Assembly: GCA_964548555.1 (NCBI GenBank)
Contig: CAZJSY010000001.1
Span: 18,905-82,904 of the forward strand
Source: an uncultured Burkholderiales bacterium
GTDB taxonomy: Bacteria; Actinomycetota; Acidimicrobiia; IMCC26256; JAMXLJ01
Length of the DNA stretch: 64,000 bases
Direction: 5' to 3'
The notes under the pieces were generated by a model. It did no database searches. It had not been told where the DNA came from and was given only the letters and a program-made list of their open reading frames with translations. Within the stretch, counting starts at the first letter, position 1. Each line of letters begins with the position of its first letter. Of the stretch, positions 1 through 64,000 are shown one piece after another. Made by a program: the position numbers and the translations under genes.

Positions 1-704
1 ACGCGGTGTGGGCGGCCGCGCAGGCCAACGGTGTGCACGTCTTCATCCACACGCAGACCGGTGGCGTCAAGGTGAACGACCCGGCGTCCACGACGCTCAA
101 GGTCGTCATGGAGTCGGCCGCACAGGTCAACGAACCGATGACCGAGAAGTCGGCCTCGAAGCGGATGATCACCCAGGCCATCTACAGCACGATCGTCCCG
201 CAGCAGGTGATCTGCGAGCTGATCGGCGGCGGTGTTCCCGAGCGCTACCCCGGCCTCCACTTCGCGCTGATCGAGTTCAACGCCCACTGGCTGGCCTCGT
301 TGGTGGGCAGCATGGACAAGTGCTGGGTGACCGGCATCGGACAGGACGCCGACTGGTGGCTCGGACACTGGGACGAGACCCGTCCTGCGAACGACCAACC
401 CAACATGGCGCAGCTGTTCCGCCTGAACGAGAAGTGGCCGTACCCACTGAAGCCGAGTGAGTACGTGAAGCGTCAGTTCCACGTGTCGTTCCAAGACGAT
501 CCGGTCGCCGTCGCGTGCCGGCACATCACCGGAGTGTCGAGCATCGTATGGGGCAACGACTATCCGCACGCCGAAGGAACGTTCCGCGGCAGCCGCGAGC
601 TGATCGAGCGGCTGTTCACCGGCGTTCCCGACGCAGAGCGGGCAGCCATGCTCGGGCGCACCCTCGGTGGGCTGCTCGGCTTCGGCGCCCCGGTGACGGC
701 CTGA
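1..704 (+). CDS. Amidohydrolase_2 family metal-dependent hydrolase (ACMSD-like), 5'-truncated by window edge
   Basis: ORF 6..704 runs to the window edge. C-terminal GNDYPHAEGTF motif is typical of amidohydrolase_2. Paralogous to 28362..29612 and 32129..33295. Confidence 0.8.
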   Translation, partial: AVWAAAQANGVHVFIHTQTGGVKVNDPASTTLKVVMESAAQVNEPMTEKSASKRMITQAIYSTIVPQQVICELIGGGVPERYPGLHFALIEFNAHWLASLVGSMDKCWVTGIGQDADWWLGHWDETRPANDQPNMAQLFRLNEKWPYPLKPSEYVKRQFHVSFQDDPVAVACRHITGVSSIVWGNDYPHAEGTFRGSRELIERLFTGVPDAERAAMLGRTLGGLLGFGAPVTA

Positions 705-732
705 GCTCGTGCCCGGGTACGACGCCTGACCG

Positions 733-1644
733 GTGACCAACTACAACTTCGAAGGGCGCGTCGCGGTCGTGACGGGCGCGGGCCGTGGTATCGGACGCGC
801 CTACGCAATGCTGCTCGCGAAACGGGGCGCGAGTGTCGTCGTCAACGACCTCGGCGGGTCGATGGAGGGCTCGGGCGCCGACGTCGAACCGGCGTCCGCG
901 GTCGCGGCCGAGATCGCCCGCGCCGGCGGAGTCGCGATCGCGGACACCAGCGACGTGGCCACGGCTGCAGGCGCCCAGGCCGCCGTCGATGCCGCGGTCG
1001 AGCACTTCGGCCGCCTCGACATCTTGATCAACAACGCCGGCATCATGCGATGGGCGCGCTTCCCGGACGTCGACGGGGACAGCCTCGCCGCGCATCTTGC
1101 GGTACACGTGGTCGGCTCGTTCAACACGGCGCGTGCCGCATGGCCACACATGGTCGAACAGCGTTATGGCCGCATCGTCATGACGACGTCGACCGGGATG
1201 TTGGGATTGCCCGGCAACACCCCGTATGCCGCCGCGAAGGGCGCGGTCATCGGTCTCACGCGCACCCTCGCGACCGAAGGAAGATCCCACGGCATCAAGG
1301 TCAACCTCATTGCACCCGCCGCGACGACACGGATGGCAGGTTCGGGCTCCGGGTCGCCGGAGATGTCGCCGGACCTCGTCGCACCGATGGCCGCGTTCCT
1401 CTCACACGAGGCATGTCCTGTGAGCGGCGAGATCTACGCGGCGGGCGCCGGTCGCTTCGCGCGCATCTTCATCGCGTCCACCGAGGGTTACGTGTCGGGA
1501 TCCGAGCCAACCGTGGAAGACGTCGCCGAGAATTGGGCGACGATCAACGACGAGAGCGGTTACTACGTCCCGACCGGCCTCACCGATTGGTCAGCCAGGT
1601 TCATAGCACACCTGCTCCCGAACCGTTCAGATCCGGCGACCTGA
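733..1644 (+). CDS. Short-chain dehydrogenase/reductase (SDR)
   Basis: GTG start. VAVVTGAGRGIGRAYA (TGxxxGxG), NNAG and YAAAKGA (YxxxK) motifs. Confidence 0.9.
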   Translation: MTNYNFEGRVAVVTGAGRGIGRAYAMLLAKRGASVVVNDLGGSMEGSGADVEPASAVAAEIARAGGVAIADTSDVATAAGAQAAVDAAVEHFGRLDILINNAGIMRWARFPDVDGDSLAAHLAVHVVGSFNTARAAWPHMVEQRYGRIVMTTSTGMLGLPGNTPYAAAKGAVIGLTRTLATEGRSHGIKVNLIAPAATTRMAGSGSGSPEMSPDLVAPMAAFLSHEACPVSGEIYAAGAGRFARIFIASTEGYVSGSEPTVEDVAENWATINDESGYYVPTGLTDWSARFIAHLLPNRSDPAT

Positions 1645-1657
1645 CACGCAGTCGCGG

Positions 1658-2425
1658 CTATTCGTCGAGCAGATCCGGCTGCTGGGCGACGATCCAGTCG
1701 TAGAGCGGTTGGAACTGACGCCAACCCGAGGTGTGCCCACCGACCTGGCGTGCGGTCTTCTCGGCCTGGTCCCGAGCGATGAGCACCGGCGCGCCTGCGG
1801 CTTCGGCGAGAAGCTGGGCCTGACACGTCCGGTCCATCGTGACGAACCACCACGCGGCTTCGTCGACGGAGTGACCGACGGTGAGCAACCCGTGGTTCGC
1901 CAGGATCGCCGCCTTGTGCGAACGCAGCGCGTGAGCGATGCGCTTGCCCTCTTCGAGGTCGAGCACGACCCCCGTGTAGTCGTCGAAAACGACATGGTCG
2001 CCATAGAAGGCGCACGCATCCTGGGTGAGCGGATCGAGCGCGCGACGCAACGACGACCACGCCTTGCCGTGCACCGAGTGAGCGTGCGCGGCGGCGACGA
2101 CGTCGGGGCGCGCGGCATGGATCTGCGAGTGGATCGCGAACGCCGCGGTGTTCAAGGGCCAGCTGCCTTCGACGACATCGCCCCGGTCGTTCACGAGCAT
2201 GAGGTCCTTCACGCGGATCTGCTTGAAGTTCATGCCCAGCGGGTTGACCCAGAAGTGGTCGAGCAGCTCGGGGTCCCGGGCGGTGATGTGCCCGGCCGCG
2301 CCCTCGTCGAAGCCGAAGTGACCGAACAGGCGGAAGGCCGCAGCGAGGCGTTGCTTGCGGTGCCGGCGCTCCTCTTCCGCACCGGAGAACTTCGGAAGCG
2401 CGTGCGGGGCGCGGTCGGACGCCAT
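1658..2425 (-). CDS. Class II aldolase/adducin-domain protein
   Basis: 255-aa ORF with a HAHSVHG-type His cluster and adducin-head-like N-terminus. Paralogue at 27595..28347. Confidence 0.8.
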   Translation of the reverse strand: MASDRAPHALPKFSGAEEERRHRKQRLAAAFRLFGHFGFDEGAAGHITARDPELLDHFWVNPLGMNFKQIRVKDLMLVNDRGDVVEGSWPLNTAAFAIHSQIHAARPDVVAAAHAHSVHGKAWSSLRRALDPLTQDACAFYGDHVVFDDYTGVVLDLEEGKRIAHALRSHKAAILANHGLLTVGHSVDEAAWWFVTMDRTCQAQLLAEAAGAPVLIARDQAEKTARQVGGHTSGWRQFQPLYDWIVAQQPDLLDE

Positions 2426-2445
2426 GCCGGCGATTGTACGGCCCG

Positions 2446-2463
2446 TTGTACCGGTCGGTCCAA
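2446..2463. promoter_or_regulatory. Operator-like pseudo-palindrome TTGTACCGGTCGGTCCAA (site a), with an extra TTGTAC at 2434-2439
   Basis: Between the divergent aldolase (start 2425) and ACAD (start 2476). Shares the ACnGGTCGGTaCAA core with sites at 6385 and 8649. Confidence 0.6.
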
Positions 2464-2475
2464 TATGATCGGCCG

Positions 2476-3624
2476 ATGGATTTCTCGCTCAGCGAATCGG
2501 AACGGGAGCTCACCGAGCTCTGCCGCGACTTCGCACAGAAGGAGATCGCGCCCCGCGCGCCGCTCGCGTGGGAGGAGGCGCGCTGTCCGACCGATCTCCT
2601 CCGTGAGATGGGCGAGCTCGGTCTGCTCGGAGTCCTGATCCCGCAGGAGTGGGGCGGCATCGGCATGTCGACGATCGGCTTCGTCGCCGCGATGGAGCAG
2701 ATCGGGCTGGCCGACCAGTCCGTGGCCGCGGCATGGCAAGCCCACGTCACGATCGGGTCGTTGCCGCTGTATCTGTTCGGCACCGACGCGCAGCGTGAGC
2801 GTTGGCTGCGGCCACTCGCCGAGGGACGCGCGCTCGGTGCGTTCGGTCTCACCGAGCCGGATGCCGGTTCCGACGCGCGCGGCATCCGCACCCGAGGGGA
2901 GCGGCGTGACGGTGGTTGGCTGATCAACGGGCGCAAGACCTTCATCTCCAACGCGGGAACCGACATGTCATTCGGGGTCACGCTGCTTGCTCGCACCGAC
3001 TCGGCGGGGGGCGAGGCGCCGCGGTTCGCGAGCTTCGTCGTCGAGAAGGACACCGACGGTTTCACCATGGGTCCGAAGATGCGCGGCATCGGGTGGCGGG
3101 GTCTTGACACCCGCGAGCTGTACTTCGACGACGTCTGGGTTCCCGACGAGCAACTGGTCGGCGATCCCGATCTCGGACTCAGCCAGTTCCTGCGCGCGCT
3201 GGAGGTCGGGCGCATCTCGATCGCGGCGTTGTCGCTCAGCTTGACGCAAGCGGTGCTCGACTTGGCGACCGACTACGCGCGCCAGCGTGTGCAATTCGGC
3301 CAACCGATCTCGAAATTCCAAGCCGTGCAGTTCAAACTCGCCGACATTGCCACCGAGCTCGAGGCGGCGCGCTGGCTCACGTACCGCGCCGCGTACCTGC
3401 GGGACACCGGTCAGCCGTTCCAGAAGGAAGCGGCAATGGCGAAGCTGAAGGCGAGCCGGCTCGCGACATGGGCGGCGTCGGAGGCCGTGCAGATCCACGG
3501 CGGCCTCGGCTACATGCTCGACACCCCGGTCGCTCGTTTCTATTGCGACTCGAAGGTGCTCGAGATCGGTGAAGGTACCAACGAGATCCAGCACCTGGTG
3601 ATCGCGCGGGCCCTCGGCTGTTGA
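2476..3624 (+). CDS. Acyl-CoA dehydrogenase
   Basis: Start taken at MDFSLSESERELTELCRDFAQKEIAP, a typical ACAD N-terminus. C-terminal QIHGGLGY..EIGEGTNEIQ motif. TATGAT lies 6 nt upstream of the ATG, which suggests a leaderless mRNA. Confidence 0.9.
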   Translation: MDFSLSESERELTELCRDFAQKEIAPRAPLAWEEARCPTDLLREMGELGLLGVLIPQEWGGIGMSTIGFVAAMEQIGLADQSVAAAWQAHVTIGSLPLYLFGTDAQRERWLRPLAEGRALGAFGLTEPDAGSDARGIRTRGERRDGGWLINGRKTFISNAGTDMSFGVTLLARTDSAGGEAPRFASFVVEKDTDGFTMGPKMRGIGWRGLDTRELYFDDVWVPDEQLVGDPDLGLSQFLRALEVGRISIAALSLSLTQAVLDLATDYARQRVQFGQPISKFQAVQFKLADIATELEAARWLTYRAAYLRDTGQPFQKEAAMAKLKASRLATWAASEAVQIHGGLGYMLDTPVARFYCDSKVLEIGEGTNEIQHLVIARALGC

Positions 3625-3625
3625 G

Positions 3626-4210
3626 TTACGAGAACTCTCGGAGGCGGCGTCGACGCGCGGGCGTGAGCTCGCCGACCTCGTAGAGACCGCGGCGCACGCG
3701 GCGCGCGTAGCCGCGGTCGTGCTCGTAACCGAGCGCGTCGGCGAGCGTCTTGACCGGTGTGCGGCCTGCGATCGCGTAGCCGCCGACATGCAGCGCGCGG
3801 TGGATCTCGGGCAGCGTGAGCGGCTTTCGAGCCCGCACGAGCGTCGCGATGGCAGCGTGGCGAAGCGCTCGACCGCGGAGTTGGAGCGCCGGTGGTGCCG
3901 GCCGTCCGACGGGCGCCGGACCGCCGATACGGGGGCGACGGAATCCTCGCCATCCGCGCCCGTTGGATGCGGGCCAGAGAGTTTCGCGGAGACGAGCCAG
4001 TTCCGAGCGGATCGTCGCCATCCGTTGTCCCATGACCTGGAAGGCGGCATCGATCTCGCGGGCTTCCTCGATGAGCGCGGCACGGATTTGTTGGAGTTGC
4101 TCACGTCGTGACGGACGCAGCCTGAACGGACGCACGAGTCCTCCCCGTGATGACGGAACCGCGTCGGTGCGCGGAATCGGCGACGGGGGAAGCGACACCG
4201 GGGCGAGCAA
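3626..4210 (-). CDS. Hypothetical Arg-rich protein with possible C-terminal winged-helix segment
   Basis: 194-aa ORF with a coiled-coil-like middle (IRAALIEEAREIDAAFQVMGQRMATIRSELARLRE) and C-terminal LTLPEIHRAL..VKTLADALGY. Start uncertain and no family recognised. Confidence 0.4.
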   Translation of the reverse strand: MLAPVSLPPSPIPRTDAVPSSRGGLVRPFRLRPSRREQLQQIRAALIEEAREIDAAFQVMGQRMATIRSELARLRETLWPASNGRGWRGFRRPRIGGPAPVGRPAPPALQLRGRALRHAAIATLVRARKPLTLPEIHRALHVGGYAIAGRTPVKTLADALGYEHDRGYARRVRRGLYEVGELTPARRRRLREFS

Positions 4211-4381
4211 GGAGGCAGGCTCCGGCAGCGGTCTGAAACTACCGCCCCGCAGTGACAGTCATCTCGTACCTGTCGCGCCGAATCGATGGGCGGTTAGGCG
4301 CGACGGGTGCTAAGAGCGGGGGGGATATGGGCCGCGGGTGTTCGAGATCGGACAAGGTCGCCGCGCGACGCGCACCCCCCG

Positions 4382-6373
4382 CTAGACCGCCGCGAGGCGA
4401 CGGATCGCGGCGGCGATGTCCTGGCGGTCGGGGAGCCACGCGTGTTCGAGCTCGGGCGCGTAGGGAGGTGGCGTCGCGGCTGCGCCGACCCGTTCGATCG
4501 GCGCGTCGAGATCCCAGAACGCCTCGCGCGCGACCGTGGCCGCGATCTCCGCGCCGATGCCGAACGGAACGACGGCCTCGTGCGCGATCAACAGCCGGCT
4601 GGTCTTCCGGACCGAGTCCAGAATTGGAGCCATGTCGAGCGGAGCGACGGTCCGCAGGTCGATCACCTCGGCCGAGATGCCGTCGCCGGCCACGCGCTCG
4701 GCCGCGGCGATTGCCTCGTGGACCATCCGCGAGACCGACACCACGGTGACGTCGGACCCGCGACGCACGACCGCGGACTCGCCGATCGGCACGACGTAGT
4801 CGGTGGGCGGCTGAGGTCCCTTCATTCCGTAGAGCAGCCGGTTCTCGACGAAGACGACGGGGTTCGGGTCGCGGATCGCCGCCCGCAGCAGGCCGTAGGT
4901 GTCAGCAGGTGTCGAGGGCATCACGACGCTCAGGCCGGGTATGTGCGCGAGCAGCACCTCGAGGCTCTGCGAGTGCTGGCTCCCCGACGAGCGGCCCCCA
5001 CCGAACTGCGTTCGCACGGTCAGCGCCATCTCCGCGGCACCACCCGTCATGAACGGCAACTTCGCCGCCTGGTTGAGCAGCTGGTCGAAACAGACGCCGA
5101 GGAAGTCGAGATACATCAGCTCGACGACCGGGCGCATCCCCGCCATCGCCGCGCCGACGGCGAGACCCATGATCGCGGTCTCCGAGATCGGTGTGTCGCG
5201 GACGCGATCACCGAACAGATCCCGCAGCCCCCGCGTCAGTCCGAACACGTTTCCGCCTTCACCGACATCGATGCCCGCAACGAACACCCGCTCGTCGCCT
5301 GCCAGTTCCGCTTCGAGCGCGGTGCGGACCGCGTCCATGGTCCGGAACACCGGTGCGTCGTCACTCGGCGGCGGTTGTGTGGCGAGCGCCGGTCTCGTAC
5401 GGACGACGAAGTCGGTCAACGTCGCGGCTGCCGGGGCGGGTAGCCGTCGCGCGCCCTCCACTGCGTCGTCGAGCTCGTCGGCAACGGCCGACTCGAGTGC
5501 CTTGATCTCGTCGCCGTCGACGCCGGCGTTTCGGAGTCGACGTTCGTGCACGAGGATCGGGTCGCGCGCCTCCCACTCCCGTACTTCTTCGGGTGACCGG
5601 TAACGCTGTGGATCGCCTTCGTAGTGACCGTGCCAACGGTACGTCGCGGCCTCCACGACCGCGGGCCCGCGTCCGGCGCGCACGCCGGCGACGACGTCGC
5701 CCATGGCCGCTGCCGTTGCGGCGACGTCGTTGCCGTCGACTGCGATGTAGTCGATGCCGTAGCCCGCGGCCCGCTTCGCGAGCGACGCCCCATGCTGTGC
5801 CGACGACGGGGAGAACTCCGCGTAGCCGTTGTTCTCGCAGAAGAAGATCACCGGCAGCTGCCAAACTGCGGCGAGGTTCAGCGCTTCGTGGAACGCGCCC
5901 TGCGCAGGCGCGCCGTCGCCGAAGAACGCGACCGCGACGCTGCCGTCGGCGCGCAGCTGTGCGGCCGTCGCCGCTCCCGCCGCGATGGGCAGACCAGCGG
6001 CCACGATCCCGTTCGCGCCGAAGATCCCCAGCTTCGGATCGGCGATGTGCATCGATCCGCCACGCCCGCGGTTGGTGCCCTGGTCCTTGCCCATCAGCTC
6101 GGCGAACATCCCCAGCGGGTCCAGGCCCTTCGCCAGGCAGTGGCCGTGGCCGCGGTGCGTCGAGGTGATGACGTCCGTGGGCCGAAGCGGCCAGCACGCG
6201 CCTACGGCGGCCGCCTCCTGCCCGATCGACAGGTGCACGAAGCCCGGGACCTCGCCGTCGCGGTAGGAAGCGGCCACCCGCTGCTCGAAGCCCCTGATCA
6301 GCAGCATCCTCCGCTGCATCTCCACGAGCTCCGCCTCGGAGAACGCGGGTGTCGAGGGACGGTCGCCGGTCAC
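4382..6373 (-). CDS. TPP-dependent 2-oxoacid dehydrogenase E1 component, fused alpha/beta subunits
   Basis: The N-terminal half is E1-alpha-like (GFVHLSIGQEA, GGSMH, FFGDGA..NNGYA). The C-terminal half is E1-beta-like (DTPISETAIMG). Start is uncertain among GTG 6373, ATG 6415 and 6487. I chose 6373 because the operator-like motif at 6385-6402 would otherwise be coding. Confidence 0.85.
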   Translation of the reverse strand: MTGDRPSTPAFSEAELVEMQRRMLLIRGFEQRVAASYRDGEVPGFVHLSIGQEAAAVGACWPLRPTDVITSTHRGHGHCLAKGLDPLGMFAELMGKDQGTNRGRGGSMHIADPKLGIFGANGIVAAGLPIAAGAATAAQLRADGSVAVAFFGDGAPAQGAFHEALNLAAVWQLPVIFFCENNGYAEFSPSSAQHGASLAKRAAGYGIDYIAVDGNDVAATAAAMGDVVAGVRAGRGPAVVEAATYRWHGHYEGDPQRYRSPEEVREWEARDPILVHERRLRNAGVDGDEIKALESAVADELDDAVEGARRLPAPAAATLTDFVVRTRPALATQPPPSDDAPVFRTMDAVRTALEAELAGDERVFVAGIDVGEGGNVFGLTRGLRDLFGDRVRDTPISETAIMGLAVGAAMAGMRPVVELMYLDFLGVCFDQLLNQAAKLPFMTGGAAEMALTVRTQFGGGRSSGSQHSQSLEVLLAHIPGLSVVMPSTPADTYGLLRAAIRDPNPVVFVENRLLYGMKGPQPPTDYVVPIGESAVVRRGSDVTVVSVSRMVHEAIAAAERVAGDGISAEVIDLRTVAPLDMAPILDSVRKTSRLLIAHEAVVPFGIGAEIAATVAREAFWDLDAPIERVGAAATPPPYAPELEHAWLPDRQDIAAAIRRLAAV

Positions 6374-6384
6374 GGAGGATGTAT

Positions 6385-6402
6385 TGTACTGGTCGGTACA
6401 AA
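6385..6402. promoter_or_regulatory. Operator-like palindrome TTGTACTGGTCGGTACAA (site b)
   Basis: Perfect TTGTAC/GTACAA arms with a 6-nt spacer, between the divergent E1 and SDR genes. The minus-strand TACAAT -10 candidate overlaps the right arm. Confidence 0.6.
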
Positions 6403-6413
6403 GAGGGAAAGCC

Positions 6414-7193
6414 ATGGCCGATCCGATCGAGATCCCCGAGTCGTTCCCCGTGCCCGGTGCGGTCGCGGGGAAGCGCGTGGTGATCACCGGCGCCAGCCGC
6501 GGGCTCGGAACGTTGCTCGCGCACGCGTTCTCTCACGCCGGCGCGTCCGTTGCACTCGTGGCCCGAACGGAGAAGGACCTCAAGGCGGTGGCCGAAGTGC
6601 TTCCCGGGCGTTCCCTGGTCCTCAGCGGTGACGTGACCGACGAGGACTTCAACGAGGCCGTCGCGGACGCGACGGTCACCGAATGGGGCGGTGTCGACGT
6701 GTGGATCTGCAACGCGGGGATCTCGCCGATTCTGGCGGGGCCTCGCGAGACCGGCCCGTCGGTCTGGCGGAAGGTCCTCGAGGTGAACCTCACGGGCGCG
6801 TTCCTCGGGGCCCGCGCCGCCGCGCGCGTGATGCGCGAGAGGGGACGAGTGATCTTCACCGGATCGGTCCTCGGGGAGCGGCCCCGGGAAGGTCTGAGCG
6901 CGTACAGCGCCTCGAAGGCGGGTTTGGTGGGACTGGCCAAGGGGCTCGCGTTGGATCTGGCCCCGGCCGGTATCACCGTCAACGTGGTCGCCCCGGGGTG
7001 GTTCGATTCACCGCTGGCGGACGGGTGGAAGAACACACCGGAGCTCGCGACCACGATCACGGGGCACACCGCGCAACGACGTTGGGGAGCACCGACCGAC
7101 CTGGCCGGTGCGTATCAGTTCCTGGCGTCCGACGCGTCCGCGTTCATCACCGGCACCGTGCTGACCGTCGACGGCGGGTACTTACTCGTATGA
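6414..7193 (+). CDS. SDR family oxidoreductase
   Basis: ATG preceded by GAGGGA with a 5-nt spacer. VVITGASRGLG, NAG and YSASKAG motifs. Confidence 0.9.
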   Translation: MADPIEIPESFPVPGAVAGKRVVITGASRGLGTLLAHAFSHAGASVALVARTEKDLKAVAEVLPGRSLVLSGDVTDEDFNEAVADATVTEWGGVDVWICNAGISPILAGPRETGPSVWRKVLEVNLTGAFLGARAAARVMRERGRVIFTGSVLGERPREGLSAYSASKAGLVGLAKGLALDLAPAGITVNVVAPGWFDSPLADGWKNTPELATTITGHTAQRRWGAPTDLAGAYQFLASDASAFITGTVLTVDGGYLLV

Positions 7194-7960
7194 GTCACGG
7201 TCGCGTGCGTGAGGGTGTCGAGGCGGGACGGGTCATCGCCATCAACGGTGCGGGGGGAAGCCTCGGTGCCGCGTTGTCGCACCAGTTCGCCGGCGAACCG
7301 GACACCGATCTCGTGTTGAGCGACGTCAGTCCGTCGTCGCTCGACGCGACCCTCGCCGGTCTGCCGGAGACGCGTGGCGCGGTCGAATCGATCCTCGCCG
7401 ATGTGAGCGACTTCGCCCAGGTCGAATCGGTGATCAAGCTGGCACTCGAACGCTTCGGCCGTCTCGACGTGTTGATCAGCAATGCCGGGGTGCTCTCGCC
7501 GAACGGTCGCATCCACAATCTCGCCACCGAGGACTGGGAGCGCGCCTTTCGCGTCAACATTCTCGGCGCTGTCAACGGGATCCGCGCCGCGGTCCCCGTC
7601 ATGCGGGAACAACAGTCGGGCGCGATCGTCTTGACCGCCTCGGTCGCCGGGCTGACGGCGTGGTCGCACGCCGCGCCGTATTGTGCGACCAAGGCGGCGG
7701 TGATCCAGCTCGCGAAGGTCGCAGCGGTCGAGTACGCGCGCGAGGGCATACGTGTCAACTGTGTGTGTCCCGGCACGTTCCTCTCGGCGATCCACGCGGA
7801 GCTCCCGCAGGACGCGATCGACGCGGTGGCGCGCAAGCACCCGCTCGGGCTCGGGTCCGCGGTCGACCTCGTCGGTGTCTACTCGTATCTCGCGAGTGAC
7901 GCGTCGCGTTGGACGACGGGTTCGGCGATCGTCGTCGACGGCGGTTACTCGGCACCCTGA
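7190..7960 (+). CDS. SDR family oxidoreductase
   Basis: ATGA overlap with the upstream SDR stop. INGAGGSLG, NAG and YCATKAA motifs. Confidence 0.85.
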   Translation: MSHGRVREGVEAGRVIAINGAGGSLGAALSHQFAGEPDTDLVLSDVSPSSLDATLAGLPETRGAVESILADVSDFAQVESVIKLALERFGRLDVLISNAGVLSPNGRIHNLATEDWERAFRVNILGAVNGIRAAVPVMREQQSGAIVLTASVAGLTAWSHAAPYCATKAAVIQLAKVAAVEYAREGIRVNCVCPGTFLSAIHAELPQDAIDAVARKHPLGLGSAVDLVGVYSYLASDASRWTTGSAIVVDGGYSAP

Positions 7961-8601
7961 GGCCGGCGCCTCCGCTTCCTCTGCCGGTTCGGGTTCTCGA
8001 TCCCTTGCATAAAGATCTCGGCGAACGGCTTCGCGACGTCGCGAGCCGACAGTCGTCCACCCGGCCTGAGCCAGAGGTACGTGTAGTTGTGCATGCCCAG
8101 CCAGGCCATGGCGGTGAGCCTCGGGTCGACGTCGCGGAACTCCGCAGAGTCGACGCCGGCCTGAAGGACCGCCTCGACCCGCCGCTCGTAGTCGCGGCGC
8201 CGGCCGCGAAATTGCTCGGCCCGTTCACCGGTGAGTGCCGGGAACTCGTGCAGGAAGACCCACACGTGATCGGGATAGCGGTGGATCACGTCGAGCAGTT
8301 CGTCACCGAGCATCGCGAGCTGCTGCGACGGCGAGCCGCCCGCCTCGGCGACACGATCGGCGCCGAGCATCACCTCGTCCATCACCCGATCGTGGATGGC
8401 GGCGAGGAGCTCCTCCTTGGAGCCGATGTAGTGGTAGAAGGCGCCCTTGCCGAGATCGTTCGCCGCGCAGAGGTCGTTGATCCCCGTGGCGTGATAGCCG
8501 CGCCGTGCGAAGACGCGCGCCGACGTGTCGATGATCGCTTGGCGACGCGCCTGCCACTTCGGGCTCCGCCGAGAATCGCCGGTGCTTTCGGTGCGCGCCA
8601 T
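7945..8601 (-). CDS. TetR/AcrR family transcriptional regulator
   Basis: Internal ATG at 8601 gives 218 aa. N-terminal HTH (RRGYHATGINDLCAANDLGKGAFYHYIGSKEEL). TAGCGT lies 7 nt upstream of the ATG on the minus strand. Confidence 0.85.
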   Translation of the reverse strand: MARTESTGDSRRSPKWQARRQAIIDTSARVFARRGYHATGINDLCAANDLGKGAFYHYIGSKEELLAAIHDRVMDEVMLGADRVAEAGGSPSQQLAMLGDELLDVIHRYPDHVWVFLHEFPALTGERAEQFRGRRRDYERRVEAVLQAGVDSAEFRDVDPRLTAMAWLGMHNYTYLWLRPGGRLSARDVAKPFAEIFMQGIENPNRQRKRRRRPQGAE

Positions 8602-8648
8602 CGCGGCGACGCTAGCGGGCGCCGGCAGGCCGATGCCGGCATCTATAG

Positions 8649-8666
8649 GCTGACTGGTCGGTACAA
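8649..8666. promoter_or_regulatory. Operator-like site GCTGACTGGTCGGTACAA (site c)
   Basis: 14/14 identity (ACTGGTCGGTACAA) with site b. Between the TetR gene (start 8601) and the acyl-CoA ligase gene (start 8705). Confidence 0.6.
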
Positions 8667-8704
8667 GACCGACTCTGTCACGGATTCCTCGAGAGGTCGT
8701 CGTC

Positions 8705-10240
8705 GTGACGCACACGCAGATAACGCAGGCGGACATGAACTGGTTCGCCGTGCTCGCCCACCACGCGACCCGCACGCCCGACAAGGCGATCACGGTCTTC
8801 GAGGGCGAGGTCACGACGTACGGGGAGATGGTCACGTGCGCAGCGGCGTTGGCAGCGGGGCTGCACGAACGGGGTGTCGGCGCGGGGGATGTCGTCGCGC
8901 TGCTCTCGTACAACTGCCCCGAGTTCCTGGAGACCGTCTTCGCCGCGAACTACCTCGGCGCAATCGCGATGCCGATCAACTGGCGCCTCGCCGCGCCGGA
9001 GGTGCGGTACATCCTCGAACATTCCGAAGCACGCGCGATCGTGTGCGACGACACATTGATCGACCTCGCCGACGAAGCGACCAAGGGCATGGAAGCCACC
9101 CTGTTGCGGGCGTGCGTCACCGCGCCGGCACCGGACACGTGGACATCGCTGGCCGAGCTGCGCATCGCGTCCAACGTGCCACCGCGTGCACGCGTCGCCG
9201 GCGACGACGTTCATCGGCTGATGTACACCTCCGGCACCACCGGGCGCCCGAAGGGCGTGATGATCACCCACGCCAACTTGGCGTGGAAGAACATTGCCCA
9301 CATCGTCGAGTTCGGCTTCACGAGCGCCGACCTCGGCCTTGCATGCGGGCCCCTCTATCACGTTGGTGCGCTCGACCTCACGACCACGTCGCTGATCGCC
9401 GCGGGTGCGACGACCATCATCCACCGCGTCTTCGACGCAGCTGCGGTCGTCGACGAGCTCGAGCGATCGCACGTGAGCACCGTGTGGCTGGCGCCGGCCA
9501 TGGTCAACGCGATCATGGCCTTGCCCGACGTCGAGCAGCGCGACCTGTCGTCGGTGCGGTTGATCGTCAACGGCGGCGAGAAGATGCCGATCCCGCTCAT
9601 CGAACGGATCCAGCGCACCTTTCCGTCCGCGTGGTTCGCCGACGCCTACGGGCTCACCGAGACGGTCTCCGGTGACACCTTTCTCGACCGCGACAGCATC
9701 GTGACGAAGCTCGGCAGCGTCGGTCGTCCGTGCCTCTACCTCGAGCTCGACATCTGGGACGACGCGGGGCGACCGCTGCCGGCCGGAGAGCGCGGCGAGA
9801 TCGTCATGCGCGGCCCCAAGGTGTTCAAGGGCTACTGGCGTGATGCCGGCGCGACGGCGACCGCGTTCGCGGGCGGCTGGTTTCACACCGGGGACATCGG
9901 GGTCCGCGACGACGACGGCTATCTCTACATCGTCGACCGGCTCAAGGACATGATCGTGTCGGGCGGCGAGAACATCGCCGGCTCCGAGGTCGAACGCGTG
10001 CTGTACGAGCATCCTGCGGTGCTCGAAGCCGCGGTGATCGGGCGTCGTGACGATCGCTGGGGTGAGGTGCCCGTGGCGTTCGTCGCATTGCGGCCGAGCG
10101 TGACAGCGAACGTGGATGAGCTGATCGAGCACTGCCGTGCCCAGCTCGCGCGCTTCAAGGTCCCGAAGGACATCACGTTCGTCGACGCGCTGCCCCGGAA
10201 CCCGTCCGGCAAGGTGCTCAAACGCGAGCTCCGAGACTGA
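8705..10240 (+). CDS. AMP-dependent acyl-CoA synthetase/ligase
   Basis: YTSGTTGRPKGV AMP-binding signature, GWFHTGD, and C-terminal PRNPSGKVLKRELR. Confidence 0.9.
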   Translation: MTHTQITQADMNWFAVLAHHATRTPDKAITVFEGEVTTYGEMVTCAAALAAGLHERGVGAGDVVALLSYNCPEFLETVFAANYLGAIAMPINWRLAAPEVRYILEHSEARAIVCDDTLIDLADEATKGMEATLLRACVTAPAPDTWTSLAELRIASNVPPRARVAGDDVHRLMYTSGTTGRPKGVMITHANLAWKNIAHIVEFGFTSADLGLACGPLYHVGALDLTTTSLIAAGATTIIHRVFDAAAVVDELERSHVSTVWLAPAMVNAIMALPDVEQRDLSSVRLIVNGGEKMPIPLIERIQRTFPSAWFADAYGLTETVSGDTFLDRDSIVTKLGSVGRPCLYLELDIWDDAGRPLPAGERGEIVMRGPKVFKGYWRDAGATATAFAGGWFHTGDIGVRDDDGYLYIVDRLKDMIVSGGENIAGSEVERVLYEHPAVLEAAVIGRRDDRWGEVPVAFVALRPSVTANVDELIEHCRAQLARFKVPKDITFVDALPRNPSGKVLKRELRD

Positions 10241-10272
10241 TCTCCTGCAGGATCTGATTCACACTGCCGCCA

Positions 10273-11730
10273 TCAGCGCGAACGCCACTGCGGTTCGTCG
10301 TCGCCGTAGAAGGCGGGTGAACCGGGCCAGGACAACGCGCGGTCGCCGATGCGTCCCGGCGGCGCGACGACAGTGGCCGTGCCCTTCTGCCCCGAGATAT
10401 CGACGATCCACGAGTGCGGTTTCACCGCGGGATCGCGCCGCCCTGACGTCGTTGTGGAACGGTTCGGCGAAGCCGCCAACCACCACGCGGTCCGGGCCAA
10501 CGAGAGCTGACGCACATGGGTTCCGCCGTCGCGCATCTGCCGACGCAGTCCGTCGAGCGCCGCCGCGGCCGCCAGGTATCCGGTGCCGTGGTCGAGCAGC
10601 TGACAGGGGAGCGCGCCCGGCGTTTTCCCGTCGGTCGACTCGGCGACCGCGATGCCCGTTGCGGCTTGGACGATGCTGTCGAAGCCTCGGCGGTCGGCCC
10701 ACGGCCCGGTGTGACCCCACGCATCAAGGGCGACGACCACGAGTCCGGGATGACGTTCGGCCAACGCCTCCGACGTGAGGCCGAAGTGGTGTAGCGAGCC
10801 GCGTCGGTAACCCGACACGAGTACGTCGGCGCGGTCGAGGAGATCGTGCAGGAGATCGGTATCCACGTCGTGCCCGAAGTCGAGCAGCGCGCTCCGCTTG
10901 GCGAGCAATGTGTCCGAGGGCTCGCCGATTCGTCCATCGGGCAGATGCGGCGGGTCGATTCGCAGCACGTCGGCGCCCAGCGCGCCGAGAAACCGTGTGC
11001 ACACCGGCCCTGCGATAACCCTCGTGAGGTCGAGCACTCGAATGCCGCTCGCCGGGAGTTCCGCCGCCGCGCGAGCCCGCGATGCAGCGTTGCCGGCCAC
11101 GTGATGTGAGACGAGCGGCTCCGCTGCGAGGGCGCGGCCTTGTGGGTGCGACTGCCATGCCTCGAGCGTGCGAACGGCGGCGGCCACTCCACCCGAGGCG
11201 ACGATCTGTTCCTGGAGCTCATCTGCCGCACGTTGCGCGATTGCCGTCGCGACGGTGTCGACGTCATCGTCGATGTCCTCGTCGATGTCGAGCGTCCGCA
11301 GCAACGCCCTCCTGTGCCAGGGGTAGTTCGCGTGGGTGCGGATCCAGCCGTCAGCCGTTGTCCAGAAGCGTGACAACGGCGCGAACGACGCTCCTGCCGG
11401 ATGGCCGCGCCAACGAAAGAACTGCTCGCTCCGGACCGCAGCGGCGACATGTTCCCGGTCGAGGCCCAGCGGTGAGCGTGTGCCGCCGCGCTGTTGATCG
11501 AGCGCGTCGGCGGCCGCGAGCGCCGCGCTCACGCAGGCGAGAGCGACCTCCTCAACCGGAAGCCGGGCCGGCAGCTGACCAGGCGCGCCGGTCACCTCCA
11601 CCGGAGGTGGAGGGCCGTCTGCGGACACGACGGCCTTCCACGCCTGCTCGTACGACCGGGCCGCGTCCTGTATCACTGGTCCAATCGTGCACGATCGGAC
11701 GCGCGCCGCGCACCGTGTGGCGGTGGCCAT
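10273..11730 (-). CDS. Family III CoA-transferase (CaiB/BaiF-like) with long N-terminal extension
   Basis: The RVLDLTRVIAGPVCTRFLGALGADVLRIDPP motif, normally near residue 10, sits at about residue 225. RGFDSIVQA carries the candidate catalytic Asp. Confidence 0.8.
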   Translation of the reverse strand: MATATRCAARVRSCTIGPVIQDAARSYEQAWKAVVSADGPPPPVEVTGAPGQLPARLPVEEVALACVSAALAAADALDQQRGGTRSPLGLDREHVAAAVRSEQFFRWRGHPAGASFAPLSRFWTTADGWIRTHANYPWHRRALLRTLDIDEDIDDDVDTVATAIAQRAADELQEQIVASGGVAAAVRTLEAWQSHPQGRALAAEPLVSHHVAGNAASRARAAAELPASGIRVLDLTRVIAGPVCTRFLGALGADVLRIDPPHLPDGRIGEPSDTLLAKRSALLDFGHDVDTDLLHDLLDRADVLVSGYRRGSLHHFGLTSEALAERHPGLVVVALDAWGHTGPWADRRGFDSIVQAATGIAVAESTDGKTPGALPCQLLDHGTGYLAAAAALDGLRRQMRDGGTHVRQLSLARTAWWLAASPNRSTTTSGRRDPAVKPHSWIVDISGQKGTATVVAPPGRIGDRALSWPGSPAFYGDDEPQWRSR

Positions 11731-11778
11731 CCGTTCGGTACGTCCATTGCGATCAGACGGCAGTCTCCGACGCGCCGT

Positions 11779-12441
11779 TTACGTCTGAGTACTGGTGGAT
11801 GGCACCACGCGGAAACTCGCTTGAGCCCTCGTGCCCTGATTGCCGCTCGCGATCACGTTGTAGGTGCCGATCGGGCTGCTCGGGGACGTCTGGTAGGTGC
11901 CGCCTGCCGCGCCGTCGGTTGTCGCGACGTGCGGCGGACCGGTGAACTTCGTGGTCGGTGAATCGATCTCGAACGTGATGATCTCGCCGCTCTTGGCGCC
12001 GGTCAGTCGCAGTTGGAAGCCCCGGCCGGCCGCGCCCTCCGGCGGTGTGACCACCAAAACGAGTGGCGGGGCGGGCGGGATGACGAGGAGCTGTCCTTCG
12101 GCGATGTGGTTCGGATCCGCGAGGTGGTTCGCGCTGACGATCGTGTCGATCGAGACGTGAAAACGGGCGGCGATGGTTCCCAAGGCCTCGCCTCGCTTCA
12201 CCCGGTAGGTGACCGGCGGGGTCGTCGTCGTGCTTGCGGGTGCGATGGTGGTCGTCGAGGCCGGGCGCCGGGCCGTCTTGTGCGAACTCCGGTTCGGTGA
12301 CGTCGAGCAACCGGCCAGCACCGTGATACCGGCCATGACAGCAGCAAGGCTGGAGAGCAGCGTCCGCGGGCGCGTCCCCGTGGACCCGTTCACTTGGCTT
12401 CGCCCGTCCCCGTTCGTGCGACTCGGCGTGACTGCCCGCAT
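11779..12441 (-). CDS. LysM-domain lipoprotein
   Basis: Internal ATG at 12441. Lipobox LAGC. LysM-like YRVKRGEALGTIAARFHVSIDTIVSANHL. The longer 420-aa ORF overlaps the TetR gene and was rejected. Confidence 0.7.
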   Translation of the reverse strand: MRAVTPSRTNGDGRSQVNGSTGTRPRTLLSSLAAVMAGITVLAGCSTSPNRSSHKTARRPASTTTIAPASTTTTPPVTYRVKRGEALGTIAARFHVSIDTIVSANHLADPNHIAEGQLLVIPPAPPLVLVVTPPEGAAGRGFQLRLTGAKSGEIITFEIDSPTTKFTGPPHVATTDGAAGGTYQTSPSSPIGTYNVIASGNQGTRAQASFRVVPSTSTQT

Positions 12442-12464
12442 CGTACGACCGCTGCCCCGCGGGG

Positions 12465-13034
12465 TTATCCGGTTCGATTCTCGAGCCCGGGCCAGGCCAG
12501 ATCCAAGAGGCGATCCACTCCGCCTCTGCCGGTCGCGCGGTGCCCCACGAGGAGACGGAGCCAGAGCGGACCATAGAGCAGGTCGAGCGCGTCGTCGACG
12601 TCGAGGTCGGGCCGAAGGTCGCCGTTGGCGATGCCTCGTTCGAGCGTGCCGGCTCCTCGTGCCCTGCGGTGAGCGAAGAATCTCGTCCGGAACTCCTCGG
12701 CCAGATCGGGGTCTCCCTGAGAATCGGCGACAAGCTCCCGGATGAGGTCTCCCTGTCGTGAGGCGAACATCCGCGCGACACGACGCATCTGGAGACGGAG
12801 GGCCTCTCGCGTCGACTCCGGTGCATCGGCGGGTTCGGGGTCGGTGAGCTCGATGAGCGCGTCCATGATGACGGCCGATTTGGAGGGCCACCACCGATAG
12901 ATCGTCTGCTTGCCGACGCCCGCTTCGGCTGCGATGGCATCGACGGTCACCGCCCTCGGGCCGAGCTCGCAGACGAGGTCGGCGGCCGCGCTCAGTACAC
13001 GACGTCGAGCGTCCTCGTCGCGCGTGCGAGCCAT
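12465..13034 (-). CDS. TetR/AcrR family transcriptional regulator
   Basis: HTH TVDAIAAEAGVGKQTIYRWWPSK. Divergent from the SDR at 13152. Confidence 0.85.
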   Translation of the reverse strand: MARTRDEDARRRVLSAAADLVCELGPRAVTVDAIAAEAGVGKQTIYRWWPSKSAVIMDALIELTDPEPADAPESTREALRLQMRRVARMFASRQGDLIRELVADSQGDPDLAEEFRTRFFAHRRARGAGTLERGIANGDLRPDLDVDDALDLLYGPLWLRLLVGHRATGRGGVDRLLDLAWPGLENRTG

Positions 13035-13062
13035 GACACAAATCTACCGAGCGACGGGAATA

Positions 13063-13112
13063 CGAGACAGCTGGTCTTGGTTATGTCGCCCATCCCGAGA
13101 CTCACAGTCTCG
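13063..13112. promoter_or_regulatory. Two related inverted repeats: CGAGAC-N5-GTCTTG (13063-13079) and CGAGACT-CAC-AGTCTCG (13096-13112)
   Basis: Located in the divergent TetR (13034) / SDR (13152) intergenic region. The second repeat is a perfect 7-bp inverted repeat. Confidence 0.55.
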
Positions 13113-13151
13113 TTATGCGATGTACGACCAGCTGGGGCGAAAGGACATGAC

Positions 13152-13898
13152 ATGCGTGACCTCACAGGAAAGAGCGCTCTCGTGACCGGCGCCACGAGTG
13201 GCATCGGCAAGGCGACCGCGTTCGCATTGGCGGCAGCCGGCGCAAACGTCGTGGTCAGCGGACGCGACAAGGACAAGGGACAGAACGTGGTCGATGCCAT
13301 CCGTGCGACCGGCGGCTCCGCGACCTTCATCCCCGCCGATCTCGTCGATGCAGCCGCGGCTACGGATCTCGCTGCACGGGCCACCGACGCGCTCGACGGA
13401 AGGGTCGACATCCTGATCAACAGTGCAGGCGTTTTCCCCTTCGGACCCTCACCTTCCTTCGACGAAGCAACCGTGGACGCGGTCTATGCCGTGAACGTGA
13501 AGGGGCCATGGTTCCTCGTCGCTGCGCTCGCTCCCGCGATGGCCGAGCGGGGGAGTGGCGTCATCGTGAACGTCACGACGATGGTCGCCGGTTTCGGCGT
13601 CGACGGCATGGCGTTGTACGGCTCGAGCAAGGCCGCGCTGGAGCTCCTGACGAAGTCGTGGGCAGCGGAGTTTGGCCCCCACGGTGTGCGGGTGAACGCC
13701 ATCAGCCCCGGACCCACACGGACCGAGGGAACGGCAGGCATGGGCGACGCGCTGGATCGGCTGGCGTCGCTGGCTCCGGCCGGCCGTCCGGCCACGCCAG
13801 AGGAGATCGCCGCTGGCATCGTCTTCCTCGCGAGCGACGACTCGAGCTTCGTGCACGGCGCCGTGCTCGCTGCCGACGGCGGTCGCGCCGCGACCTGA
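13152..13898 (+). CDS. SDR family oxidoreductase
   Basis: ATG preceded by GAAAGGA. ALVTGATSGIGKA and YGSSKAA motifs. Confidence 0.9.
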   Translation: MRDLTGKSALVTGATSGIGKATAFALAAAGANVVVSGRDKDKGQNVVDAIRATGGSATFIPADLVDAAAATDLAARATDALDGRVDILINSAGVFPFGPSPSFDEATVDAVYAVNVKGPWFLVAALAPAMAERGSGVIVNVTTMVAGFGVDGMALYGSSKAALELLTKSWAAEFGPHGVRVNAISPGPTRTEGTAGMGDALDRLASLAPAGRPATPEEIAAGIVFLASDDSSFVHGAVLAADGGRAAT

Positions 13899-13917
13899 AG
13901 CGGTTGCCAACGCCGAC

Positions 13918-13960
13918 GTGCGCTCGCCGCTATCACGCGAAGCGCACTCGGTGTAGTGCG
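13918..13960. terminator. Overlapping hairpins between convergent genes
   Basis: GTGCGCT (13918-24) pairs with AGCGCAC (13941-47). CGCACT (13943-48) pairs with AGTGCG (13955-60). No U-tract. Confidence 0.4.
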
Positions 13961-13965
13961 AACAC

Positions 13966-14871
13966 TCACATGAGGTCGGAAGCGAGGCGTTCGGCTCGCG
14001 CGAGCCAGTTGGCGCGCGTGGACGCGGGCACCTCCACGGGCACCTGCGTGACGCCGAGCTCACCGAGCGCGGCGATCTCGTCCCGCAAACGACCACGGTC
14101 GGCTTCGCTGCCGAACATTGTCAGCGACATCGGTGCGAAGCAGATGTCGAACGGCTCTGTGCGCCCGAGCTCCGTCGCGTACGTACGCGCCCGTTCGAGG
14201 CGGGTGGCGAGCTCGTCGAGCGTCTCGAGCTTTGGCGTCTTGGTGGCCGCGGATGCGGCTGCGGGATTCGGAAACGGACACCAGCCCTGCGCCGACTCCA
14301 CCGCGCGGCGCATCGCTCGTGTGCTGTTCCCGCCGATCCAGATCGGCGGGTGGGGTTCCTGCACGGGCCGCGGTCGCATGGTCGTGCCACGCGAGCGAAA
14401 GTGCCGGCCCGTGTAGGCGACACGATCTTCGGTGAGGGCCAGGCGAACCACCTCGAGCGCCTCGTCGAACAACTCGTTGCGCTCGTCGAAATCGACGCCG
14501 AGTGCGTTGAACTCGCTGCGCAAGTAGCCGGCGGCCACACCCAAGGTGAGCCGGCCACCCGAGAGCGCATCCAGGCTGAGCACACTCTTGGCGGTGAGGA
14601 ACGGATTTCGATATGGCAGCACGAGGATGTGCGTCTGCACGCGAAGTCGAATCGTCGCGGCGGCCGCGAACGAGAGCGCGACGAACGGATCCAGCGCGTG
14701 GTGACCGCCGGTGTCGAGCCAGTGCTGGTCCCCGGCCGGGTGGTCGGTCACGTAGACCGCCTCGAATCCGACCTTCTCGGCGTGCTGTGCCATCTGGGCG
14801 ATCGCCGCGCCGGTGAGGAACTCCTCCGGTGCGTCGACGTTGGTCGTCGGTAAGCCAAGAGCGAATCGCAT
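13966..14871 (-). CDS. Luciferase-like (LLM class) F420-dependent oxidoreductase
   Basis: 301 aa. FEAVYVTDHP, GGRLTLGVAAGY and PPIWIGGNS motifs are typical of LLM/F420 enzymes. Confidence 0.85.
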   Translation of the reverse strand: MRFALGLPTTNVDAPEEFLTGAAIAQMAQHAEKVGFEAVYVTDHPAGDQHWLDTGGHHALDPFVALSFAAAATIRLRVQTHILVLPYRNPFLTAKSVLSLDALSGGRLTLGVAAGYLRSEFNALGVDFDERNELFDEALEVVRLALTEDRVAYTGRHFRSRGTTMRPRPVQEPHPPIWIGGNSTRAMRRAVESAQGWCPFPNPAAASAATKTPKLETLDELATRLERARTYATELGRTEPFDICFAPMSLTMFGSEADRGRLRDEIAALGELGVTQVPVEVPASTRANWLARAERLASDLM

Positions 14872-14949
14872 CGGCCGGTCAGCCTAGGAGGCGCTGACCG
14901 ACCGAGTGGGATGTCCATCGCGAGACGGTCCGCTTGATGGACCGCTCCG

Positions 14950-16809
14950 TCACGGTGCGGACGTGCGGAGAAAGATCCCGACGTAGTGCGGCAGTCGCCG
15001 GAACAACTCGTCGACCCTCGCGCCCGCAGCTTGTTTCGACAGGCTTCCGGCTTGAGCCTGCGATTGCAGGCGTGCGATCTCGGCGAGAAGCGCCCCGCGT
15101 TGACCGGGGGCGACGTTTCCGACGTGCACGATCAGCTGCATGTCGGGCTTTCGCGCCAGCTTGTCGTACGCGTCGTCGTCGGCGAACGACAGCCATGCGC
15201 GAACCGCCTCGCCGTGGTACAGCCGGTATGGCCCCACCGTCTGTCCCGCCAAGGGTGTGTCGATCAGGCGCGCGGGGATCCCGGCGTGTTCCAGATAGAG
15301 CAGCGCTCCCATGCCGTATGCCCCGCTGACGAACGTGCCGGGGTCGATGACGACGACCCCCGGCCGTGCTGGAAGCGCGCTTCTCATGGGACCGAGGAGC
15401 TTCTTGAGCGTGATCGATTCGGGTCGCTGTGGCTGCGGCTCCCTGGCTGCGCTCAACGTGTTGCTGGTGGTGAGCGCCAGGATGCCGGCCACGACCAATA
15501 CGACCGGCAGTTGCACTGCCCCCCGCGACGAGGTGCGCGACAGGAACAACCACAACGCCCAGATGACGACGACGAGTGCGAGTATGCCGAGAAGCCACGT
15601 CCAACGGAGCCGGTACGCGTAGACGGGGCCGACCGTGCGAGCGACGGCCAGCACTCCCAGCAGCGCGGCGAACGAGACGATGCCCGCCAGGCCTACCGCG
15701 GGTTTCACGCCGGCTCGCCGCAACCACCACACCGCGAGCGCGAAGGGGAGGAGAAGCCATGGCACCGGGTTGTGCAAGAGGTAGTCCGGCTCTCCGGAAA
15801 AGCGACTCGATCCGTTCGGTCCCGTGATGAACTCGGGCGAGGCCGAGAACTGCTCGGCGACCGCCCGGTAGCCGTCGACGACCGTGTGCGTCTTCGCTCC
15901 TCGCTCCGGATTCACGAAGTAGCTCGCGGCCTTTCCTGCATTGCCGGGCGCGTTCCTTATGACTCCGAGCGCGGGTGGGATCCAAGCGGCGACGAGCACG
16001 ACCCCGGTGACCATCGCAGCGCGCACGAGACGCTTCGAGCCGAGCGAAGCAGCCCCGTTGTCTCGGTGTCGGCGCGCTCTCACCACGAGCAGGACAGAGC
16101 CAACGAGAAGGAGTGGAAGCGCGAGAGGAAGGTATCCGACGTGGGTCTGGACGAGGAACGTGGTGACGCCGGCGGCCAGGGGGAGTGCCCACGCCGCTCC
16201 CGCCGCGAGCTCCCACACGAGAAAGAGGAGCAAACCGAACGGAAGCACGGTCACCGAGGGGTTCCACGGGTCGCGCAGGAAATCGGCGCCCAAGGCATGC
16301 ATGAAGAACGCAAGGCCCAGCACGGTCGACAGGAACCCGGGAAAGCCTCCGCGTCGCCAGGCGATCAAGACGATTCCGACAAGGGCGGCCGCGTTGATCG
16401 TCAACGCGCCGACGTACATGCCGACCGAGTTGCCGCCGGTCAACCGGTAGGGCGCTGCGAGCAGGTAGTACAAGGCGGGCCCGAGGTGATTCCAGCCGTC
16501 GCGCGCGTACGGTCCGAGCAGCAGGAAATGTCGCCCGACGTCGCGCGTCCGCAGCTCGTTCTGCGCGTTGTCGCTCACCGAATAGAACCCGGCGCCCACA
16601 CGGAGCAACAGGACGCCGGCCGACACTGCGAGTGGCAACAACAGCAGGGCCAGCGCGAGCCACAGCGGTCTCGAGCCGTCGGATCGCGTGGGAACCGACG
16701 CCGCCCCGTGCTCTGACGCGGGCTGGAGCTCACCCGATGCGTCCGTCCGCATACCGAGCAGACTCTCCACTGACGTCCGCCGGGATCCAGCGCCCATACA
16801 ACCGGTCAC
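14950..16809 (-). CDS. Large polytopic membrane protein with C-terminal soluble domain (possible GT-C-like)
   Basis: 619 aa with more than 10 hydrophobic helices, then a soluble tail of about 170 aa. No catalytic motif recognised. Start uncertain (GTG 16809, or ATG 16797). Confidence 0.6.
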   Translation of the reverse strand: MTGCMGAGSRRTSVESLLGMRTDASGELQPASEHGAASVPTRSDGSRPLWLALALLLLPLAVSAGVLLLRVGAGFYSVSDNAQNELRTRDVGRHFLLLGPYARDGWNHLGPALYYLLAAPYRLTGGNSVGMYVGALTINAAALVGIVLIAWRRGGFPGFLSTVLGLAFFMHALGADFLRDPWNPSVTVLPFGLLLFLVWELAAGAAWALPLAAGVTTFLVQTHVGYLPLALPLLLVGSVLLVVRARRHRDNGAASLGSKRLVRAAMVTGVVLVAAWIPPALGVIRNAPGNAGKAASYFVNPERGAKTHTVVDGYRAVAEQFSASPEFITGPNGSSRFSGEPDYLLHNPVPWLLLPFALAVWWLRRAGVKPAVGLAGIVSFAALLGVLAVARTVGPVYAYRLRWTWLLGILALVVVIWALWLFLSRTSSRGAVQLPVVLVVAGILALTTSNTLSAAREPQPQRPESITLKKLLGPMRSALPARPGVVVIDPGTFVSGAYGMGALLYLEHAGIPARLIDTPLAGQTVGPYRLYHGEAVRAWLSFADDDAYDKLARKPDMQLIVHVGNVAPGQRGALLAEIARLQSQAQAGSLSKQAAGARVDELFRRLPHYVGIFLRTSAP

Positions 16810-16891
16810 GCTATACGTGGGAGCGGCGTGTATCGCGGCGTGTCAGGCCGCCCTGTCCAAACGCCTCGACACGGGTTCGTAAGCTGCCTGC

Positions 16892-17278
16892 GTGACGGTC
16901 ACGGGTGTGGCAAATCTGGCCGTGAAGGTTGCAGACCTCGACGCGGCGGTCGACTTCTACCGGCGAGCCGGTGCCCATGTCACCGACCCCGAAGCGTGGG
17001 GCGGTGGTCACCGAGCCGACGTGCACCTCGGGCCACTGCAGATCACGCTGTTCACGAAGGCGTTGTACGAGGACGACGGCGTCGAGGTGCCCGACGAGGG
17101 ATTTCTCCACATCGCGCTCTTCAGCGACAACCTCGACCGCGAGCTCGAGGGTCACGACATCGTGTGGGGTCCCGCCGTGGTGTCGGGCCCGACGTTCGGG
17201 ACGCGGCGGATCGCCTTCGTCGACGCGCCCGGCCGCATGCGCCTGGAGTTCATGGAGCAGCTGGACGACCCGCACTGA
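16892..17278 (+). CDS. VOC/glyoxalase-bleomycin-resistance family protein
   Basis: 128 aa. N-terminal VANLAVKVADLDAAVDFY and C-terminal RIAFVDAPGRMRLEFME, typical of VOC beta-alpha-beta-beta-beta modules. Confidence 0.75.
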   Translation: MTVTGVANLAVKVADLDAAVDFYRRAGAHVTDPEAWGGGHRADVHLGPLQITLFTKALYEDDGVEVPDEGFLHIALFSDNLDRELEGHDIVWGPAVVSGPTFGTRRIAFVDAPGRMRLEFMEQLDDPH

Positions 17279-17400
17279 GGAAGCCGACCGAGCGGCGAGC
17301 AGAGGGTCAGAGGCGACTCGTGTGGACAGACGCTGGGAGCGGCGTGCGGCCTCTGCGAAGATCGACGACGAGAGACCGACTGAGCGAGGGACGACACATC

Positions 17401-17652
17401 ATGCGCACACGTGCCGAGGTCCAGGCCGCGGAAGAGGAGTACTTCGACCGCTACTGGTACGTGGTGAACAGGGGGTCCGGCGCGCCGGCGGAGGGAACGT
17501 CGGCACGAGAAGCCCTGCGGCGCAAGTACGGGCCGGGCATCGAGGAGCCGGTAGGAGATCCGTTTCTCGAAGGAGAGCTGCGGGGTCGACTCGCGGCGTT
17601 GCGATGGGTTCTGGGTTCCGACTGGGGCGACGAGCCGTTGACGCCGGCGTAG
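17401..17652 (+). CDS. Hypothetical small protein (83 aa)
   Basis: ATG preceded by GAGGGA. Sits 18 nt upstream of the next gene. No family recognised. Confidence 0.4.
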   Translation: MRTRAEVQAAEEEYFDRYWYVVNRGSGAPAEGTSAREALRRKYGPGIEEPVGDPFLEGELRGRLAALRWVLGSDWGDEPLTPA

Positions 17653-17670
17653 CTGACGCGGGTCCCGACG

Positions 17671-18696
17671 ATGAAGGTGTACGCGGGTATGAATCCGCGC
17701 CTTCCTCTGGGTGACATCGGTCGGTATGTCCAGCGCGTGGAACGTTTGGGTTACGACGGCGTCCATGTTCCGGAGACCGTTCACGACGTGTTCTCCGCGG
17801 CCACGCTCGCGGTCGAGCACAGCCAGCGGATCATCGTGCGAACGAGCGTTGCGCTTGCGTTCGTTCGGAGCCCGACGTTGAGTGCGTACGCAGCATGGGA
17901 CCTTGCACACCTCTCGCGCGGCAGGTTCCAGCTCGGCCTCGGCACGCAGATCCGGCAGAACATCGAGGGCCGCTACGGCATGTCATGGGACGAGCCCGCG
18001 GAGCGCCTCCGCGACTACGTGCACGCGCTCGACGCGCTCTTTCGCTCCTTCCGCACGGGTCGACCGCCGCATCACGACGGCCCCCATTACCGCGTCACCC
18101 GGATGCAGCCGTACTTCAACCCCGGGCCCGACGACAGCACGGAAGCCCCGCCGATCTATCTCGGCGGCGTGAACCGGCGGATGTGCGAGCTGGCAGGCGA
18201 GGTCGCGGCCGGGTTCGTGACTCATCCGACGAACTCCAGCCCCCGCTACCTCGAGACCGTTTGCCTTCCGGCGCTGCAGGCGGGCGCTCGGCGCGCCAAT
18301 CGCCGGCTCGACCGCTTCGAGCTCGTCAACGGCGCACCGGTGATCACCGCGCCGACGGATCGCGAGCTCGATGCGGAACGCGAGCATCAGCGTTCGATGC
18401 TCGCGTTCCTCTACTCGACGCCCGCATATCGAAGAACGCTTGAGCTCCACGGTTGGGTCGAGCTCGGTGAACGACTGCAGGCGATGGCCCGCCAAGACCG
18501 ATGGGACGCGCTCGCGCAGCTCGTGACCGACGAGGTGCTGGACACGCTCACGACCATTGCACGCTTCGACGAGCTGGCTGCCGCGTTGTCGCGTCGGTTC
18601 GGTTCGTCGGTGGACGCCGTCGTGATATCGCCACCGGCTGATGACGTGCACGACGCCGCGTTCGGGGACGTGATCGCGCAGCTCCGAGCTGCCTGA
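17671..18696 (+). CDS. Luciferase-like (LLM class) F420-dependent oxidoreductase
   Basis: 341 aa. GYDGVHVPET, GRFQLGLGTQ and PPIYLGGVN motifs. Confidence 0.85.
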   Translation: MKVYAGMNPRLPLGDIGRYVQRVERLGYDGVHVPETVHDVFSAATLAVEHSQRIIVRTSVALAFVRSPTLSAYAAWDLAHLSRGRFQLGLGTQIRQNIEGRYGMSWDEPAERLRDYVHALDALFRSFRTGRPPHHDGPHYRVTRMQPYFNPGPDDSTEAPPIYLGGVNRRMCELAGEVAAGFVTHPTNSSPRYLETVCLPALQAGARRANRRLDRFELVNGAPVITAPTDRELDAEREHQRSMLAFLYSTPAYRRTLELHGWVELGERLQAMARQDRWDALAQLVTDEVLDTLTTIARFDELAAALSRRFGSSVDAVVISPPADDVHDAAFGDVIAQLRAA

Positions 18697-18737
18697 CGCT
18701 GCACGGCGGCGAGATAAACGGCGGGTATGGTGCGAAC

Positions 18738-19379
18738 GTGCCGGTCGATGCAACAGCGACGCGGGAGAGGCTGATCGACGAAGCGGCTCGCGCGTTCGCC
18801 GCGGAAGGCGTGTTCTCCGCCTCGCTGATCGACATCACGCGTAAGGCGGGGCAGCGCAATCGCGGTGCACTGCACTACCACTTCGGATCGCGGTCCGGCG
18901 TGTTGTGTGCCGTCCTCGAACGTCATGCCGAGTTCCTCGCCCGCCGGGAAGGTGAGCTGTTGCAGATCGCGCTCGGCCGTCCCGACGACGATGTGAGTTC
19001 CGTCGTGGAGGCCATCGTGCGGCCGGCAACCGAGCTCGCCGAGAGCGGATGGCGCGGCCGTTGCTTCCTGCAGATCCTGGCTGAGCTCGTCGAGGAGGAT
19101 CCGGAGAGCCTCGGGCGCGAGGTGAACGCCGTGCTGACGCGCACGGGTGGGTACGCCGTCTATGCCGTGCTCGAACAGCGGATGGCCAAGGTGCGTCCCG
19201 AGGTCCGCGTGGAGCGAATTTCGCTCGCCACCGGCTTCATCCTCCGCGCCGTTGCCGATCGGGCTCGTGCATTGGGCCGCCGGAGCCGACGCGGCCGGCC
19301 GCAGCTTGACCAAGAGGCCTTCATCGACAATCTGGTCACGATGATCGCCGCCGCCATGTCGGCACCCGAGAGCGGGTAG
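18738..19379 (+). CDS. TetR/AcrR family transcriptional regulator
   Basis: GTG start. HTH SLIDITRKAGQRNRGALHYHFGSRSGVL. Confidence 0.85.
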   Translation: MPVDATATRERLIDEAARAFAAEGVFSASLIDITRKAGQRNRGALHYHFGSRSGVLCAVLERHAEFLARREGELLQIALGRPDDDVSSVVEAIVRPATELAESGWRGRCFLQILAELVEEDPESLGREVNAVLTRTGGYAVYAVLEQRMAKVRPEVRVERISLATGFILRAVADRARALGRRSRRGRPQLDQEAFIDNLVTMIAAAMSAPESG

Positions 19380-19413
19380 ACATAATCAGCCCTCTTTAGT
19401 ACGTTCGGCGGTC

Positions 19414-20568
19414 GTGGGGCTGCATCCCGATGAGCTTCTTGCGAAGGCCCAGGCCACAGCGGGCCTCGACGACTTCGGCGAGCCGAGCTTCCTCGAGGGT
19501 CTCGAGGTCTACTGCGCTTCGGTCGTGGCGGAGGCGAAGCTCAACGACGTCGGAGCCGTGGCCGTCCGCGGCAACATCGTCTCCAGCCTCGTCAATCGTT
19601 TGCGGGTCGTCGACTACTCGTCGCGATACCCCGATGTTCTGGCCGAGCGTGTCGACGCCCCGCTTGTCGTGATCGGGATGTTCCGCGCCGGGACCACCTT
19701 CCTCGGCAACTTGCTGGAGAAGGACCCGAACAACCGGGCTCTCCTGCGCTGGGAGGCGGCCGACAGCGTCCCGCCGCCCGACCCGGACACCTTCCGCCAT
19801 GGTCCCCGGGTCGACGCCGCACGCGAGGCGGGCGAGATGCTCGAGCAGCTGAACCCTCGCATGCGCGCGATCCATCACGAAGAGGCCGATGGTCCGACCG
19901 AGTGCATCGCGGTCATGAGCCAGGACTTCAAGAGCCTTTCGTGGGAGGCCATCTCGAACGTGCCGTCCTATGGTGAATGGTTGCTCGGTTGCGACCAGCG
20001 CTCGGCGTACGAGTACCACCATCGGGTGCTGCGCGTGTTGCAGCACGGTGGTGTGCGGGGCCGGTGGACCCTGAAGAGTCCGCACCACGCGATCGCCCTC
20101 GACGCGCTCACCGCGGTATATCCCGACGCCCGGCTCGTGCTGTTGCACCGTGATCCGGTCGAACTGTGTGCGTCCGTCTGCAGCCTGATCACGGAGTTGT
20201 CGGGTTGCTTCACCGACGTCGACCACCGCGCGTACATCTCGGACCATTGGGTGGCGATGCTCGAGGAGTCGATCCGGCGTGTGAATGCGTTCCGGGATAC
20301 GCATCCCGATCATCCGATGATCGACCTCCAATACGACGCGCTGGTGCGCGAACCGCTCGAGACCGTGGCGTCGATCTACGCCGCGTTCGGTGACACGCTC
20401 GACGAACCGGTACGGAGTGCGATGAAGTCGTACGTGACCGCCCATCCCCGGGGTTCGCTCGGCGCCCACCTCTACGACCCGAGTGATTACGGGCTCGACA
20501 CCGAGCAGCTCAGAGCGCGCTTTCGTGGCTATGTGGAGCGTTACGAGGTCGCGACACGCTACGGGTAG
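19414..20568 (+). CDS. Sulfotransferase family protein
   Basis: PAPS-binding-like VVIGMFRAGTTFLGNLL (5'-PSB loop) and a later RDP motif. 384 aa. Confidence 0.75.
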   Translation: MGLHPDELLAKAQATAGLDDFGEPSFLEGLEVYCASVVAEAKLNDVGAVAVRGNIVSSLVNRLRVVDYSSRYPDVLAERVDAPLVVIGMFRAGTTFLGNLLEKDPNNRALLRWEAADSVPPPDPDTFRHGPRVDAAREAGEMLEQLNPRMRAIHHEEADGPTECIAVMSQDFKSLSWEAISNVPSYGEWLLGCDQRSAYEYHHRVLRVLQHGGVRGRWTLKSPHHAIALDALTAVYPDARLVLLHRDPVELCASVCSLITELSGCFTDVDHRAYISDHWVAMLEESIRRVNAFRDTHPDHPMIDLQYDALVREPLETVASIYAAFGDTLDEPVRSAMKSYVTAHPRGSLGAHLYDPSDYGLDTEQLRARFRGYVERYEVATRYG

Positions 20569-20618
20569 CGTAAGCATCCCTCTCTACATGGGGGAACAAC
20601 GTGCAGCGAGGTGAGGTC

Positions 20619-21665
20619 ATGCGCGCTTGGCGAGTGCACGAGTACGGCCGCCCCACCGATGTACTGCGGCTGGAGACTGTTCCGGTACCAAGGCCCGAAC
20701 CAGGTGAGCTCTTGGTCGACGTGCAGGCCATTCCGTTCAATCTGAACGACCTCGAGCGCATCAACGGTGGTCCCATGATGGTGCGGCCGGAGTTTCCGTA
20801 CAGCCCGGGCATGGAAGTGATGGGTGTGGTCGAGGCGTGCGGCGATGGTGTCGAGGACCGGCTCGGGCGTCGTGTCATCGCGATGACGAAGGGCGCGGTC
20901 GGGGGCTTCGCCGAATACGCGATCTGCCCGTCGGTGTCGGCCTTCGACATTCCCGAGGAGATACCGCTGCCAGAAGCCGCCGCGTTGTATTTCCCGTTCC
21001 ATCTCGCGTGGCTCGGGCTCTTCGATCGCGCCGATCTCCAGGCGGGTGAAAGCGTGCTGATCCACGCAGCGGCCGGCGGGTCGGGTTCCGCCGCGGTGCA
21101 GCTGGCGGCAAACGCGGGTGCGCGGGTGTTCGCCACCGCCGGAACAGACGTGAAGGCGGCGCTGTGCCGCGAGCTCGGGGCCGACGTCGCGATCAACTAC
21201 AACGACACCGACTTCTCGGAGGTCGTGCTGGCGGAGACCGACAACCAGGGCGTCGACGTCGTGTTCGACAACGTCGGCGAGGCGGTCATGGAGGCGTCGC
21301 TGAAGTGCACCAAGTACAACGGCCGCTACGTGATGATGGGCTTCGCCTCGAACAAGACCGTGGCAGACGAGCCGTACCTCGTGCCTCGGCGCCTGATGCT
21401 GTCGAACTTCAAGCTCTGCGGCGTGATGATGTCGTACGCCGCGCCGGCAGGTATCGAATTCCTCAAGACCGGGATGGGCTGGAACTTCGTCCCCGCCGCA
21501 CTGGGGCAGCGCATCACGAGTGAGATCGTGGATCTCGTCCTCGCGAAGAAGGTGCGGCCGCTCGTCGGGCAGACGATCCGCTTCGAGGACATCCCGGCTG
21601 CGATCGAGGCGATGGCGAACCGGGACACCGTCGGACGGACCGTGGCACTGCTCGACGCCCGCTGA
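20619..21665 (+). CDS. Zinc-type/MDR NADPH:quinone oxidoreductase family protein
   Basis: MRAWRVHEYG start with an upstream GAGGTG. AAGGSGSAAVQLA nucleotide-binding motif. Confidence 0.85.
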   Translation: MRAWRVHEYGRPTDVLRLETVPVPRPEPGELLVDVQAIPFNLNDLERINGGPMMVRPEFPYSPGMEVMGVVEACGDGVEDRLGRRVIAMTKGAVGGFAEYAICPSVSAFDIPEEIPLPEAAALYFPFHLAWLGLFDRADLQAGESVLIHAAAGGSGSAAVQLAANAGARVFATAGTDVKAALCRELGADVAINYNDTDFSEVVLAETDNQGVDVVFDNVGEAVMEASLKCTKYNGRYVMMGFASNKTVADEPYLVPRRLMLSNFKLCGVMMSYAAPAGIEFLKTGMGWNFVPAALGQRITSEIVDLVLAKKVRPLVGQTIRFEDIPAAIEAMANRDTVGRTVALLDAR

Positions 21666-21710
21666 GCATGCGCCCAGGCAGGGTCAGATGCCGACATCTC
21701 GAGGAGCGTG

Positions 21711-22190
21711 ATGGCTCACATGTCCACGGGTTCCGGCAACGCGCGTGTTCGCCCCGCCGAGCTGCGGGATGCGGACGCGATCGGGCGGTTGCTTCACGAC
21801 TTCAACCGTGAATTCGACGAGCCGGCGCCGTCGCCGGAGGCATTGGCGGATCGCATGCGCGAGCTGCTGCAGGGCGGCGACACCGTCGTGCTCGTCGCAG
21901 GGGACGACCCGGTCGCGGTCGCCGTCCTGCGCTTGCGTCTCGCAGTCTGGAGCGCGGGCCTGGAGTGCCATCTCGCCGAGCTCTACGTGGTTCCACGACT
22001 TCGGGGGCGCGGAATAGGCCGGGCACTGATGGAGGTCGCTCTTCGGGACGCACGGCAGCGTGGCGCCGACACGATGGATATCGGTGTGGACGAACCGGAT
22101 CACGTTGCACGCCGCCTGTACGAGAGCTTGGGCTTCACGAACCGGACCCACGGCGGCGCCCTCATGTACTTCTACGAACGCGATCTCTGA
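21711..22190 (+). CDS. GNAT family N-acetyltransferase
   Basis: RLRGRGIGRALM acetyl-CoA-binding motif (Q/RxxGxG/A). Start could be GTG 21708 or ATG 21711. Confidence 0.8.
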   Translation: MAHMSTGSGNARVRPAELRDADAIGRLLHDFNREFDEPAPSPEALADRMRELLQGGDTVVLVAGDDPVAVAVLRLRLAVWSAGLECHLAELYVVPRLRGRGIGRALMEVALRDARQRGADTMDIGVDEPDHVARRLYESLGFTNRTHGGALMYFYERDL

Positions 22191-22214
22191 ACTGCGCGGG
22201 CTCCGGCGCGATGG

Positions 22215-23438
22215 TCAGCGGACCGCAGGAGGAGCGCTGACGCGTTGTTCCAGTGCGATACGGGCGAGCTCGACTCGCGACGTCACGCTGAGCTTGCGGA
22301 AGATCGATCGAAGGTGTGAACCGACGGTGTGTCGCGACAGGAACAGCCGCTCGCCGGTCTCCTGGTTGGTGAGCCCTCGTGAGACGAGGTCGACGATGCT
22401 CACCTCGGTGCTCGTGAGGCTCTCCCAGCCGACCCGTGCCCGTCCGCGCCCCCCACGCTGGCCTGGTTCCTGTGCGGGCGCGGGCCGCAGTCGAAGAATT
22501 GCGCCGATGGCTGAATTGCCGTCTCGGATCGGTTCGCCCTGGACGGTCATGGTCGTTCCACACAGCAGGGCAAGGGTCGAGACGCCGGCGTCGTCACCGG
22601 TCAGCGCGCGGATCGCGTGGTCCCGGAGCGCGGGCTCGTCGGCACGCGTGATCAGGCGGTCGGCGGCGGCGTTCTTCAGCATCGTCCGCTTCGTGATGAC
22701 GACGAAGGGCCCTTTCGCGCGCCGGCGCTCTTGGAGGAAGCGCTGGAGAACCAGCCGCTCCTCGATGCCGGCATCGTCGACCAGACGTTGCTCGATCTGG
22801 CGTGCGGCCCGCATGGCGAACGGCAACATCAGGCTGCCCTGGTGTCCGGCGAGGCAGATGAGCGCCAATACTCCGACGATCCGGCCCGAGGCCGGGTCGG
22901 TGATCGGTGCTGCGGCGCACGCCACACCGACCAGCGCGTCGGCGAAGTGCTCCTCCCCGTCCACCCAGACGGGTGCCCGTTCGACGAGCGAGGTGCCGAT
23001 GCCGTTGGTCCCGACCACGTGCTCCGCGTAGAGGTATCCCGGCGCGATCCGAATCCGTTCGAGGCGTGCTCCGAGCAGCGTGTCCGACGTCCGGCAGTCG
23101 ACGATCTGGCCCCGCTCGTCGGCCAGGAACACCGACACCCCCGTCCCGACGAGGTCGCTCGCCAGGTCGTCCAGTAGCGGGCGGGAGGTCCGCACGAGTG
23201 GCCCATGGGCGTCGGAATGCGGGCCGAACGGCGCCTCGACGAGGTCGTGTCGCAGGGAGGCGGCCGCGGACCTCCTCCACGACGCGCCGACCGCGCTCCG
23301 CACCCGTCCATCGAGGTCGTCGCCGGCGAAGAATGCCGTCAGCGTTCTCCGGCTCCCGAAGCCCGAACGTCCGCGGCCCGGGGAGCCGTGGTGCCTCGTC
23401 GCTGACTGCGTCGGACGAGCGCTCAGGGTCGCGGTCAT
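22215..23438 (-). CDS. GAF-like sensor domain / LuxR-type HTH transcriptional regulator
   Basis: ATG 23438 preceded by GGAGGG. C-terminal LuxR HTH (LTSTEVSIVDLVSRGLTNQETGERLFLSRHTVGSHLRSIFRKL). Central GAF-like region. Confidence 0.75.
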   Translation of the reverse strand: MTATLSARPTQSATRHHGSPGRGRSGFGSRRTLTAFFAGDDLDGRVRSAVGASWRRSAAASLRHDLVEAPFGPHSDAHGPLVRTSRPLLDDLASDLVGTGVSVFLADERGQIVDCRTSDTLLGARLERIRIAPGYLYAEHVVGTNGIGTSLVERAPVWVDGEEHFADALVGVACAAAPITDPASGRIVGVLALICLAGHQGSLMLPFAMRAARQIEQRLVDDAGIEERLVLQRFLQERRRAKGPFVVITKRTMLKNAAADRLITRADEPALRDHAIRALTGDDAGVSTLALLCGTTMTVQGEPIRDGNSAIGAILRLRPAPAQEPGQRGGRGRARVGWESLTSTEVSIVDLVSRGLTNQETGERLFLSRHTVGSHLRSIFRKLSVTSRVELARIALEQRVSAPPAVR

Positions 23439-23506
23439 CGAATGCCCTCCGGATATGTGTGGCCGGTCTGGGGTAAACGCTCGCGCCTGGTGTCGAATAC
23501 GTCTGC

Positions 23507-23582
23507 GCAGCCAGCACCAGACTTCGGGGCACGCCAACGTGTGTTGTGAGATTCCTGCTGGCTGCAATGCGGTCTGGTGCTG
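23507..23582. promoter_or_regulatory. Nested long-range inverted repeats in the GAF-LuxR / receiver divergent promoter
   Basis: GCAGCCAGC (23507-15) pairs with GCTGGCTGC (23557-65). CAGCACCAGAC (23512-22) pairs with GTCTGGTGCTG (23572-82). The left arms overlap, so the two pairings are mutually exclusive. Confidence 0.45.
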
Positions 23583-23605
23583 CGAGCCGTCATGCTGGGA
23601 GGACC

Positions 23606-23989
23606 ATGACGCTGCGTGTGCTGATCGTCGACGACAACGAGGGCTTCCTGTCGGCCGCGCGCGACCTGTTGGAGGGCGAGGGTGCAACCGTCGTGGCCAC
23701 CGTCTCGTCGGGCGCGGAGGCGCTCCGTCAGACCGACGCACTGCGACCCGACGTCGTGCTCGTCGATATCGACCTCGACCACGAGAGCGGGTTCGACGTC
23801 GCGCAGCGGATCGCCGGCTTGTCCGGCACGCCGTCGCCGGTGATCCTGATCTCGGCGTACCCCGAGCAGGACTTCGTCGATCTGATCAGCGGGAGCCCTG
23901 CGCTCGGGTTCCTGTCGAAGTCGAGCCTCACGACGGCGGCGGTCACCGCGCTCCTCCGCGGTGCCGGTGCGGAGCCCAGCGGCGACTAA
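23606..23989 (+). CDS. Stand-alone response-regulator receiver domain protein
   Basis: ATG preceded by GGGAGGA. RVLIVDDN...VVLVDIDL receiver motifs. No output domain. Confidence 0.8.
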   Translation: MTLRVLIVDDNEGFLSAARDLLEGEGATVVATVSSGAEALRQTDALRPDVVLVDIDLDHESGFDVAQRIAGLSGTPSPVILISAYPEQDFVDLISGSPALGFLSKSSLTTAAVTALLRGAGAEPSGD

Positions 23990-24645
23990 CGCCCTTCGAG
24001 GAACGTGATCACCGCGAGCACGCGCCGGTGTCCTTCCTGGGTCTCTGCAATCTGGAGCTTCGGCAGGATGCTGTGCACGTGCTTCTCGACGGTTCCCTCG
24101 GTCACAGAGAGCCGCCGGGCGATTCCGGCATTCGACAGGCCCTCGGCCATGAGCCTGAGTACTTCGTGCTCTCGCGGCGTCAGCGCGTCGAGGGGATCCT
24201 CGCGACGGCGCGCCGCGACGAGCTCGTGGACCAGCCCCGGGTCGACGACCGACCCGCCCCTGGCAACACGGTCGACGGTTTCGACGAACTCCTCGACGTT
24301 GGTCACGCGGGTCTTCAAGAGGTAACCGATGCGCTCACCGCCGGCGAGCAGCTCGGTTGCCTCGTCCACTTCGACATGGGCCGAGAGGACCAGAATCGCG
24401 GTTTCCGGCTGCTCGGCGCGGATGGTGCGCGCGGCCTCGAGACCCTCGGTCTGGTATCCGGGCGGCATTCGGATGTCGACCACCACGAGATCCGGTCGCA
24501 GCTCTCGGACGAGCGCCAGCAGCTCGACCGGATCACCCGCCTGACCGACGACGTCGAATCCGCCTTGTTGCAGCAGGCTGGAAACCCCTTCGCGGAGCAA
24601 GACGTCGTCGTCGGCGACCACAATCCGTGCACGAGGTTCCGTCAC
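23986..24645 (-). CDS. NarL/FixJ-family response regulator (REC + LuxR HTH)
   Basis: GTG start at 24645 gives 219 aa. IVVADDD..VVVDIRMPP receiver and LTPREHEVLRLMAEGLSNAGIARRLSVTEGTVEKHV HTH. Its stop overlaps the convergent gene's stop. Confidence 0.9.
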   Translation of the reverse strand: MTEPRARIVVADDDVLLREGVSSLLQQGGFDVVGQAGDPVELLALVRELRPDLVVVDIRMPPGYQTEGLEAARTIRAEQPETAILVLSAHVEVDEATELLAGGERIGYLLKTRVTNVEEFVETVDRVARGGSVVDPGLVHELVAARRREDPLDALTPREHEVLRLMAEGLSNAGIARRLSVTEGTVEKHVHSILPKLQIAETQEGHRRVLAVITFLEGR

Positions 24646-24918
24646 CCCGCAATTATCGTGGTCGCGCCGTTCCCGCGGAGGTTGCAGACGTGGAGCGATG
24701 GTGGTCGGCTGAGATGCGGCGCGGCCTAGCCCGGCGATGCTCGTCGCGACGCATCGGACGTGAGACGCACGATAGGGCCGCACCGGCGTCGACGAAAATG
24801 TGCGCCCGTGTGCACGCTTCCGTCGGGAAATGCTGGGGACGCGCCGGCGAAGGTTGACGCGGCAACCGATGGCAACGCGTGGAAAATCAGCGGCAGGTGA
24901 ACACGAAAAAAACATTCG

Positions 24919-24947
24919 TTGCGACGCATCGCGTCAGGGCGTACGAT
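24919..24947 (+). promoter_or_regulatory. Sigma-70/SigA-like promoter candidate TTGCGA-17 nt-TACGAT
   Basis: -35 at 24919-24924 and -10 at 24942-24947. The spacer contains the inverted repeat GACGC-ATC-GCGTC. It would drive a leader of about 225 nt before the sORF at 25179. Confidence 0.4.
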
Positions 24948-25178
24948 CCGCCGGGTGGTGTGGGGAGCTTGGCGGCACTGCACCATTCATCCGGTCGGGA
25001 GGGCAGGACTCGTAGCGGCGCGCTTGGGCATCGAGCGAAGGCCGGATTGGATGACGTGCTCAACCGACTCGTGCAACGCGTAATTGAGAGCGAGTTCACG
25101 CTTGTCGATGAACAGCGCAGTCCGGTGAGCAATAGTCGCTAACACAACACCACAAGTGTTCAAGTTTGGGGAGGAACG

Positions 25179-25370
25179 GTGGCGCAGGGCTTCCTCTACC
25201 TCTTCGCGTTCCTGATCGGTCCGGCACTCTTCGGCATCGTCGTTGCGGTCGTCGTCCGAATCATCGAACGACGGGTCTCGATGAACGACAGTCTGTGGAC
25301 GTTGTCCCTCACGTACCACATCGGTCTTCCAGGCGAGGAAGAAGCGCCTCGTCCACAGTCCTTGCTCTGA
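25179..25370 (+). CDS. Small single-pass membrane protein (63 aa), hypothetical
   Basis: GTG start 5 nt after GGGGAGGAA. Hydrophobic FLYLFAFLIGPALFGIVVAVVV helix. Third-position G/C is strongly enriched by eye. Confidence 0.45.
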   Translation: MAQGFLYLFAFLIGPALFGIVVAVVVRIIERRVSMNDSLWTLSLTYHIGLPGEEEAPRPQSLL

Positions 25371-25416
25371 GGTGACGCGGCGTCGAGCCTGAGGGCGGAG
25401 ACGTAGGCTCCGCCCA

Positions 25417-26766
25417 ATGGCAGACGTCCGCGCCTCTCTGGGCATCCCGTACGCCTCCGCAGGCCGTTTCGAGCGTCCCGTCCCGGCAGCTTGGGCTGAC
25501 TTCGAGACGTGTACGGCTTTCGGCCCCGCGGCGCCACAGCGCGCCGGCATGGGTCTCGTCCCGGAATCGTCCGTCGGCCCCACCGACGAGCACGGTTGCC
25601 TCTCGCTGAACGTCTGGTCGGCCCTCGACGGCAACGCCCGGCCGGTGCTCGTGTGGTTTCACGGCGGCTCGTTCGTCACGGGTTCCTCGGCACAACGTTG
25701 CTTCGACGGCACGCGCCTGGCCGCGGAGCAGGACGTGGTGGTGGTGTCGGTCAACTACCGCCTCGGTGCGCTGGGATTTCTTGATCTTCGGTCGCTCGGT
25801 GGCGATGTCGCGAACCTGGGACTCCACGACGCGATCGTCGCCTTGCGGTGGGTGAAGGCGAACATCGACCGGTTCGGCGGCGATCCGGCACGCGTGACCG
25901 TCTTTGGGGAGTCGGCCGGTGGCGGCGTGTGTATCCACCTGCTCGCGTCGGCTGCGGCGCGCGGTCTGTTCTCGGGTGCGATCGTCCAGAGCGGGATCAC
26001 CGACCACACGCTCGATGCCGGGCGTGCCTCGCTCGTAGCCCGCGCCCTGCGAGATGCCGCGGGCGTGTCCGGTCTCGATGGGTTGTGCAAGCTGCCGGTC
26101 GACGCGCTGCTCGACGCACAAGACGCGGTGGTGCCCGAGCTGCTGAGGCCGATCGGAATGATGCCGTTCCATCCGTGTGTGGATGGCGAGTTGCTGCATG
26201 CGGCTCCTGCCGCGGCACTCGCCTCAGGCGTGGGGGCGGACGTTCCCTTGCTCGCCGGCTCGACCGCGGCCGAGATGCAGCTGTTCCTCGACCGTGATGC
26301 GCCCGTGACCGAACGTGCACGGCTCGTACGTCGCGTGGAGCGTTACGTCGGCGTCGGGACCGAACGAGCGGAGGCCATCGTCGCGACGTACGAACAGGCG
26401 GCCCATGATGTCTGGCCGGCACTGCTCAGCGACATGGAAATGCAGGTACCGCTGCGCCGGGTGCTCGAGGCCCAGGCCGCGCACGCGCCGGTGTACACAT
26501 ATCTCTTCACATGGGAGGCGCCCGGGGTCGGAGCCGCACACGCGGTGGACATCCCGTTCACCTTCGGCAACTTCGTCGACGGGTGGGCCGAGTTCGTCGG
26601 GTGCGACGCCGATGCCGAACGGCTCTCACGAGAGATGCGCGACGCATGGGCAGCGTTTGCCGGCAGCGCCGATCCTGGATGGCCGCGCTTCCCGGCGACA
26701 CGCATCTTCGGACGCGAGTCACGGGTCGACGCAACCCATCCACTCTTCGGCCGGTTGCCCGTCTGA
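25417..26766 (+). CDS. Type B carboxylesterase/lipase
   Basis: VWFHGGSFVTGS oxyanion region and FGESAGG nucleophile elbow (GESAG). Confidence 0.9.
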   Translation: MADVRASLGIPYASAGRFERPVPAAWADFETCTAFGPAAPQRAGMGLVPESSVGPTDEHGCLSLNVWSALDGNARPVLVWFHGGSFVTGSSAQRCFDGTRLAAEQDVVVVSVNYRLGALGFLDLRSLGGDVANLGLHDAIVALRWVKANIDRFGGDPARVTVFGESAGGGVCIHLLASAAARGLFSGAIVQSGITDHTLDAGRASLVARALRDAAGVSGLDGLCKLPVDALLDAQDAVVPELLRPIGMMPFHPCVDGELLHAAPAAALASGVGADVPLLAGSTAAEMQLFLDRDAPVTERARLVRRVERYVGVGTERAEAIVATYEQAAHDVWPALLSDMEMQVPLRRVLEAQAAHAPVYTYLFTWEAPGVGAAHAVDIPFTFGNFVDGWAEFVGCDADAERLSREMRDAWAAFAGSADPGWPRFPATRIFGRESRVDATHPLFGRLPV

Positions 26767-26783
26767 CTTCGCTTCCGCGGTTG

Positions 26784-26819
26784 GGACGCAAATCGCGCGT
26801 CTAGGTCCACTTTGCGTCC
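26784..26819. terminator. Bidirectional terminator-like hairpin
   Basis: GGACGCAAA (26784-92) pairs with TTTGCGTCC (26811-19), a 9-bp perfect stem, between the convergent esterase and NmrA-like genes. Confidence 0.5.
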
Positions 26820-26831
26820 GCACTCACGGTG

Positions 26832-27596
26832 CTACAGCGGGGTGACGAACGCACGGCGGGGCGGACGGCCGAGCACGCGCTCGACGTCGGGTGACACCTG
26901 TTCGAGTGCGCCGCGTGCGATCGCCGAGAACAGGTGCGCGGTCGAGTCGAGCAGCCACGGGTCCATGTCGCTCCCGGCGACCATTGCGCGCCACTCGGCG
27001 AGTGGAGGGTCGAGCCGCGTGACGCCGAGTCGCTCGGCAACCTCGTCACCGTCGAGGGCTTCGGGTCCGGTGATCACGAGTGGTCCGTCGGTGTCGTGCA
27101 CGAGCGCCTCCGCGGCGACCTCCGCGATGTCTTCGGGGTCCACCCATGCCACCTTGCCCTCACCGAAGGGCAACACCACGTGCCCGCGCGCGATGACATC
27201 GCGTTGCCGGTCGATGACCGTGGTGAAGAACGACGGTTGCACGACGGTCGACGCGACGCCGGAGCTCGCGAGTCGCCGTTCGACGGCGCGGTGGTTGCCG
27301 TGCAGCCCGTCGTCGAGCCCTGCGATCGGGATGTTCGAGATCTTCACGATGCGCTCGACCCCGGCGCGCTCGGCGGCCTCGATGGCGTTCGTCTCCAGCT
27401 GAACCTGGTCGCGCGACGGCGACGACTGGAGGAACACGGCTCGGGTGCCGGTGCATGCAGCGTCGAGTGACGCCGGGCTCCGCAGGTCGTAGCCGTCGCG
27501 GCGTGTAAACGGCCTGACCGCGGCACCGCGGTCCTCGAGGTGTCGCACGACTCGGCGGCCGAGGTCGCCGGCCGCTCCGATCACGAGCACGGTCAT
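26832..27596 (-). CDS. NmrA-like / NAD(P)H-binding atypical SDR
   Basis: Start at MTVLVIGAAGDLG (Rossmann GxxGxxG at residues 7-12), 254 aa. The longer ORF extension overlaps the aldolase gene. Confidence 0.8.
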   Translation of the reverse strand: MTVLVIGAAGDLGRRVVRHLEDRGAAVRPFTRRDGYDLRSPASLDAACTGTRAVFLQSSPSRDQVQLETNAIEAAERAGVERIVKISNIPIAGLDDGLHGNHRAVERRLASSGVASTVVQPSFFTTVIDRQRDVIARGHVVLPFGEGKVAWVDPEDIAEVAAEALVHDTDGPLVITGPEALDGDEVAERLGVTRLDPPLAEWRAMVAGSDMDPWLLDSTAHLFSAIARGALEQVSPDVERVLGRPPRRAFVTPL

Positions 27597-28347
27597 GGGG
27601 AGTACGTTGACACATGTGCGGCTTCCCAGACCGGGCCCGGGTATCGGCCGTGAGCTCACCGTTGCGCAACAGCTCGCGTGCGCACTTCGTATCCTCGCCC
27701 GCGAGGGGTGGAAGGAGAATCTTTCGGGCCACGTCACGTGGGCCACGCCTGACGGCGGCATGTGGGTGAACCCGTGGGGCGTGTGGTGGGACGACGTGCG
27801 TGCGTCGCAGATCATCCGCCTCGATGCCGACGGGAACGTCGTCGAGGGCGACTGGGATGTGACACCGGCGGCGTTCCTGCACACCGAGCTCCATCGAGCG
27901 CGCCCAGACGCGGCGGTCATCGTGCACAACCATCCGTACTTCGCCACCCTGCTCTCGGCGATGTGTGAATGGCCGCGAATGGTGCACCAGAACTCGTCGA
28001 TCTTCGACGACGAGCTCGCGTTCGTCGACGAATACGAGAGCGTCGAGGACAGCACGGCCGGAAAATGGCTCGCTCGAGAGGTCGGTGATGCGTCAGGCAT
28101 CCTGCTCGCCCATCACGGAGCGATCGTCACAGCGCCCACCGTGGAAGAGGCGTGCTACAAGGCAACGACCTTCGAACGCATGTGCCGGCTCACGTACGAC
28201 GTCTTGCGCGCCGGGCGTCAACCCGTCGAGGTCCCGCCCGCGCAGCGAGCCGAGCTGAAGACGGCGCTGCGTCAGAACACGCCCCGAGCCTATTGGGAGG
28301 GCGCGGTGCGGCTGCTCTTGCGAGACGAACCCGACGTACTCGACTAG
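27595..28347 (+). CDS. Class II aldolase/adducin-domain protein
   Basis: Paralogue of 1658..2425, with VIVHNHP and LLAHHGAIV motifs. Its ATG overlaps the divergent gene's ATG (CATG). Confidence 0.8.
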   Translation: MGSTLTHVRLPRPGPGIGRELTVAQQLACALRILAREGWKENLSGHVTWATPDGGMWVNPWGVWWDDVRASQIIRLDADGNVVEGDWDVTPAAFLHTELHRARPDAAVIVHNHPYFATLLSAMCEWPRMVHQNSSIFDDELAFVDEYESVEDSTAGKWLAREVGDASGILLAHHGAIVTAPTVEEACYKATTFERMCRLTYDVLRAGRQPVEVPPAQRAELKTALRQNTPRAYWEGAVRLLLRDEPDVLD

Positions 28348-28361
28348 GTGGGTGAAGCCTG

Positions 28362-29612
28362 ATGGGGATGTCGATCGACGACCTCGCGAGCATGGACGCC
28401 TTCGGGGGCGGCAAGGGGCGTCGTGACGCGATCACCTGGCTGCCGGAGCCGGACCCGCGCCCTCGTCGCTACAAGGTCTTCTCGGTCGACGACCATGTGG
28501 TCGAGCCACCCGACGCATTCTCCGGGCGCTTCCCTCGCAGGTTCGTCGACGACGAACCACGCGTCGTGCCGACCGACGACGGCGGCGAGGCATGGCTCTG
28601 GAACGGCGAACTGTTGCCGAACGTCGGTTTCAACGCCGTGGTGGGGCGTCCCTCCACGGAATACGGGTTCGAGCCCACGCGCTTCGACGAGATGCGACGA
28701 GGCGCGTGGGACGTTCATGCACGCGTGCACGACATGGACCTCGACGGTGTGTCGGCGTCGGTCTGCTTCCCCTCGTTCCTCCCCGGCTTCGTGGGTCAGC
28801 GTCTCACGCTCTGGCCGAAGGACGACGATCTCGCGCTGACCGCGATGCGTGCCTACAACGACTGGCACTTCGAAGCATGGTGCGGCGCGTATCCCGACCG
28901 CTTCGTGCCGAACCAGATCGCGTACCTGCGTGACGCACGGATCGCTGCCGAGGAGATCCGGCGCAACGCAGAGCGGGGCTTCAAGGCGGTCACGTTCTCG
29001 GAAGCACCCGACAAGCTGGGCCTCCCGACGATCCACTCCGGCTACTGGGATCCGTTGTTCGCGGCGTGTGCCGAGACCGGGACGGTCGTGTGCCTGCACG
29101 TCGGATCGTCCGGCACGTCACCGACGACATCGGCCGACGCGCCCCCCGAGATCCCGGCGGTGCTGTTCGGCGCGTACGGCATGTACTCCGCGGTCGACTG
29201 GCTGTACTCCAAGATCCCGGTGCGATTCCGTGACATCAAGATCTGTTTGTCGGAAGGTGGCATCGGGTGGGTCGCGGGCATTCTCGATCGCCTCGAACAC
29301 TGCTATCGGTACCAGCTCGGCTACCTTCCGACCTGGCGCGACGTCGACGAACCGCCGAGTGAGGTCATGCGCCGGAACTTCTGGTTCTGCTCGCTCGACG
29401 ACGACGCGGGGATCCTCATGCGCCACCGAATCGGCGTGGACCACATTCTCGTCGAATCCGACTATCCGCATGCCGACTCGTCATGGCCCGACACGCAGGC
29501 GATGCTCGTCCGTCAACTCGAACGTCAGGGTGTACCCGACGACGAAGCGGAGCTGATCACGTGGAAGAACGCGTCGACGTTGTTCCGGCACGGCGCGAAG
29601 AGCGCTACCTGA
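28362..29612 (+). CDS. Amidohydrolase_2 family protein
   Basis: FSVDDHVVEPPD N-terminal metal site and SDYPHADSSWP C-terminal motif. Confidence 0.85.
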   Translation: MGMSIDDLASMDAFGGGKGRRDAITWLPEPDPRPRRYKVFSVDDHVVEPPDAFSGRFPRRFVDDEPRVVPTDDGGEAWLWNGELLPNVGFNAVVGRPSTEYGFEPTRFDEMRRGAWDVHARVHDMDLDGVSASVCFPSFLPGFVGQRLTLWPKDDDLALTAMRAYNDWHFEAWCGAYPDRFVPNQIAYLRDARIAAEEIRRNAERGFKAVTFSEAPDKLGLPTIHSGYWDPLFAACAETGTVVCLHVGSSGTSPTTSADAPPEIPAVLFGAYGMYSAVDWLYSKIPVRFRDIKICLSEGGIGWVAGILDRLEHCYRYQLGYLPTWRDVDEPPSEVMRRNFWFCSLDDDAGILMRHRIGVDHILVESDYPHADSSWPDTQAMLVRQLERQGVPDDEAELITWKNASTLFRHGAKSAT

Positions 29613-30486
29613 CGGCCGGCTCCTGCGCTTCTCCGGTTGCGAATCGCAGCAACTGAGGAGCGAGCAGCGGCCACCGCTCGAACAGGTGGCCCGTGCCCTC
29701 TCTCGCAGCGTCGCCCCGCTCGTTCCACTCGTCGTCGCCCCACGGGGGCTCGACGATCCGGGCGCCGGGGATCAGCTCCGCGACGCGCTCCGATGTCGCG
29801 CGTGTGTGGTGTGGGTCCCGGACGCCGCTGCGGAACACCAGCGTCGGCACGTCCAGCTTCGCAAGCTCGTCGTCGGAGATGCCCGGAACCGTCGCGCCGT
29901 CTTCGGGGCAGTAGACCAGCATCCAACGCTCGAGCGTCGCGATGAACTGCTGCGGGTCGAGCGCAAGGAAACGCTCGCGGTTGCCAGGGTTTCGCTCCAG
30001 GACCTCGGCCCACTCCGGCAGCTCGACGACCGCCTCCATCCCGCCTCGCCACGCGACGCGGATCGACTCACCGCAGTAGTGGACGCCGAGGAGCATGAGG
30101 CCGTAGACACCTCCGGAGATCCACAACATCGCGAGCTTGGAGGCGACATCGGGATTGCGGGCCGCGGTCAGCAACGACACCCGGGCGCCACCCGATCCAC
30201 CCACGATGACGGCGGGCGCCATGTCGAGGGCACGCAGCAACCCCGCGAGCTTGTCGGCCTGCATCTCCGACTCCGAGGCTCCCGTGAAGCAGATATCGGA
30301 CGCGCCGGTGTTGGGTCGATCCCAGACGAGCACCCGCTGGCCGTGCGCGGCGAGCTCCTCGGCGAGCTCGCGAATCCCGGGCACGTCCTTGCTGAACCGT
30401 CCACCCGGCGTGATCACCCACGCCGGTCCCCCGTCGCCGGCGATGTCGTAGGCGATGGTGGTCCCGTCGATGTCGACCGTGGGCAC
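29605..30486 (-). CDS. Alpha/beta hydrolase
   Basis: 293 aa. Nucleophile elbow VGGSGGA (GxSxG). Confidence 0.8.
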   Translation of the reverse strand: MPTVDIDGTTIAYDIAGDGGPAWVITPGGRFSKDVPGIRELAEELAAHGQRVLVWDRPNTGASDICFTGASESEMQADKLAGLLRALDMAPAVIVGGSGGARVSLLTAARNPDVASKLAMLWISGGVYGLMLLGVHYCGESIRVAWRGGMEAVVELPEWAEVLERNPGNRERFLALDPQQFIATLERWMLVYCPEDGATVPGISDDELAKLDVPTLVFRSGVRDPHHTRATSERVAELIPGARIVEPPWGDDEWNERGDAAREGTGHLFERWPLLAPQLLRFATGEAQEPAVR

Positions 30487-30605
30487 GCGTGGGACTGTAC
30501 GTCGAAGCTGACATGGTTGTCAGCAACGCCGCGATGGTGGAAACTCGCGCGCGACCGTGGAGCTCCGCCGGGCGCGGCCGTCCGGAGCGGAGCGGAGGGA
30601 GCCAT

Positions 30606-32120
30606 GTGACCGCATCCGGGGGCGAGGCCCTCCCGCTCGTGACGCACTGGATCGACGGAAAGCCCGTCGAAGGGTCGTCGACGCGCCGGGGTGAGGTCTT
30701 CGACCCCGCGACGGGCCTGGTCACCAGGCAGGTCGCGTTCGCGTCGGACGACGACGTCGACGAAGCGGTCGCCGCCGCGAACACCGCGTTCGGCGCGTGG
30801 CGCTCGACCTCGCTGGCGGAGCGTACGAAGATCATGTTCCGCTTCCGTGAGTTGGTACACCAAGGAGCCGACGAGCTCGCAGAGATCATCACGGCCGAGC
30901 ACGGCAAGGTGCGCAGCGACGCGGCGGGCGAGGTGGCGCGCGGTCTCGAGGTGGTCGAGTTCGCGTGCGGTATGCCGCACTTGCTCAAGGGCAGCTTCTC
31001 GGAAGGAGTGTCGTCGCGTCTCGACGTGTACTCGACCCGTCAACCGCTCGGAGTCGCCGCGATCATCAGCCCGTTCAACTTTCCCGCGATGGTGCCGTGC
31101 TGGTTCTTCCCGATCGCGGTCGCCGCGGGAAACACCGTGATCCTCAAGCCGAGCGAGAAGGATCCGTCGGCCGCCAACTGGATGGCTGAACGGTGGGCAG
31201 AGGCCGGCCTGCCGGCGGGCGTCTTCAACGTCGTGCACGGCGACAAGACGGCCGTCGACCGCTTGCTCGCACATCCGGACGTGAAGGCGGTGTCGTTCGT
31301 CGGATCCACGCCGGTCGCGCGCCACGTCTACGAGACCGGCACGCGTTTCGGGAAGAGGGTGCAGGCGCTCGGCGGGGCGAAGAACCACATGGTCGTCCTG
31401 CCCGATGCCGACGTCGAGCTCGCGGCCGACTCGGCCGTGAACGCAGGCTTCGGCTCCGCTGGCGAGCGCTGCATGGCCATCTCCGTCGTCGTGGCGGTCG
31501 AACCCGTCGCGGACGAACTCGTCGCGAGGATCGCCGAACGCATCCGCGGGCTGACAGTGGGTGACGGCCGCACCGGATGCGACATGGGTCCGCTGGTCAC
31601 CGGCGCGCATCGCGACAAGGTCGCGGCGTATCTCGATGCGGGCGTGCAGGCGGGCGCGACGCTCGTGGTCGACGGCCGCGGCCATCCCGTCGCCGGAGAT
31701 CCAGACGGCTTCTGGCTGGGACCCACACTGTTCGACCGCGTCACGCGGGACATGCCGATCTACTCCGACGAGATCTTCGGTCCGGTGCTGTCGGTGGTTC
31801 GCGCCGGGAGCTACGACGACGCGCTTGCGCTCGTGAACGCCAACCCGTACGGCAACGGCACCGCGATCTTCACCAACGACGGCGGCGCCGCCCGCCGGTT
31901 CCAGAACGAGGTCGAGGTCGGCATGGTGGGAATCAACGTCCCGATCCCTGTGCCGGTCGCGTACTACTCGTTCGGTGGATGGAAGTCGTCGCTCTTCGGC
32001 GATACCCACGCGCACGGCACCGACGGCGTGCACTTCTTCACCCGCACGAAGGTCGTGACGAGCCGGTGGTTGGATCCCAGCCACGGTGGCGTCGATCTCG
32101 GCTTCCCTCTGAACTCGTAG
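30606..32120 (+). CDS. mmsA: CoA-acylating methylmalonate-semialdehyde dehydrogenase
   Basis: GTG after GGAGGGA gives about 504 aa. ALDH motifs (FNFPAMVPCW, GERCMA catalytic Cys). MmsA-like tail FTRTKVVTSRW. Confidence 0.8.
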   Translation: MTASGGEALPLVTHWIDGKPVEGSSTRRGEVFDPATGLVTRQVAFASDDDVDEAVAAANTAFGAWRSTSLAERTKIMFRFRELVHQGADELAEIITAEHGKVRSDAAGEVARGLEVVEFACGMPHLLKGSFSEGVSSRLDVYSTRQPLGVAAIISPFNFPAMVPCWFFPIAVAAGNTVILKPSEKDPSAANWMAERWAEAGLPAGVFNVVHGDKTAVDRLLAHPDVKAVSFVGSTPVARHVYETGTRFGKRVQALGGAKNHMVVLPDADVELAADSAVNAGFGSAGERCMAISVVVAVEPVADELVARIAERIRGLTVGDGRTGCDMGPLVTGAHRDKVAAYLDAGVQAGATLVVDGRGHPVAGDPDGFWLGPTLFDRVTRDMPIYSDEIFGPVLSVVRAGSYDDALALVNANPYGNGTAIFTNDGGAARRFQNEVEVGMVGINVPIPVPVAYYSFGGWKSSLFGDTHAHGTDGVHFFTRTKVVTSRWLDPSHGGVDLGFPLNS

Positions 32121-32128
32121 GAGGATCC

Positions 32129-33295
32129 ATGACCACATCGTTCGATCAGGTGAAGGTGATCGACGCGGACACCCACCTCACCGAACGGCACGATCTGTGG
32201 ACGAGCCGGGCCCCCGCGAAGTGGAAGGACCGCGTGCCGCACGTCGCCAAGGTCGACGGCGCCGCGACGTGGGTGGTCGACGGTGTCGTGTTGGGGCGCG
32301 CCGGTGCGGGCGGCGTGATCGACCGCGACGGGAACAAGGGCCGGTCGTTCGAGGGCCTCTACGAGTGGGAGATCGAACAGGCTCACGTGGCCGCGTACGA
32401 CCCACGTGCGCGCGTCGAGCTCATGGACGACATCGGGATCTGGACCCAGATCGTGTTCCCCGGCGTGGTAGGTCTCGGCGGTCAGGGCCTCGCCGACACG
32501 GTGCAGGACGTCGAGCTGCGCACGCTCTGCCTGGAGATCTTCAACGACGCGAGCGCGGAGCTGCAGGCCGAGGCGGGCAATCGTCTCCTGCCGATGGCGA
32601 TCCTGCCCGCATGGGACGTCGACGCGTGTGTTCGTGAGGTACATCGCGCCAAGGGCCTCGGCCTGCGAGGGGTCAACCTCACGTCGGATCCGCAGGACCT
32701 CGACGCTCCCGACCTTGCCGATCGAGCCTGGGACCCGGTCTGGGAGGCCTGCAGCTCGCTCGGGCTGCCCGTTCACTTCCACATCGGGGCGAGCCTGACG
32801 ACGATGAACTACTTCGGCACCTACCCGTGGCCTGCGCACGACGACGACACGAAGCTGGCGATCGGCGGAACGTTGCTCTTCATCGGCAACGCGCGGGTGA
32901 TCGTCAACATCATCTGCTCGGGGATGCTCGAACGCTTCCCGGAGCTGAAGATCGTGTCGGTCGAGAGCGGCGCCGGATGGGTGCCGTTCATTCTCGAGGC
33001 GCTCGACTACGAGATGGCCGAGAACGCGCCCAAGCTCCGCGCGTCCCTCTCACTCAGTCCTTCCGGCTACTTCAAGCGGCAGATCTACGCGACGACGTGG
33101 TTCGAGCGCAGTGATCTGCCGTCGATCGTCGCGGCGGTGGGGGAGGACAACATCATGTTCGAGACGGACTTTCCTCATCCGACGTGTCTGTATCCCGATC
33201 CGCTGAAGACCGCGGCCGAGAACATGCGGGAGCTGAGCCCGACGGCGCAGCGCAAGATCCTGGGCGAGAACGCGGCGAAGCTCTACGGCATCTGA
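32129..33295 (+). CDS. Amidohydrolase_2 family protein
   Basis: ATG after AGGAGGA. VIDADTHLTE and ETDFPHPTCLYP motifs. Confidence 0.85.
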   Translation: MTTSFDQVKVIDADTHLTERHDLWTSRAPAKWKDRVPHVAKVDGAATWVVDGVVLGRAGAGGVIDRDGNKGRSFEGLYEWEIEQAHVAAYDPRARVELMDDIGIWTQIVFPGVVGLGGQGLADTVQDVELRTLCLEIFNDASAELQAEAGNRLLPMAILPAWDVDACVREVHRAKGLGLRGVNLTSDPQDLDAPDLADRAWDPVWEACSSLGLPVHFHIGASLTTMNYFGTYPWPAHDDDTKLAIGGTLLFIGNARVIVNIICSGMLERFPELKIVSVESGAGWVPFILEALDYEMAENAPKLRASLSLSPSGYFKRQIYATTWFERSDLPSIVAAVGEDNIMFETDFPHPTCLYPDPLKTAAENMRELSPTAQRKILGENAAKLYGI

Positions 33296-34806
33296 CCGTC
33301 GCGGACGCGGATGTAGACGAATGTCGGTCGCAGCCGGAGGTCGGTGACGGGGAAGAAAGCCGTTCCGGGAATCGCCGGCCCGGGCAATCGTCGGTACGCC
33401 ATCGCCAGCTGTGGTGCGAGGAACGGATCGGGCGCCTGGTCGAGCACGACCGCGCCGATGTCGGGAGCGAGGAGCGCGCGGGACTCGTCACGGATCAACG
33501 CGGAGCGCGCCGCGCCGGGCTGTGACCGGAGGAGGTCCTGTATCGCGACGCCGGCTGCGAAGTCACCCTTTCCCGCGTGGGTCGCGTACCAAGGATGGAT
33601 GAGCACCACGACCTTCCCCGGCAGGTGCCGAAGCATCCGCACGAACCCGTCGCCCGCTCGGGCGTCGGCCCGTGTCGGGATCTGTGCGCTGACCGGATAT
33701 GCGACGTGCGCGAACTGGGTGACGAGGGCGACGACGACACACGCCGACGCGACGAGCCGGGTTCGTGCGCGCAGAGAGCGAGACACTTCGCGGAGATACG
33801 CGACGCCGACCCCCGCGAGCACGGCCATCGCCGCGTAGGCCGGCATGAGGACGTTCGCGTACCCGCCGCTGTGGAGTCGCCCGGCCCAGGCCGCCGCCAC
33901 GAGCCCGGCACCGCCGGCGAGCACCGCACCTCGTGACGTCCACACGAGCTCGTCACTCCTTCGGCCGGCGAGCACAGCACCAACAGCGAGCATCCCGACG
34001 ACGGGTAGGGGGGTGAGGATGTCGTGCAGCCAGAAGTCGGTGACCTGACTCCGGGTGATCGGTTGACCGAGCAACTCGTGCACGACGAAGTATCCGTACC
34101 AACCGCGCGTCGCTGCGTTCAGCGCGACTGTCGAGGCACCGAGGAGGAGAACGAGCGAGCTCAGGGCTGCGACCGCCGCGCGGCGTCGCACCGCGAACAA
34201 CCACGCGATGAGGGGAACCGCGACGACCAGGCCATCCTGCTTGGTGAAGCACGCCAGGAAGAGCAGCAAACCGACGACCGCACCGACTCGCCATGACCGG
34301 GCGCGGCGCGCCACGACGATGGCCGACAGGCAGAGCAACAGCCACAGCGAGTCCACCCGACCGATGTCGAACCAGGCGCCCGCGAGGCGGAAGGTCGACG
34401 CGTAGACACCGGCCGAGAACACCGCTGCGGCAACATTTCCGGTCTCCTGATGGACGAGCACGAAGATCAGGGCGAGCACGCCCAACGATGCGGCCGTCGA
34501 GACGAGACGCAGGGGAACGAAGCCGACGCCGACGACCTTCGCGACCCCGGCACTGAGCGCGAAGTACAGCGGCGGATACGGCCACGGCGTGAAGCGAAGC
34601 GTCGCTGACGTGTACAGCGTGTGCCCGTGCACGAGGCGGTGGACGAGCTCGACGCTTCCCCCCTCCATCCACTGCAGCTCGTACGGATAGAAGATTCGAT
34701 GCGCAACGACCCAGAGGTACGCCCCGACGGAAAGGACACCGCAACCGACGAGGAACGCGTCGACACCGTGCCCACTCCTCAGGAGCCGTCGTGTCCTCGT
34801 GGCCAT
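33283..34806 (-). CDS. GT-C-type polytopic membrane glycosyltransferase (ArnT/PMT-like)
   Basis: 507 aa and about 11-13 TM helices. N-terminal loop YPYELQWMEGG..LYTS after TM1 resembles the GT-C first-loop region. Last gene of the coupled operon. Confidence 0.65.
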   Translation of the reverse strand: MATRTRRLLRSGHGVDAFLVGCGVLSVGAYLWVVAHRIFYPYELQWMEGGSVELVHRLVHGHTLYTSATLRFTPWPYPPLYFALSAGVAKVVGVGFVPLRLVSTAASLGVLALIFVLVHQETGNVAAAVFSAGVYASTFRLAGAWFDIGRVDSLWLLLCLSAIVVARRARSWRVGAVVGLLLFLACFTKQDGLVVAVPLIAWLFAVRRRAAVAALSSLVLLLGASTVALNAATRGWYGYFVVHELLGQPITRSQVTDFWLHDILTPLPVVGMLAVGAVLAGRRSDELVWTSRGAVLAGGAGLVAAAWAGRLHSGGYANVLMPAYAAMAVLAGVGVAYLREVSRSLRARTRLVASACVVVALVTQFAHVAYPVSAQIPTRADARAGDGFVRMLRHLPGKVVVLIHPWYATHAGKGDFAAGVAIQDLLRSQPGAARSALIRDESRALLAPDIGAVVLDQAPDPFLAPQLAMAYRRLPGPAIPGTAFFPVTDLRLRPTFVYIRVRDGQMP

Positions 34807-34807
34807 G

Positions 34808-35269
34808 TCAGGGAACGCGGCGTGAGAGCCGCCGCCGGATCAGGACCACCGCGATGATGGCGATCCACACCGCGGCGAGCGTGAGGGCAAGTCCTTGCGC
34901 GTAGTTCCGCGGCAGGATCGTCGGGTTGTCGGGAATCCGCCCGTACCCGCGAACGAACGGGAAGGCGAAGAGCACCAGCACGCCGGAGATGATCAGGCCC
35001 GACTGAACGGCCGGACGGATCGCTCGTGGTACGAGCCGTGCAACCAGGGTTCCGACTGCGAGAACGAACGGTGCGACGAGCAGGTCGTGCACCAGCAACG
35101 CGCCGATGAAGACGCGGAGGAAGCCGCTCGCGCGCACGACACGCCGGTTCTCCAGGAGACCGCGCACGCCGTTCGCGATGAGCGCCCATCCCACGAGCAC
35201 GGCGGGCCAGAACAGGCGGGAGTACGCGGGTGTGGCGTCGTCGGAACCCGGAGGGCCGACGGAGTTCAC
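34808..35269 (-). CDS. Small 4-TM membrane protein, hypothetical
   Basis: GTG start overlaps the upstream stop (GTGA). 153 aa with four hydrophobic segments. Confidence 0.55.
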   Translation of the reverse strand: MNSVGPPGSDDATPAYSRLFWPAVLVGWALIANGVRGLLENRRVVRASGFLRVFIGALLVHDLLVAPFVLAVGTLVARLVPRAIRPAVQSGLIISGVLVLFAFPFVRGYGRIPDNPTILPRNYAQGLALTLAAVWIAIIAVVLIRRRLSRRVP

Positions 35270-36426
35270 AGTACGACGACCCGGTGGACCCACTTCGTCT
35301 GGTCGACCCCCGGCCGGTTCGGGCCGATGAGACGGACCGGGTAGCCGTGGTCGAGCGCGAGCGGCTGCCCATCGAGCTCCAGCGCGAGCAGCGTGTCGGG
35401 ATCGTGTGCCTGGAGGCGGTTCAACGGCGATGACCCGTAGATGCTGAAGGCCTCGAGCGATTCCACGCGTGCACCCGCATGACGAGCGGCGCCGGCGCGC
35501 TCGAGCAGATCGCGGACGCGCACGCCGCGCCAACGCGCCGAGAAGCTCCATCCCTCGACGCAGGCGATCGGCAGGATCGCTTCGTGCTGCGGCATTGCCC
35601 TGATCTCGTCGAGGCCGAGTGCGAGCGGATGTGAAACGCGTCCGTCGACGACGAGCCGGTAGTTCGGGTCGAGGGCGGCCTCCTGAATGCCGGCGGCAGC
35701 CGCCGACCGGTTGACCGGGCGGCCCTGTGGACCGATGCCGAGGCGACGCGGCGCGAGCACGGAGATTCGGTTCAGCGGTCGCAGCGTGTCGCCGACAGTT
35801 GCGAGCACCAGAGCGCCGGAGGCGGTCGCCACCGTCGCGAGGAACCCGCGGCGGCTCAACCCGTCGGATGGCACCGGCGGTACCGTTCCCGCACCGGCCT
35901 CCGCGCGTGAGAGCGCCGCACGGGTCGTCGTGAACTTGGCGCCGATGTGCACGGCAAGAGCGCCGATCGTGATCCACGCAGCCCAGAAGTGCGCAACCGT
36001 GAAGAAGAACGGCATCGGCCGGTACCAGTACGCAATGTTCGCAGTGCCGGTGAAGAGCTGGAACAGCGCGCCGCCGACGAGCGGCACGAGGCTGATGCGC
36101 TCGACCGCATGGGCGACGTTGGCAACCGGAGGCCATCGGAAGAGCTTCGGGTACACGACCCAGAGCTTGGCGAGGAGGAGCGGTATCGACGCGATCCCGG
36201 TTGCCACATGCACACCCTGTGTCACGCGAAACAGGCCGGCGGGCCGCGACGGCCACGTGAACCACGACGGGGGGTGCTGGAGCGTGTGCGAGACCAGCCC
36301 GGTGACGAAGCAGATCGTGAAGCACACGCCGAGGGCGATGCCGAGCCAGGCCGCGATCCGGTCGTCGTGCAACGGACTCGAGAAGGGCATCCGAAGTCGC
36401 GCGACGCGACGCGTGTCCATGGTCAC
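35266..36426 (-). CDS. Membrane-anchored molybdopterin oxidoreductase (N-terminal His-rich TM domain fused to SUOX/MsrP-like Moco domain)
   Basis: N-terminal TM helices with conserved His residues (HTLQH, VHVATG, AHFWAAW, VHIG). C-terminal IACVEGWS, YPVRLIGPNR and TKWV motifs of the MsrP/YedY-like Moco fold. Confidence 0.8.
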   Translation of the reverse strand: MTMDTRRVARLRMPFSSPLHDDRIAAWLGIALGVCFTICFVTGLVSHTLQHPPSWFTWPSRPAGLFRVTQGVHVATGIASIPLLLAKLWVVYPKLFRWPPVANVAHAVERISLVPLVGGALFQLFTGTANIAYWYRPMPFFFTVAHFWAAWITIGALAVHIGAKFTTTRAALSRAEAGAGTVPPVPSDGLSRRGFLATVATASGALVLATVGDTLRPLNRISVLAPRRLGIGPQGRPVNRSAAAAGIQEAALDPNYRLVVDGRVSHPLALGLDEIRAMPQHEAILPIACVEGWSFSARWRGVRVRDLLERAGAARHAGARVESLEAFSIYGSSPLNRLQAHDPDTLLALELDGQPLALDHGYPVRLIGPNRPGVDQTKWVHRVVVL

Positions 36427-37022
36427 CGTTCACACCGAAGGTGGGCGAACCAGCGGCCCCGGTCGGACCAGACGTACACCGGCGCGAAGCGCGAGGCGCG
36501 CGCGATCGCGTCGAGATCGGACACCGTCACGCATGCCCACTTGAACCACGGGCCGGGGACACCGTCGATCTCGAAACGCACGAGACGTGGACCGCGCGGT
36601 GCGGAGCTCGGCTCCAGCTCGACCAACACCGTGCCCGATCGGTGCACGAGACGTCGAACCCGTTGCAACAGCGCCACGGGATCACCACCGATGCCGATGT
36701 TGCCGTCGAGCAGCAGCACGGTGGACCATCGGCCGGTTCCGGGAACGTGATCGAACACGGAGCGCTCGATCACGGAGGCACCTCGACGGCGCGCGATGTC
36801 GAGCACTCCGGTTGTCACGTCGATACCGAGCGCCGGAATTCCACGCTCGGCAAGGGCGACGACATGGCGACCCGGTCCACAACCGATGTCGAGCACCGGT
36901 CCCGACACCCGCTCGAGCAGGCCGGTATCGATCGTGTCCGCGGTCCCGAACCAACGGTTCGTAGGAACCGACAGCAGCGAGCCTGACGCGTCGCGCATGC
37001 TGACGGCGGCGGTCGTGCTCAC
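36423..37022 (-). CDS. Class I SAM-dependent methyltransferase
   Basis: GTG start overlaps the upstream stop (GTGA). Motif I VLDIGCGPGRH. Confidence 0.8.
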   Translation of the reverse strand: MSTTAAVSMRDASGSLLSVPTNRWFGTADTIDTGLLERVSGPVLDIGCGPGRHVVALAERGIPALGIDVTTGVLDIARRRGASVIERSVFDHVPGTGRWSTVLLLDGNIGIGGDPVALLQRVRRLVHRSGTVLVELEPSSAPRGPRLVRFEIDGVPGPWFKWACVTVSDLDAIARASRFAPVYVWSDRGRWFAHLRCER

Positions 37023-37678
37023 ACCGCAGCCTTGCGGCGCTCGATGGTCGCGAGGCGGCGACCGAATCGCGTGGATGGCGCATCGGACGCGACCGCAATG
37101 GCGTCGGCCCACACGTCGACGTCACGAACACGGGGGAGCAGGTGCACCTCCAGCCCCAGGTGGTTCAGGCGCTCGAGCTGTGCGAGCGCCGTGACGCGCG
37201 AGCTCATGGGCACACCGAAGAAGACCCTCGGGTCCGAGCGCCGCAGGCCGATCGCCCAATAGCCACCGTCGGGAGCCGGGCCGAGCACCGCGTCGGGCCC
37301 GCTGTGCGGCCCTCGCGCGACCAGTGCCGCGGCCGCGCCGCGCAGCATGCCGGCCGTGACCTGAGGCGTGTCCATACCGAGCAGCAACGCAGGGCCTCCG
37401 ACGTCGACGAAGGCGTTCGCGAGCCGGTCGTCGAGCCCGTCGCCGCGTTGCGGAACGACCGCGAACCCGGGCGGTAGCCACGGGCCCGGCGCCCCGTCGA
37501 GCGCAAGCACCCGCCGAGCCGCACCGGTCGCGGTCACCGCAGCCAGCGTGTCGAGCAACGAAGCCTCCGCCAGCGCGGCGGCATCCATCGCCGTGCATGG
37601 CGGGCAGAGTCGCGTCTTGACCCTACCCGGCGCGGGAGCCTTCGCGAGCACGATGAAGGCAACCTCGTCGACGCTCAC
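37019..37678 (-). CDS. DUF2064-type (TIGR04282-like) glycosyltransferase-fold protein
   Basis: N-terminal FIVLAKAPAPGRVKTRL and later GDGLDDRL..GMDTPQ motifs, which I recall as the DUF2064 signature. GTGA overlap with the upstream GT2. Confidence 0.7.
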   Translation of the reverse strand: MSVDEVAFIVLAKAPAPGRVKTRLCPPCTAMDAAALAEASLLDTLAAVTATGAARRVLALDGAPGPWLPPGFAVVPQRGDGLDDRLANAFVDVGGPALLLGMDTPQVTAGMLRGAAAALVARGPHSGPDAVLGPAPDGGYWAIGLRRSDPRVFFGVPMSSRVTALAQLERLNHLGLEVHLLPRVRDVDVWADAIAVASDAPSTRFGRRLATIERRKAAV

Positions 37679-38331
37679 GAAGCCCCCTGACCGGCCAGCA
37701 CGCGCAACATGTCATGAGTCGTCCGAATGCACCCGCGCATCGTGCCCGTTACCTTCGAGCGTCCGATGCGCGGTCCGTGCGAGACCGGCACCTCGACGAT
37801 CCGCCAACCGTCGTCGGCTGCACGCACCACCATCTCGAGTGGCCAGCCGAATCGCCGGTCGCGCAACCGCAGTGCGAGCAGCGCGTCGCGGCGAGCCGCT
37901 CGCATCGGCCCGATGTCCGACAGGTGCACGCCGGTTCGGCGCCGCACCCCCGCGGCCAGAACTGCGTTGGCGACTCGCGTGTGGAGCGGGACGCGTCCCC
38001 TGCCTGTTCCCCGCGCGCCGAGGACGAGGTCGGCCTCACCGTGCAACACGGGCGCGGCAACAAGCGGAAGCTCTGCCGCACTGAGTGAGCCGTCGCAGTC
38101 CATGAAACACACGACGTCGGTTTCGGCGGCGAGAAGACCGCGGAAGCAGGCGGCGCCGAATCCGCGCACCGATTCCGTCACGACGCGCGCGCCGAGGACT
38201 CGTGCCACCGACGCGGAGCCGTCGGTCGAACCGTTGTCGACGACGATCGGGTCGTAGCCACGGGGAATGCCACCCAGCACCGCCGGGAGCGCGTCCGCCT
38301 CGTCGAGGACCGGAAGGATCACGTCGGGCAT
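37675..38331 (-). CDS. Family 2 glycosyltransferase (small, soluble; polyprenyl-phosphate-sugar-synthase-like)
   Basis: ATG 38331. ILPVLDEADALP, VVDNGSTDGS and a DCD (DxD-like) motif. 218 aa. Confidence 0.8.
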   Translation of the reverse strand: MPDVILPVLDEADALPAVLGGIPRGYDPIVVDNGSTDGSASVARVLGARVVTESVRGFGAACFRGLLAAETDVVCFMDCDGSLSAAELPLVAAPVLHGEADLVLGARGTGRGRVPLHTRVANAVLAAGVRRRTGVHLSDIGPMRAARRDALLALRLRDRRFGWPLEMVVRAADDGWRIVEVPVSHGPRIGRSKVTGTMRGCIRTTHDMLRVLAGQGAS

Positions 38332-38377
38332 GCGTCGACCGTAACGATGCAGCGGGTCAACGGGTACGGGTGACACG

Positions 38378-38394
38378 CTTACGATTTTCGAAAC
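38378..38394. repeat. AT-rich 17-mer CTTACGATTTTCGAAAC, copy 1
   Basis: Exact copy of 49425-49441. Contains the TTTCGAAA palindrome and a TACGAT hexamer. Lies in the GT2-operon / OYE divergent promoter. Confidence 0.8.
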
Positions 38395-38474
38395 TCGCAC
38401 GCGCGGGGACCCGCGGAGATTCGGCGTGAGCGCCGGCGTTCGACGGGACACCGGGAATGTGAGAGAACTACACG

Positions 38475-39728
38475 ATGACTTCGACGTCGCATCCCCCGCA
38501 TCCCTTCTCGCCGGGCAGGCTCGGCCCTCTGATGCTGCGCAACCGGATGATCAAGGCTGCGACGTTCGAGGGCATGGCGCCTCGTCACGTCGTCACCGAC
38601 GCGTTGATCGATTACCACCGCGCCGTTGCCGAAGGCGGTGTTGCCATGACCACGCTCGCGTACTGCGCAGTCGGTGAAGACGGTCAGGGCGCGCCGGGTG
38701 AGATCCTCATGACCGAGGACGCAGTGGCGGGGCTGCGACGGTTCACGGACGCGATCCACGAGACGGGGGCGGCCGCGTCGATCCAGCTGGGTCATGCGGG
38801 CCCCGTCGCAGCGGGCACCGGACACCAGGGCCTCGCGCCCTCGAAGGTCTTCGCGCCGCAGGCCCTGCGGTTCACGCGCGCGGTGACCGAAGAGGACCTC
38901 GCGCGCATCACGAACGACTTCGCGCGCGCAGGCCGGCTCGCCGTGGAGGCCGGATTCGACGCCCTCGAACTGCACTTCGGGCACGGTTATCTCGTCAGCG
39001 CGTTCCTCAGCCCCAAACTGAACAAGCGAACCGACCGGTGGGGCGGGTCGATTCAGAACCGCGCTCGGCTCGCACGCAACATCGCGACCGCCGTTCGCGA
39101 GGCCGTCGGCTCCGAGGTCGCGGTGCTCGCGAAGCTCAACATGGCCGACGGGGTCATGGGTGGACTCTGGCTCGACGAGAGCATCGTCGCGGCACGACTG
39201 CTCGAGGCGGACGGCGCGCTCGACGCGCTGGAGCTCACCGGCGGTAGCTCGTTCCAGAACCCCATGTATCTGTTTCGTGGCGAGGCCCCGATCGCCGAGA
39301 TGGCCGTGGCGTTCCCGCCTCCGCTCCGTCTCGGGTTCAAGCTCACCGCGAAGCGGTTCATGCCCGAGTATCCCTTCGAGGAGGCGTACTTCCTCCAGTA
39401 CGCGCGACAGTTCCGCGAGGCGCTCGACATGCCGTTGGTCCTGCTCGGCGGTGTGACGCGGTTCGAGACGGTCGAACGCGCGCTGGCGGAGGGCTTCGCG
39501 TTCGTCGCCATGGGACGTGCGTTACTGCGCGAACCCGATCTCATCCAGCGGTGGGAGAAGGGTGACACCACGGAGTCGCTGTGCGTGCACTGCAACAAGT
39601 GCATGCCGACCATCTATTCGGGGACGCACTGCGTGCTGGTGGCGCCCGAGCGCCGTCCGGGTGTCTCGCTGCTGGCCGCGGCCCGGGGAACCCGGCCGAG
39701 GCGAGATCGACACGCTGAGCGTTTGTAG
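38475..39728 (+). CDS. NADH:flavin oxidoreductase (Old Yellow Enzyme / 2,4-dienoyl-CoA-reductase N-domain family)
   Basis: LRNRMIKAATFEGM N-terminus, HFGHGYLVSAFLSP active-site region and RWGGSIQNRARL. Confidence 0.85.
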   Translation: MTSTSHPPHPFSPGRLGPLMLRNRMIKAATFEGMAPRHVVTDALIDYHRAVAEGGVAMTTLAYCAVGEDGQGAPGEILMTEDAVAGLRRFTDAIHETGAAASIQLGHAGPVAAGTGHQGLAPSKVFAPQALRFTRAVTEEDLARITNDFARAGRLAVEAGFDALELHFGHGYLVSAFLSPKLNKRTDRWGGSIQNRARLARNIATAVREAVGSEVAVLAKLNMADGVMGGLWLDESIVAARLLEADGALDALELTGGSSFQNPMYLFRGEAPIAEMAVAFPPPLRLGFKLTAKRFMPEYPFEEAYFLQYARQFREALDMPLVLLGGVTRFETVERALAEGFAFVAMGRALLREPDLIQRWEKGDTTESLCVHCNKCMPTIYSGTHCVLVAPERRPGVSLLAAARGTRPRRDRHAERL

Positions 39729-39772
39729 CGTCCACTACGAGGACATACTGGGGGGTGTAGTATTCGCTACAA
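39723..39772 (+). other. Extended imperfect hairpin, or tandem TGTAG-N6-CTAC sites
   Basis: TTGTAGCG (39723-30) pairs with CGCTACAA (39765-72). Inner ACTAC (39734-38) pairs with GTAGT (39757-61), leaving an 18-nt loop. The OYE stop codon TAG lies inside the stem. The element is 42 nt upstream of the membrane-protein gene. Confidence 0.5.
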
Positions 39773-39813
39773 GTACCCGGATCGCCGTCATACGCTGACG
39801 AAAGGAGCGGCGG

Positions 39814-40560
39814 ATGCATGCCGTGCTGCTCGCCTCGGCAGCGTTCCTGGCCTCCGCCGTCGAGATGGTGGAGGCGCTGACCATCGTCCTCGCCGTCGGC
39901 GTCACGCGGGGATGGCGCTCCGCGTCCTTCGGAGTGGTCAGTGCTCTCGCGGCGTTGACGCTCGTTGTGGCCGCCCTCGGCCCGGCGCTCACCCACATTC
40001 CCATCGATGCACTGCGGCTCCTCGTCGGCGGCGTGTTGCTGGTGTTCGGGCTGCAGTGGTTGCGCAAGGCGATCCTGCGTGCCGGTGGTGTCAAGGATCT
40101 TCACGACGAGGACGCCATCTATCAGGCCGAGGTCGCGTTGCTGCGAGCGCAGGGCGCGCGGGTGGCGCACGACTGGTACGCCTTCACGCTCGCCTTCAAG
40201 GGCGTGTTCCTCGAAGGTCTCGAGGTGGCGTTCATCATCGTGACGTTCGGGAGCGCACAACATCAGGTCGGCCTGGCCGCCATCGGCGCCGTCAGCGCGC
40301 TCGTCGTCGTGCTCATCGCAGGGATCATCGTGCACCGGCCGCTCGCGCGGGTTCCGGAGAACTCGCTCAAGTTCGGCGTCGGCGTGATGCTGAGCGCGTT
40401 CGGCATCTTCTGGAGCGCAGAGGGTGCGGGCGCGAAATGGCCCGGAAGTGACGCGGCCATTCTTGGTCTGATCGCCTGCATTCTCGCGGTGTCGTTCGGC
40501 TTGATCGCGCGGCTGCGTTCGCGTCCGGACCGCCCGCAACACGTAGGAGCGCTGTCATGA
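39814..40560 (+). CDS. Polytopic membrane protein (COG4280-like), function unknown
   Basis: ATG 6 nt after AAAGGAG. Two repeated hydrophobic halves, each with an acidic E-x-x-E-like motif (AVEMVEALTIVLA and FLEGLEVAFIIVT). Confidence 0.7.
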   Translation: MHAVLLASAAFLASAVEMVEALTIVLAVGVTRGWRSASFGVVSALAALTLVVAALGPALTHIPIDALRLLVGGVLLVFGLQWLRKAILRAGGVKDLHDEDAIYQAEVALLRAQGARVAHDWYAFTLAFKGVFLEGLEVAFIIVTFGSAQHQVGLAAIGAVSALVVVLIAGIIVHRPLARVPENSLKFGVGVMLSAFGIFWSAEGAGAKWPGSDAAILGLIACILAVSFGLIARLRSRPDRPQHVGALS

Positions 40561-40760
40561 CGAAGTTTCGGCGCTTCGGCCGCTTCTGGTACGACTTCCT
40601 CCTCGGCGACGATTGGACGGTCGCGGTCGCCGTCGTGTTCGCACTCGGCGCGACGGCGGCGCTGGCGCAGGCCGGAAGCACCGCATGGTTCGTCATGCCC
40701 CTCGCGGTGTTCGGGATCTTGAGCCTTTCCGTGTACCGAGCCGTCCGCTCGCGACCCTGA
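40557..40760 (+). CDS. Small 2-TM membrane protein, hypothetical
   Basis: ATGA overlap with the upstream stop. 67 aa with two hydrophobic helices. Confidence 0.55.
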   Translation: MTKFRRFGRFWYDFLLGDDWTVAVAVVFALGATAALAQAGSTAWFVMPLAVFGILSLSVYRAVRSRP

Positions 40761-40781
40761 CCGTCGAGGCACCGGTCCGAC

Positions 40782-41660
40782 ATGTCGCACAGGTCGCCTG
40801 AGGACTCGCTCGCGCAACGGGTCGTAGCGCTCGGCGCGCAACTGTCGCCCGCCGAACGACGGGTCGCGGAATACCTGCTCGAGGCTCCACCCGAGGAGCT
40901 CCTGCTGTCGGCGGCCGGTCTCGCCGAGCGGCTCTCGACGAGCGACGCGACCGTCGTTCGCACCGCGAAGGCGCTCGGGTACGGCGGGCTCGCAGAGCTT
41001 CGCCGCGCCGTGGCGGCCCGAGACAACGAGCCGCCGCTCGCGGAACGGCTGCGTAGGACGCTGGCCGAGACGCCACCCGACGAGTTGTTGGGTGCCAGCA
41101 TCGCGAACCACCTCGCCGCGCTCGGCACGCTCACCCGACACGTCACCCCCGAGCTGTTCCAGCACGCGGTCGACCTGCTCGCGTCCAGTGCGCGAGTCGT
41201 GTGGCGGGGTGTGGGCCCGTCCGCTCATCTCGCCGCGTACGGGGAGTTCCTCTGCCGCAGGATCGGAAGGCCGAGCGGCGCGCTGGTGCACACCGGCACC
41301 TCGTTCGCCGACGAGCTGCTCGACATCCGCCGCGGGGATGCCGTGGTCGCGCTCGCGTACGGACGCCTGCAACCGCACGTCCGTCTGCTTGCTGATCGGG
41401 CCGACACTCTGCAGGTTCCGGTGCTGCTCGTGACCGACGCAGTGGGCCACCGCTTGCGCGACCGGGTCGCGGTCACCCTCCCGACAGGGCGTGGGTCGCC
41501 GGGACTCTTCGCGAGCCACGGCACGACGCTTCTCCTGATCGAGGGTCTCGTCCTGGGGCTCGCCGCGGCCGACGAACCGGCGGCCGAGGCAAGCCTCGCC
41601 ATGCTCAACGACCTGCGCGCCGAGCTCACCGGTCGGCGCATCGATGTGGACTCGTCGTAG
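40782..41660 (+). CDS. MurR/RpiR family transcriptional regulator (HTH + SIS domain)
   Basis: N-terminal HTH_6-like LSPAERRVAEYLL...SDATVVRTAKALGYGG and a C-terminal SIS-like region. Confidence 0.85.
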   Translation: MSHRSPEDSLAQRVVALGAQLSPAERRVAEYLLEAPPEELLLSAAGLAERLSTSDATVVRTAKALGYGGLAELRRAVAARDNEPPLAERLRRTLAETPPDELLGASIANHLAALGTLTRHVTPELFQHAVDLLASSARVVWRGVGPSAHLAAYGEFLCRRIGRPSGALVHTGTSFADELLDIRRGDAVVALAYGRLQPHVRLLADRADTLQVPVLLVTDAVGHRLRDRVAVTLPTGRGSPGLFASHGTTLLLIEGLVLGLAAADEPAAEASLAMLNDLRAELTGRRIDVDSS

Positions 41661-41765
41661 CGCGGTCGCTCCGATGCCAGATGCTGCAGCTGCATAGAGA
41701 CACCGGCCGAACGCAAGTCGTGGTGTACCGCCACCAGGCATTGACAGCGCGGTGACACTCTTCGC

Positions 41766-43484
41766 ATGGAGCTGCTCGCAGCCCCATTGGGCAGGATGAA
41801 ATCGCACTACGACGTGATCGTCATCGGGTCCGGATACGGGGGTGGGATCGCGGCGTCTCGCCTCGCGCGTGATCGCCGCTCCGTCTGCGTGCTGGAGCGG
41901 GGTCAAGAGCGGCCGCCGGGGGACCACCCCGAGACGCTCCGGGACGCGATGCGACAAGTCCAACTGCGCGCCGGGCGCCGCCAGATCGGTCCGCTCGACG
42001 CGCTGTTCGACTTCCGCGCCGGTGAAGACATCAACGTGCTGGTCGGTTGCGCCCTCGGAGGAACATCGATCATCAACGCCAACGTCGCGATGAAGCCCGA
42101 CCGGCGGATCTTCGACGAGCGTTGGCCGGCCGCCTTGCGCCGTCGCAAGGATCCGCTGTTGCAGGAGGGTTACCGCGCCGCTCAAGAGATGTTGGGATCA
42201 AGGCGCTATCCGTCGAGCTGGCAGCCACTGAAGAAGCTCGAGGCGCTCGATGCGTCCGCCGTCGGGCTGGGCATCCACGCCAAGAGACCGAAGATCAACG
42301 TCACCTTCACGGCCGGCAAGAACAAGGCCGGGAAGCACCAGGAAGCATGCACGCTGTGCGGCAACTGCGTCTCGGGCTGCAACGAAGGAGCGAAGAACAC
42401 GGTGCTCGCGACGTATCTGTACGACGCGCACAGACACGGCGCCGAGATCTTCACCGAATGCGAGGTTTGGACGGTGAGCCCTCGCAAGAAGGGCGGCTGG
42501 ACGGTCGAGTTCCGGTCTGGAGCGGCAGGCAGGGATCGCTTCGAGGCGCCGAACCAGTTCGTCACCGGCGACGTCGTCGTGCTCGCGGCGGGCACCCTGG
42601 GGTCTACCGAGATCCTGCTGCGGTCGCAGCGGGCCGGCCTTCGTACGTCCGAGATGCTCGGTCAGAACTTCTCCGCCAACGGCGACGTCATCGGCTTCGC
42701 GTTCGACAGCCAAACTGTCGCGAACGGCATCGGACGGCGCCGTCGCCAACCCGCAGCCGATCCGGCAGGGCCGTGCATCACGGGCGTCATCCATGTCGAC
42801 GATCCGGTGCACGTCAAGGACGAGCTCGTGATCGAGGATGCGGTCCTGCCGGGTCTGTTTGCTTCCGTACTGCCGGCGGCCTTCTCACTCGCCGCGATCT
42901 TGGTGCGGCAGAACGGACACGGCCAGAACCGAACCCTGGTAAGCGAGCTGACCCGCGCGGTGAAAACCGTGGTCGGCGGCGCGTATCGAGGCGTCATGCG
43001 CAACAGCCAGAGCTATCTGGTGATGAGCAGCGACGACGCGCGCGGTCACTTGGCGCTTGACGGCGATCGGGTCGCCGTACGTTGGCACGGTGCAGGTATC
43101 CGTCCGCCATACGCGCGCGACAACGGCATCCTCGAGCGTGCTGCCCGCGGCATCGGCGGCGAGTACATACCCGATCCACTGTGGATGCGCCGTAAGCACT
43201 CGCTGATCACGGTGCACCCCCTCGGTGGCTGCGTCATGGCGGACGACGCGACGCGCGGCGTCGTCGACAACCGCGGGCGGGTGTACTCCCGCACATGGGG
43301 GAAGACGTTCTACGACGGCCTCTATGTCGCGGACGGTTCGATCGTTCCGAGCGCGCTCGGCGTGAACCCCTTGTTGACAATCTCCGCGCTCGCGGAGCGC
43401 ATCTGCACCTTGCTCATTCAGGAAGATCGGTGGGGACGAAGGAATGCGCACAAGCGGAAGCAGAGGCGCGAGCACGGGAGTTGA
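41766..43484 (+). CDS. GMC-family FAD oxidoreductase (cholesterol-oxidase-like)
   Basis: YDVIVIGSGYGGGIAASRLA FAD motif and C-terminal HPLGGCVM..GLYVADGS. Start may be 41799 (MKSHYD). Confidence 0.85.
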   Translation: MELLAAPLGRMKSHYDVIVIGSGYGGGIAASRLARDRRSVCVLERGQERPPGDHPETLRDAMRQVQLRAGRRQIGPLDALFDFRAGEDINVLVGCALGGTSIINANVAMKPDRRIFDERWPAALRRRKDPLLQEGYRAAQEMLGSRRYPSSWQPLKKLEALDASAVGLGIHAKRPKINVTFTAGKNKAGKHQEACTLCGNCVSGCNEGAKNTVLATYLYDAHRHGAEIFTECEVWTVSPRKKGGWTVEFRSGAAGRDRFEAPNQFVTGDVVVLAAGTLGSTEILLRSQRAGLRTSEMLGQNFSANGDVIGFAFDSQTVANGIGRRRRQPAADPAGPCITGVIHVDDPVHVKDELVIEDAVLPGLFASVLPAAFSLAAILVRQNGHGQNRTLVSELTRAVKTVVGGAYRGVMRNSQSYLVMSSDDARGHLALDGDRVAVRWHGAGIRPPYARDNGILERAARGIGGEYIPDPLWMRRKHSLITVHPLGGCVMADDATRGVVDNRGRVYSRTWGKTFYDGLYVADGSIVPSALGVNPLLTISALAERICTLLIQEDRWGRRNAHKRKQRREHGS

Positions 43485-45213
43485 CGGCCGCCCGGGGCTG
43501 CAGTTCACGGAACGGATGTCGGGGTTCTTCTCAGTTGGGATCACTGACGACTATGAGCGTGGCTTCGACCAGGGCAGAGACGACGGCTCGCTGATCGAGT
43601 TCGTCGTGACGATCGACGTGCCGGACCTCGACGCGCTCGTGTCCCATCCGGAGCGGCCCGTCAGGCTGACCGGAACGGTCTTGGCGCCGGCCCTGTCGCC
43701 CCATCGATTCACCATCGTTGATGGCCGGTTCACGCTGTTCGCGCCGGACGCGGACCGGGTCGAGACTCTCGACATGAAGTACTCGATGCGGCTCGTAGCC
43801 GCGGACGGCTCGGTCTACCACCTCGAGGGCTTCAAGCCGTTGTCGTACGGCAGCGCGCTCCGCGCCTGGAGCGCGACCACGACGCTGTACACGCGCATCA
43901 TGCACGGGGACCGAACCATCGGTGTGGGAATTCTGCATCTGGGTGTCGAAGACCTCCTCCGTCAGCTGCAGACGCTGCGCGTGACGAGGGCCCGCTCGAG
44001 GCGCGAGGCAAGCCGCAAGCTCCGCTCGTTCGTCGCGCTGTTCAGCGGCACACTCGTACGCGCGTATTCCGGGGTTTTCGGTGTCGGCCATGCCTTCGAC
44101 GAGACTCAGCCAGCCGCCCAGCGCCGCCTTCGTCTGCCGCGGCCGGAAGTGATCTGGTGCGGACACGACAATCAGTGGCGCCACCACCGTGACGACGGAT
44201 CGTGGCTTCGACTGACGCACTACCCGGGTGGCCCCAAGGGACCCGTGATGCTGGCGCCCGGCTTCGGCATGACGACATCGGCTTACATCGCGACGACGAT
44301 CGACACGAACCTGGCCGAGTACCTCCACCGCAACCAGTACGACGTCTGGCTGTTCGACTACAGGGCGAGCCCCGACCTTCCGAGCGCGTTGCGCGACTTC
44401 ACGCTCGACGATATCGCCGACAAGGACTGGCCGGCTGGTGTACGCGAGGTGCGCCTGCGCACAGGCCGCGACGTTCAAGTGTTCGCTCACTGTGCCGGAT
44501 CGATGACATTCCTGATGGCCGTGCTCCACGGTATGACGGGTGTGTGCTCTGCGGTCTGCTCGCAGGTCACGACCCACCCGGTGATGACGTGGTTCAGTAG
44601 GTTCAAGGCCGAGATCCGCCTCGGACGCCTCCTCCAGGGATTCGGGCTCCGGACCATCTCACCGATTCTCCAGAAGACCTTCGGCGACGAGGTGCTCGAC
44701 GTCGTCCTCCGCCTCGCTCCCGTCCCACGAGGCGAGCGCTGTGGCAACGCCGTGTGCCACTGGGTGTTCGCGATGTACGGACCCACGCACCGGCACGCGC
44801 AACTGAACGAGGCAACGCACCGCGCGCTGGCTGAAATGTTCGGTGTCGGAGATCTGCATGCGCTCGATCACATTGCGTTGATCGCGCGGAAGCGTCACGC
44901 CGTCGATCACCGGGGTCGCGACGTCTATCTGCCCCATGTGCGGCGCCTCGCCTTTCCGATCATGTTCCTCGCGGGTCAACACAACCGGATCTTTCTTCCC
45001 AAGACGTCGAAGCGGACCTACGACTGGTTGCAAGCGAACAATGCCCCGTCGCTCTATACACGCGAGGTCCTGGACGAATACGCACATCTCGACGGCATCG
45101 TCGGCAAGCATGCGGTACGCGACGTGTACCCGAAGATTCGCGCGCACCTCGATCGGACCCAACCTCCACACCGGCACCGCGATGCCGCCCGGGCGAGCGT
45201 CAGGCCGAGCTGA
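43444..45213 (+). CDS. Alpha/beta-hydrolase-fold protein with N-terminal beta-rich extension
   Basis: Overlaps the upstream gene by 41 nt in another frame. HCAGS-type nucleophile elbow (FAHCAGSM). Start is ambiguous between 43444 and 43516. Confidence 0.7.
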   Translation: MRTSGSRGASTGVDGRPGLQFTERMSGFFSVGITDDYERGFDQGRDDGSLIEFVVTIDVPDLDALVSHPERPVRLTGTVLAPALSPHRFTIVDGRFTLFAPDADRVETLDMKYSMRLVAADGSVYHLEGFKPLSYGSALRAWSATTTLYTRIMHGDRTIGVGILHLGVEDLLRQLQTLRVTRARSRREASRKLRSFVALFSGTLVRAYSGVFGVGHAFDETQPAAQRRLRLPRPEVIWCGHDNQWRHHRDDGSWLRLTHYPGGPKGPVMLAPGFGMTTSAYIATTIDTNLAEYLHRNQYDVWLFDYRASPDLPSALRDFTLDDIADKDWPAGVREVRLRTGRDVQVFAHCAGSMTFLMAVLHGMTGVCSAVCSQVTTHPVMTWFSRFKAEIRLGRLLQGFGLRTISPILQKTFGDEVLDVVLRLAPVPRGERCGNAVCHWVFAMYGPTHRHAQLNEATHRALAEMFGVGDLHALDHIALIARKRHAVDHRGRDVYLPHVRRLAFPIMFLAGQHNRIFLPKTSKRTYDWLQANNAPSLYTREVLDEYAHLDGIVGKHAVRDVYPKIRAHLDRTQPPHRHRDAARASVRPS

Positions 45214-48200
45214 GCAGCTCGCGCGCACGCTGCTCGATGCCCGCGGCACCCACTGCGCTGGCACCCCGGAGCGCATGCTCCGCGAGCGCGACGGCGCGTG
45301 CCGTGGACCGGGAGTCGCCCCGCCTCGAGAGCATCTCGGCCCAAGCGAGCTCCGTTCGCGCCACCCAGACCGGAGCACCCATCCGCTCGTGTGTCGCGAG
45401 CGCGGCGGCGAAGTGGCGCTCGGCGTCGTCGAGCCGTTCGGACGTCGCAGCGCAGAGCGCCAACGCCAGCTGCACCCCGCCGAACACGTGGGCACCCGTG
45501 AACGCGATCTGATCGGCCCACGGAGTAAGCCGCTTGTAGAGCAACGCCGCTGCGTCACCGTGCTGCAGGCGCGCGCTGACGACCGACCATTCGATCATCG
45601 TCGCGAGCCATGTCTGGTCGTACGGAATGCTCCCGAATCGATCCGAGTATCCGAGATCGAGGAGCTCTGCTGCGTAGTCGTCGTGGCCGATCTCGACGTA
45701 TGTCATCGCGAGCGAACCCATGAACGCCGGGAGTCCCGGGTTTTCCGCTACCGCGCGACTGACGACACCCTCGAGCTCCTGGAGGCGGCCCTGGTCGTAG
45801 CGGATCAGGAAGATCTGGCCGGCGTACACCGCCCACGCATCAGGCTGACCGCTGCTCGTTCCGATCTCGAGCGCGAGCGACGCCAGCTCCTCCGCTTCCC
45901 AAAGGTGTCCGCCGAGCAACGCACGCCATGCCGAGTGCAGCGCGGCCTCCCATCGCAGCACGGGAAGACCGAGCTGGCCGGCAATGGCACGTAAACGGTC
46001 GAGGTGATCGTCGGCTTCGGCGATGTCGGCGGCGCTGAGAGTCGCGACCATGCGGTACATCGACGCCCAGAACAACGGGACGGGGTCACCGACGCGCTCC
46101 GCGAGTGACAGGTTCTCCGCCGTGTTCTCCAAACGCTCCCCGAGTGTGTCGGGTACCCAGATGGTGTTGGGCCGCCGGGTCAGCACATACGACAGCGTTT
46201 CCAGGTCGGCGACGCGACGGGCGATGGCGAGCGCCTCGTCGCTGAGGGCCAGCCTTCGCTGCCAGTCGCCCGAGTAGCTCAGCTCGGCGGCGAGCGTCGA
46301 CAACAGGCGAGCCCGCGCCGGGCTGTCATCCGGTCCGACCGCCGTGACTGCAGCCTCCAGGACGGCGACCCGTTCGAGGTCGACTGCACCTGCCGCGCTC
46401 GCCCACCCGCGCGTGTTCGTGAGCGCGGCATGGACGAGGAGCTCGTCGTCGCCGACGTCGCTCGCGTGCGCCGCCGCGCTGAGCAGCGTGTCCCGATAGG
46501 CGGGATCGCCGGCTTGGCGTTGCGCGTCTCCGAGCAGGATCTCGAGCTTGACGCGTTCCCGATCGGGTTCGTTGGGAGCGGTCCCACGATCGAGAAGCCG
46601 CAAGCCGTGCTCGAACCAGCGTCGTGCGTCCTGGGGCGCGAGTCGCTCGAGCGCGTGCTCACCCGCGCGACGTGCGTAGTCGAGCGCACGCGGATCGGGC
46701 GCCGTCGGATCGGCGAGGAACCAATGATGTGCCAGCTCGGCCATGCGATCGCCGAGACCCAGATCGGGCCGGCGCTCCATCACCTCCGCGACCTGGCGGT
46801 GGATCCGCCGGCGGCGAGTGGTGCTGATCTCCTCGTACAGGGTTTGCTGCATGATCGCGTGCACGAATCCGAAGCAACCCGCGCGGTCCAGCGTTTCGGT
46901 GACGATCGACGCTTCGCTCGCGAGCTCGAGGATCTCGAGGAGCGCGTCCTCCGTCTCGCCCGACACCTCCGACAGGAGCGCGAGGTTGAACGCCCGACCG
47001 ATCACCGCGGCGACCGTCAGGACACGCGGCGCTTGTCCGCCGAGGCGCCTGACACGGCGGCTGACGACGTCGCGGACACTTTGGGGTACGTCGAGCTCGG
47101 CACGGGTGCCCAGCGGATCGGCATTGGAATCGAGCATCGTGCCCGACTCGGTCATGTTGCGCACCAGCTCGCCGACGAAGAAGGGGTTGCCACCCGTCTC
47201 CTCGCGCAGCACGTCGGCATGTCGCTTCAGCTGCGCGGCGCCGAGCTCAACGCCGACGGCGTGCAACAACTGCTCCACCGCATCCTTGTCGAGTCCCGCC
47301 AACCGCATGCGTCGGACGTTCGGCACGCCGCGCATGTCGGCGAGGAAGTCGACGACCCGATCGGCCGCGAAGAGGTCGGTCTCGCGGAACGTTCCCACGA
47401 GGAGCAGCCGCATCTGCGGCGCGGCCGTCACGATGTGCTCGAGGAGGAGCAGCGTGGGCTCGTCGGCCCAGTGCAGGTCGTCGAGCACGAGCACGACCGG
47501 TCGATCCTGCGCGCACTGATCGAGCAACGACACGACGGCACGGAAGAGCAGGAAACGCTCCACTTCGGGGTCGCGCGCGGGCACCGCATCGGTGTGCGGA
47601 CCCGCCGGCTGCGACGGCAGGAGGCGGAGAAGCTCGGGACCGGCGTGCTCGGCCCAGCGTTCACGCTGTTCTCGTGGCGCGGTCGCGAACAGCTCCTCGA
47701 GCGCGTCGACGAATGGTTGGTACGGCACGAGGGCGAGCTCGTTGCAGTGCCCGTAGAGGACGAGTGCGTCATCGTCCCAGAGGCGTTGGGCTGCCACCGC
47801 GACGAGCTGGGTCTTTCCGATGCCCGGTTCTCCGGCGACGAGCACGGCTTGCGCGGTTCCATTTCGCGCCTCGTCGAATGCCTGGAGCAGGAACGTGAGC
47901 TCTTCGCCGCGGTTGACGAACGGACGGTCGACCAGACGCGCGAGTGCCTGGGGGAACGCGACGGCGTGGGGCGGCTCGGGGACCCCGCCGGCCGGCGTGT
48001 CGACAGGGGCGGGACGAACCTCGAACACCAGCTCGGGGCGGGCCAGATCCTTCAACACGCGGCTGCCGAGGTCCTCGAGGACGATCTCGGTGGGGAGGTG
48101 ATCACGAACGAGCTCCGCGGTCGAGCCCGAGATGAGCACCTGTCCGCCCGCGGCGGCGGCACGCAGACGGGCGGCGCGATTCACGGCCGGCCCGAAATAG

Positions 48201-49294
48201 TCGTCGTTGCGCTCGATGGCCTCACCGGTGTGCACGGCGACACGGATCTGCACCGGGGTTTCCTCGGGCCAGGGCTCCGTCGCGAACCGTTGCTGCACCT
48301 CGAATGCCGCCGCTACGGCGTCGGTTGCCCGTTGGAAGACGGAGAACGTGCTGTCGCCTTCGCCGCGGGATTTCAACAGGACACCGTCGTGCTCGTCCAT
48401 GATTTCGCGGATGAGCTCGTCGTGTCGCGTGAGCGCGGACGCCATCGACCGCGGCGCGCGATCCCATGAGCGCGTCGATCCTTCGACATCCGTCAAGAGG
48501 AACGACACGATCCCGCTCGGCGGACGCACTGCTTCTCTCGATCGCGTGGGCGGCCGCGGTCGGTCCAACGCGGCGTCCTGCTCGAGAATCATCCGCTCGA
48601 GCTTTGTGATGTCGGCGCTGGGCTGGATACCCAGCTCGTCGAGCAGCGTCGCCCGCAACCGGCTACAGATGTGCAATGCGTCGGCTTGGCGGCCGCTGGC
48701 GTAGAGGGCGAGCATGAGCTGACTCGCGAGACGCTCGCGCAGCGGATGTTCGGCGACGAGTACCTCGAGCTCGGGAACGATGTCGCGGTGCCGCTCGCGC
48801 TCCAGCTCGGCATCGAAGAGCGTCTCCAATGCCCAGAGGCGCAACCCCTCGAGCCGGACGGCTGCGGCGTGCCCCTGTGCCACATGGGCTACATCGGCCA
48901 GCAGCGGACCGCGCCACAACGACAATGCTTCACGAAGCCGCGCCGCAACAGCGGCCGGTGGAAGCTCCGCTTTGCCGACTTCGTTCACCGCGGCTTCGAA
49001 CCGGAGGCTGTCGAGCGCCTCGGGCGGCACCTCGAGCACGTAGCCCGAGCCGCGGGTCACGATCATCCCCGGATCGAGGAGAGCACGCAGCTGGTGGACA
49101 TAACCCTGCAGGGTGCTCTGCGCCGAGGCCGGCGGCTGCTTTTCCCACAAGTCGTGAACGAGGTGGTCGGCCGCCACGAACGAGTTCGCGTCGAGCAGCA
49201 GCCGGGCGAGCACGCTCCGCCGCTTCATGCCGCGGACATCGACGGCCCTGCCGTCGCGCCGGATTTCGAGTGGACCCAGGATGCCGAACCTCAT
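45200..49294 (-). CDS. Multidomain regulator: SARP (OmpR-type wHTH + BTAD) - class III adenylate/guanylate cyclase - STAND/AAA ATPase - TPR-like repeats
   Basis: MRFGILGPLEI SARP N-terminus, with the ATG 49294 preceded by GAGGTGG. BTAD region (LWRGPLLADV). Cyclase motifs FLLTDVEGST, GEGDSTFSVF and GPAVNRAARL. P-loop VAGEPGIGKT. Long helical-repeat C-terminus. Confidence 0.85.
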   Translation of the reverse strand: MRFGILGPLEIRRDGRAVDVRGMKRRSVLARLLLDANSFVAADHLVHDLWEKQPPASAQSTLQGYVHQLRALLDPGMIVTRGSGYVLEVPPEALDSLRFEAAVNEVGKAELPPAAVAARLREALSLWRGPLLADVAHVAQGHAAAVRLEGLRLWALETLFDAELERERHRDIVPELEVLVAEHPLRERLASQLMLALYASGRQADALHICSRLRATLLDELGIQPSADITKLERMILEQDAALDRPRPPTRSREAVRPPSGIVSFLLTDVEGSTRSWDRAPRSMASALTRHDELIREIMDEHDGVLLKSRGEGDSTFSVFQRATDAVAAAFEVQQRFATEPWPEETPVQIRVAVHTGEAIERNDDYFGPAVNRAARLRAAAAGGQVLISGSTAELVRDHLPTEIVLEDLGSRVLKDLARPELVFEVRPAPVDTPAGGVPEPPHAVAFPQALARLVDRPFVNRGEELTFLLQAFDEARNGTAQAVLVAGEPGIGKTQLVAVAAQRLWDDDALVLYGHCNELALVPYQPFVDALEELFATAPREQRERWAEHAGPELLRLLPSQPAGPHTDAVPARDPEVERFLLFRAVVSLLDQCAQDRPVVLVLDDLHWADEPTLLLLEHIVTAAPQMRLLLVGTFRETDLFAADRVVDFLADMRGVPNVRRMRLAGLDKDAVEQLLHAVGVELGAAQLKRHADVLREETGGNPFFVGELVRNMTESGTMLDSNADPLGTRAELDVPQSVRDVVSRRVRRLGGQAPRVLTVAAVIGRAFNLALLSEVSGETEDALLEILELASEASIVTETLDRAGCFGFVHAIMQQTLYEEISTTRRRRIHRQVAEVMERRPDLGLGDRMAELAHHWFLADPTAPDPRALDYARRAGEHALERLAPQDARRWFEHGLRLLDRGTAPNEPDRERVKLEILLGDAQRQAGDPAYRDTLLSAAAHASDVGDDELLVHAALTNTRGWASAAGAVDLERVAVLEAAVTAVGPDDSPARARLLSTLAAELSYSGDWQRRLALSDEALAIARRVADLETLSYVLTRRPNTIWVPDTLGERLENTAENLSLAERVGDPVPLFWASMYRMVATLSAADIAEADDHLDRLRAIAGQLGLPVLRWEAALHSAWRALLGGHLWEAEELASLALEIGTSSGQPDAWAVYAGQIFLIRYDQGRLQELEGVVSRAVAENPGLPAFMGSLAMTYVEIGHDDYAAELLDLGYSDRFGSIPYDQTWLATMIEWSVVSARLQHGDAAALLYKRLTPWADQIAFTGAHVFGGVQLALALCAATSERLDDAERHFAAALATHERMGAPVWVARTELAWAEMLSRRGDSRSTARAVALAEHALRGASAVGAAGIEQRARELLSSA

Positions 49295-49424
49295 GCCCAC
49301 CTCGCGGCTGCGTCCCTGGTTCCCGGCTTCGCTCGTGCGGACGCGAGATTAAGCCCCAACTGCGTCGAGCGCTCTCCCAATTTCTCTCTCTTGCCGAAGA
49401 GCGAGGAGGCGGTCAGCTCGTCGC

Positions 49425-49441
49425 CTTACGATTTTCGAAAC
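49425..49441. repeat. AT-rich 17-mer CTTACGATTTTCGAAAC, copy 2
   Basis: Exact copy of 38378-38394. Lies in the SARP-cyclase / response-regulator divergent promoter. Confidence 0.8.
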
Positions 49442-49491
49442 CCCGACATGCGCCTGAAACACCGGCGGGAGTCGCATATACAGTCAAAATC

Positions 49492-50211
49492 GTGAGCGCC
49501 ACCGAGGACGGTGCCGAGGTCAACGGTCGGGCGCACGTGCTCGTGGTGGAAGACGACCCGAACGTTGCCGAGGTTCTGGTCCGGTATCTCGAGCGTGAGG
49601 GTTTCGAGACCGCGGCCGTGGTCGACGGCTACGCGGCGCTGGCAAGAGCGGAGGAACGGCCACCCGACATCGTGGTACTCGATCTGATGCTGCCGGGACT
49701 CGACGGTCTCGAGGTGTGCCGGCGCCTCCGCGCGAGCACCCCCGTCCCCGTGATCATGCTCACCGCGCGCGGCGAGGAGGATGATCGGATCGTCGGCCTG
49801 GAAGTAGGGGCAGACGACTATGTGACCAAGCCGTTCTCGCCACGCGAGCTGACCGCGCGCGTGAAGGCCGTGCTGCGGCGGGCCACGACTCCGGCGGTTA
49901 GCGGCGGCAGCCGTGAAGTGCTCGTCGCCGGTGACCTCGTCGTCGACTCGGCATCACACGAGGTGCGGCATCGGGGCGAGGTCGTCGCACTGACTGCGCG
50001 TGAATTCGACCTGTTGCGCTTCCTCGCGCGGAGGCCTCGACACGTGTTCCGCCGGGAGGAGCTCCTCGAGCACGTGTGGGGTTATACGTACGGCGACGCG
50101 TCAACCGTGACGGTGCACATCCGCCGGCTGCGCGAGAAGCTCGAAGACGATCCGTCGGCTCCGGTGCACATCACGACGGTGTGGGGCGTGGGGTACCGGT
50201 TCGACCCATGA
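49492..50211 (+). CDS. OmpR/PhoB-family response regulator
   Basis: GTG start. VLVVEDDP..VVLDLMLPGLDG receiver and a C-terminal TVWGVGYRF winged helix. Confidence 0.9.
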   Translation: MSATEDGAEVNGRAHVLVVEDDPNVAEVLVRYLEREGFETAAVVDGYAALARAEERPPDIVVLDLMLPGLDGLEVCRRLRASTPVPVIMLTARGEEDDRIVGLEVGADDYVTKPFSPRELTARVKAVLRRATTPAVSGGSREVLVAGDLVVDSASHEVRHRGEVVALTAREFDLLRFLARRPRHVFRREELLEHVWGYTYGDASTVTVHIRRLREKLEDDPSAPVHITTVWGVGYRFDP

Positions 50212-51428
50212 CGCGCGCAAGGTTGCTCGCCGTGGTGCTACTCGTCGGCACCGCCCTCACCGCCGTCACCGCGGCCGTGACCGCGATGTCCACCAGCGAC
50301 GCGCTTCAGCTCATCGCGATCGCGACAGGCACAGCGTTGGTCGCGGCCGCCGGGGGCGCCATCGCGGTGTTCGTGCTTCGCCGTCGATCCGTCAGCGCGC
50401 AGATGGTCGCCGTCGCGCTGATGTCGGTGAGCGCGGTCGCGCTCGGCGCGTGGGCGTCGGCGCGGTCCATGTTCATCGCCGGGCACGACCTGTCGATGCT
50501 CGTCGTCGTGCTCGTTCCCGCGGGCACCATGGCGGTCGGCGCCGCCATCGTGCTGGGCGGCCGTGTGGTGGACACGTCGGAGTCTCTCACGGATGTCGCA
50601 CGTCGAATCGGAGACGGCGCACCGGGGCGCGCCGTCGACCGGAGCAACGCACCGTCGGAGCTTGCACGCCTCGCCGACGAGCTCGACGCGATGTCGGTTC
50701 GACTCGAGGAAGCACGGCGCCGAGAGCGCGCGGTCGACGCGTCGCGACGTGAGCTGGTGGCGTGGGTCTCACACGATCTTCGAACGCCGCTCGCAGGGAT
50801 TCGGGCAATGGTGGAGGCGCTGGAAGACGGCATCGTGTCCGATCCGGACACGGTGACGCGCTACCACCGCACGTTGCGTGAGGAGGCCGACCGGCTCGCG
50901 GCACTGGTGGACGATCTCTTCGAGCTCAGCCGGAGTCAGGCCGGCGTCTTGCGGCTGGAGCTGGAGCGTGTCTCGTTGTCGGACGTCGTGTCGGACGCCC
51001 TCGCCGGCGCGGCGCCTGTCGCGCTGGCAAAGGGTGTGCGGTTGCGCGGCGTGATGCGTGACCAGGTTCCGGAGCTTCGGGCGTCGGCACCCGAGCTGCT
51101 CCGTGCGCTGCGCAACATCCTCGAGAACGCGATCCGCCACACGCCTCACGACGGCACCGTGGTCGTGGAGGCCGGGCTCGAAGACGACCTGGCGTTCGTG
51201 TCCATCGTCGACCACGGTGGCGGGATACCGGAACGCGACCTCGACCGCGTCTTCGACGTCGCGTTCCGCGTCGATCCGGCTCGCCATGGCGACGGAGCCG
51301 GACTCGGCCTCGCGATCGCGCGGGGGTTGGTCGAGGCGCATCACGGTGATGTGAGCGTCCGCAACGAGAACGGAGGCTGCCGCTTCACGGTGCGTTTGCC
51401 CGTGGAGCGGGTCGAGCGCGCGCCATGA
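50208..51428 (+). CDS. Sensor histidine kinase (2 TM, HAMP-like, HisKA, HATPase_c)
   Basis: ATGA overlap with the response-regulator stop. H-box VSHDLRTPLAGI, N-box NILENAIRHT and G-box GAGLGLAIA. Confidence 0.85.
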   Translation: MTRARLLAVVLLVGTALTAVTAAVTAMSTSDALQLIAIATGTALVAAAGGAIAVFVLRRRSVSAQMVAVALMSVSAVALGAWASARSMFIAGHDLSMLVVVLVPAGTMAVGAAIVLGGRVVDTSESLTDVARRIGDGAPGRAVDRSNAPSELARLADELDAMSVRLEEARRRERAVDASRRELVAWVSHDLRTPLAGIRAMVEALEDGIVSDPDTVTRYHRTLREEADRLAALVDDLFELSRSQAGVLRLELERVSLSDVVSDALAGAAPVALAKGVRLRGVMRDQVPELRASAPELLRALRNILENAIRHTPHDGTVVVEAGLEDDLAFVSIVDHGGGIPERDLDRVFDVAFRVDPARHGDGAGLGLAIARGLVEAHHGDVSVRNENGGCRFTVRLPVERVERAP

Positions 51429-52474
51429 GGGTGCTGGTGACCGGTGGGGCCGGCTTCATCGGATCGTTCGTCGTCGACGAGCTCGTCGACGACGGACACG
51501 AGGTGATCGTCGTGGACTCCCTCCATCCGAAGGCGCACGGTGGCGCACCCGAGTACCTCAACCCGTCCGCGGTCTACCTCTGGGACGACCTGCGCGATCC
51601 CGACGTCGCGCTCGCCGCAACGGCAGGCGTGGAGGCGGTGTCTCACCAGGCCTCGATGGTCGGTCTCGGGCTCGGGTTCGGTGATGCCGTCGACTACGTG
51701 ACCAACAACGATGTCGCGACCGCGGTGCTGCTCGCCGCGTTGCACGATCGGGACTTCAGCGGACGCATCGTGCTCGGTAGCAGCATGGTCGTGTACGGCG
51801 AGGGCCGGTACCGCTGCACGGGTCATGGTGCCGTACGCGCCGAGCCGCGCAACCGAAACCGTCTGGAACGGGGCGAGTGGGAGCCCACATGTCCGATGTG
51901 CGGGAGTCAGCTCGTCGCCGAACCTGTTTCCGAGGATGCTCCGGTGGACCCCCGCAACGTGTATGCCGCGACCAAGCTCCATCAGGAACATCTCGTGACA
52001 ACCTACGGACGCGAGCACGGGGCGACAACCGTCGTGCTGCGGTACCACAACGTCTACGGGCCCCGTATGCCTGCGAACACGCCCTACGCAGGCGTCGCGA
52101 GCATCTTCCGCAGCGCGTGCCAGGCGGGAGAGCCGCCCCATGTGCTCGAGGACGGCCGTCAACGACGTGACTTCGTCCACGTGAGCGACGTTGCCCGGGC
52201 CAATGTGCAGGCGCTGTTCACGAGCCTCCGTACGCCGGCGATCTGCAACGTCGGCAGCGGCCATCCGTGCACGGTGCTGGAAATGGCGGCCGCGCTCACC
52301 ACTGCGTTCGGCGAATGCGCTCCCGAGCCGGTCGTCGTCGGCGGATACCGCCTCGGCGACGTACGTCACGTCTTCGCATCGGTCCGACAGGCGCGCGAGC
52401 TGCTCGGGTTCTCGGCCGCGATACCGCCCGACCTCGGCTTCACACGTTTCGCAGACGACGCGCTCCGCCCGTGA
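51425..52474 (+). CDS. NAD-dependent epimerase/dehydratase (extended SDR) with Cys/His-rich insert
   Basis: ATGA overlap with the kinase stop. VLVTGGAGFIGS and YAATK (YxxxK). Insert YRCTGH...CPMCGS (CxxH...CxxC). Confidence 0.85.
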   Translation: MRVLVTGGAGFIGSFVVDELVDDGHEVIVVDSLHPKAHGGAPEYLNPSAVYLWDDLRDPDVALAATAGVEAVSHQASMVGLGLGFGDAVDYVTNNDVATAVLLAALHDRDFSGRIVLGSSMVVYGEGRYRCTGHGAVRAEPRNRNRLERGEWEPTCPMCGSQLVAEPVSEDAPVDPRNVYAATKLHQEHLVTTYGREHGATTVVLRYHNVYGPRMPANTPYAGVASIFRSACQAGEPPHVLEDGRQRRDFVHVSDVARANVQALFTSLRTPAICNVGSGHPCTVLEMAAALTTAFGECAPEPVVVGGYRLGDVRHVFASVRQARELLGFSAAIPPDLGFTRFADDALRP

Positions 52475-53280
52475 CAGACTCTCGACGCCGTACCGCCGTG
52501 TGCGGTCTCCTCTTCGCCGTCGCGTCTGTATCGCTCACGCTCACCGGTTGCAGCACCGGGACGAATCCACGCGCCGCGCGCCAGTCCGCGTCGACGACGC
52601 GGATACCGCCGTCGCGCGGATCACCACCCGCGACCGTCCCAGCCAGATCCGCGGTACCCGTGCTCTACGGCCGATCGGTTCAGGGCCGTCCGGTCTCCGG
52701 CGTTCACTGGCAAGCGGCACATCCGCGTGCGCGAATCGTGGTGTTCGGGTGCATCGACGGCGACGAGCCCGCAGGCATGGCGATCACCCGTGTCCTGACC
52801 ACGCTCGCGCCGCCGCCCGACGTGGACCTGTGGGTCGTCGACGACCTGAATCCCGACGGCGTGGCCGCGGGGACGCGGCAGAACGCCCACGGTGTGAACC
52901 TCAATCGCAACTTTCCGTACGCGTGGCGCGCGTCCGGCCGTCCCTGGGACACGGAGTACCCGGGCCGGTCACCGTTGTCGGAGCCCGAGAGTCGAATGGC
53001 GTACGACCTGCTCGAGCTCGTGCGCCCCACGGTGACGGTCTGGTACCACCAGCACCAGACCCTGGTGGACGACTCGGGAGGTGACCGGGCGGTGGAAGCG
53101 CGCTACGCCGCGCTGGTCGGCCTGCCGTTCCGCCGCCTCACCCGCTATCCGGGCAGCGCGGCGAGCTGGCAGAACGCGATGCTCGCACCCACGACGGCAT
53201 TCGTCGTCGAGCTACCCACGGGTCCGCTCGCCCCTCCCGACGTGGCGCGTCACGCCGGCGCGGTGCTCGCGCTTCCGTAG
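52471..53280 (+). CDS. M14 (MpaA-like) carboxypeptidase-fold lipoprotein with atypical first metal-ligand position
   Basis: GTGA overlap with the epimerase stop. Lipobox LTGC. NPDG..GVNLNRNF motif. The expected HxxE reads DGDE (CIDGDEPAG). Confidence 0.7.
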   Translation: MTDSRRRTAVCGLLFAVASVSLTLTGCSTGTNPRAARQSASTTRIPPSRGSPPATVPARSAVPVLYGRSVQGRPVSGVHWQAAHPRARIVVFGCIDGDEPAGMAITRVLTTLAPPPDVDLWVVDDLNPDGVAAGTRQNAHGVNLNRNFPYAWRASGRPWDTEYPGRSPLSEPESRMAYDLLELVRPTVTVWYHQHQTLVDDSGGDRAVEARYAALVGLPFRRLTRYPGSAASWQNAMLAPTTAFVVELPTGPLAPPDVARHAGAVLALP

Positions 53281-53349
53281 CCGATCGCTCCGCCCCCCTC
53301 GTGGCGAGCGGGTACGCTCCGCCTCACTTCTTCGCGAAGGGGGGCGCCC

Positions 53350-54576
53350 GTGTCGGTGTCAGCGCGGACCAGCGAGTCGCCGATCGAGTTCGACCCGTTC
53401 TCCGATGTCTATTTCGACGACCCGTACGACCTGTACCGTCGCCTGCGCGACGAGGCGCCCGTGTTCTTCAGCGAGCGCTACGGCTTCTGGGCCCTCTCCC
53501 GATACGACGACGTGGTGGCCGCGCACAAGGACTGGCAGACCTTCTCGAGCAGTCATGGCGTCGATCTCCACACGATGGCGTCGGATCCCGAACTGATTGC
53601 GACCTACCGCAGCATCATCATGATGGACCCGCCCGCACACGATCGTTTGCGGGCCCTCGTGAGTCGCGTGTTCACACCGCGCGCCGTGCAGGCGTTGGAG
53701 CCGATCGTGCGCGAGGTGATCCTCTCGTTCCTGGAGCCGCTCGACGGGCGTGACACCTTCGACGCCGTTGCCGAGTTCTCCGCGCCGTTCCCGGTCGAGA
53801 TCATCTCGCGGATACTGGGCGTTCCCGAGCAGGACCGGCAGCAGATTCGCATCTGGCTCGACGCGCAGCTCCACCGGGAGCCCGGGCAGATCTCGCCCAC
53901 GAGTGAAGGTGAGGCCGCGGGACTCGCCTCGGGCGCGTACTTCTCCGAGCTCGTGGGGGAGAAGCGCCGTCATCCGGGCGACGACATGATCTCGCGGCTC
54001 ACGCAGGTCGAGGTCGACCGGGGTGACGGTCAGATGACGAAGCTCGACGACGTCGAGATCGCCGGTTTCGCCACGCTGCTCGGTGGTGCCGGAGCGGAGA
54101 CCGTCACCAAGCTCGTCGGGAACGCCTTCGTGCTGTTCGCCCGGCACCGTGACCAGTACCAGACGGTGATCGAAGACCCGGCGCGGATCCCGCCCGCCGT
54201 CGAGGAGATCCTCCGGTTCTGGCCGCCGTCGCAGTACCAGGGCCGCTTCTCGCTTCAGGACTCCGTGTTCCACGGCATCACGCTCACGGCCGGCCACCCG
54301 GTGTTGCTGATCACCGGATCCGCGACACGAGACGAGCGCTTCTATGCGAATGCGGACACGTTCGACATCGGCCGGACACCAGGCCAGGCGCTCGGCTTCG
54401 GTCTCGGCATCCACAGCTGCCTCGGCGCGGCGCTCGCGCGCATGGAGAGCCGTATCGCCATCGAGGAGATGGTGCGGCGTTGGCCCCGCTACGAGATCGA
54501 CGAGGACGGGCTGCGCCGGGTTCACATGTCGAATGTCGCCGGCTTCTCGAACGTCCCCGTGCACGTGACGCGCTGA
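53350..54576 (+). CDS. Cytochrome P450
   Basis: Haem-binding FGLGIHSCLGAALA, EEILRF (ExxR) and an AGAETV I-helix. Confidence 0.9.
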   Translation: MSVSARTSESPIEFDPFSDVYFDDPYDLYRRLRDEAPVFFSERYGFWALSRYDDVVAAHKDWQTFSSSHGVDLHTMASDPELIATYRSIIMMDPPAHDRLRALVSRVFTPRAVQALEPIVREVILSFLEPLDGRDTFDAVAEFSAPFPVEIISRILGVPEQDRQQIRIWLDAQLHREPGQISPTSEGEAAGLASGAYFSELVGEKRRHPGDDMISRLTQVEVDRGDGQMTKLDDVEIAGFATLLGGAGAETVTKLVGNAFVLFARHRDQYQTVIEDPARIPPAVEEILRFWPPSQYQGRFSLQDSVFHGITLTAGHPVLLITGSATRDERFYANADTFDIGRTPGQALGFGLGIHSCLGAALARMESRIAIEEMVRRWPRYEIDEDGLRRVHMSNVAGFSNVPVHVTR

Positions 54577-54591
54577 CGAGGCGGTGCCGTC

Positions 54592-55413
54592 GTGGCTGAC
54601 GTGCGTACGGCGCTCACCACCGGAGCCAACTCCGGCATCGGGCTCGCGACGGTGCTGGAGCTCGCTCGACGTGGATTTCGCTCGGTCGGCACGGTCCGCA
54701 GCCCGGAAAAGGCAGAGCTCGTGATGTCCGCCGCGGCCGAGGCCGGAGTAGAGGTCGAGACCGCACTCCTCGATGTCGTTGATGCCGAACGCTGCGCCGT
54801 GGTCGTCGACGAGTACCGCCCCGACGCGTTGGTCAACAACGCTGGCTACTCGGTCACCGGTTCGATCGAGGATGTGAGCGACGGCGAGGCGCGGGCAGCT
54901 CTCGAGACCATGACCATCGCTCCCGTCCGTCTGGCTCGGCTCGCGATCCCGCACATGCGGAGCCGTGGTCGAGGACGCATCGTGAACATCTCGTCGATCT
55001 ACGGTCGCGTCACGACCCCGTTGACGGGCTGGTACCAGGGTGCGAAGCATGCACTCGAGGCACTCACCGACGCGTTGCGAATGGAAGTCGCGCGTGACGG
55101 GATCCGCGTCGTTCTCGTCGAGCCGGGTGGCTTCCGCACCGGCATCTGGGAGGAGACGGAACGCGAGATCGCGAAGCGGCCCGGATCCCGTTACGAGCAC
55201 GCGTACCAGCGAACCTTGACGACGACGCGGCTGTGGCAGCCCTTGATGGGCGATCCCGTGCGCTGCGCGAAGGTCGTCGGCACCGCGCTCACGACGCGCT
55301 GGCCCCGCGCTCGATATCTCGTCGGGTACGACGCGCAGGCATTCGCGGTCATGTCGTCGATGACACCGACCGAGATCAAGGACCGGGTCGTCCGCGCCTT
55401 CATGGCGCTCTAG
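54592..55413 (+). CDS. SDR family oxidoreductase
   Basis: GTG start. LTTGANSGIGLA, NNAG and YQGAKHA motifs. Confidence 0.9.
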   Translation: MADVRTALTTGANSGIGLATVLELARRGFRSVGTVRSPEKAELVMSAAAEAGVEVETALLDVVDAERCAVVVDEYRPDALVNNAGYSVTGSIEDVSDGEARAALETMTIAPVRLARLAIPHMRSRGRGRIVNISSIYGRVTTPLTGWYQGAKHALEALTDALRMEVARDGIRVVLVEPGGFRTGIWEETEREIAKRPGSRYEHAYQRTLTTTRLWQPLMGDPVRCAKVVGTALTTRWPRARYLVGYDAQAFAVMSSMTPTEIKDRVVRAFMAL

Positions 55414-55419
55414 GAACGG

Positions 55420-58278
55420 TCAGGCGTTGCTGCGCTTGATCGCGCGTTCGTCGGTACCGAGATACGACGCGACGACCAGTGGATCCTCGCGAACGACCTC
55501 GGGCGTGCCTTCGGCAATGACGGCGCCCGCCTCCATGCAGTAGATCCGGTCGGAAATCGCGAGGATCAGCGGAAGATCATGCTCGACCAGGATCAAGGTC
55601 GCCCCCAGCTCCTGCTGGACCCGTTTGATCAGCGGTCCGAAGGCTTCGGCCTCGCGTTGCGCGACGCCGGCGGTCGGCTCGTCGAGACAGAGCACCCGAG
55701 GAGCGACCGCGAGCACCGTCGCCAACTCGACGATGCGCCGTGTTCCCGTCGACAGTTCGGCGATGAAGCGATCGGCATACCGGCCCAGCCCGAGGAAGTC
55801 GATCAGCTCGGCCGCTTCGGCACGCTTCGAGCGTTCCGCGCGAACAGCCGGAGGAAGCCAGAGCAGCGAGCCCCAGAACGACGTCGCTCCACGCGCTTCG
55901 AGCGCGAGTTGCACCGTCTCGCGCACCGTCAGCTCCGGGAAGAGCGTGGCCGCCTGGAACGTGCGCCCGAGACCCATGTGCGCTCGGCGGTGTGCGGGGA
56001 GGTGTGTGATGTCGGAACCGAGCAGCTCGACCGGCCCGGTACTGGGCACATAGCCGCCGATTGCGTTGAGCAGGGTCGATTTCCCCGCCCCGTTCGTGCC
56101 GATGAGTCCGATGACCTCTCCGGGGAACGCGCGGAAGTCGACGGAGTCGACGGCGACGATGCCCCCGAACCGGACGCTCAGGCCGGTCGCCGACAGGACG
56201 CTTCCGTCAGCGTTGAATCCGGCAATCTCCCGTCGGGCGGCGCTCGTGAGTGACTGAGGCGGCGCGGTCAACGTCTTCGCGGGTACCGGAGGAAGTCGTT
56301 TCTCGAGCCAGCTCACGATGGAGCTGCGCAGCCAGTAGCCGATCTGGGTGAAGCCACCGGGGATGTACAAAAGGATGATCAGCAACCCGATGCTCGACGT
56401 GAAGAGCGGTACGGTCTTGTTGCTGGGCCAGAACGCGGGCAGGCCGATGACCCACAACGACCCGGCCACCGCACCCGCAAGGCTTCCGAGGCCTCCGATC
56501 ACCGCGAGCGCGACGACGGTGAGTGAGTCCTCGATGCGGAAGAACCGGTCGGTGTACCCGATCGTCACCGCGACACCACCGAGCACCGCTCCTCCGAGGC
56601 CGGCGACGAACCCGCCAACCGCGAACGCGGTGAGCTTGGCTCGGGTCGGTGACACCGAGAAGGCCGACGCCGCGGGCTCGTTCTCCCGTACTCCGATGAT
56701 CACGCGACCGATGCCGGTGCGACGGAGGTGGCCGATGAGCACCAGCACGACGACCAGGGCGCCGAGCGTGAAGTAGTAGTAGTTGCGGTTCAGGTGCGCG
56801 AGGTCGATCGGACCGAGCTTCCCTCGTTGCAGCTGCACCGTGAGCGAGCCTTCGGTGCCTGCGAACAAGGGTCGGGGGAAGATGTACGCCTGCGCCGCGA
56901 TCGCGAACGCCATGGTGCTGATCGCGAGCAGGAGGCCTTTCACACGAAGGGCGCCGATGCCGATCACGACGGCGATGACGCAGGCGACGAGCGCGCCGAG
57001 AACGAGCGCGGCGACGAACGGCACCCTCGGAAGGTGACCTTTGATGATGCGGGTCGATCGAAAACCGATGTTCAGCGAGACGCCGCGGACGAAGGCGGCC
57101 GCGCTGAGCGCGCCGATCCCCGCAAAGGCCATTTGTCCGAGTGACAGCTGGCCACCCCACCCGGTGAGCACGGTCACCGAAACCGCACAGATCGCGAACG
57201 CGAGGATGATCGCGTACGTCTGCTGATGGAACGACTCGGTCGCCACCAACGGCAGTACGAGCGCGAACACGAACCCGATGACGGCCACCAGCTGTGGCAT
57301 GCGCCGAACCCACCAGATCTGCCGGAGGCGTTCGGGCACGGGCGGCACCCGCGGCGCGAAGGCGAAGCTCTCCGCACCTGAGTCGTCGGCCCGGCTCATG
57401 CCGGCCACGAGGAGGAGCACGAGAACGAAGAGCACGAACTGCACCAGACCGACCGTGTTCGGGAAGTTGTAGACGAGCAGCTGATACAGGACGCCGACGG
57501 CGGCGGCGCCGCCCACCGCGCGCGGAAACGACCGCATGCCACCGATCAGTGCCGCGGTGAGGCCGAGGAGCAACGTCTCGGGCCCGATCGAGACGAGGTC
57601 GGACGAGCCCTGTTCGGTCGCGTACAGGATGATCGCGACCGCAGAGAGGCCTCCGGCGATCGTCCAGATCGCGGTCGACATCAGCTTCGGGCTCACGCCG
57701 GTCAGCCGCGCGAGATCTGCATTGGTGGAAGTGGCCCGCACCGCGAGGCCGAAGCGCGTGCGACCGAGCAGCCACCACAGCACCGCGGCGATCAGCGGTA
57801 CGACGATGATGGCGAGCAGCTGTGAACCCTTGATCGTCACGCTGCCGAGGTGCCACTGGTTGGTGATGGGGCTCGGGAACGCAGTGCGCAGACGACCGGT
57901 CTTGTAGCCGGGCAACGTGAGTGTGATCGCGCGCGCGAGCTCCGCCACGCCGATGGTCGCGACGAGCACGATGACGCGCGGTGCACGGAACAGGCGCCGG
58001 ATCACGGCCAGCTCCACCAGCGCGCCGGCCGCGGTACCGACCAGCACGGCGAGGAGCAGGGAGGGCCAGTACGGCCAGTGCGCCCTTCCCGCCATGACGG
58101 CGAGCAAGGCCGCGCACGGCACACCGAGGTCGCCGACCGCGAAGTTGATCACGCGGCTCGAGCGGTACACGAGCACGATTCCCATCGCGATCAGCGAGAC
58201 GATCAGGCCGCGAACCAGGCCGATCACCAGCAGGTTGGCGGTCCAGATGTGCGGCTGCAGGATCGAGGCGAGCATCAT
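55420..58278 (-). CDS. Fused branched-chain-type (HAAT/LIV) ABC transporter: LivH-like permease + LivM-like permease + LivG-like ATPase
   Basis: ATG 58278 (MMLASIL) overlaps the upstream stop (ATGA). Two permease blocks are followed by Walker A GTNGAGKST, the signature LSTGTRR and Walker B VLCLDEP. The 5' 211 codons of the 1163-aa ORF were rejected. Confidence 0.85.
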   Translation of the reverse strand: MMLASILQPHIWTANLLVIGLVRGLIVSLIAMGIVLVYRSSRVINFAVGDLGVPCAALLAVMAGRAHWPYWPSLLLAVLVGTAAGALVELAVIRRLFRAPRVIVLVATIGVAELARAITLTLPGYKTGRLRTAFPSPITNQWHLGSVTIKGSQLLAIIVVPLIAAVLWWLLGRTRFGLAVRATSTNADLARLTGVSPKLMSTAIWTIAGGLSAVAIILYATEQGSSDLVSIGPETLLLGLTAALIGGMRSFPRAVGGAAAVGVLYQLLVYNFPNTVGLVQFVLFVLVLLLVAGMSRADDSGAESFAFAPRVPPVPERLRQIWWVRRMPQLVAVIGFVFALVLPLVATESFHQQTYAIILAFAICAVSVTVLTGWGGQLSLGQMAFAGIGALSAAAFVRGVSLNIGFRSTRIIKGHLPRVPFVAALVLGALVACVIAVVIGIGALRVKGLLLAISTMAFAIAAQAYIFPRPLFAGTEGSLTVQLQRGKLGPIDLAHLNRNYYYFTLGALVVVLVLIGHLRRTGIGRVIIGVRENEPAASAFSVSPTRAKLTAFAVGGFVAGLGGAVLGGVAVTIGYTDRFFRIEDSLTVVALAVIGGLGSLAGAVAGSLWVIGLPAFWPSNKTVPLFTSSIGLLIILLYIPGGFTQIGYWLRSSIVSWLEKRLPPVPAKTLTAPPQSLTSAARREIAGFNADGSVLSATGLSVRFGGIVAVDSVDFRAFPGEVIGLIGTNGAGKSTLLNAIGGYVPSTGPVELLGSDITHLPAHRRAHMGLGRTFQAATLFPELTVRETVQLALEARGATSFWGSLLWLPPAVRAERSKRAEAAELIDFLGLGRYADRFIAELSTGTRRIVELATVLAVAPRVLCLDEPTAGVAQREAEAFGPLIKRVQQELGATLILVEHDLPLILAISDRIYCMEAGAVIAEGTPEVVREDPLVVASYLGTDERAIKRSNA

Positions 58279-60479
58279 CCGCCTTCTGTCCCGAAGAAGA
58301 CGGCGCGTGCCAGGTCGTCGCGCAGCAGGAGATCGCTGGCCGCGCCCTCGAACTTGACCTGGCCCTTCTCGAGGAAGATGGCGCGGTCGGAGATCTCGAG
58401 CGCGACGTTCAACGACTGCTCGACGATCACCATCGTCTGGCCGCGCGCGCGTAGCTCGTCGACGACCTGGAGCATGCGCTGCACGACGACGGGTGCGAGG
58501 CCGAGCGACAGCTCGTCGATGAGCAGGATCTCGGGCTGGTGGATCAACACGCGCGCGAGCGCGAGCATCTGCTGCTGACCCCCCGACAGGCTGAGCGCGG
58601 GTTGCTTGCGGCGTTCGTCGAGCTCCGGAAAGACCTCCATCACGACATCGATGCGGCGGTCCACGTCGGCTTTGCTCCCGCCGCCGAGCCAGGAGCTCAC
58701 GGCGAGGTTCTGGGCGACGGTGAGGCTCGGGAACACGCCCTTGCCCCCGGGTAGCGAGACGATTCCGAGCTTGACCCGCTGCTCCGGCGCGACGTAGGTG
58801 ACGTTGCGTCCGTTGAGCCGAACGACGCCGCGCTCGGGCACCTCGAGCCCGCTCACAACCCTGAGGATCGTCGACTTCCCTGCACCGTTGGTGCCGAGCA
58901 GGGCCACGCACTCGCCGCGGCGGATCTCGAAGTTGACGTCGAACAGGACCTGCACCGGTCCGTACGAGAAGTCGACGTTGACCACCTGCAACACGGGTGG
59001 GGCCTGGTGCAGCTCGTGTCGCTTACGGTGCTCGTCCTGTTCCTCCAACAGCTCCTCGACGACGAGCGACAGGTCGTTGCGGATGAATCGGGCGCCGTTC
59101 ATCAACAGCAGGCCGCCGATGATGCTCGTGGGCACGCCGAGCGCGATCACGGTGGCGCGTACACCGATCGCGTCGGTGAAGAAGCCGGAGACGACACCGC
59201 CGCCGAACCCGCCGATGAAGAAGATGTACATCGTCGCCATCGCCGTGCCCATGCCGCGCAGCCTGTAGGGGACGACCGCCTGCAGGACGGGGGCCGTCAT
59301 CGCGAACGCCGCGGTCGTCAGCACCGCCTGCGGCACGCCCAGGATCCAGAACCATGTGGAGCTGTGCACCGAGTACTGGATGGGTGTGAAGACGGCCGAC
59401 GGCAGGATCAGTGCGCCGACGAGCGCCAAGGCCTTGGCCGGGTTCTTCCGGTAGACGTTGTCGAAGTAACGCCCGACGAAGGGCAGTATCGGGAGCGCCG
59501 CGATACCGGAGAGGCTCAGGATGAAGCCCCGTGTCAGGGCGTGGTGGATGTGGAGGGTGTCGTTCAGGTAGAGCGACGCCAGCTCGCCCTGGGTGAACAG
59601 GCCGAACCCGAGGGCGCAGAAAGCCACGAGCACGGTGCGGATCGTCGCGATCTTCTTCAGCCGGGCGAACGCGGACTCCATCGAGATGGGCGCAGGGTTC
59701 TCGTCTTCGATCACCTCGCCGAGGACGTCGTCCTTCTCGAACTGGCCCCGCGGCGGTTCTCGCATCGCGAAGGCGCCGAGTGCCACGACGGCCACCGGGA
59801 TCCCGAGCAGGTACCACGCCCAGCGCCAGCCCTCCGGGCCGCCGACCCAGGTCGCGATCGCTGCAGTGAGCACCGGACTCACGAGACCGATCCCGTGCGC
59901 GCCCATCTGCATCGTGGCGGCCATCCGCGCCCGGATGCCGATCGGATAGTTGTCGGCGATGAGCGACTGGTGCACCGGGATGCTGTTCGCCTTCGCGATG
60001 CCGGTCGCGAAGCGTGTCCAGAACAGCATGAACGCGTTGACCGCGAAGCCGGAGAGGAACACGAACCCCGCGAAGAACATGCTTGCGACGCCGACGATGG
60101 GCACACGCCGAACCCGGTCTGCGAGCCATCCCATCGGGACGGCACCGAGGACGAAGAAGGCGGCCGACGCCGTCCCGATGAAGACGATCGCGCCGCTGCT
60201 GATGTGCAGGCTGTGGCGGATCTCGGGCCCGAGCACCTGGATCGCCGCACTCTCGAGCTCGTCGAACGCGAGCAGGAGGCCGAGCACGACGAACATCAGC
60301 TTGCCGCCGCTCCGGAAGGCCTCGCGGAAGCCGATCGGCTCCGACTGCACGCCCGGGAGCAGCTCGTCGGGGAAGATCACCTGCTCTTTGGCCCGCGCCT
60401 GCGCCTCCTGGCGCGCGGCCTCCTCGTCGAGGACCGCCGCCGCGAGGCTGGCGACGTCTCCCTGGCGCGTCTCCTCCAC
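58275..60479 (-). CDS. MFS-like 12-TM domain fused to LivF-like ABC ATPase
   Basis: The N-terminal ~480 aa are polytopic with an MFS-like loop motif (GWLADRVRR). The C-terminal ~245 aa carry Walker A GTNGAGKST, LSGGQQQ and Walker B LLIDELS. Confidence 0.8.
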   Translation of the reverse strand: MEETRQGDVASLAAAVLDEEAARQEAQARAKEQVIFPDELLPGVQSEPIGFREAFRSGGKLMFVVLGLLLAFDELESAAIQVLGPEIRHSLHISSGAIVFIGTASAAFFVLGAVPMGWLADRVRRVPIVGVASMFFAGFVFLSGFAVNAFMLFWTRFATGIAKANSIPVHQSLIADNYPIGIRARMAATMQMGAHGIGLVSPVLTAAIATWVGGPEGWRWAWYLLGIPVAVVALGAFAMREPPRGQFEKDDVLGEVIEDENPAPISMESAFARLKKIATIRTVLVAFCALGFGLFTQGELASLYLNDTLHIHHALTRGFILSLSGIAALPILPFVGRYFDNVYRKNPAKALALVGALILPSAVFTPIQYSVHSSTWFWILGVPQAVLTTAAFAMTAPVLQAVVPYRLRGMGTAMATMYIFFIGGFGGGVVSGFFTDAIGVRATVIALGVPTSIIGGLLLMNGARFIRNDLSLVVEELLEEQDEHRKRHELHQAPPVLQVVNVDFSYGPVQVLFDVNFEIRRGECVALLGTNGAGKSTILRVVSGLEVPERGVVRLNGRNVTYVAPEQRVKLGIVSLPGGKGVFPSLTVAQNLAVSSWLGGGSKADVDRRIDVVMEVFPELDERRKQPALSLSGGQQQMLALARVLIHQPEILLIDELSLGLAPVVVQRMLQVVDELRARGQTMVIVEQSLNVALEISDRAIFLEKGQVKFEGAASDLLLRDDLARAVFFGTEGG

Positions 60480-60535
60480 GTACGTCCCGTCTCGAGCCGA
60501 GCTCGGTCGCTGACCGGAGTGGTCGGATGCTATTT

Positions 60536-60559
60536 CACCCTGACGCGCGTGTCAGGTGG
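60536..60559 (-). other. Intercistronic hairpin after the substrate-binding-protein gene
   Basis: CCTGAC pairs with GTCAGG (6-nt loop), extended by CAC/GTG with a 1-nt bulge. Lies between the SBP stop (60584) and the MFS-LivF start (60479). Confidence 0.4.
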
Positions 60560-60583
60560 ATGAACTGTGGATTTCCGACTTCG

Positions 60584-61978
60584 CTAGCCCGGCGTGTTCT
60601 GGACCGGGGTGATGGCTCGCCAGTCGCCTTTGGTCCCGATCGACGAGTCGAACGCCTCGAGGCGGAAGTTGTCCTCGGCGTCGTATTTCCCCTTGTGCAG
60701 CGACGAGTACGGCCCCGATCCCAGATTGTCGATGTGCCCGAAGTTGTCGACGGTGCTGACCCAGTTGGCATTGTTGAGGTTCGGCCCGACGCGCTTGGCG
60801 ATGTCGCGGAACATCGTGATGGTCTGGCATGCGTCGTTGATGTTGGCGTTGGTGTCGAGGGTCTTGCCGTTCGGGCCGGGGATGATCTCCTGCGTATTGG
60901 GCGCGTGCTTGCCCGTGTACTTCTCGTAGATGGCCGCGCAGTACTTCCAGTTCGGACTCGCGTCGTACTCCATCGGCGTGGGGCCGCCGGCGGAGATGAT
61001 GCCCTCGTAGGGATTCGGGTTCATGTGGGCCTTCACCGCATCCTGTCCCGCGGACTTCACGTCGGTGTTGTCGACGATCAGCATCACCTTGGGCATCGCG
61101 CCGCGCAGTTTGGTGACGAACTGTGACGACGACACCTCGTTGCCCGACAGGAACACCGCGTCGACGCCTTCGCCCTTCCAGCGCTCGATGAAACTGTCGA
61201 GCTGGGTGAGCGCCGCCGACGTGTCGGTCGAACCGCCCACCGACAGGATCCCGGTTGTCCCGAGCTGCACTCCGAGCTTCCTCAGTCCAGGCACAACCGT
61301 GTTGTTCACCACGCCGGCTTCCGGTGATCCGCCGAGCGCGGCGACCTTCTTCCCGACCAGGGTCCGCTGCCGCTGCAGCAGTTGGAGTATCACGCTCGTT
61401 GTTCGTTCGTTCGTCGCGCCCGGATAGATGATCAATCCCGGTGGGGCCTTGTCGATGATCGCCTGCGTCAGGTTGAAGGAGATGAGGACGCGTTGGTGCT
61501 GTTTCGCGATGCACACCTGGCCGTCACCCGAGCTGTCGAAGAAGTTGCCGGTGACCGCGAAGACCTTGTCGTCTTCGGTGAGCTTCGTGCAGACCGCGAG
61601 TGGGCCCGCGCTGCCGATCGGGCAGTAGGTGTCGTACACCGACACGACTTTTCGGCCGTTGATGCCGCCATTTGCGTTGATGTCGTCGACGAAGGCCTGG
61701 TACACCTTGTCCTGGTCGACGCGGATCGTGTCGACGAAGTCCTTCACGCAGTTGAAGTCGATGAGCGCAATGCCGAGCTTGATCTCGGTGGGCGTGACAC
61801 CGACGCCGAGGCCCGGGACCTGACTGCCGGCCGTACCCCCGGACGCGGCCGTCGTCGAGGTGGAACTGCTCTTCCCGGAGCTGCCGCCGCACGCAGCCAT
61901 GACGGTTGCGGCCAAGGTGGTCGCGAGCACCGCGAGAAGGATCCGGCCCGGGCTGCGTCGTGCACGTCGTACTGCCAC
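60584..61978 (-). CDS. ABC transporter substrate-binding lipoprotein (type 1 PBP, LivJ/amide-urea-like)
   Basis: GTG 61978 lies 4 nt after GGAGGG. Signal peptide plus lipobox MAACGG. Ser/Thr-rich linker followed by a PBP1-like fold. Confidence 0.85.
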   Translation of the reverse strand: MAVRRARRSPGRILLAVLATTLAATVMAACGGSSGKSSSTSTTAASGGTAGSQVPGLGVGVTPTEIKLGIALIDFNCVKDFVDTIRVDQDKVYQAFVDDINANGGINGRKVVSVYDTYCPIGSAGPLAVCTKLTEDDKVFAVTGNFFDSSGDGQVCIAKQHQRVLISFNLTQAIIDKAPPGLIIYPGATNERTTSVILQLLQRQRTLVGKKVAALGGSPEAGVVNNTVVPGLRKLGVQLGTTGILSVGGSTDTSAALTQLDSFIERWKGEGVDAVFLSGNEVSSSQFVTKLRGAMPKVMLIVDNTDVKSAGQDAVKAHMNPNPYEGIISAGGPTPMEYDASPNWKYCAAIYEKYTGKHAPNTQEIIPGPNGKTLDTNANINDACQTITMFRDIAKRVGPNLNNANWVSTVDNFGHIDNLGSGPYSSLHKGKYDAEDNFRLEAFDSSIGTKGDWRAITPVQNTPG

Positions 61979-62065
61979 GTCGCCCTCCAAGAGTGAGACG
62001 GCCGGCAGAACAGTAGATGCGCGGACAATGAGTTGTCCCGTCAATGGCAAAGTGCGCTACGTGAT

Positions 62066-63313
62066 TCAGCTGCGCCCGCGTAGGAAGTCCAGCGTGGACG
62101 CGAACTGCTCGAGACCCCAGTCGAGATCGCGGGCCGGGACCACGAGGGGCGGCGCGAGACGGATGGTCCGCCCGTGCGCCTCCTTCGCGAGAACCCCGTA
62201 CCGGAGCAAGGCCTCGCACACGGTGCGGCCGCTTCCGGTGACTTCGTCGACGTCGACGCCCATCCACAATCCACGCCCCCGAACGTCCGCAACACCCCGA
62301 CCGCGCAGTGCGTCGAGTCCCTCCCGGAAGCGCACACCGAGCCGGGATGCCCGCTCCTGGTACACGCCGGTTCGCAGCATCGCGATCACTTCACGGCCGA
62401 TGGCACACGCGAGCGGATTGCCCCCGAAGGTGCTGCCGTGCGAGCCCGGGCCGAGGAGGCCGAGCACTTCGCGGTCACCGGCCACGGCGGAGAGCGGCAC
62501 GAGCCCTCCGCCGAGGGCCTTGCCCAGGACGTAGAGGTCGGGAACCACCCCTTCCTGGTCGGATGCGAACGTGGCACCCGTGCGCCCCAGGCCCGACTGG
62601 ATCTCGTCGACGATCAGCAGCGCGCCTCGGGCTGTGCAGAGATCGCGCAGGCCACGGAGGAAGCCCGGCGGCGGCACGACCACCCCGGCTTCACCCTGAA
62701 TCGGCTCGACCAGCACGGCGACGGTCGTCTCGTCGAACGCGGTCGCGGCCGCGTCGAGGTCACCATACGGAACAACGCGAAACCCCGGCGTGAACGGTCC
62801 GAAGCCCGCCCGGGCGTCGGGATCACTCGAGAATCCGACGATGGTGGTCGTCCGCCCGTGAAAGTTCCCGGCGAACACGATGACCGACGCGCGGTCGTAC
62901 GGCACGCCCTTGACCTGGTACCCCCAGCGGCGAGCCGCCTTGATGCTCGTCTCGACGCTTTCGGCGCCCGTGTTCATCGGCAATACGAGGTCCTTGCCGC
63001 AGAGTGTCGCGAGCTCGTGGCAGAACGGCGCGAGCTGGTCGTTGCCGAACGCGCGGCTCGTCAGTGTGAGGCGGTCGAGCTGCCGGTGGGCCGCGTCCAC
63101 GAGCCGGGGGTGCCCGTGTCCGAAGTTCAACGCCGAGTAGCCGGCAAGGAGGTCGAGGTACCGATTGCCGTCGACGTCCTCGACCCACGCGCCACGACCC
63201 CGAACGATCGTGACGGGCAGCGGCGAGTAGTTGGGTGCGACGTGCCCATCACCCACATCGCCTCGGGGCTCGGGTCCGGCGTGCTCTAGGGATGGAGTTC
63301 CAACACGCAGCAC
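62066..63313 (-). CDS. rocD: Ornithine--oxo-acid aminotransferase (class III PLP aminotransferase)
   Basis: NYSPLPV..RGRGAWVEDVDGNRYLDLL, LIVDEIQSGLGRTG and VLGKALGGG (PLP Lys). Start 63313 overlaps the upstream gene by 28 nt. An alternative GTG is at 63256. Confidence 0.8.
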   Translation of the reverse strand: MLRVGTPSLEHAGPEPRGDVGDGHVAPNYSPLPVTIVRGRGAWVEDVDGNRYLDLLAGYSALNFGHGHPRLVDAAHRQLDRLTLTSRAFGNDQLAPFCHELATLCGKDLVLPMNTGAESVETSIKAARRWGYQVKGVPYDRASVIVFAGNFHGRTTTIVGFSSDPDARAGFGPFTPGFRVVPYGDLDAAATAFDETTVAVLVEPIQGEAGVVVPPPGFLRGLRDLCTARGALLIVDEIQSGLGRTGATFASDQEGVVPDLYVLGKALGGGLVPLSAVAGDREVLGLLGPGSHGSTFGGNPLACAIGREVIAMLRTGVYQERASRLGVRFREGLDALRGRGVADVRGRGLWMGVDVDEVTGSGRTVCEALLRYGVLAKEAHGRTIRLAPPLVVPARDLDWGLEQFASTLDFLRGRS

Positions 63314-64000
63314 TTGACGCTCCCTCCAGCCTTCTCCAGCTCGGAGACGTCGACCGAAACGGGTTCGTATCCCCGTTCACATAGCTCGGGGGCCATACCG
63401 GACGCGGACGCGGGCACGAGCACGTGATGACCGTCCGACAGCAGGTTCATGCCGAAGCGCCGGGCGTCGGGATGGCGCGCGACGAGGGCATCGGGGAACA
63501 GCCGCGCCAACCGCCCGGCACTCGACGGGTCGAACGCGTCGGGCGAGTACACGATGGTGTCGTCGTCGAGCGCGGCCAATGCGAGGTCGAGGTGGTACCG
63601 GGCCGGGTCGACGAGCCGCAACGAGATCACCGGCCGGCCGAGCCACTGCTGCACTTCGCGGTGCGCACGCCGGTCGGTGCGGAAGCCGAAGCCCCCGAGC
63701 ACGCGGCCGGCCACGACGACGAAGTCGCCCTCGCCTTCGTTGACGTGCCGCGGCACCAGCACGTCGCCGACGCCTTCCGACGCGAACCAGGAGCGGTACA
63801 GCGCCTCCTCGCCCTGCCGCTCGGTGGTCGCCATCCGCGCGGCGACGACGCGATCGCCCACGACGAGCGCGCTGTTCGCGGCGAACACCATGTCGGGCAG
63901 CCCGGCACCGGGCTCGACGACGCGCACTGCGTGCCCCAGGTCCTCGATGGTCCGGCGAAGCGCGTTCCACTGCCGGCACGCCAACCCGGCGTCGACCGGG
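63286..64000 (-). CDS. Amidinotransferase/DDAH-fold protein, 5' end at or beyond window edge
   Basis: C-terminal EKAGGSVKCCVLEL (catalytic Cys motif of the guanidino-modifying superfamily). Lies next to rocD. Confidence 0.75.
   Translation of the reverse strand, partial: PVDAGLACRQWNALRRTIEDLGHAVRVVEPGAGLPDMVFAANSALVVGDRVVAARMATTERQGEEALYRSWFASEGVGDVLVPRHVNEGEGDFVVVAGRVLGGFGFRTDRRAHREVQQWLGRPVISLRLVDPARYHLDLALAALDDDTIVYSPDAFDPSSAGRLARLFPDALVARHPDARRFGMNLLSDGHHVLVPASASGMAPELCERGYEPVSVDVSELEKAGGSVKCCVLELHP

Follow-up and report, generated by a model that had tools for sequence, protein, structure and literature searches.

The window, i.e. the whole stretch of 64,000 nucleotides analyzed here, carries a gene encoding a large regulator in which a SARP head, a class III nucleotide cyclase domain, a STAND ATPase and a long helical sensor region succeed each other (Table 1). 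The ORF is uninterrupted and not split; it starts with an ATG (the protein begins with MRFG), and a GTG at 49300 is a second possible start. The gene is divergent from that of an OmpR-type response regulator (GTG at 49492), which is accompanied by a histidine kinase gene, and it belongs to an 11-kb block bounded by two copies of a 17-mer and also encoding an OYE reductase, a membrane protein, an RpiR protein, a GMC oxidoreductase and an alpha/beta hydrolase.

Table 1. Coordinates of the features of the regulator locus in the window.
Feature	Positions	Strand	Evidence
SARP-cyclase-STAND-TPR regulator gene, 1364 aa	45200..49294	-	intact ORF; Pfam and NCBIfam domains; stop codon 45200-45202
SARP head, residues 1-250: OmpR-type winged helix (24-87) and BTAD (94-237)	48545..49294	-	Pfam; AfsR/EmbR structure alignments
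Class III cyclase homology domain, residues 261-430	48005..48514	-	Pfam; Ma1120 alignment; AF2; Foldseek; conservation in 119 homologues
Hairpin R310-G-E-G-D-S315, specific to the family and exceeding the canonical K-x-x-G-D loop by two residues	48350..48367	-	homologue alignment; AF2
STAND P-loop NTPase of the AAA_16 type (residues 458-633; Walker A at 488-495, Walker B at 601-606)	47396..47923	-	Pfam E 4e-31; motifs; Foldseek
Winged-helix/arm and helical TPR-like sensor region, residues 634-1364 (~730 aa), without LuxR HTH	45203..47395	-	AF2; TIGR03903; no GerE match
Spacer of 197 nt between the regulator gene and the divergent response-regulator gene, including the regulator's promoter region	49295..49491	.	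repeat scans vs shuffles; sigma-70 scan
First copy of the 17-mer, which bounds the block on the left; between GT2 operon start and OYE gene	38378..38394	+	
Second copy of the 17-mer (CTTACGATTTTCGAAAC), which bounds the block on the right; ancestral element upstream of the response regulator	49425..49441	+	
11,047-bp block missing from this site in three congeners	38395..49441	.	congener spacer comparison

The N-terminal part shows the succession typical of the SARP family, an OmpR-type winged helix followed by a BTAD. The BTAD match is strong (E 1.7e-36 in Pfam), and the Trans_reg_C assignment, the score of which is slightly below the Pfam cut-off (24.8 bits vs 26.2), was kept because the structures of AfsR (8hvr and 8k60) and EmbR (2fez) align with residues 1-250 (E 4e-40 to 2e-34). 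Pfam assigned Guanylate_cyc to residues 261-397 (42.5 bits vs a cut-off of 21.9) and AAA_16 to the ATPase, whereas the TPR signal was weak; no GerE/LuxR domain was found by Pfam in the regulator, and its modelled C-terminus consists of helical repeats throughout. The order wHTH-BTAD, cyclase, P-loop NTPase and helical repeats, the lack of a LuxR tail and the extent of the cyclase domain (nt 48011-48514, in agreement with the limits found here) given in the first-pass annotation were all confirmed, and the motifs it quoted are located at residues 265-270 (FLLTDV), 311-314 (GEGD), 371-376 (VNRAAR) and 488-495 (Walker A, GEPGIGKT). A LuxR-like tail, judged by eye, is present in C36, a paralogue encoded in the same genome. 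As TIGR03903 (NCBIfam) spans residues 328-1123 and another own-genome paralogue, C286, shows 43% identity over residues 262-1362, the stretch from the cyclase to the C-terminus behaves as a single block. Since this stretch aligns as one block and the AfsR alignment stops at residue 250, the regulator is, judging from these alignments, a SARP head added onto a cyclase-AAA_16-TPR module and not an AfsR with an insert.

The key residues of the cyclase domain are D269, K308/R310, E312, D314, D365, A375, N372, and R376. Across 119 homologues, whose cyclase domains share only ~50% identity, each of D269, E312, D314, D365, N372, and R376 either does not vary or is conserved to at least 97%, and the adenine-specifying K/D/A triad is likewise kept at 97% or more. 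The earlier claim that the catalytic motifs are intact is therefore upheld, and the idea of a degenerate cyclase was rejected, since the catalytic set is kept family-wide. The domain was modelled by AF2 with a pLDDT of 93.9, and the best Foldseek matches of the model were the Ma1120 adenylyl cyclase with ATP analogues (TM 0.88-0.94), further matches being Rv1900c, CyaC, and Rv1264. Ma1120 was also the best sequence match (E 5e-18): its specificity triad K, D, A, which has been changed to E, G, Y in the entries 5d0g/5d0h, lines up with K308, D365, and A375. The features of class III cyclases are thus all present: the cyclase homology fold, two metal-binding Asp residues, the substrate Lys and Asp, and the Asn and Arg of the transition state. 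The fact that the model matches an adenylyl cyclase makes the synthesis of cAMP by this domain likely.

The motif GEGDS, previously put forward as a metal site, is present as well, but it does not have the canonical K-x-x-G-D form. GEGD occurs in 119 of the 120 best database matches; in the AF2 model, the hairpin joins strands 304-309 and 316-320 and contains both E312 and D314. Because of this 2-residue insertion relative to proven cyclases, the register is ambiguous in the model: the second metal could be bound by E312 or D314, the part of the substrate lysine could fall to K308 or R310, and the geometry of both is uncertain. This departure from the canonical metal-binding loop is what might be expected if the domain were a pseudo-enzyme, i.e. 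a dimerisation or nucleotide-sensing module placed between the SARP and STAND parts of a protein acting only as an activator. Degenerate cyclase domains do occur in related fusions and paralogues (C286 lacks the catalytic Asn, VVEAAR replacing VNRAAR, and the L032 domain lacks the lysine), and the published SARP-LAL regulators function without any cyclase domain (PMC3367932). We nevertheless regard this explanation as unlikely: the conservation of six canonical catalytic positions and of the adenine triad in sequences which have otherwise diverged so far is hard to explain without catalytic selection, the nearest fold is that of an active adenylyl cyclase, and genes for cNMP readers adjoin two of the homologues.

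In the ATPase, the Walker B motif reads VLVLDD; of the 120 homologues, 115 retain a Walker A-type and 101 a Walker B-type motif. The AF2 model of the STAND and TPR parts (pLDDT 91.2) is all-helical from about residue 826, and the top Foldseek matches of the STAND part were 6mfv (STAND-TPR), Avs3, CED-4, MalT (8bob), and Apaf-1. The regulator has the arrangement that characterizes STAND NTPases, in which a Walker A/B P-loop precedes helical/winged-helix domains and a repeat sensor. NB-ARC (PF00931) was sought in the regulator by Pfam without any match, and AfsR was not among the 50 best Foldseek matches to the STAND part. Membership of the AfsR type was therefore rejected, the ATPase being of the AAA_16 type and a cyclase following the only part that aligns with AfsR. 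The first-pass description of the protein as a hybrid of a SARP and an Rv0386-type protein was right in spirit, but the AfsR body with a spliced-in cyclase on which it was built is not supported.

The same set of Pfam domains was found in all 120 best database matches (44-53% identity), and the SARP-cyclase architecture is present in at least 31 of the 300 genomes sampled in the phylum. It is also carried by cultured Mycobacterium species and is already labelled by automatic annotation. The domain order is thus common and not rare. A literature search on SARP-cyclase fusions, covering the 2004 survey of actinobacterial cyclases (PMC2447327) in abstract and references only, yielded no paper characterising any member. 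The family is widespread, without a characterised member having been found, and the regulator as an individual finding is modest.

SARPs bind direct heptamer repeats set one helical turn apart in their target promoters. Scans of the spacer upstream of the regulator gene yielded no significant SARP-type direct repeat (72 of 300 and 305 of 500 shuffles were equal or better) and no match to the sigma-70 consensus. No exact 9-mer with a period of 11 or 22 nt occurs anywhere in the window, SARP box scans of the spacers of the 11-kb block and of the whole window gave nothing beyond chance, and the CTGGAG-N5-CTGGAG box of the homologues is absent from the entire genome. Among 12 homologue promoters, seven contain significant direct repeats with a 10-12-nt period, and the same motif is seen less significantly in an eighth. 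A (G)CTGGAG motif recurs at four loci; these repeats fit the presence of DNA-binding SARP heads in the proteins concerned. The regulator's own promoter, which has no detectable SARP operator, differs in this respect from most of those scanned. Gene neighbourhoods are not conserved among the six homologue loci compared, and the target of the regulator can therefore not be deduced from them. Two of these six loci are divergent from a gene for a cNMP-binding acyltransferase. The genome under study encodes 17 cNMP-binding domains, which are possible readers of the cyclase product.

The 17-mer CTTACGATTTTCGAAAC is exactly repeated in the two divergent promoter regions, where 0.01 copies would be expected by chance. 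The first-pass annotation took this to be a promoter element shared with the operon at 38.3 kb; the exact repeat is real, but it is not evidence of co-regulation. Three congeners carry a single copy, placed between the GT2 operon and the response-regulator gene, and no orthologue of the regulator. The distance between these two genes is 115 nt in the congeners, and removing the block from the present locus leaves 47+17+51 = 115 nt; the flanks joined at one copy of the repeat align colinearly with the congener spacer. On this comparison, the two copies delimit an indel of 11,047 bp that contains the regulator gene. What is new locally is that the regulator gene rides on a block whose insertion point coincides with a conserved 17-bp regulatory element, and this corrects the earlier inference of co-regulation. 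The divergent position of the regulator gene beside the two-component operon, which the first-pass annotation had rightly described, is a by-product of this insertion, since the gene is part of the accessory block.

The 17-mer was also considered as a SARP operator of the two operons and rejected as the main reading, as it is single-copy in the congeners and has no 11-nt periodicity. It holds only an 8-bp palindrome, TTTCGAAA, which is lost in the congeners' variants. An RNA hairpin that includes the 17-mer and masks the response-regulator start (arms 49425-35/49486-96, -27.3 kcal/mol, z -2.06) is weak, and a conserved TACAGT located 7 nt ahead of the response-regulator GTG suggests a leaderless transcript, in which the 17-mer would be absent. 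That the protein is an AfsR-type regulator with an inserted cyclase, tied through the 17-mer to the divergent two-component operon and to the operon at 38.3 kb, seems quite improbable to us. Its domain order does resemble that of AfsR plus a cyclase, and so exact a repeat in both promoter regions is not expected by chance; but the ATPase and the limited AfsR alignment described above speak against the first part, which is largely refuted, and the congener arrangement against the second, as does the occurrence of the motif in two other families of the order, both without this arrangement. A chimeric join at the 17-mer, with a regulator gene foreign to the locus, is very remote: although the MAG consists of 536 contigs with 5.9% estimated contamination and both junctions coincide exactly with repeated sequence, 17 bases are fewer than usual assembler word sizes, so that a double misjoin is unlikely, the GC content is uniform over both junctions, and the OYE gene of the block shows 80% DNA identity to a congener's gene, which makes the block native to the genus. 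No mobility genes were found among the called ORFs of the block.

The regulator is probably a member of a widespread uncharacterised family of signal-switched activators, in which a SARP head is carried by the cyclase-AAA_16-TPR body otherwise found in LAL/Rv0386-type proteins. By analogy with AfsR and MalT, the TPR sensor and the STAND ATPase might keep the regulator off until the binding of a ligand and ATP permits self-association. This would bring a pair of SARP heads into adjacent positions on direct repeats close to a promoter, where RNA polymerase would be recruited, and the same self-association would pair two cyclase domains. Since class III cyclases require dimerisation for activity, the activated regulator may make cAMP as a second, diffusible output. 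What the sequences and models establish is the architecture, the intact and conserved catalytic and Walker residues, and the adenylyl-cyclase-like and STAND folds; that the cyclase is catalytic, that it uses ATP, and that its activation is coupled to DNA binding is inferred. More tentatively, the protein could be a transcription factor emitting a second messenger, the cyclases being dimerised either by ligand- and ATP-driven STAND self-association or by two SARP heads docking side by side on DNA, so that cAMP synthesis would be confined to the time during which the regulator is on or occupies a promoter. A single sensing event might then produce local transcription together with a cAMP signal throughout the cell, for which the 17 cNMP-binding proteins of the genome would be the readers.

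If the cyclase is active and STAND-gated, the family would join promoter-specific SARP activation with global cAMP signalling, two layers which are usually studied apart. Such a link would operate in many Actinomycetota of soils, as well as in cultured non-tuberculous mycobacteria, in which genetic testing is possible. It would also suggest an origin for the SARP-LAL regulators PimR and SanG, whose long-noted "homology to guanylate cyclases" may have been left over from an ancestor that carried a cyclase.

Among the known systems, AfsR of Streptomyces coelicolor is a large SARP with the order SARP-NOD-TPR (structures 8hvr, 8jke, 8k60), in which the NOD and TPR parts inhibit the SARP, ATP lifts this block, and binding takes place as a dimer of two SARPs lying side by side (PMC10936776). 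The two proteins have similar heads (~40% similarity, E 4e-40, residues 1-250) and follow the same logic, a STAND switch governing a SARP, but AfsR has an NB-ARC-type NOD, no cyclase domain, and no alignment to the regulator past residue 250 even with full-length 8k60. The Mclx proteins of mycobacteria (Rv0386, Rv1358, and Rv2488c) have the order cyclase-AAA/NB-ARC-TPR-LuxR (PMC4452763). They resemble the regulator in that a class III cyclase immediately precedes a STAND ATPase and helical repeats and that the same chain includes a DNA-binding domain; this last domain is a C-terminal LuxR HTH in Mclx proteins and an N-terminal SARP in the regulator. Rv0386 reportedly uses Gln/Asn substrate residues, whereas the regulator combines the Lys/Asp/Ala triad with the GEGD hairpin. 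The adenylyl cyclase Ma1120 of Mycobacterium avium (4wp3, 4wp8, 4wp9, 5d0e) has the same K/D/A triad, but it is a stand-alone enzyme with a canonical K-S-Q-G-D loop, while the regulator has K-S-R-G-E-G-D inside a 1364-aa protein.

The closest published class is that of the SARP-LAL regulators of Streptomyces, which include PimR, SanG, FilR, PteR, and ScnRI (PMC10972967, PMC3367932). The regulator has their N-terminal SARP, LAL-type (AAA_16) ATPase and TPR region and, like them, no C-terminal LuxR HTH; a SARP+AAA_16+TPR protein of an actinomycete with a large genome is 30% identical to its STAND part over ~700 aa. PimR binds heptamer repeats in the spacer shared with a divergent regulator gene, and the homologues of the present regulator have repeats with an 11-nt period upstream of themselves. 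Unlike the regulator, the gene of which lies outside any antibiotic gene cluster, the PimR class lacks the catalytic ('N-terminal signature') region of the cyclase (PMC3367932), the P-loop being situated at most about 45 residues after the BTAD, where the regulator has a complete domain of 170 residues. Judging from its sequence, the regulator is thus a member of the PimR/SanG class that keeps the cyclase domain.

The gene encoding the SARP-cyclase, the large regulator under study, runs without interruption on the minus strand from the ATG at 49294 to the stop codon at 45200-45202 and encodes 1364 aa (1366 aa if the GTG located two codons upstream is used as the start codon). Every motif cited in the first-pass annotation was found in this ORF, and the domains had been correctly read there: Pfam matches were obtained with BTAD, Guanylate_cyc, and AAA_16, along with a weak match with TPR, and no GerE/LuxR domain was found when the whole protein was searched with Pfam, in agreement with the proposed absence of a LuxR tail. 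Despite the sub-threshold score of Trans_reg_C, the winged helix is secure, since the structures of AfsR (8hvr, 8jke, 8k60) and EmbR (2fez) align with residues 1-250 (E 4e-40 to 2e-34). Two Pro-rich linkers separate the BTAD from the cyclase (20 residues) and the cyclase from the ATPase (30 residues). The gene and that of the alpha/beta hydrolase are convergent and share 14 nt at their 3' ends (window 45200-45213).

Features of the SARP-cyclase and STAND module combinations in its own genome (C-numbers, contigs or paralogues)
Feature	Position	Carrier	Evidence
Trans_reg_C	residues 24-87	SARP-cyclase	Pfam, 24.8 bits, below 26.2 cut-off
BTAD	residues 94-237	SARP-cyclase	Pfam, E 1.7e-36
Guanylate_cyc	residues 261-397	SARP-cyclase	Pfam, 42.5 bits, cut-off 21.9
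AAA_16	residues 458-633	SARP-cyclase	Pfam, E 4e-31
Walker A	residues 488-495	SARP-cyclase	intact motif
Walker B	residues 601-606	SARP-cyclase	intact motif
cyclase-AAA_16		C286, C41 (own genome)	
cyclase-NB-ARC		C77, C17 (own genome)	C77, Pfam; C17, by eye from GVGGVGKT and VVDNCEH motifs
BTAD-AAA_16		C51 (own genome)	
AAA_16 with LuxR-like tail		C36 (own genome)	by-eye reading

The suggestion that this protein might be an AfsR into which a cyclase has been inserted was rejected: the ATPase is of the AAA_16 type and no Pfam match with NB-ARC was obtained in the protein, full-length AfsR aligns with residues 1-250 only, and AfsR was absent from the first 50 structural matches to the predicted model of residues 440-1364 (pLDDT 91.2, pTM 0.78), the top matches being a STAND-TPR protein (6mfv), Avs3, CED-4, MalT (8bob), and Apaf-1. 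From the cyclase domain to the C-terminus, the sequence behaves as a single evolutionary block. The NCBIfam model TIGR03903 (kinase/cyclase fusion) aligns with residues 328-1123, and the paralogue C286, in which Pfam recognizes a cyclase and AAA_16, shows 43% identity over residues 262-1362. Because of this block, the end of the AfsR match at residue 250, and the lack of NB-ARC, the protein is best regarded as a cyclase-AAA_16-TPR body preceded by a SARP head.

Shuffling of the STAND modules is extensive in the same genome, in which about 20 cyclase and 17 cNMP-binding domains were counted in all; on C200, two cNMP-binding genes are found about 3 kb from a paralogue. Eleven homologues of 2240-2283 aa (P0009, P0013, P0014, P0022, P0025, P0028, P0030, P0034, P0041, P0054, and P0056) carry a second complete STAND ATPase and repeat module after the first one, as seen in the P0041 sequence. 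At three loci (L029, L030, and L031) in complete 5-6 Mb genomes of the genus g76, the matches with the SARP-cyclase lie within open frames of 3201-4152 aa, which are either giant proteins or stop-free high-GC frames; the regions upstream have in common three CTTGACC-like repeats with an 11-nt period.

The catalytic residues, which had been described as apparently intact, are not degenerate. The full set is in place: D269, G311-E312-G313-D314, D365, N372, R373, and R376 are invariant or at least 97% conserved in 119 homologues (D269, D365, N372, and R376 are all kept in at least 97%) and K308 is kept in 90% or more, although the cyclase domains of these homologues are only about 50% identical to that of the SARP-cyclase. 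The degenerate relative C286 shows VVEAAR in the place of VNRAAR and has lost the catalytic Asn. Since purifying selection has acted family-wide on the full catalytic set, we consider catalysis by the SARP-cyclase to be somewhat likely. In a residue-level alignment, the adenine-specifying residues of Ma1120 map onto K308, D365, and A375, and ATP is therefore the predicted substrate; this reading of the triad leans on the PDB entries of the Ma1120 "KDA to EGY" specificity mutant (5d0g/5d0h). For residues 252-443, the AF2 model (pLDDT 93.9) superposes best on Ma1120 with ATP analogues (TM 0.88-0.94), and next on other proven adenylyl cyclases.

The loop carrying the second metal ligand reads K-S-R-G-E-G-D-S and is thus two residues longer than the canonical K-x-x-G-D. 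Both E312 and D314 are located in the AF2 model within the hairpin that joins strands 304-309 and 316-320, and from the sequence alone, either of them might be the metal acid, just as either K308 or R310 might stand in for the lysine. This GEGD hairpin marks the subfamily, being present in 119 of the 120 best database matches. Of 80 loci from species representatives that have related cyclase domains, 31 carry GEGD and 49 do not; in-frame SARP fusions were found at 20 of the former and 2 of the latter. The hairpin is not exclusive to the fusions.

Contrary to expectation, the order of the domains is not rare: all of the best 120 matches in a collection of 5.8 billion proteins carry the same Pfam set, and a match spanning both the SARP and the cyclase occurs in at least 31 out of 300 genomes sampled evenly across the phylum. 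Among the carriers are Mycobacterium colombiense, M. kyorinense, M. neglectum, and Mycolicibacterium elephantis DSM 44368 (NZ_ATDN01000001.1, 1249-6785), as well as Solirubrobacterales and Acidimicrobiia MAGs. Some of the 120 matches are labeled at their source "BTAD domain-containing putative transcriptional regulator" and others [quoted passage not shown]. It had been envisaged that the order might be both common and already characterized, and only the former proved to be the case, since no paper describing or testing this fusion was found in the literature: the order is common but uncharacterized. The family is of moderate interest and worth an experiment, and it occurs in cultured mycobacteria. 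What is new in the present instance is mainly the conserved GEGD hairpin, the reading of the substrate triad, and the insertion of 11 kb at a conserved, probably regulatory 17-mer.

The 17-mer in question, CTTACGATTTTCGAAAC, occurs in exact copies at 38378 and 49425 (0.01 expected by chance), which are the only two in the 4.7-Mb assembly. It had been taken to be a promoter element shared by the SARP-cyclase and the operon at 38.3 kb; co-regulation of the two is not supported by it, as the copies are the ends of an indel. In the three congeners (genomes of the same genus), the 17-mer is present in a single copy (0-1 mismatch) in the roughly 115-nt spacer that separates a divergent GT2 operon from a response regulator-kinase operon. 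The distances in the window from the GT2 start (38331) to copy 1 (47 nt) and from copy 2 to the GTG of the regulator (49492; 51 nt) add up with the 17-mer to 115 nt, the length of the congeners' spacer, and the flanks joined at a single copy align colinearly with it; the 11,047 bp between the copies are therefore an indel with a direct repeat of 17 bp at its ends. The block (38378-49441) contains the genes for an OYE reductase, a membrane protein, RpiR, a GMC oxidoreductase, an alpha/beta hydrolase, and the SARP-cyclase, and no integrase or transposase was found among its ORFs. The three congeners have no orthologue of the SARP-cyclase (best match 46%, with the SARP head only), the GMC/hydrolase part is absent from them at the DNA level, and the OYE and membrane-protein genes are present there at another place. 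If the block were circularized at the 17-mer, the SARP-cyclase and the OYE operon would be divergent across 227 nt, a layout which would fit a Campbell-type integration at the 17-mer. Divergent neighbors are the usual arrangement of a SARP and its target. A loose parallel is seen in one congener (G303; L074 1598-5131, 8007-9158), where a 1178-aa SARP+AAA_16+TPR gene without a cyclase is divergent from the OYE orthologue (84% aa identity) at a distance of 2.9 kb; this hints at a recurring partnership between large SARPs and the OYE gene in the genus.

Two other families of the order also have the 17-mer conserved, next to different genes, and it probably acts as an operator in the ancestral spacer between GT2 and the regulator rather than as a SARP site. 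The TACAGT at 49479-49484, 7 nt before the regulator GTG, is kept in all three congeners and resembles a -10 box for a leaderless mRNA; in that case, the 17-mer would lie at about -67 to -51. The 17-mer begins with 11 nt (49425-49435) that are 91% complementary to 49486-49496, which cover the start codon of the regulator, but the resulting hairpin (-27.3 kcal/mol, z -2.06) probably plays no part if the response-regulator transcript is leaderless. A near-copy with 2 mismatches (G000:C90:415-431, L003) precedes by 45 nt a gene resembling those of twin-arginine molybdoenzymes, read by eye as MsrP/sulfite-oxidase-like. By analogy with E. coli HprSR-msrPQ, the 17-mer may therefore serve as operator for the two-component system next to it.

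No conserved gene neighborhood was detected among six homologue loci. At two of the six, the gene is divergent from one encoding a cNMP-binding acyltransferase, and this pairing of a putative writer with a reader favors an active cyclase. The acyltransferase genes (L064 4849-5898, beside P0036; L065 4845-5903, beside P0044; about 350 aa, cNMP-binding plus FeeM/Acetyltransf_5) are reminiscent of the cAMP-gated acetyltransferase existing in mycobacteria.

Significant direct repeats with a 10-12-nt period (at most 6 of 300 shuffles doing as well) were found within 250 nt upstream of the gene's own start at 7 of 12 homologue loci, and an eighth locus shows the same motif (17/300 shuffles). (G)CTGGAG recurs at four loci, one of which has three copies of GCTGGAGGGTC; other loci carry GCGATTACCG twice, CTTGACC-type repeats, or CAGTTGCAC twice. 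Upstream of the SARP-cyclase itself, no significant repeat was detected (72/300 shuffles do as well), no exact 9-mer with an 11- or 22-nt period occurs in the 64,000-nt window, and CTGGAG-N5-CTGGAG is absent from the genome; the recognition helix reads QGYVHQLRA vs. QTYVSQLRK in the CTGGAG-box homologues. A perfect direct repeat, CCCCAACGTG x2, with an 11-nt period (G000:C143:4771-4792, L073), is located 57-78 nt upstream of a small NifU-like gene and has GTTGGGG(C) in common with the region upstream of the SARP-cyclase (49353-49364), a 7-mer match which is not significant; as a related site it is a lead only.

The active sites of class III cyclases are formed across a dimer interface. The SARP of AfsR binds as a side-by-side dimer to repeats overlapping the -35 element, and its inhibition by NOD and TPR is lifted by ATP binding (PMC10936776). 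The most economical model, based on these analogies, is that STAND-driven self-association might pair two DNA-binding heads and two cyclase domains of the SARP-cyclase, so that a single sensing event would yield both a transcriptional output on putative targets and a cAMP output.

The SARP-cyclase is real and intact, and it belongs to a variant of SARP-LAL/cyclase-STAND regulators that is widespread but unstudied. The closest published class is that of the SARP-LALs (PimR, SanG, FilR, and PteR). Proteins of this class confirmed the relation: a SARP+AAA_16+TPR protein from a 9-Mb actinomycete genome shows 30% identity to its STAND part over about 700 aa, and a 1178-aa protein of this kind from a congener 31% identity to residues 459-1357, whereas a complete cyclase domain is present in the SARP-cyclase and in neither of these two proteins. 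PimR binds to heptamer repeats located in the divergent spacer of its own gene (PMC3367932), and the fact that the repeats upstream of the SARP-cyclase homologues match this pattern argues that the SARP heads of the family may likewise bind DNA.
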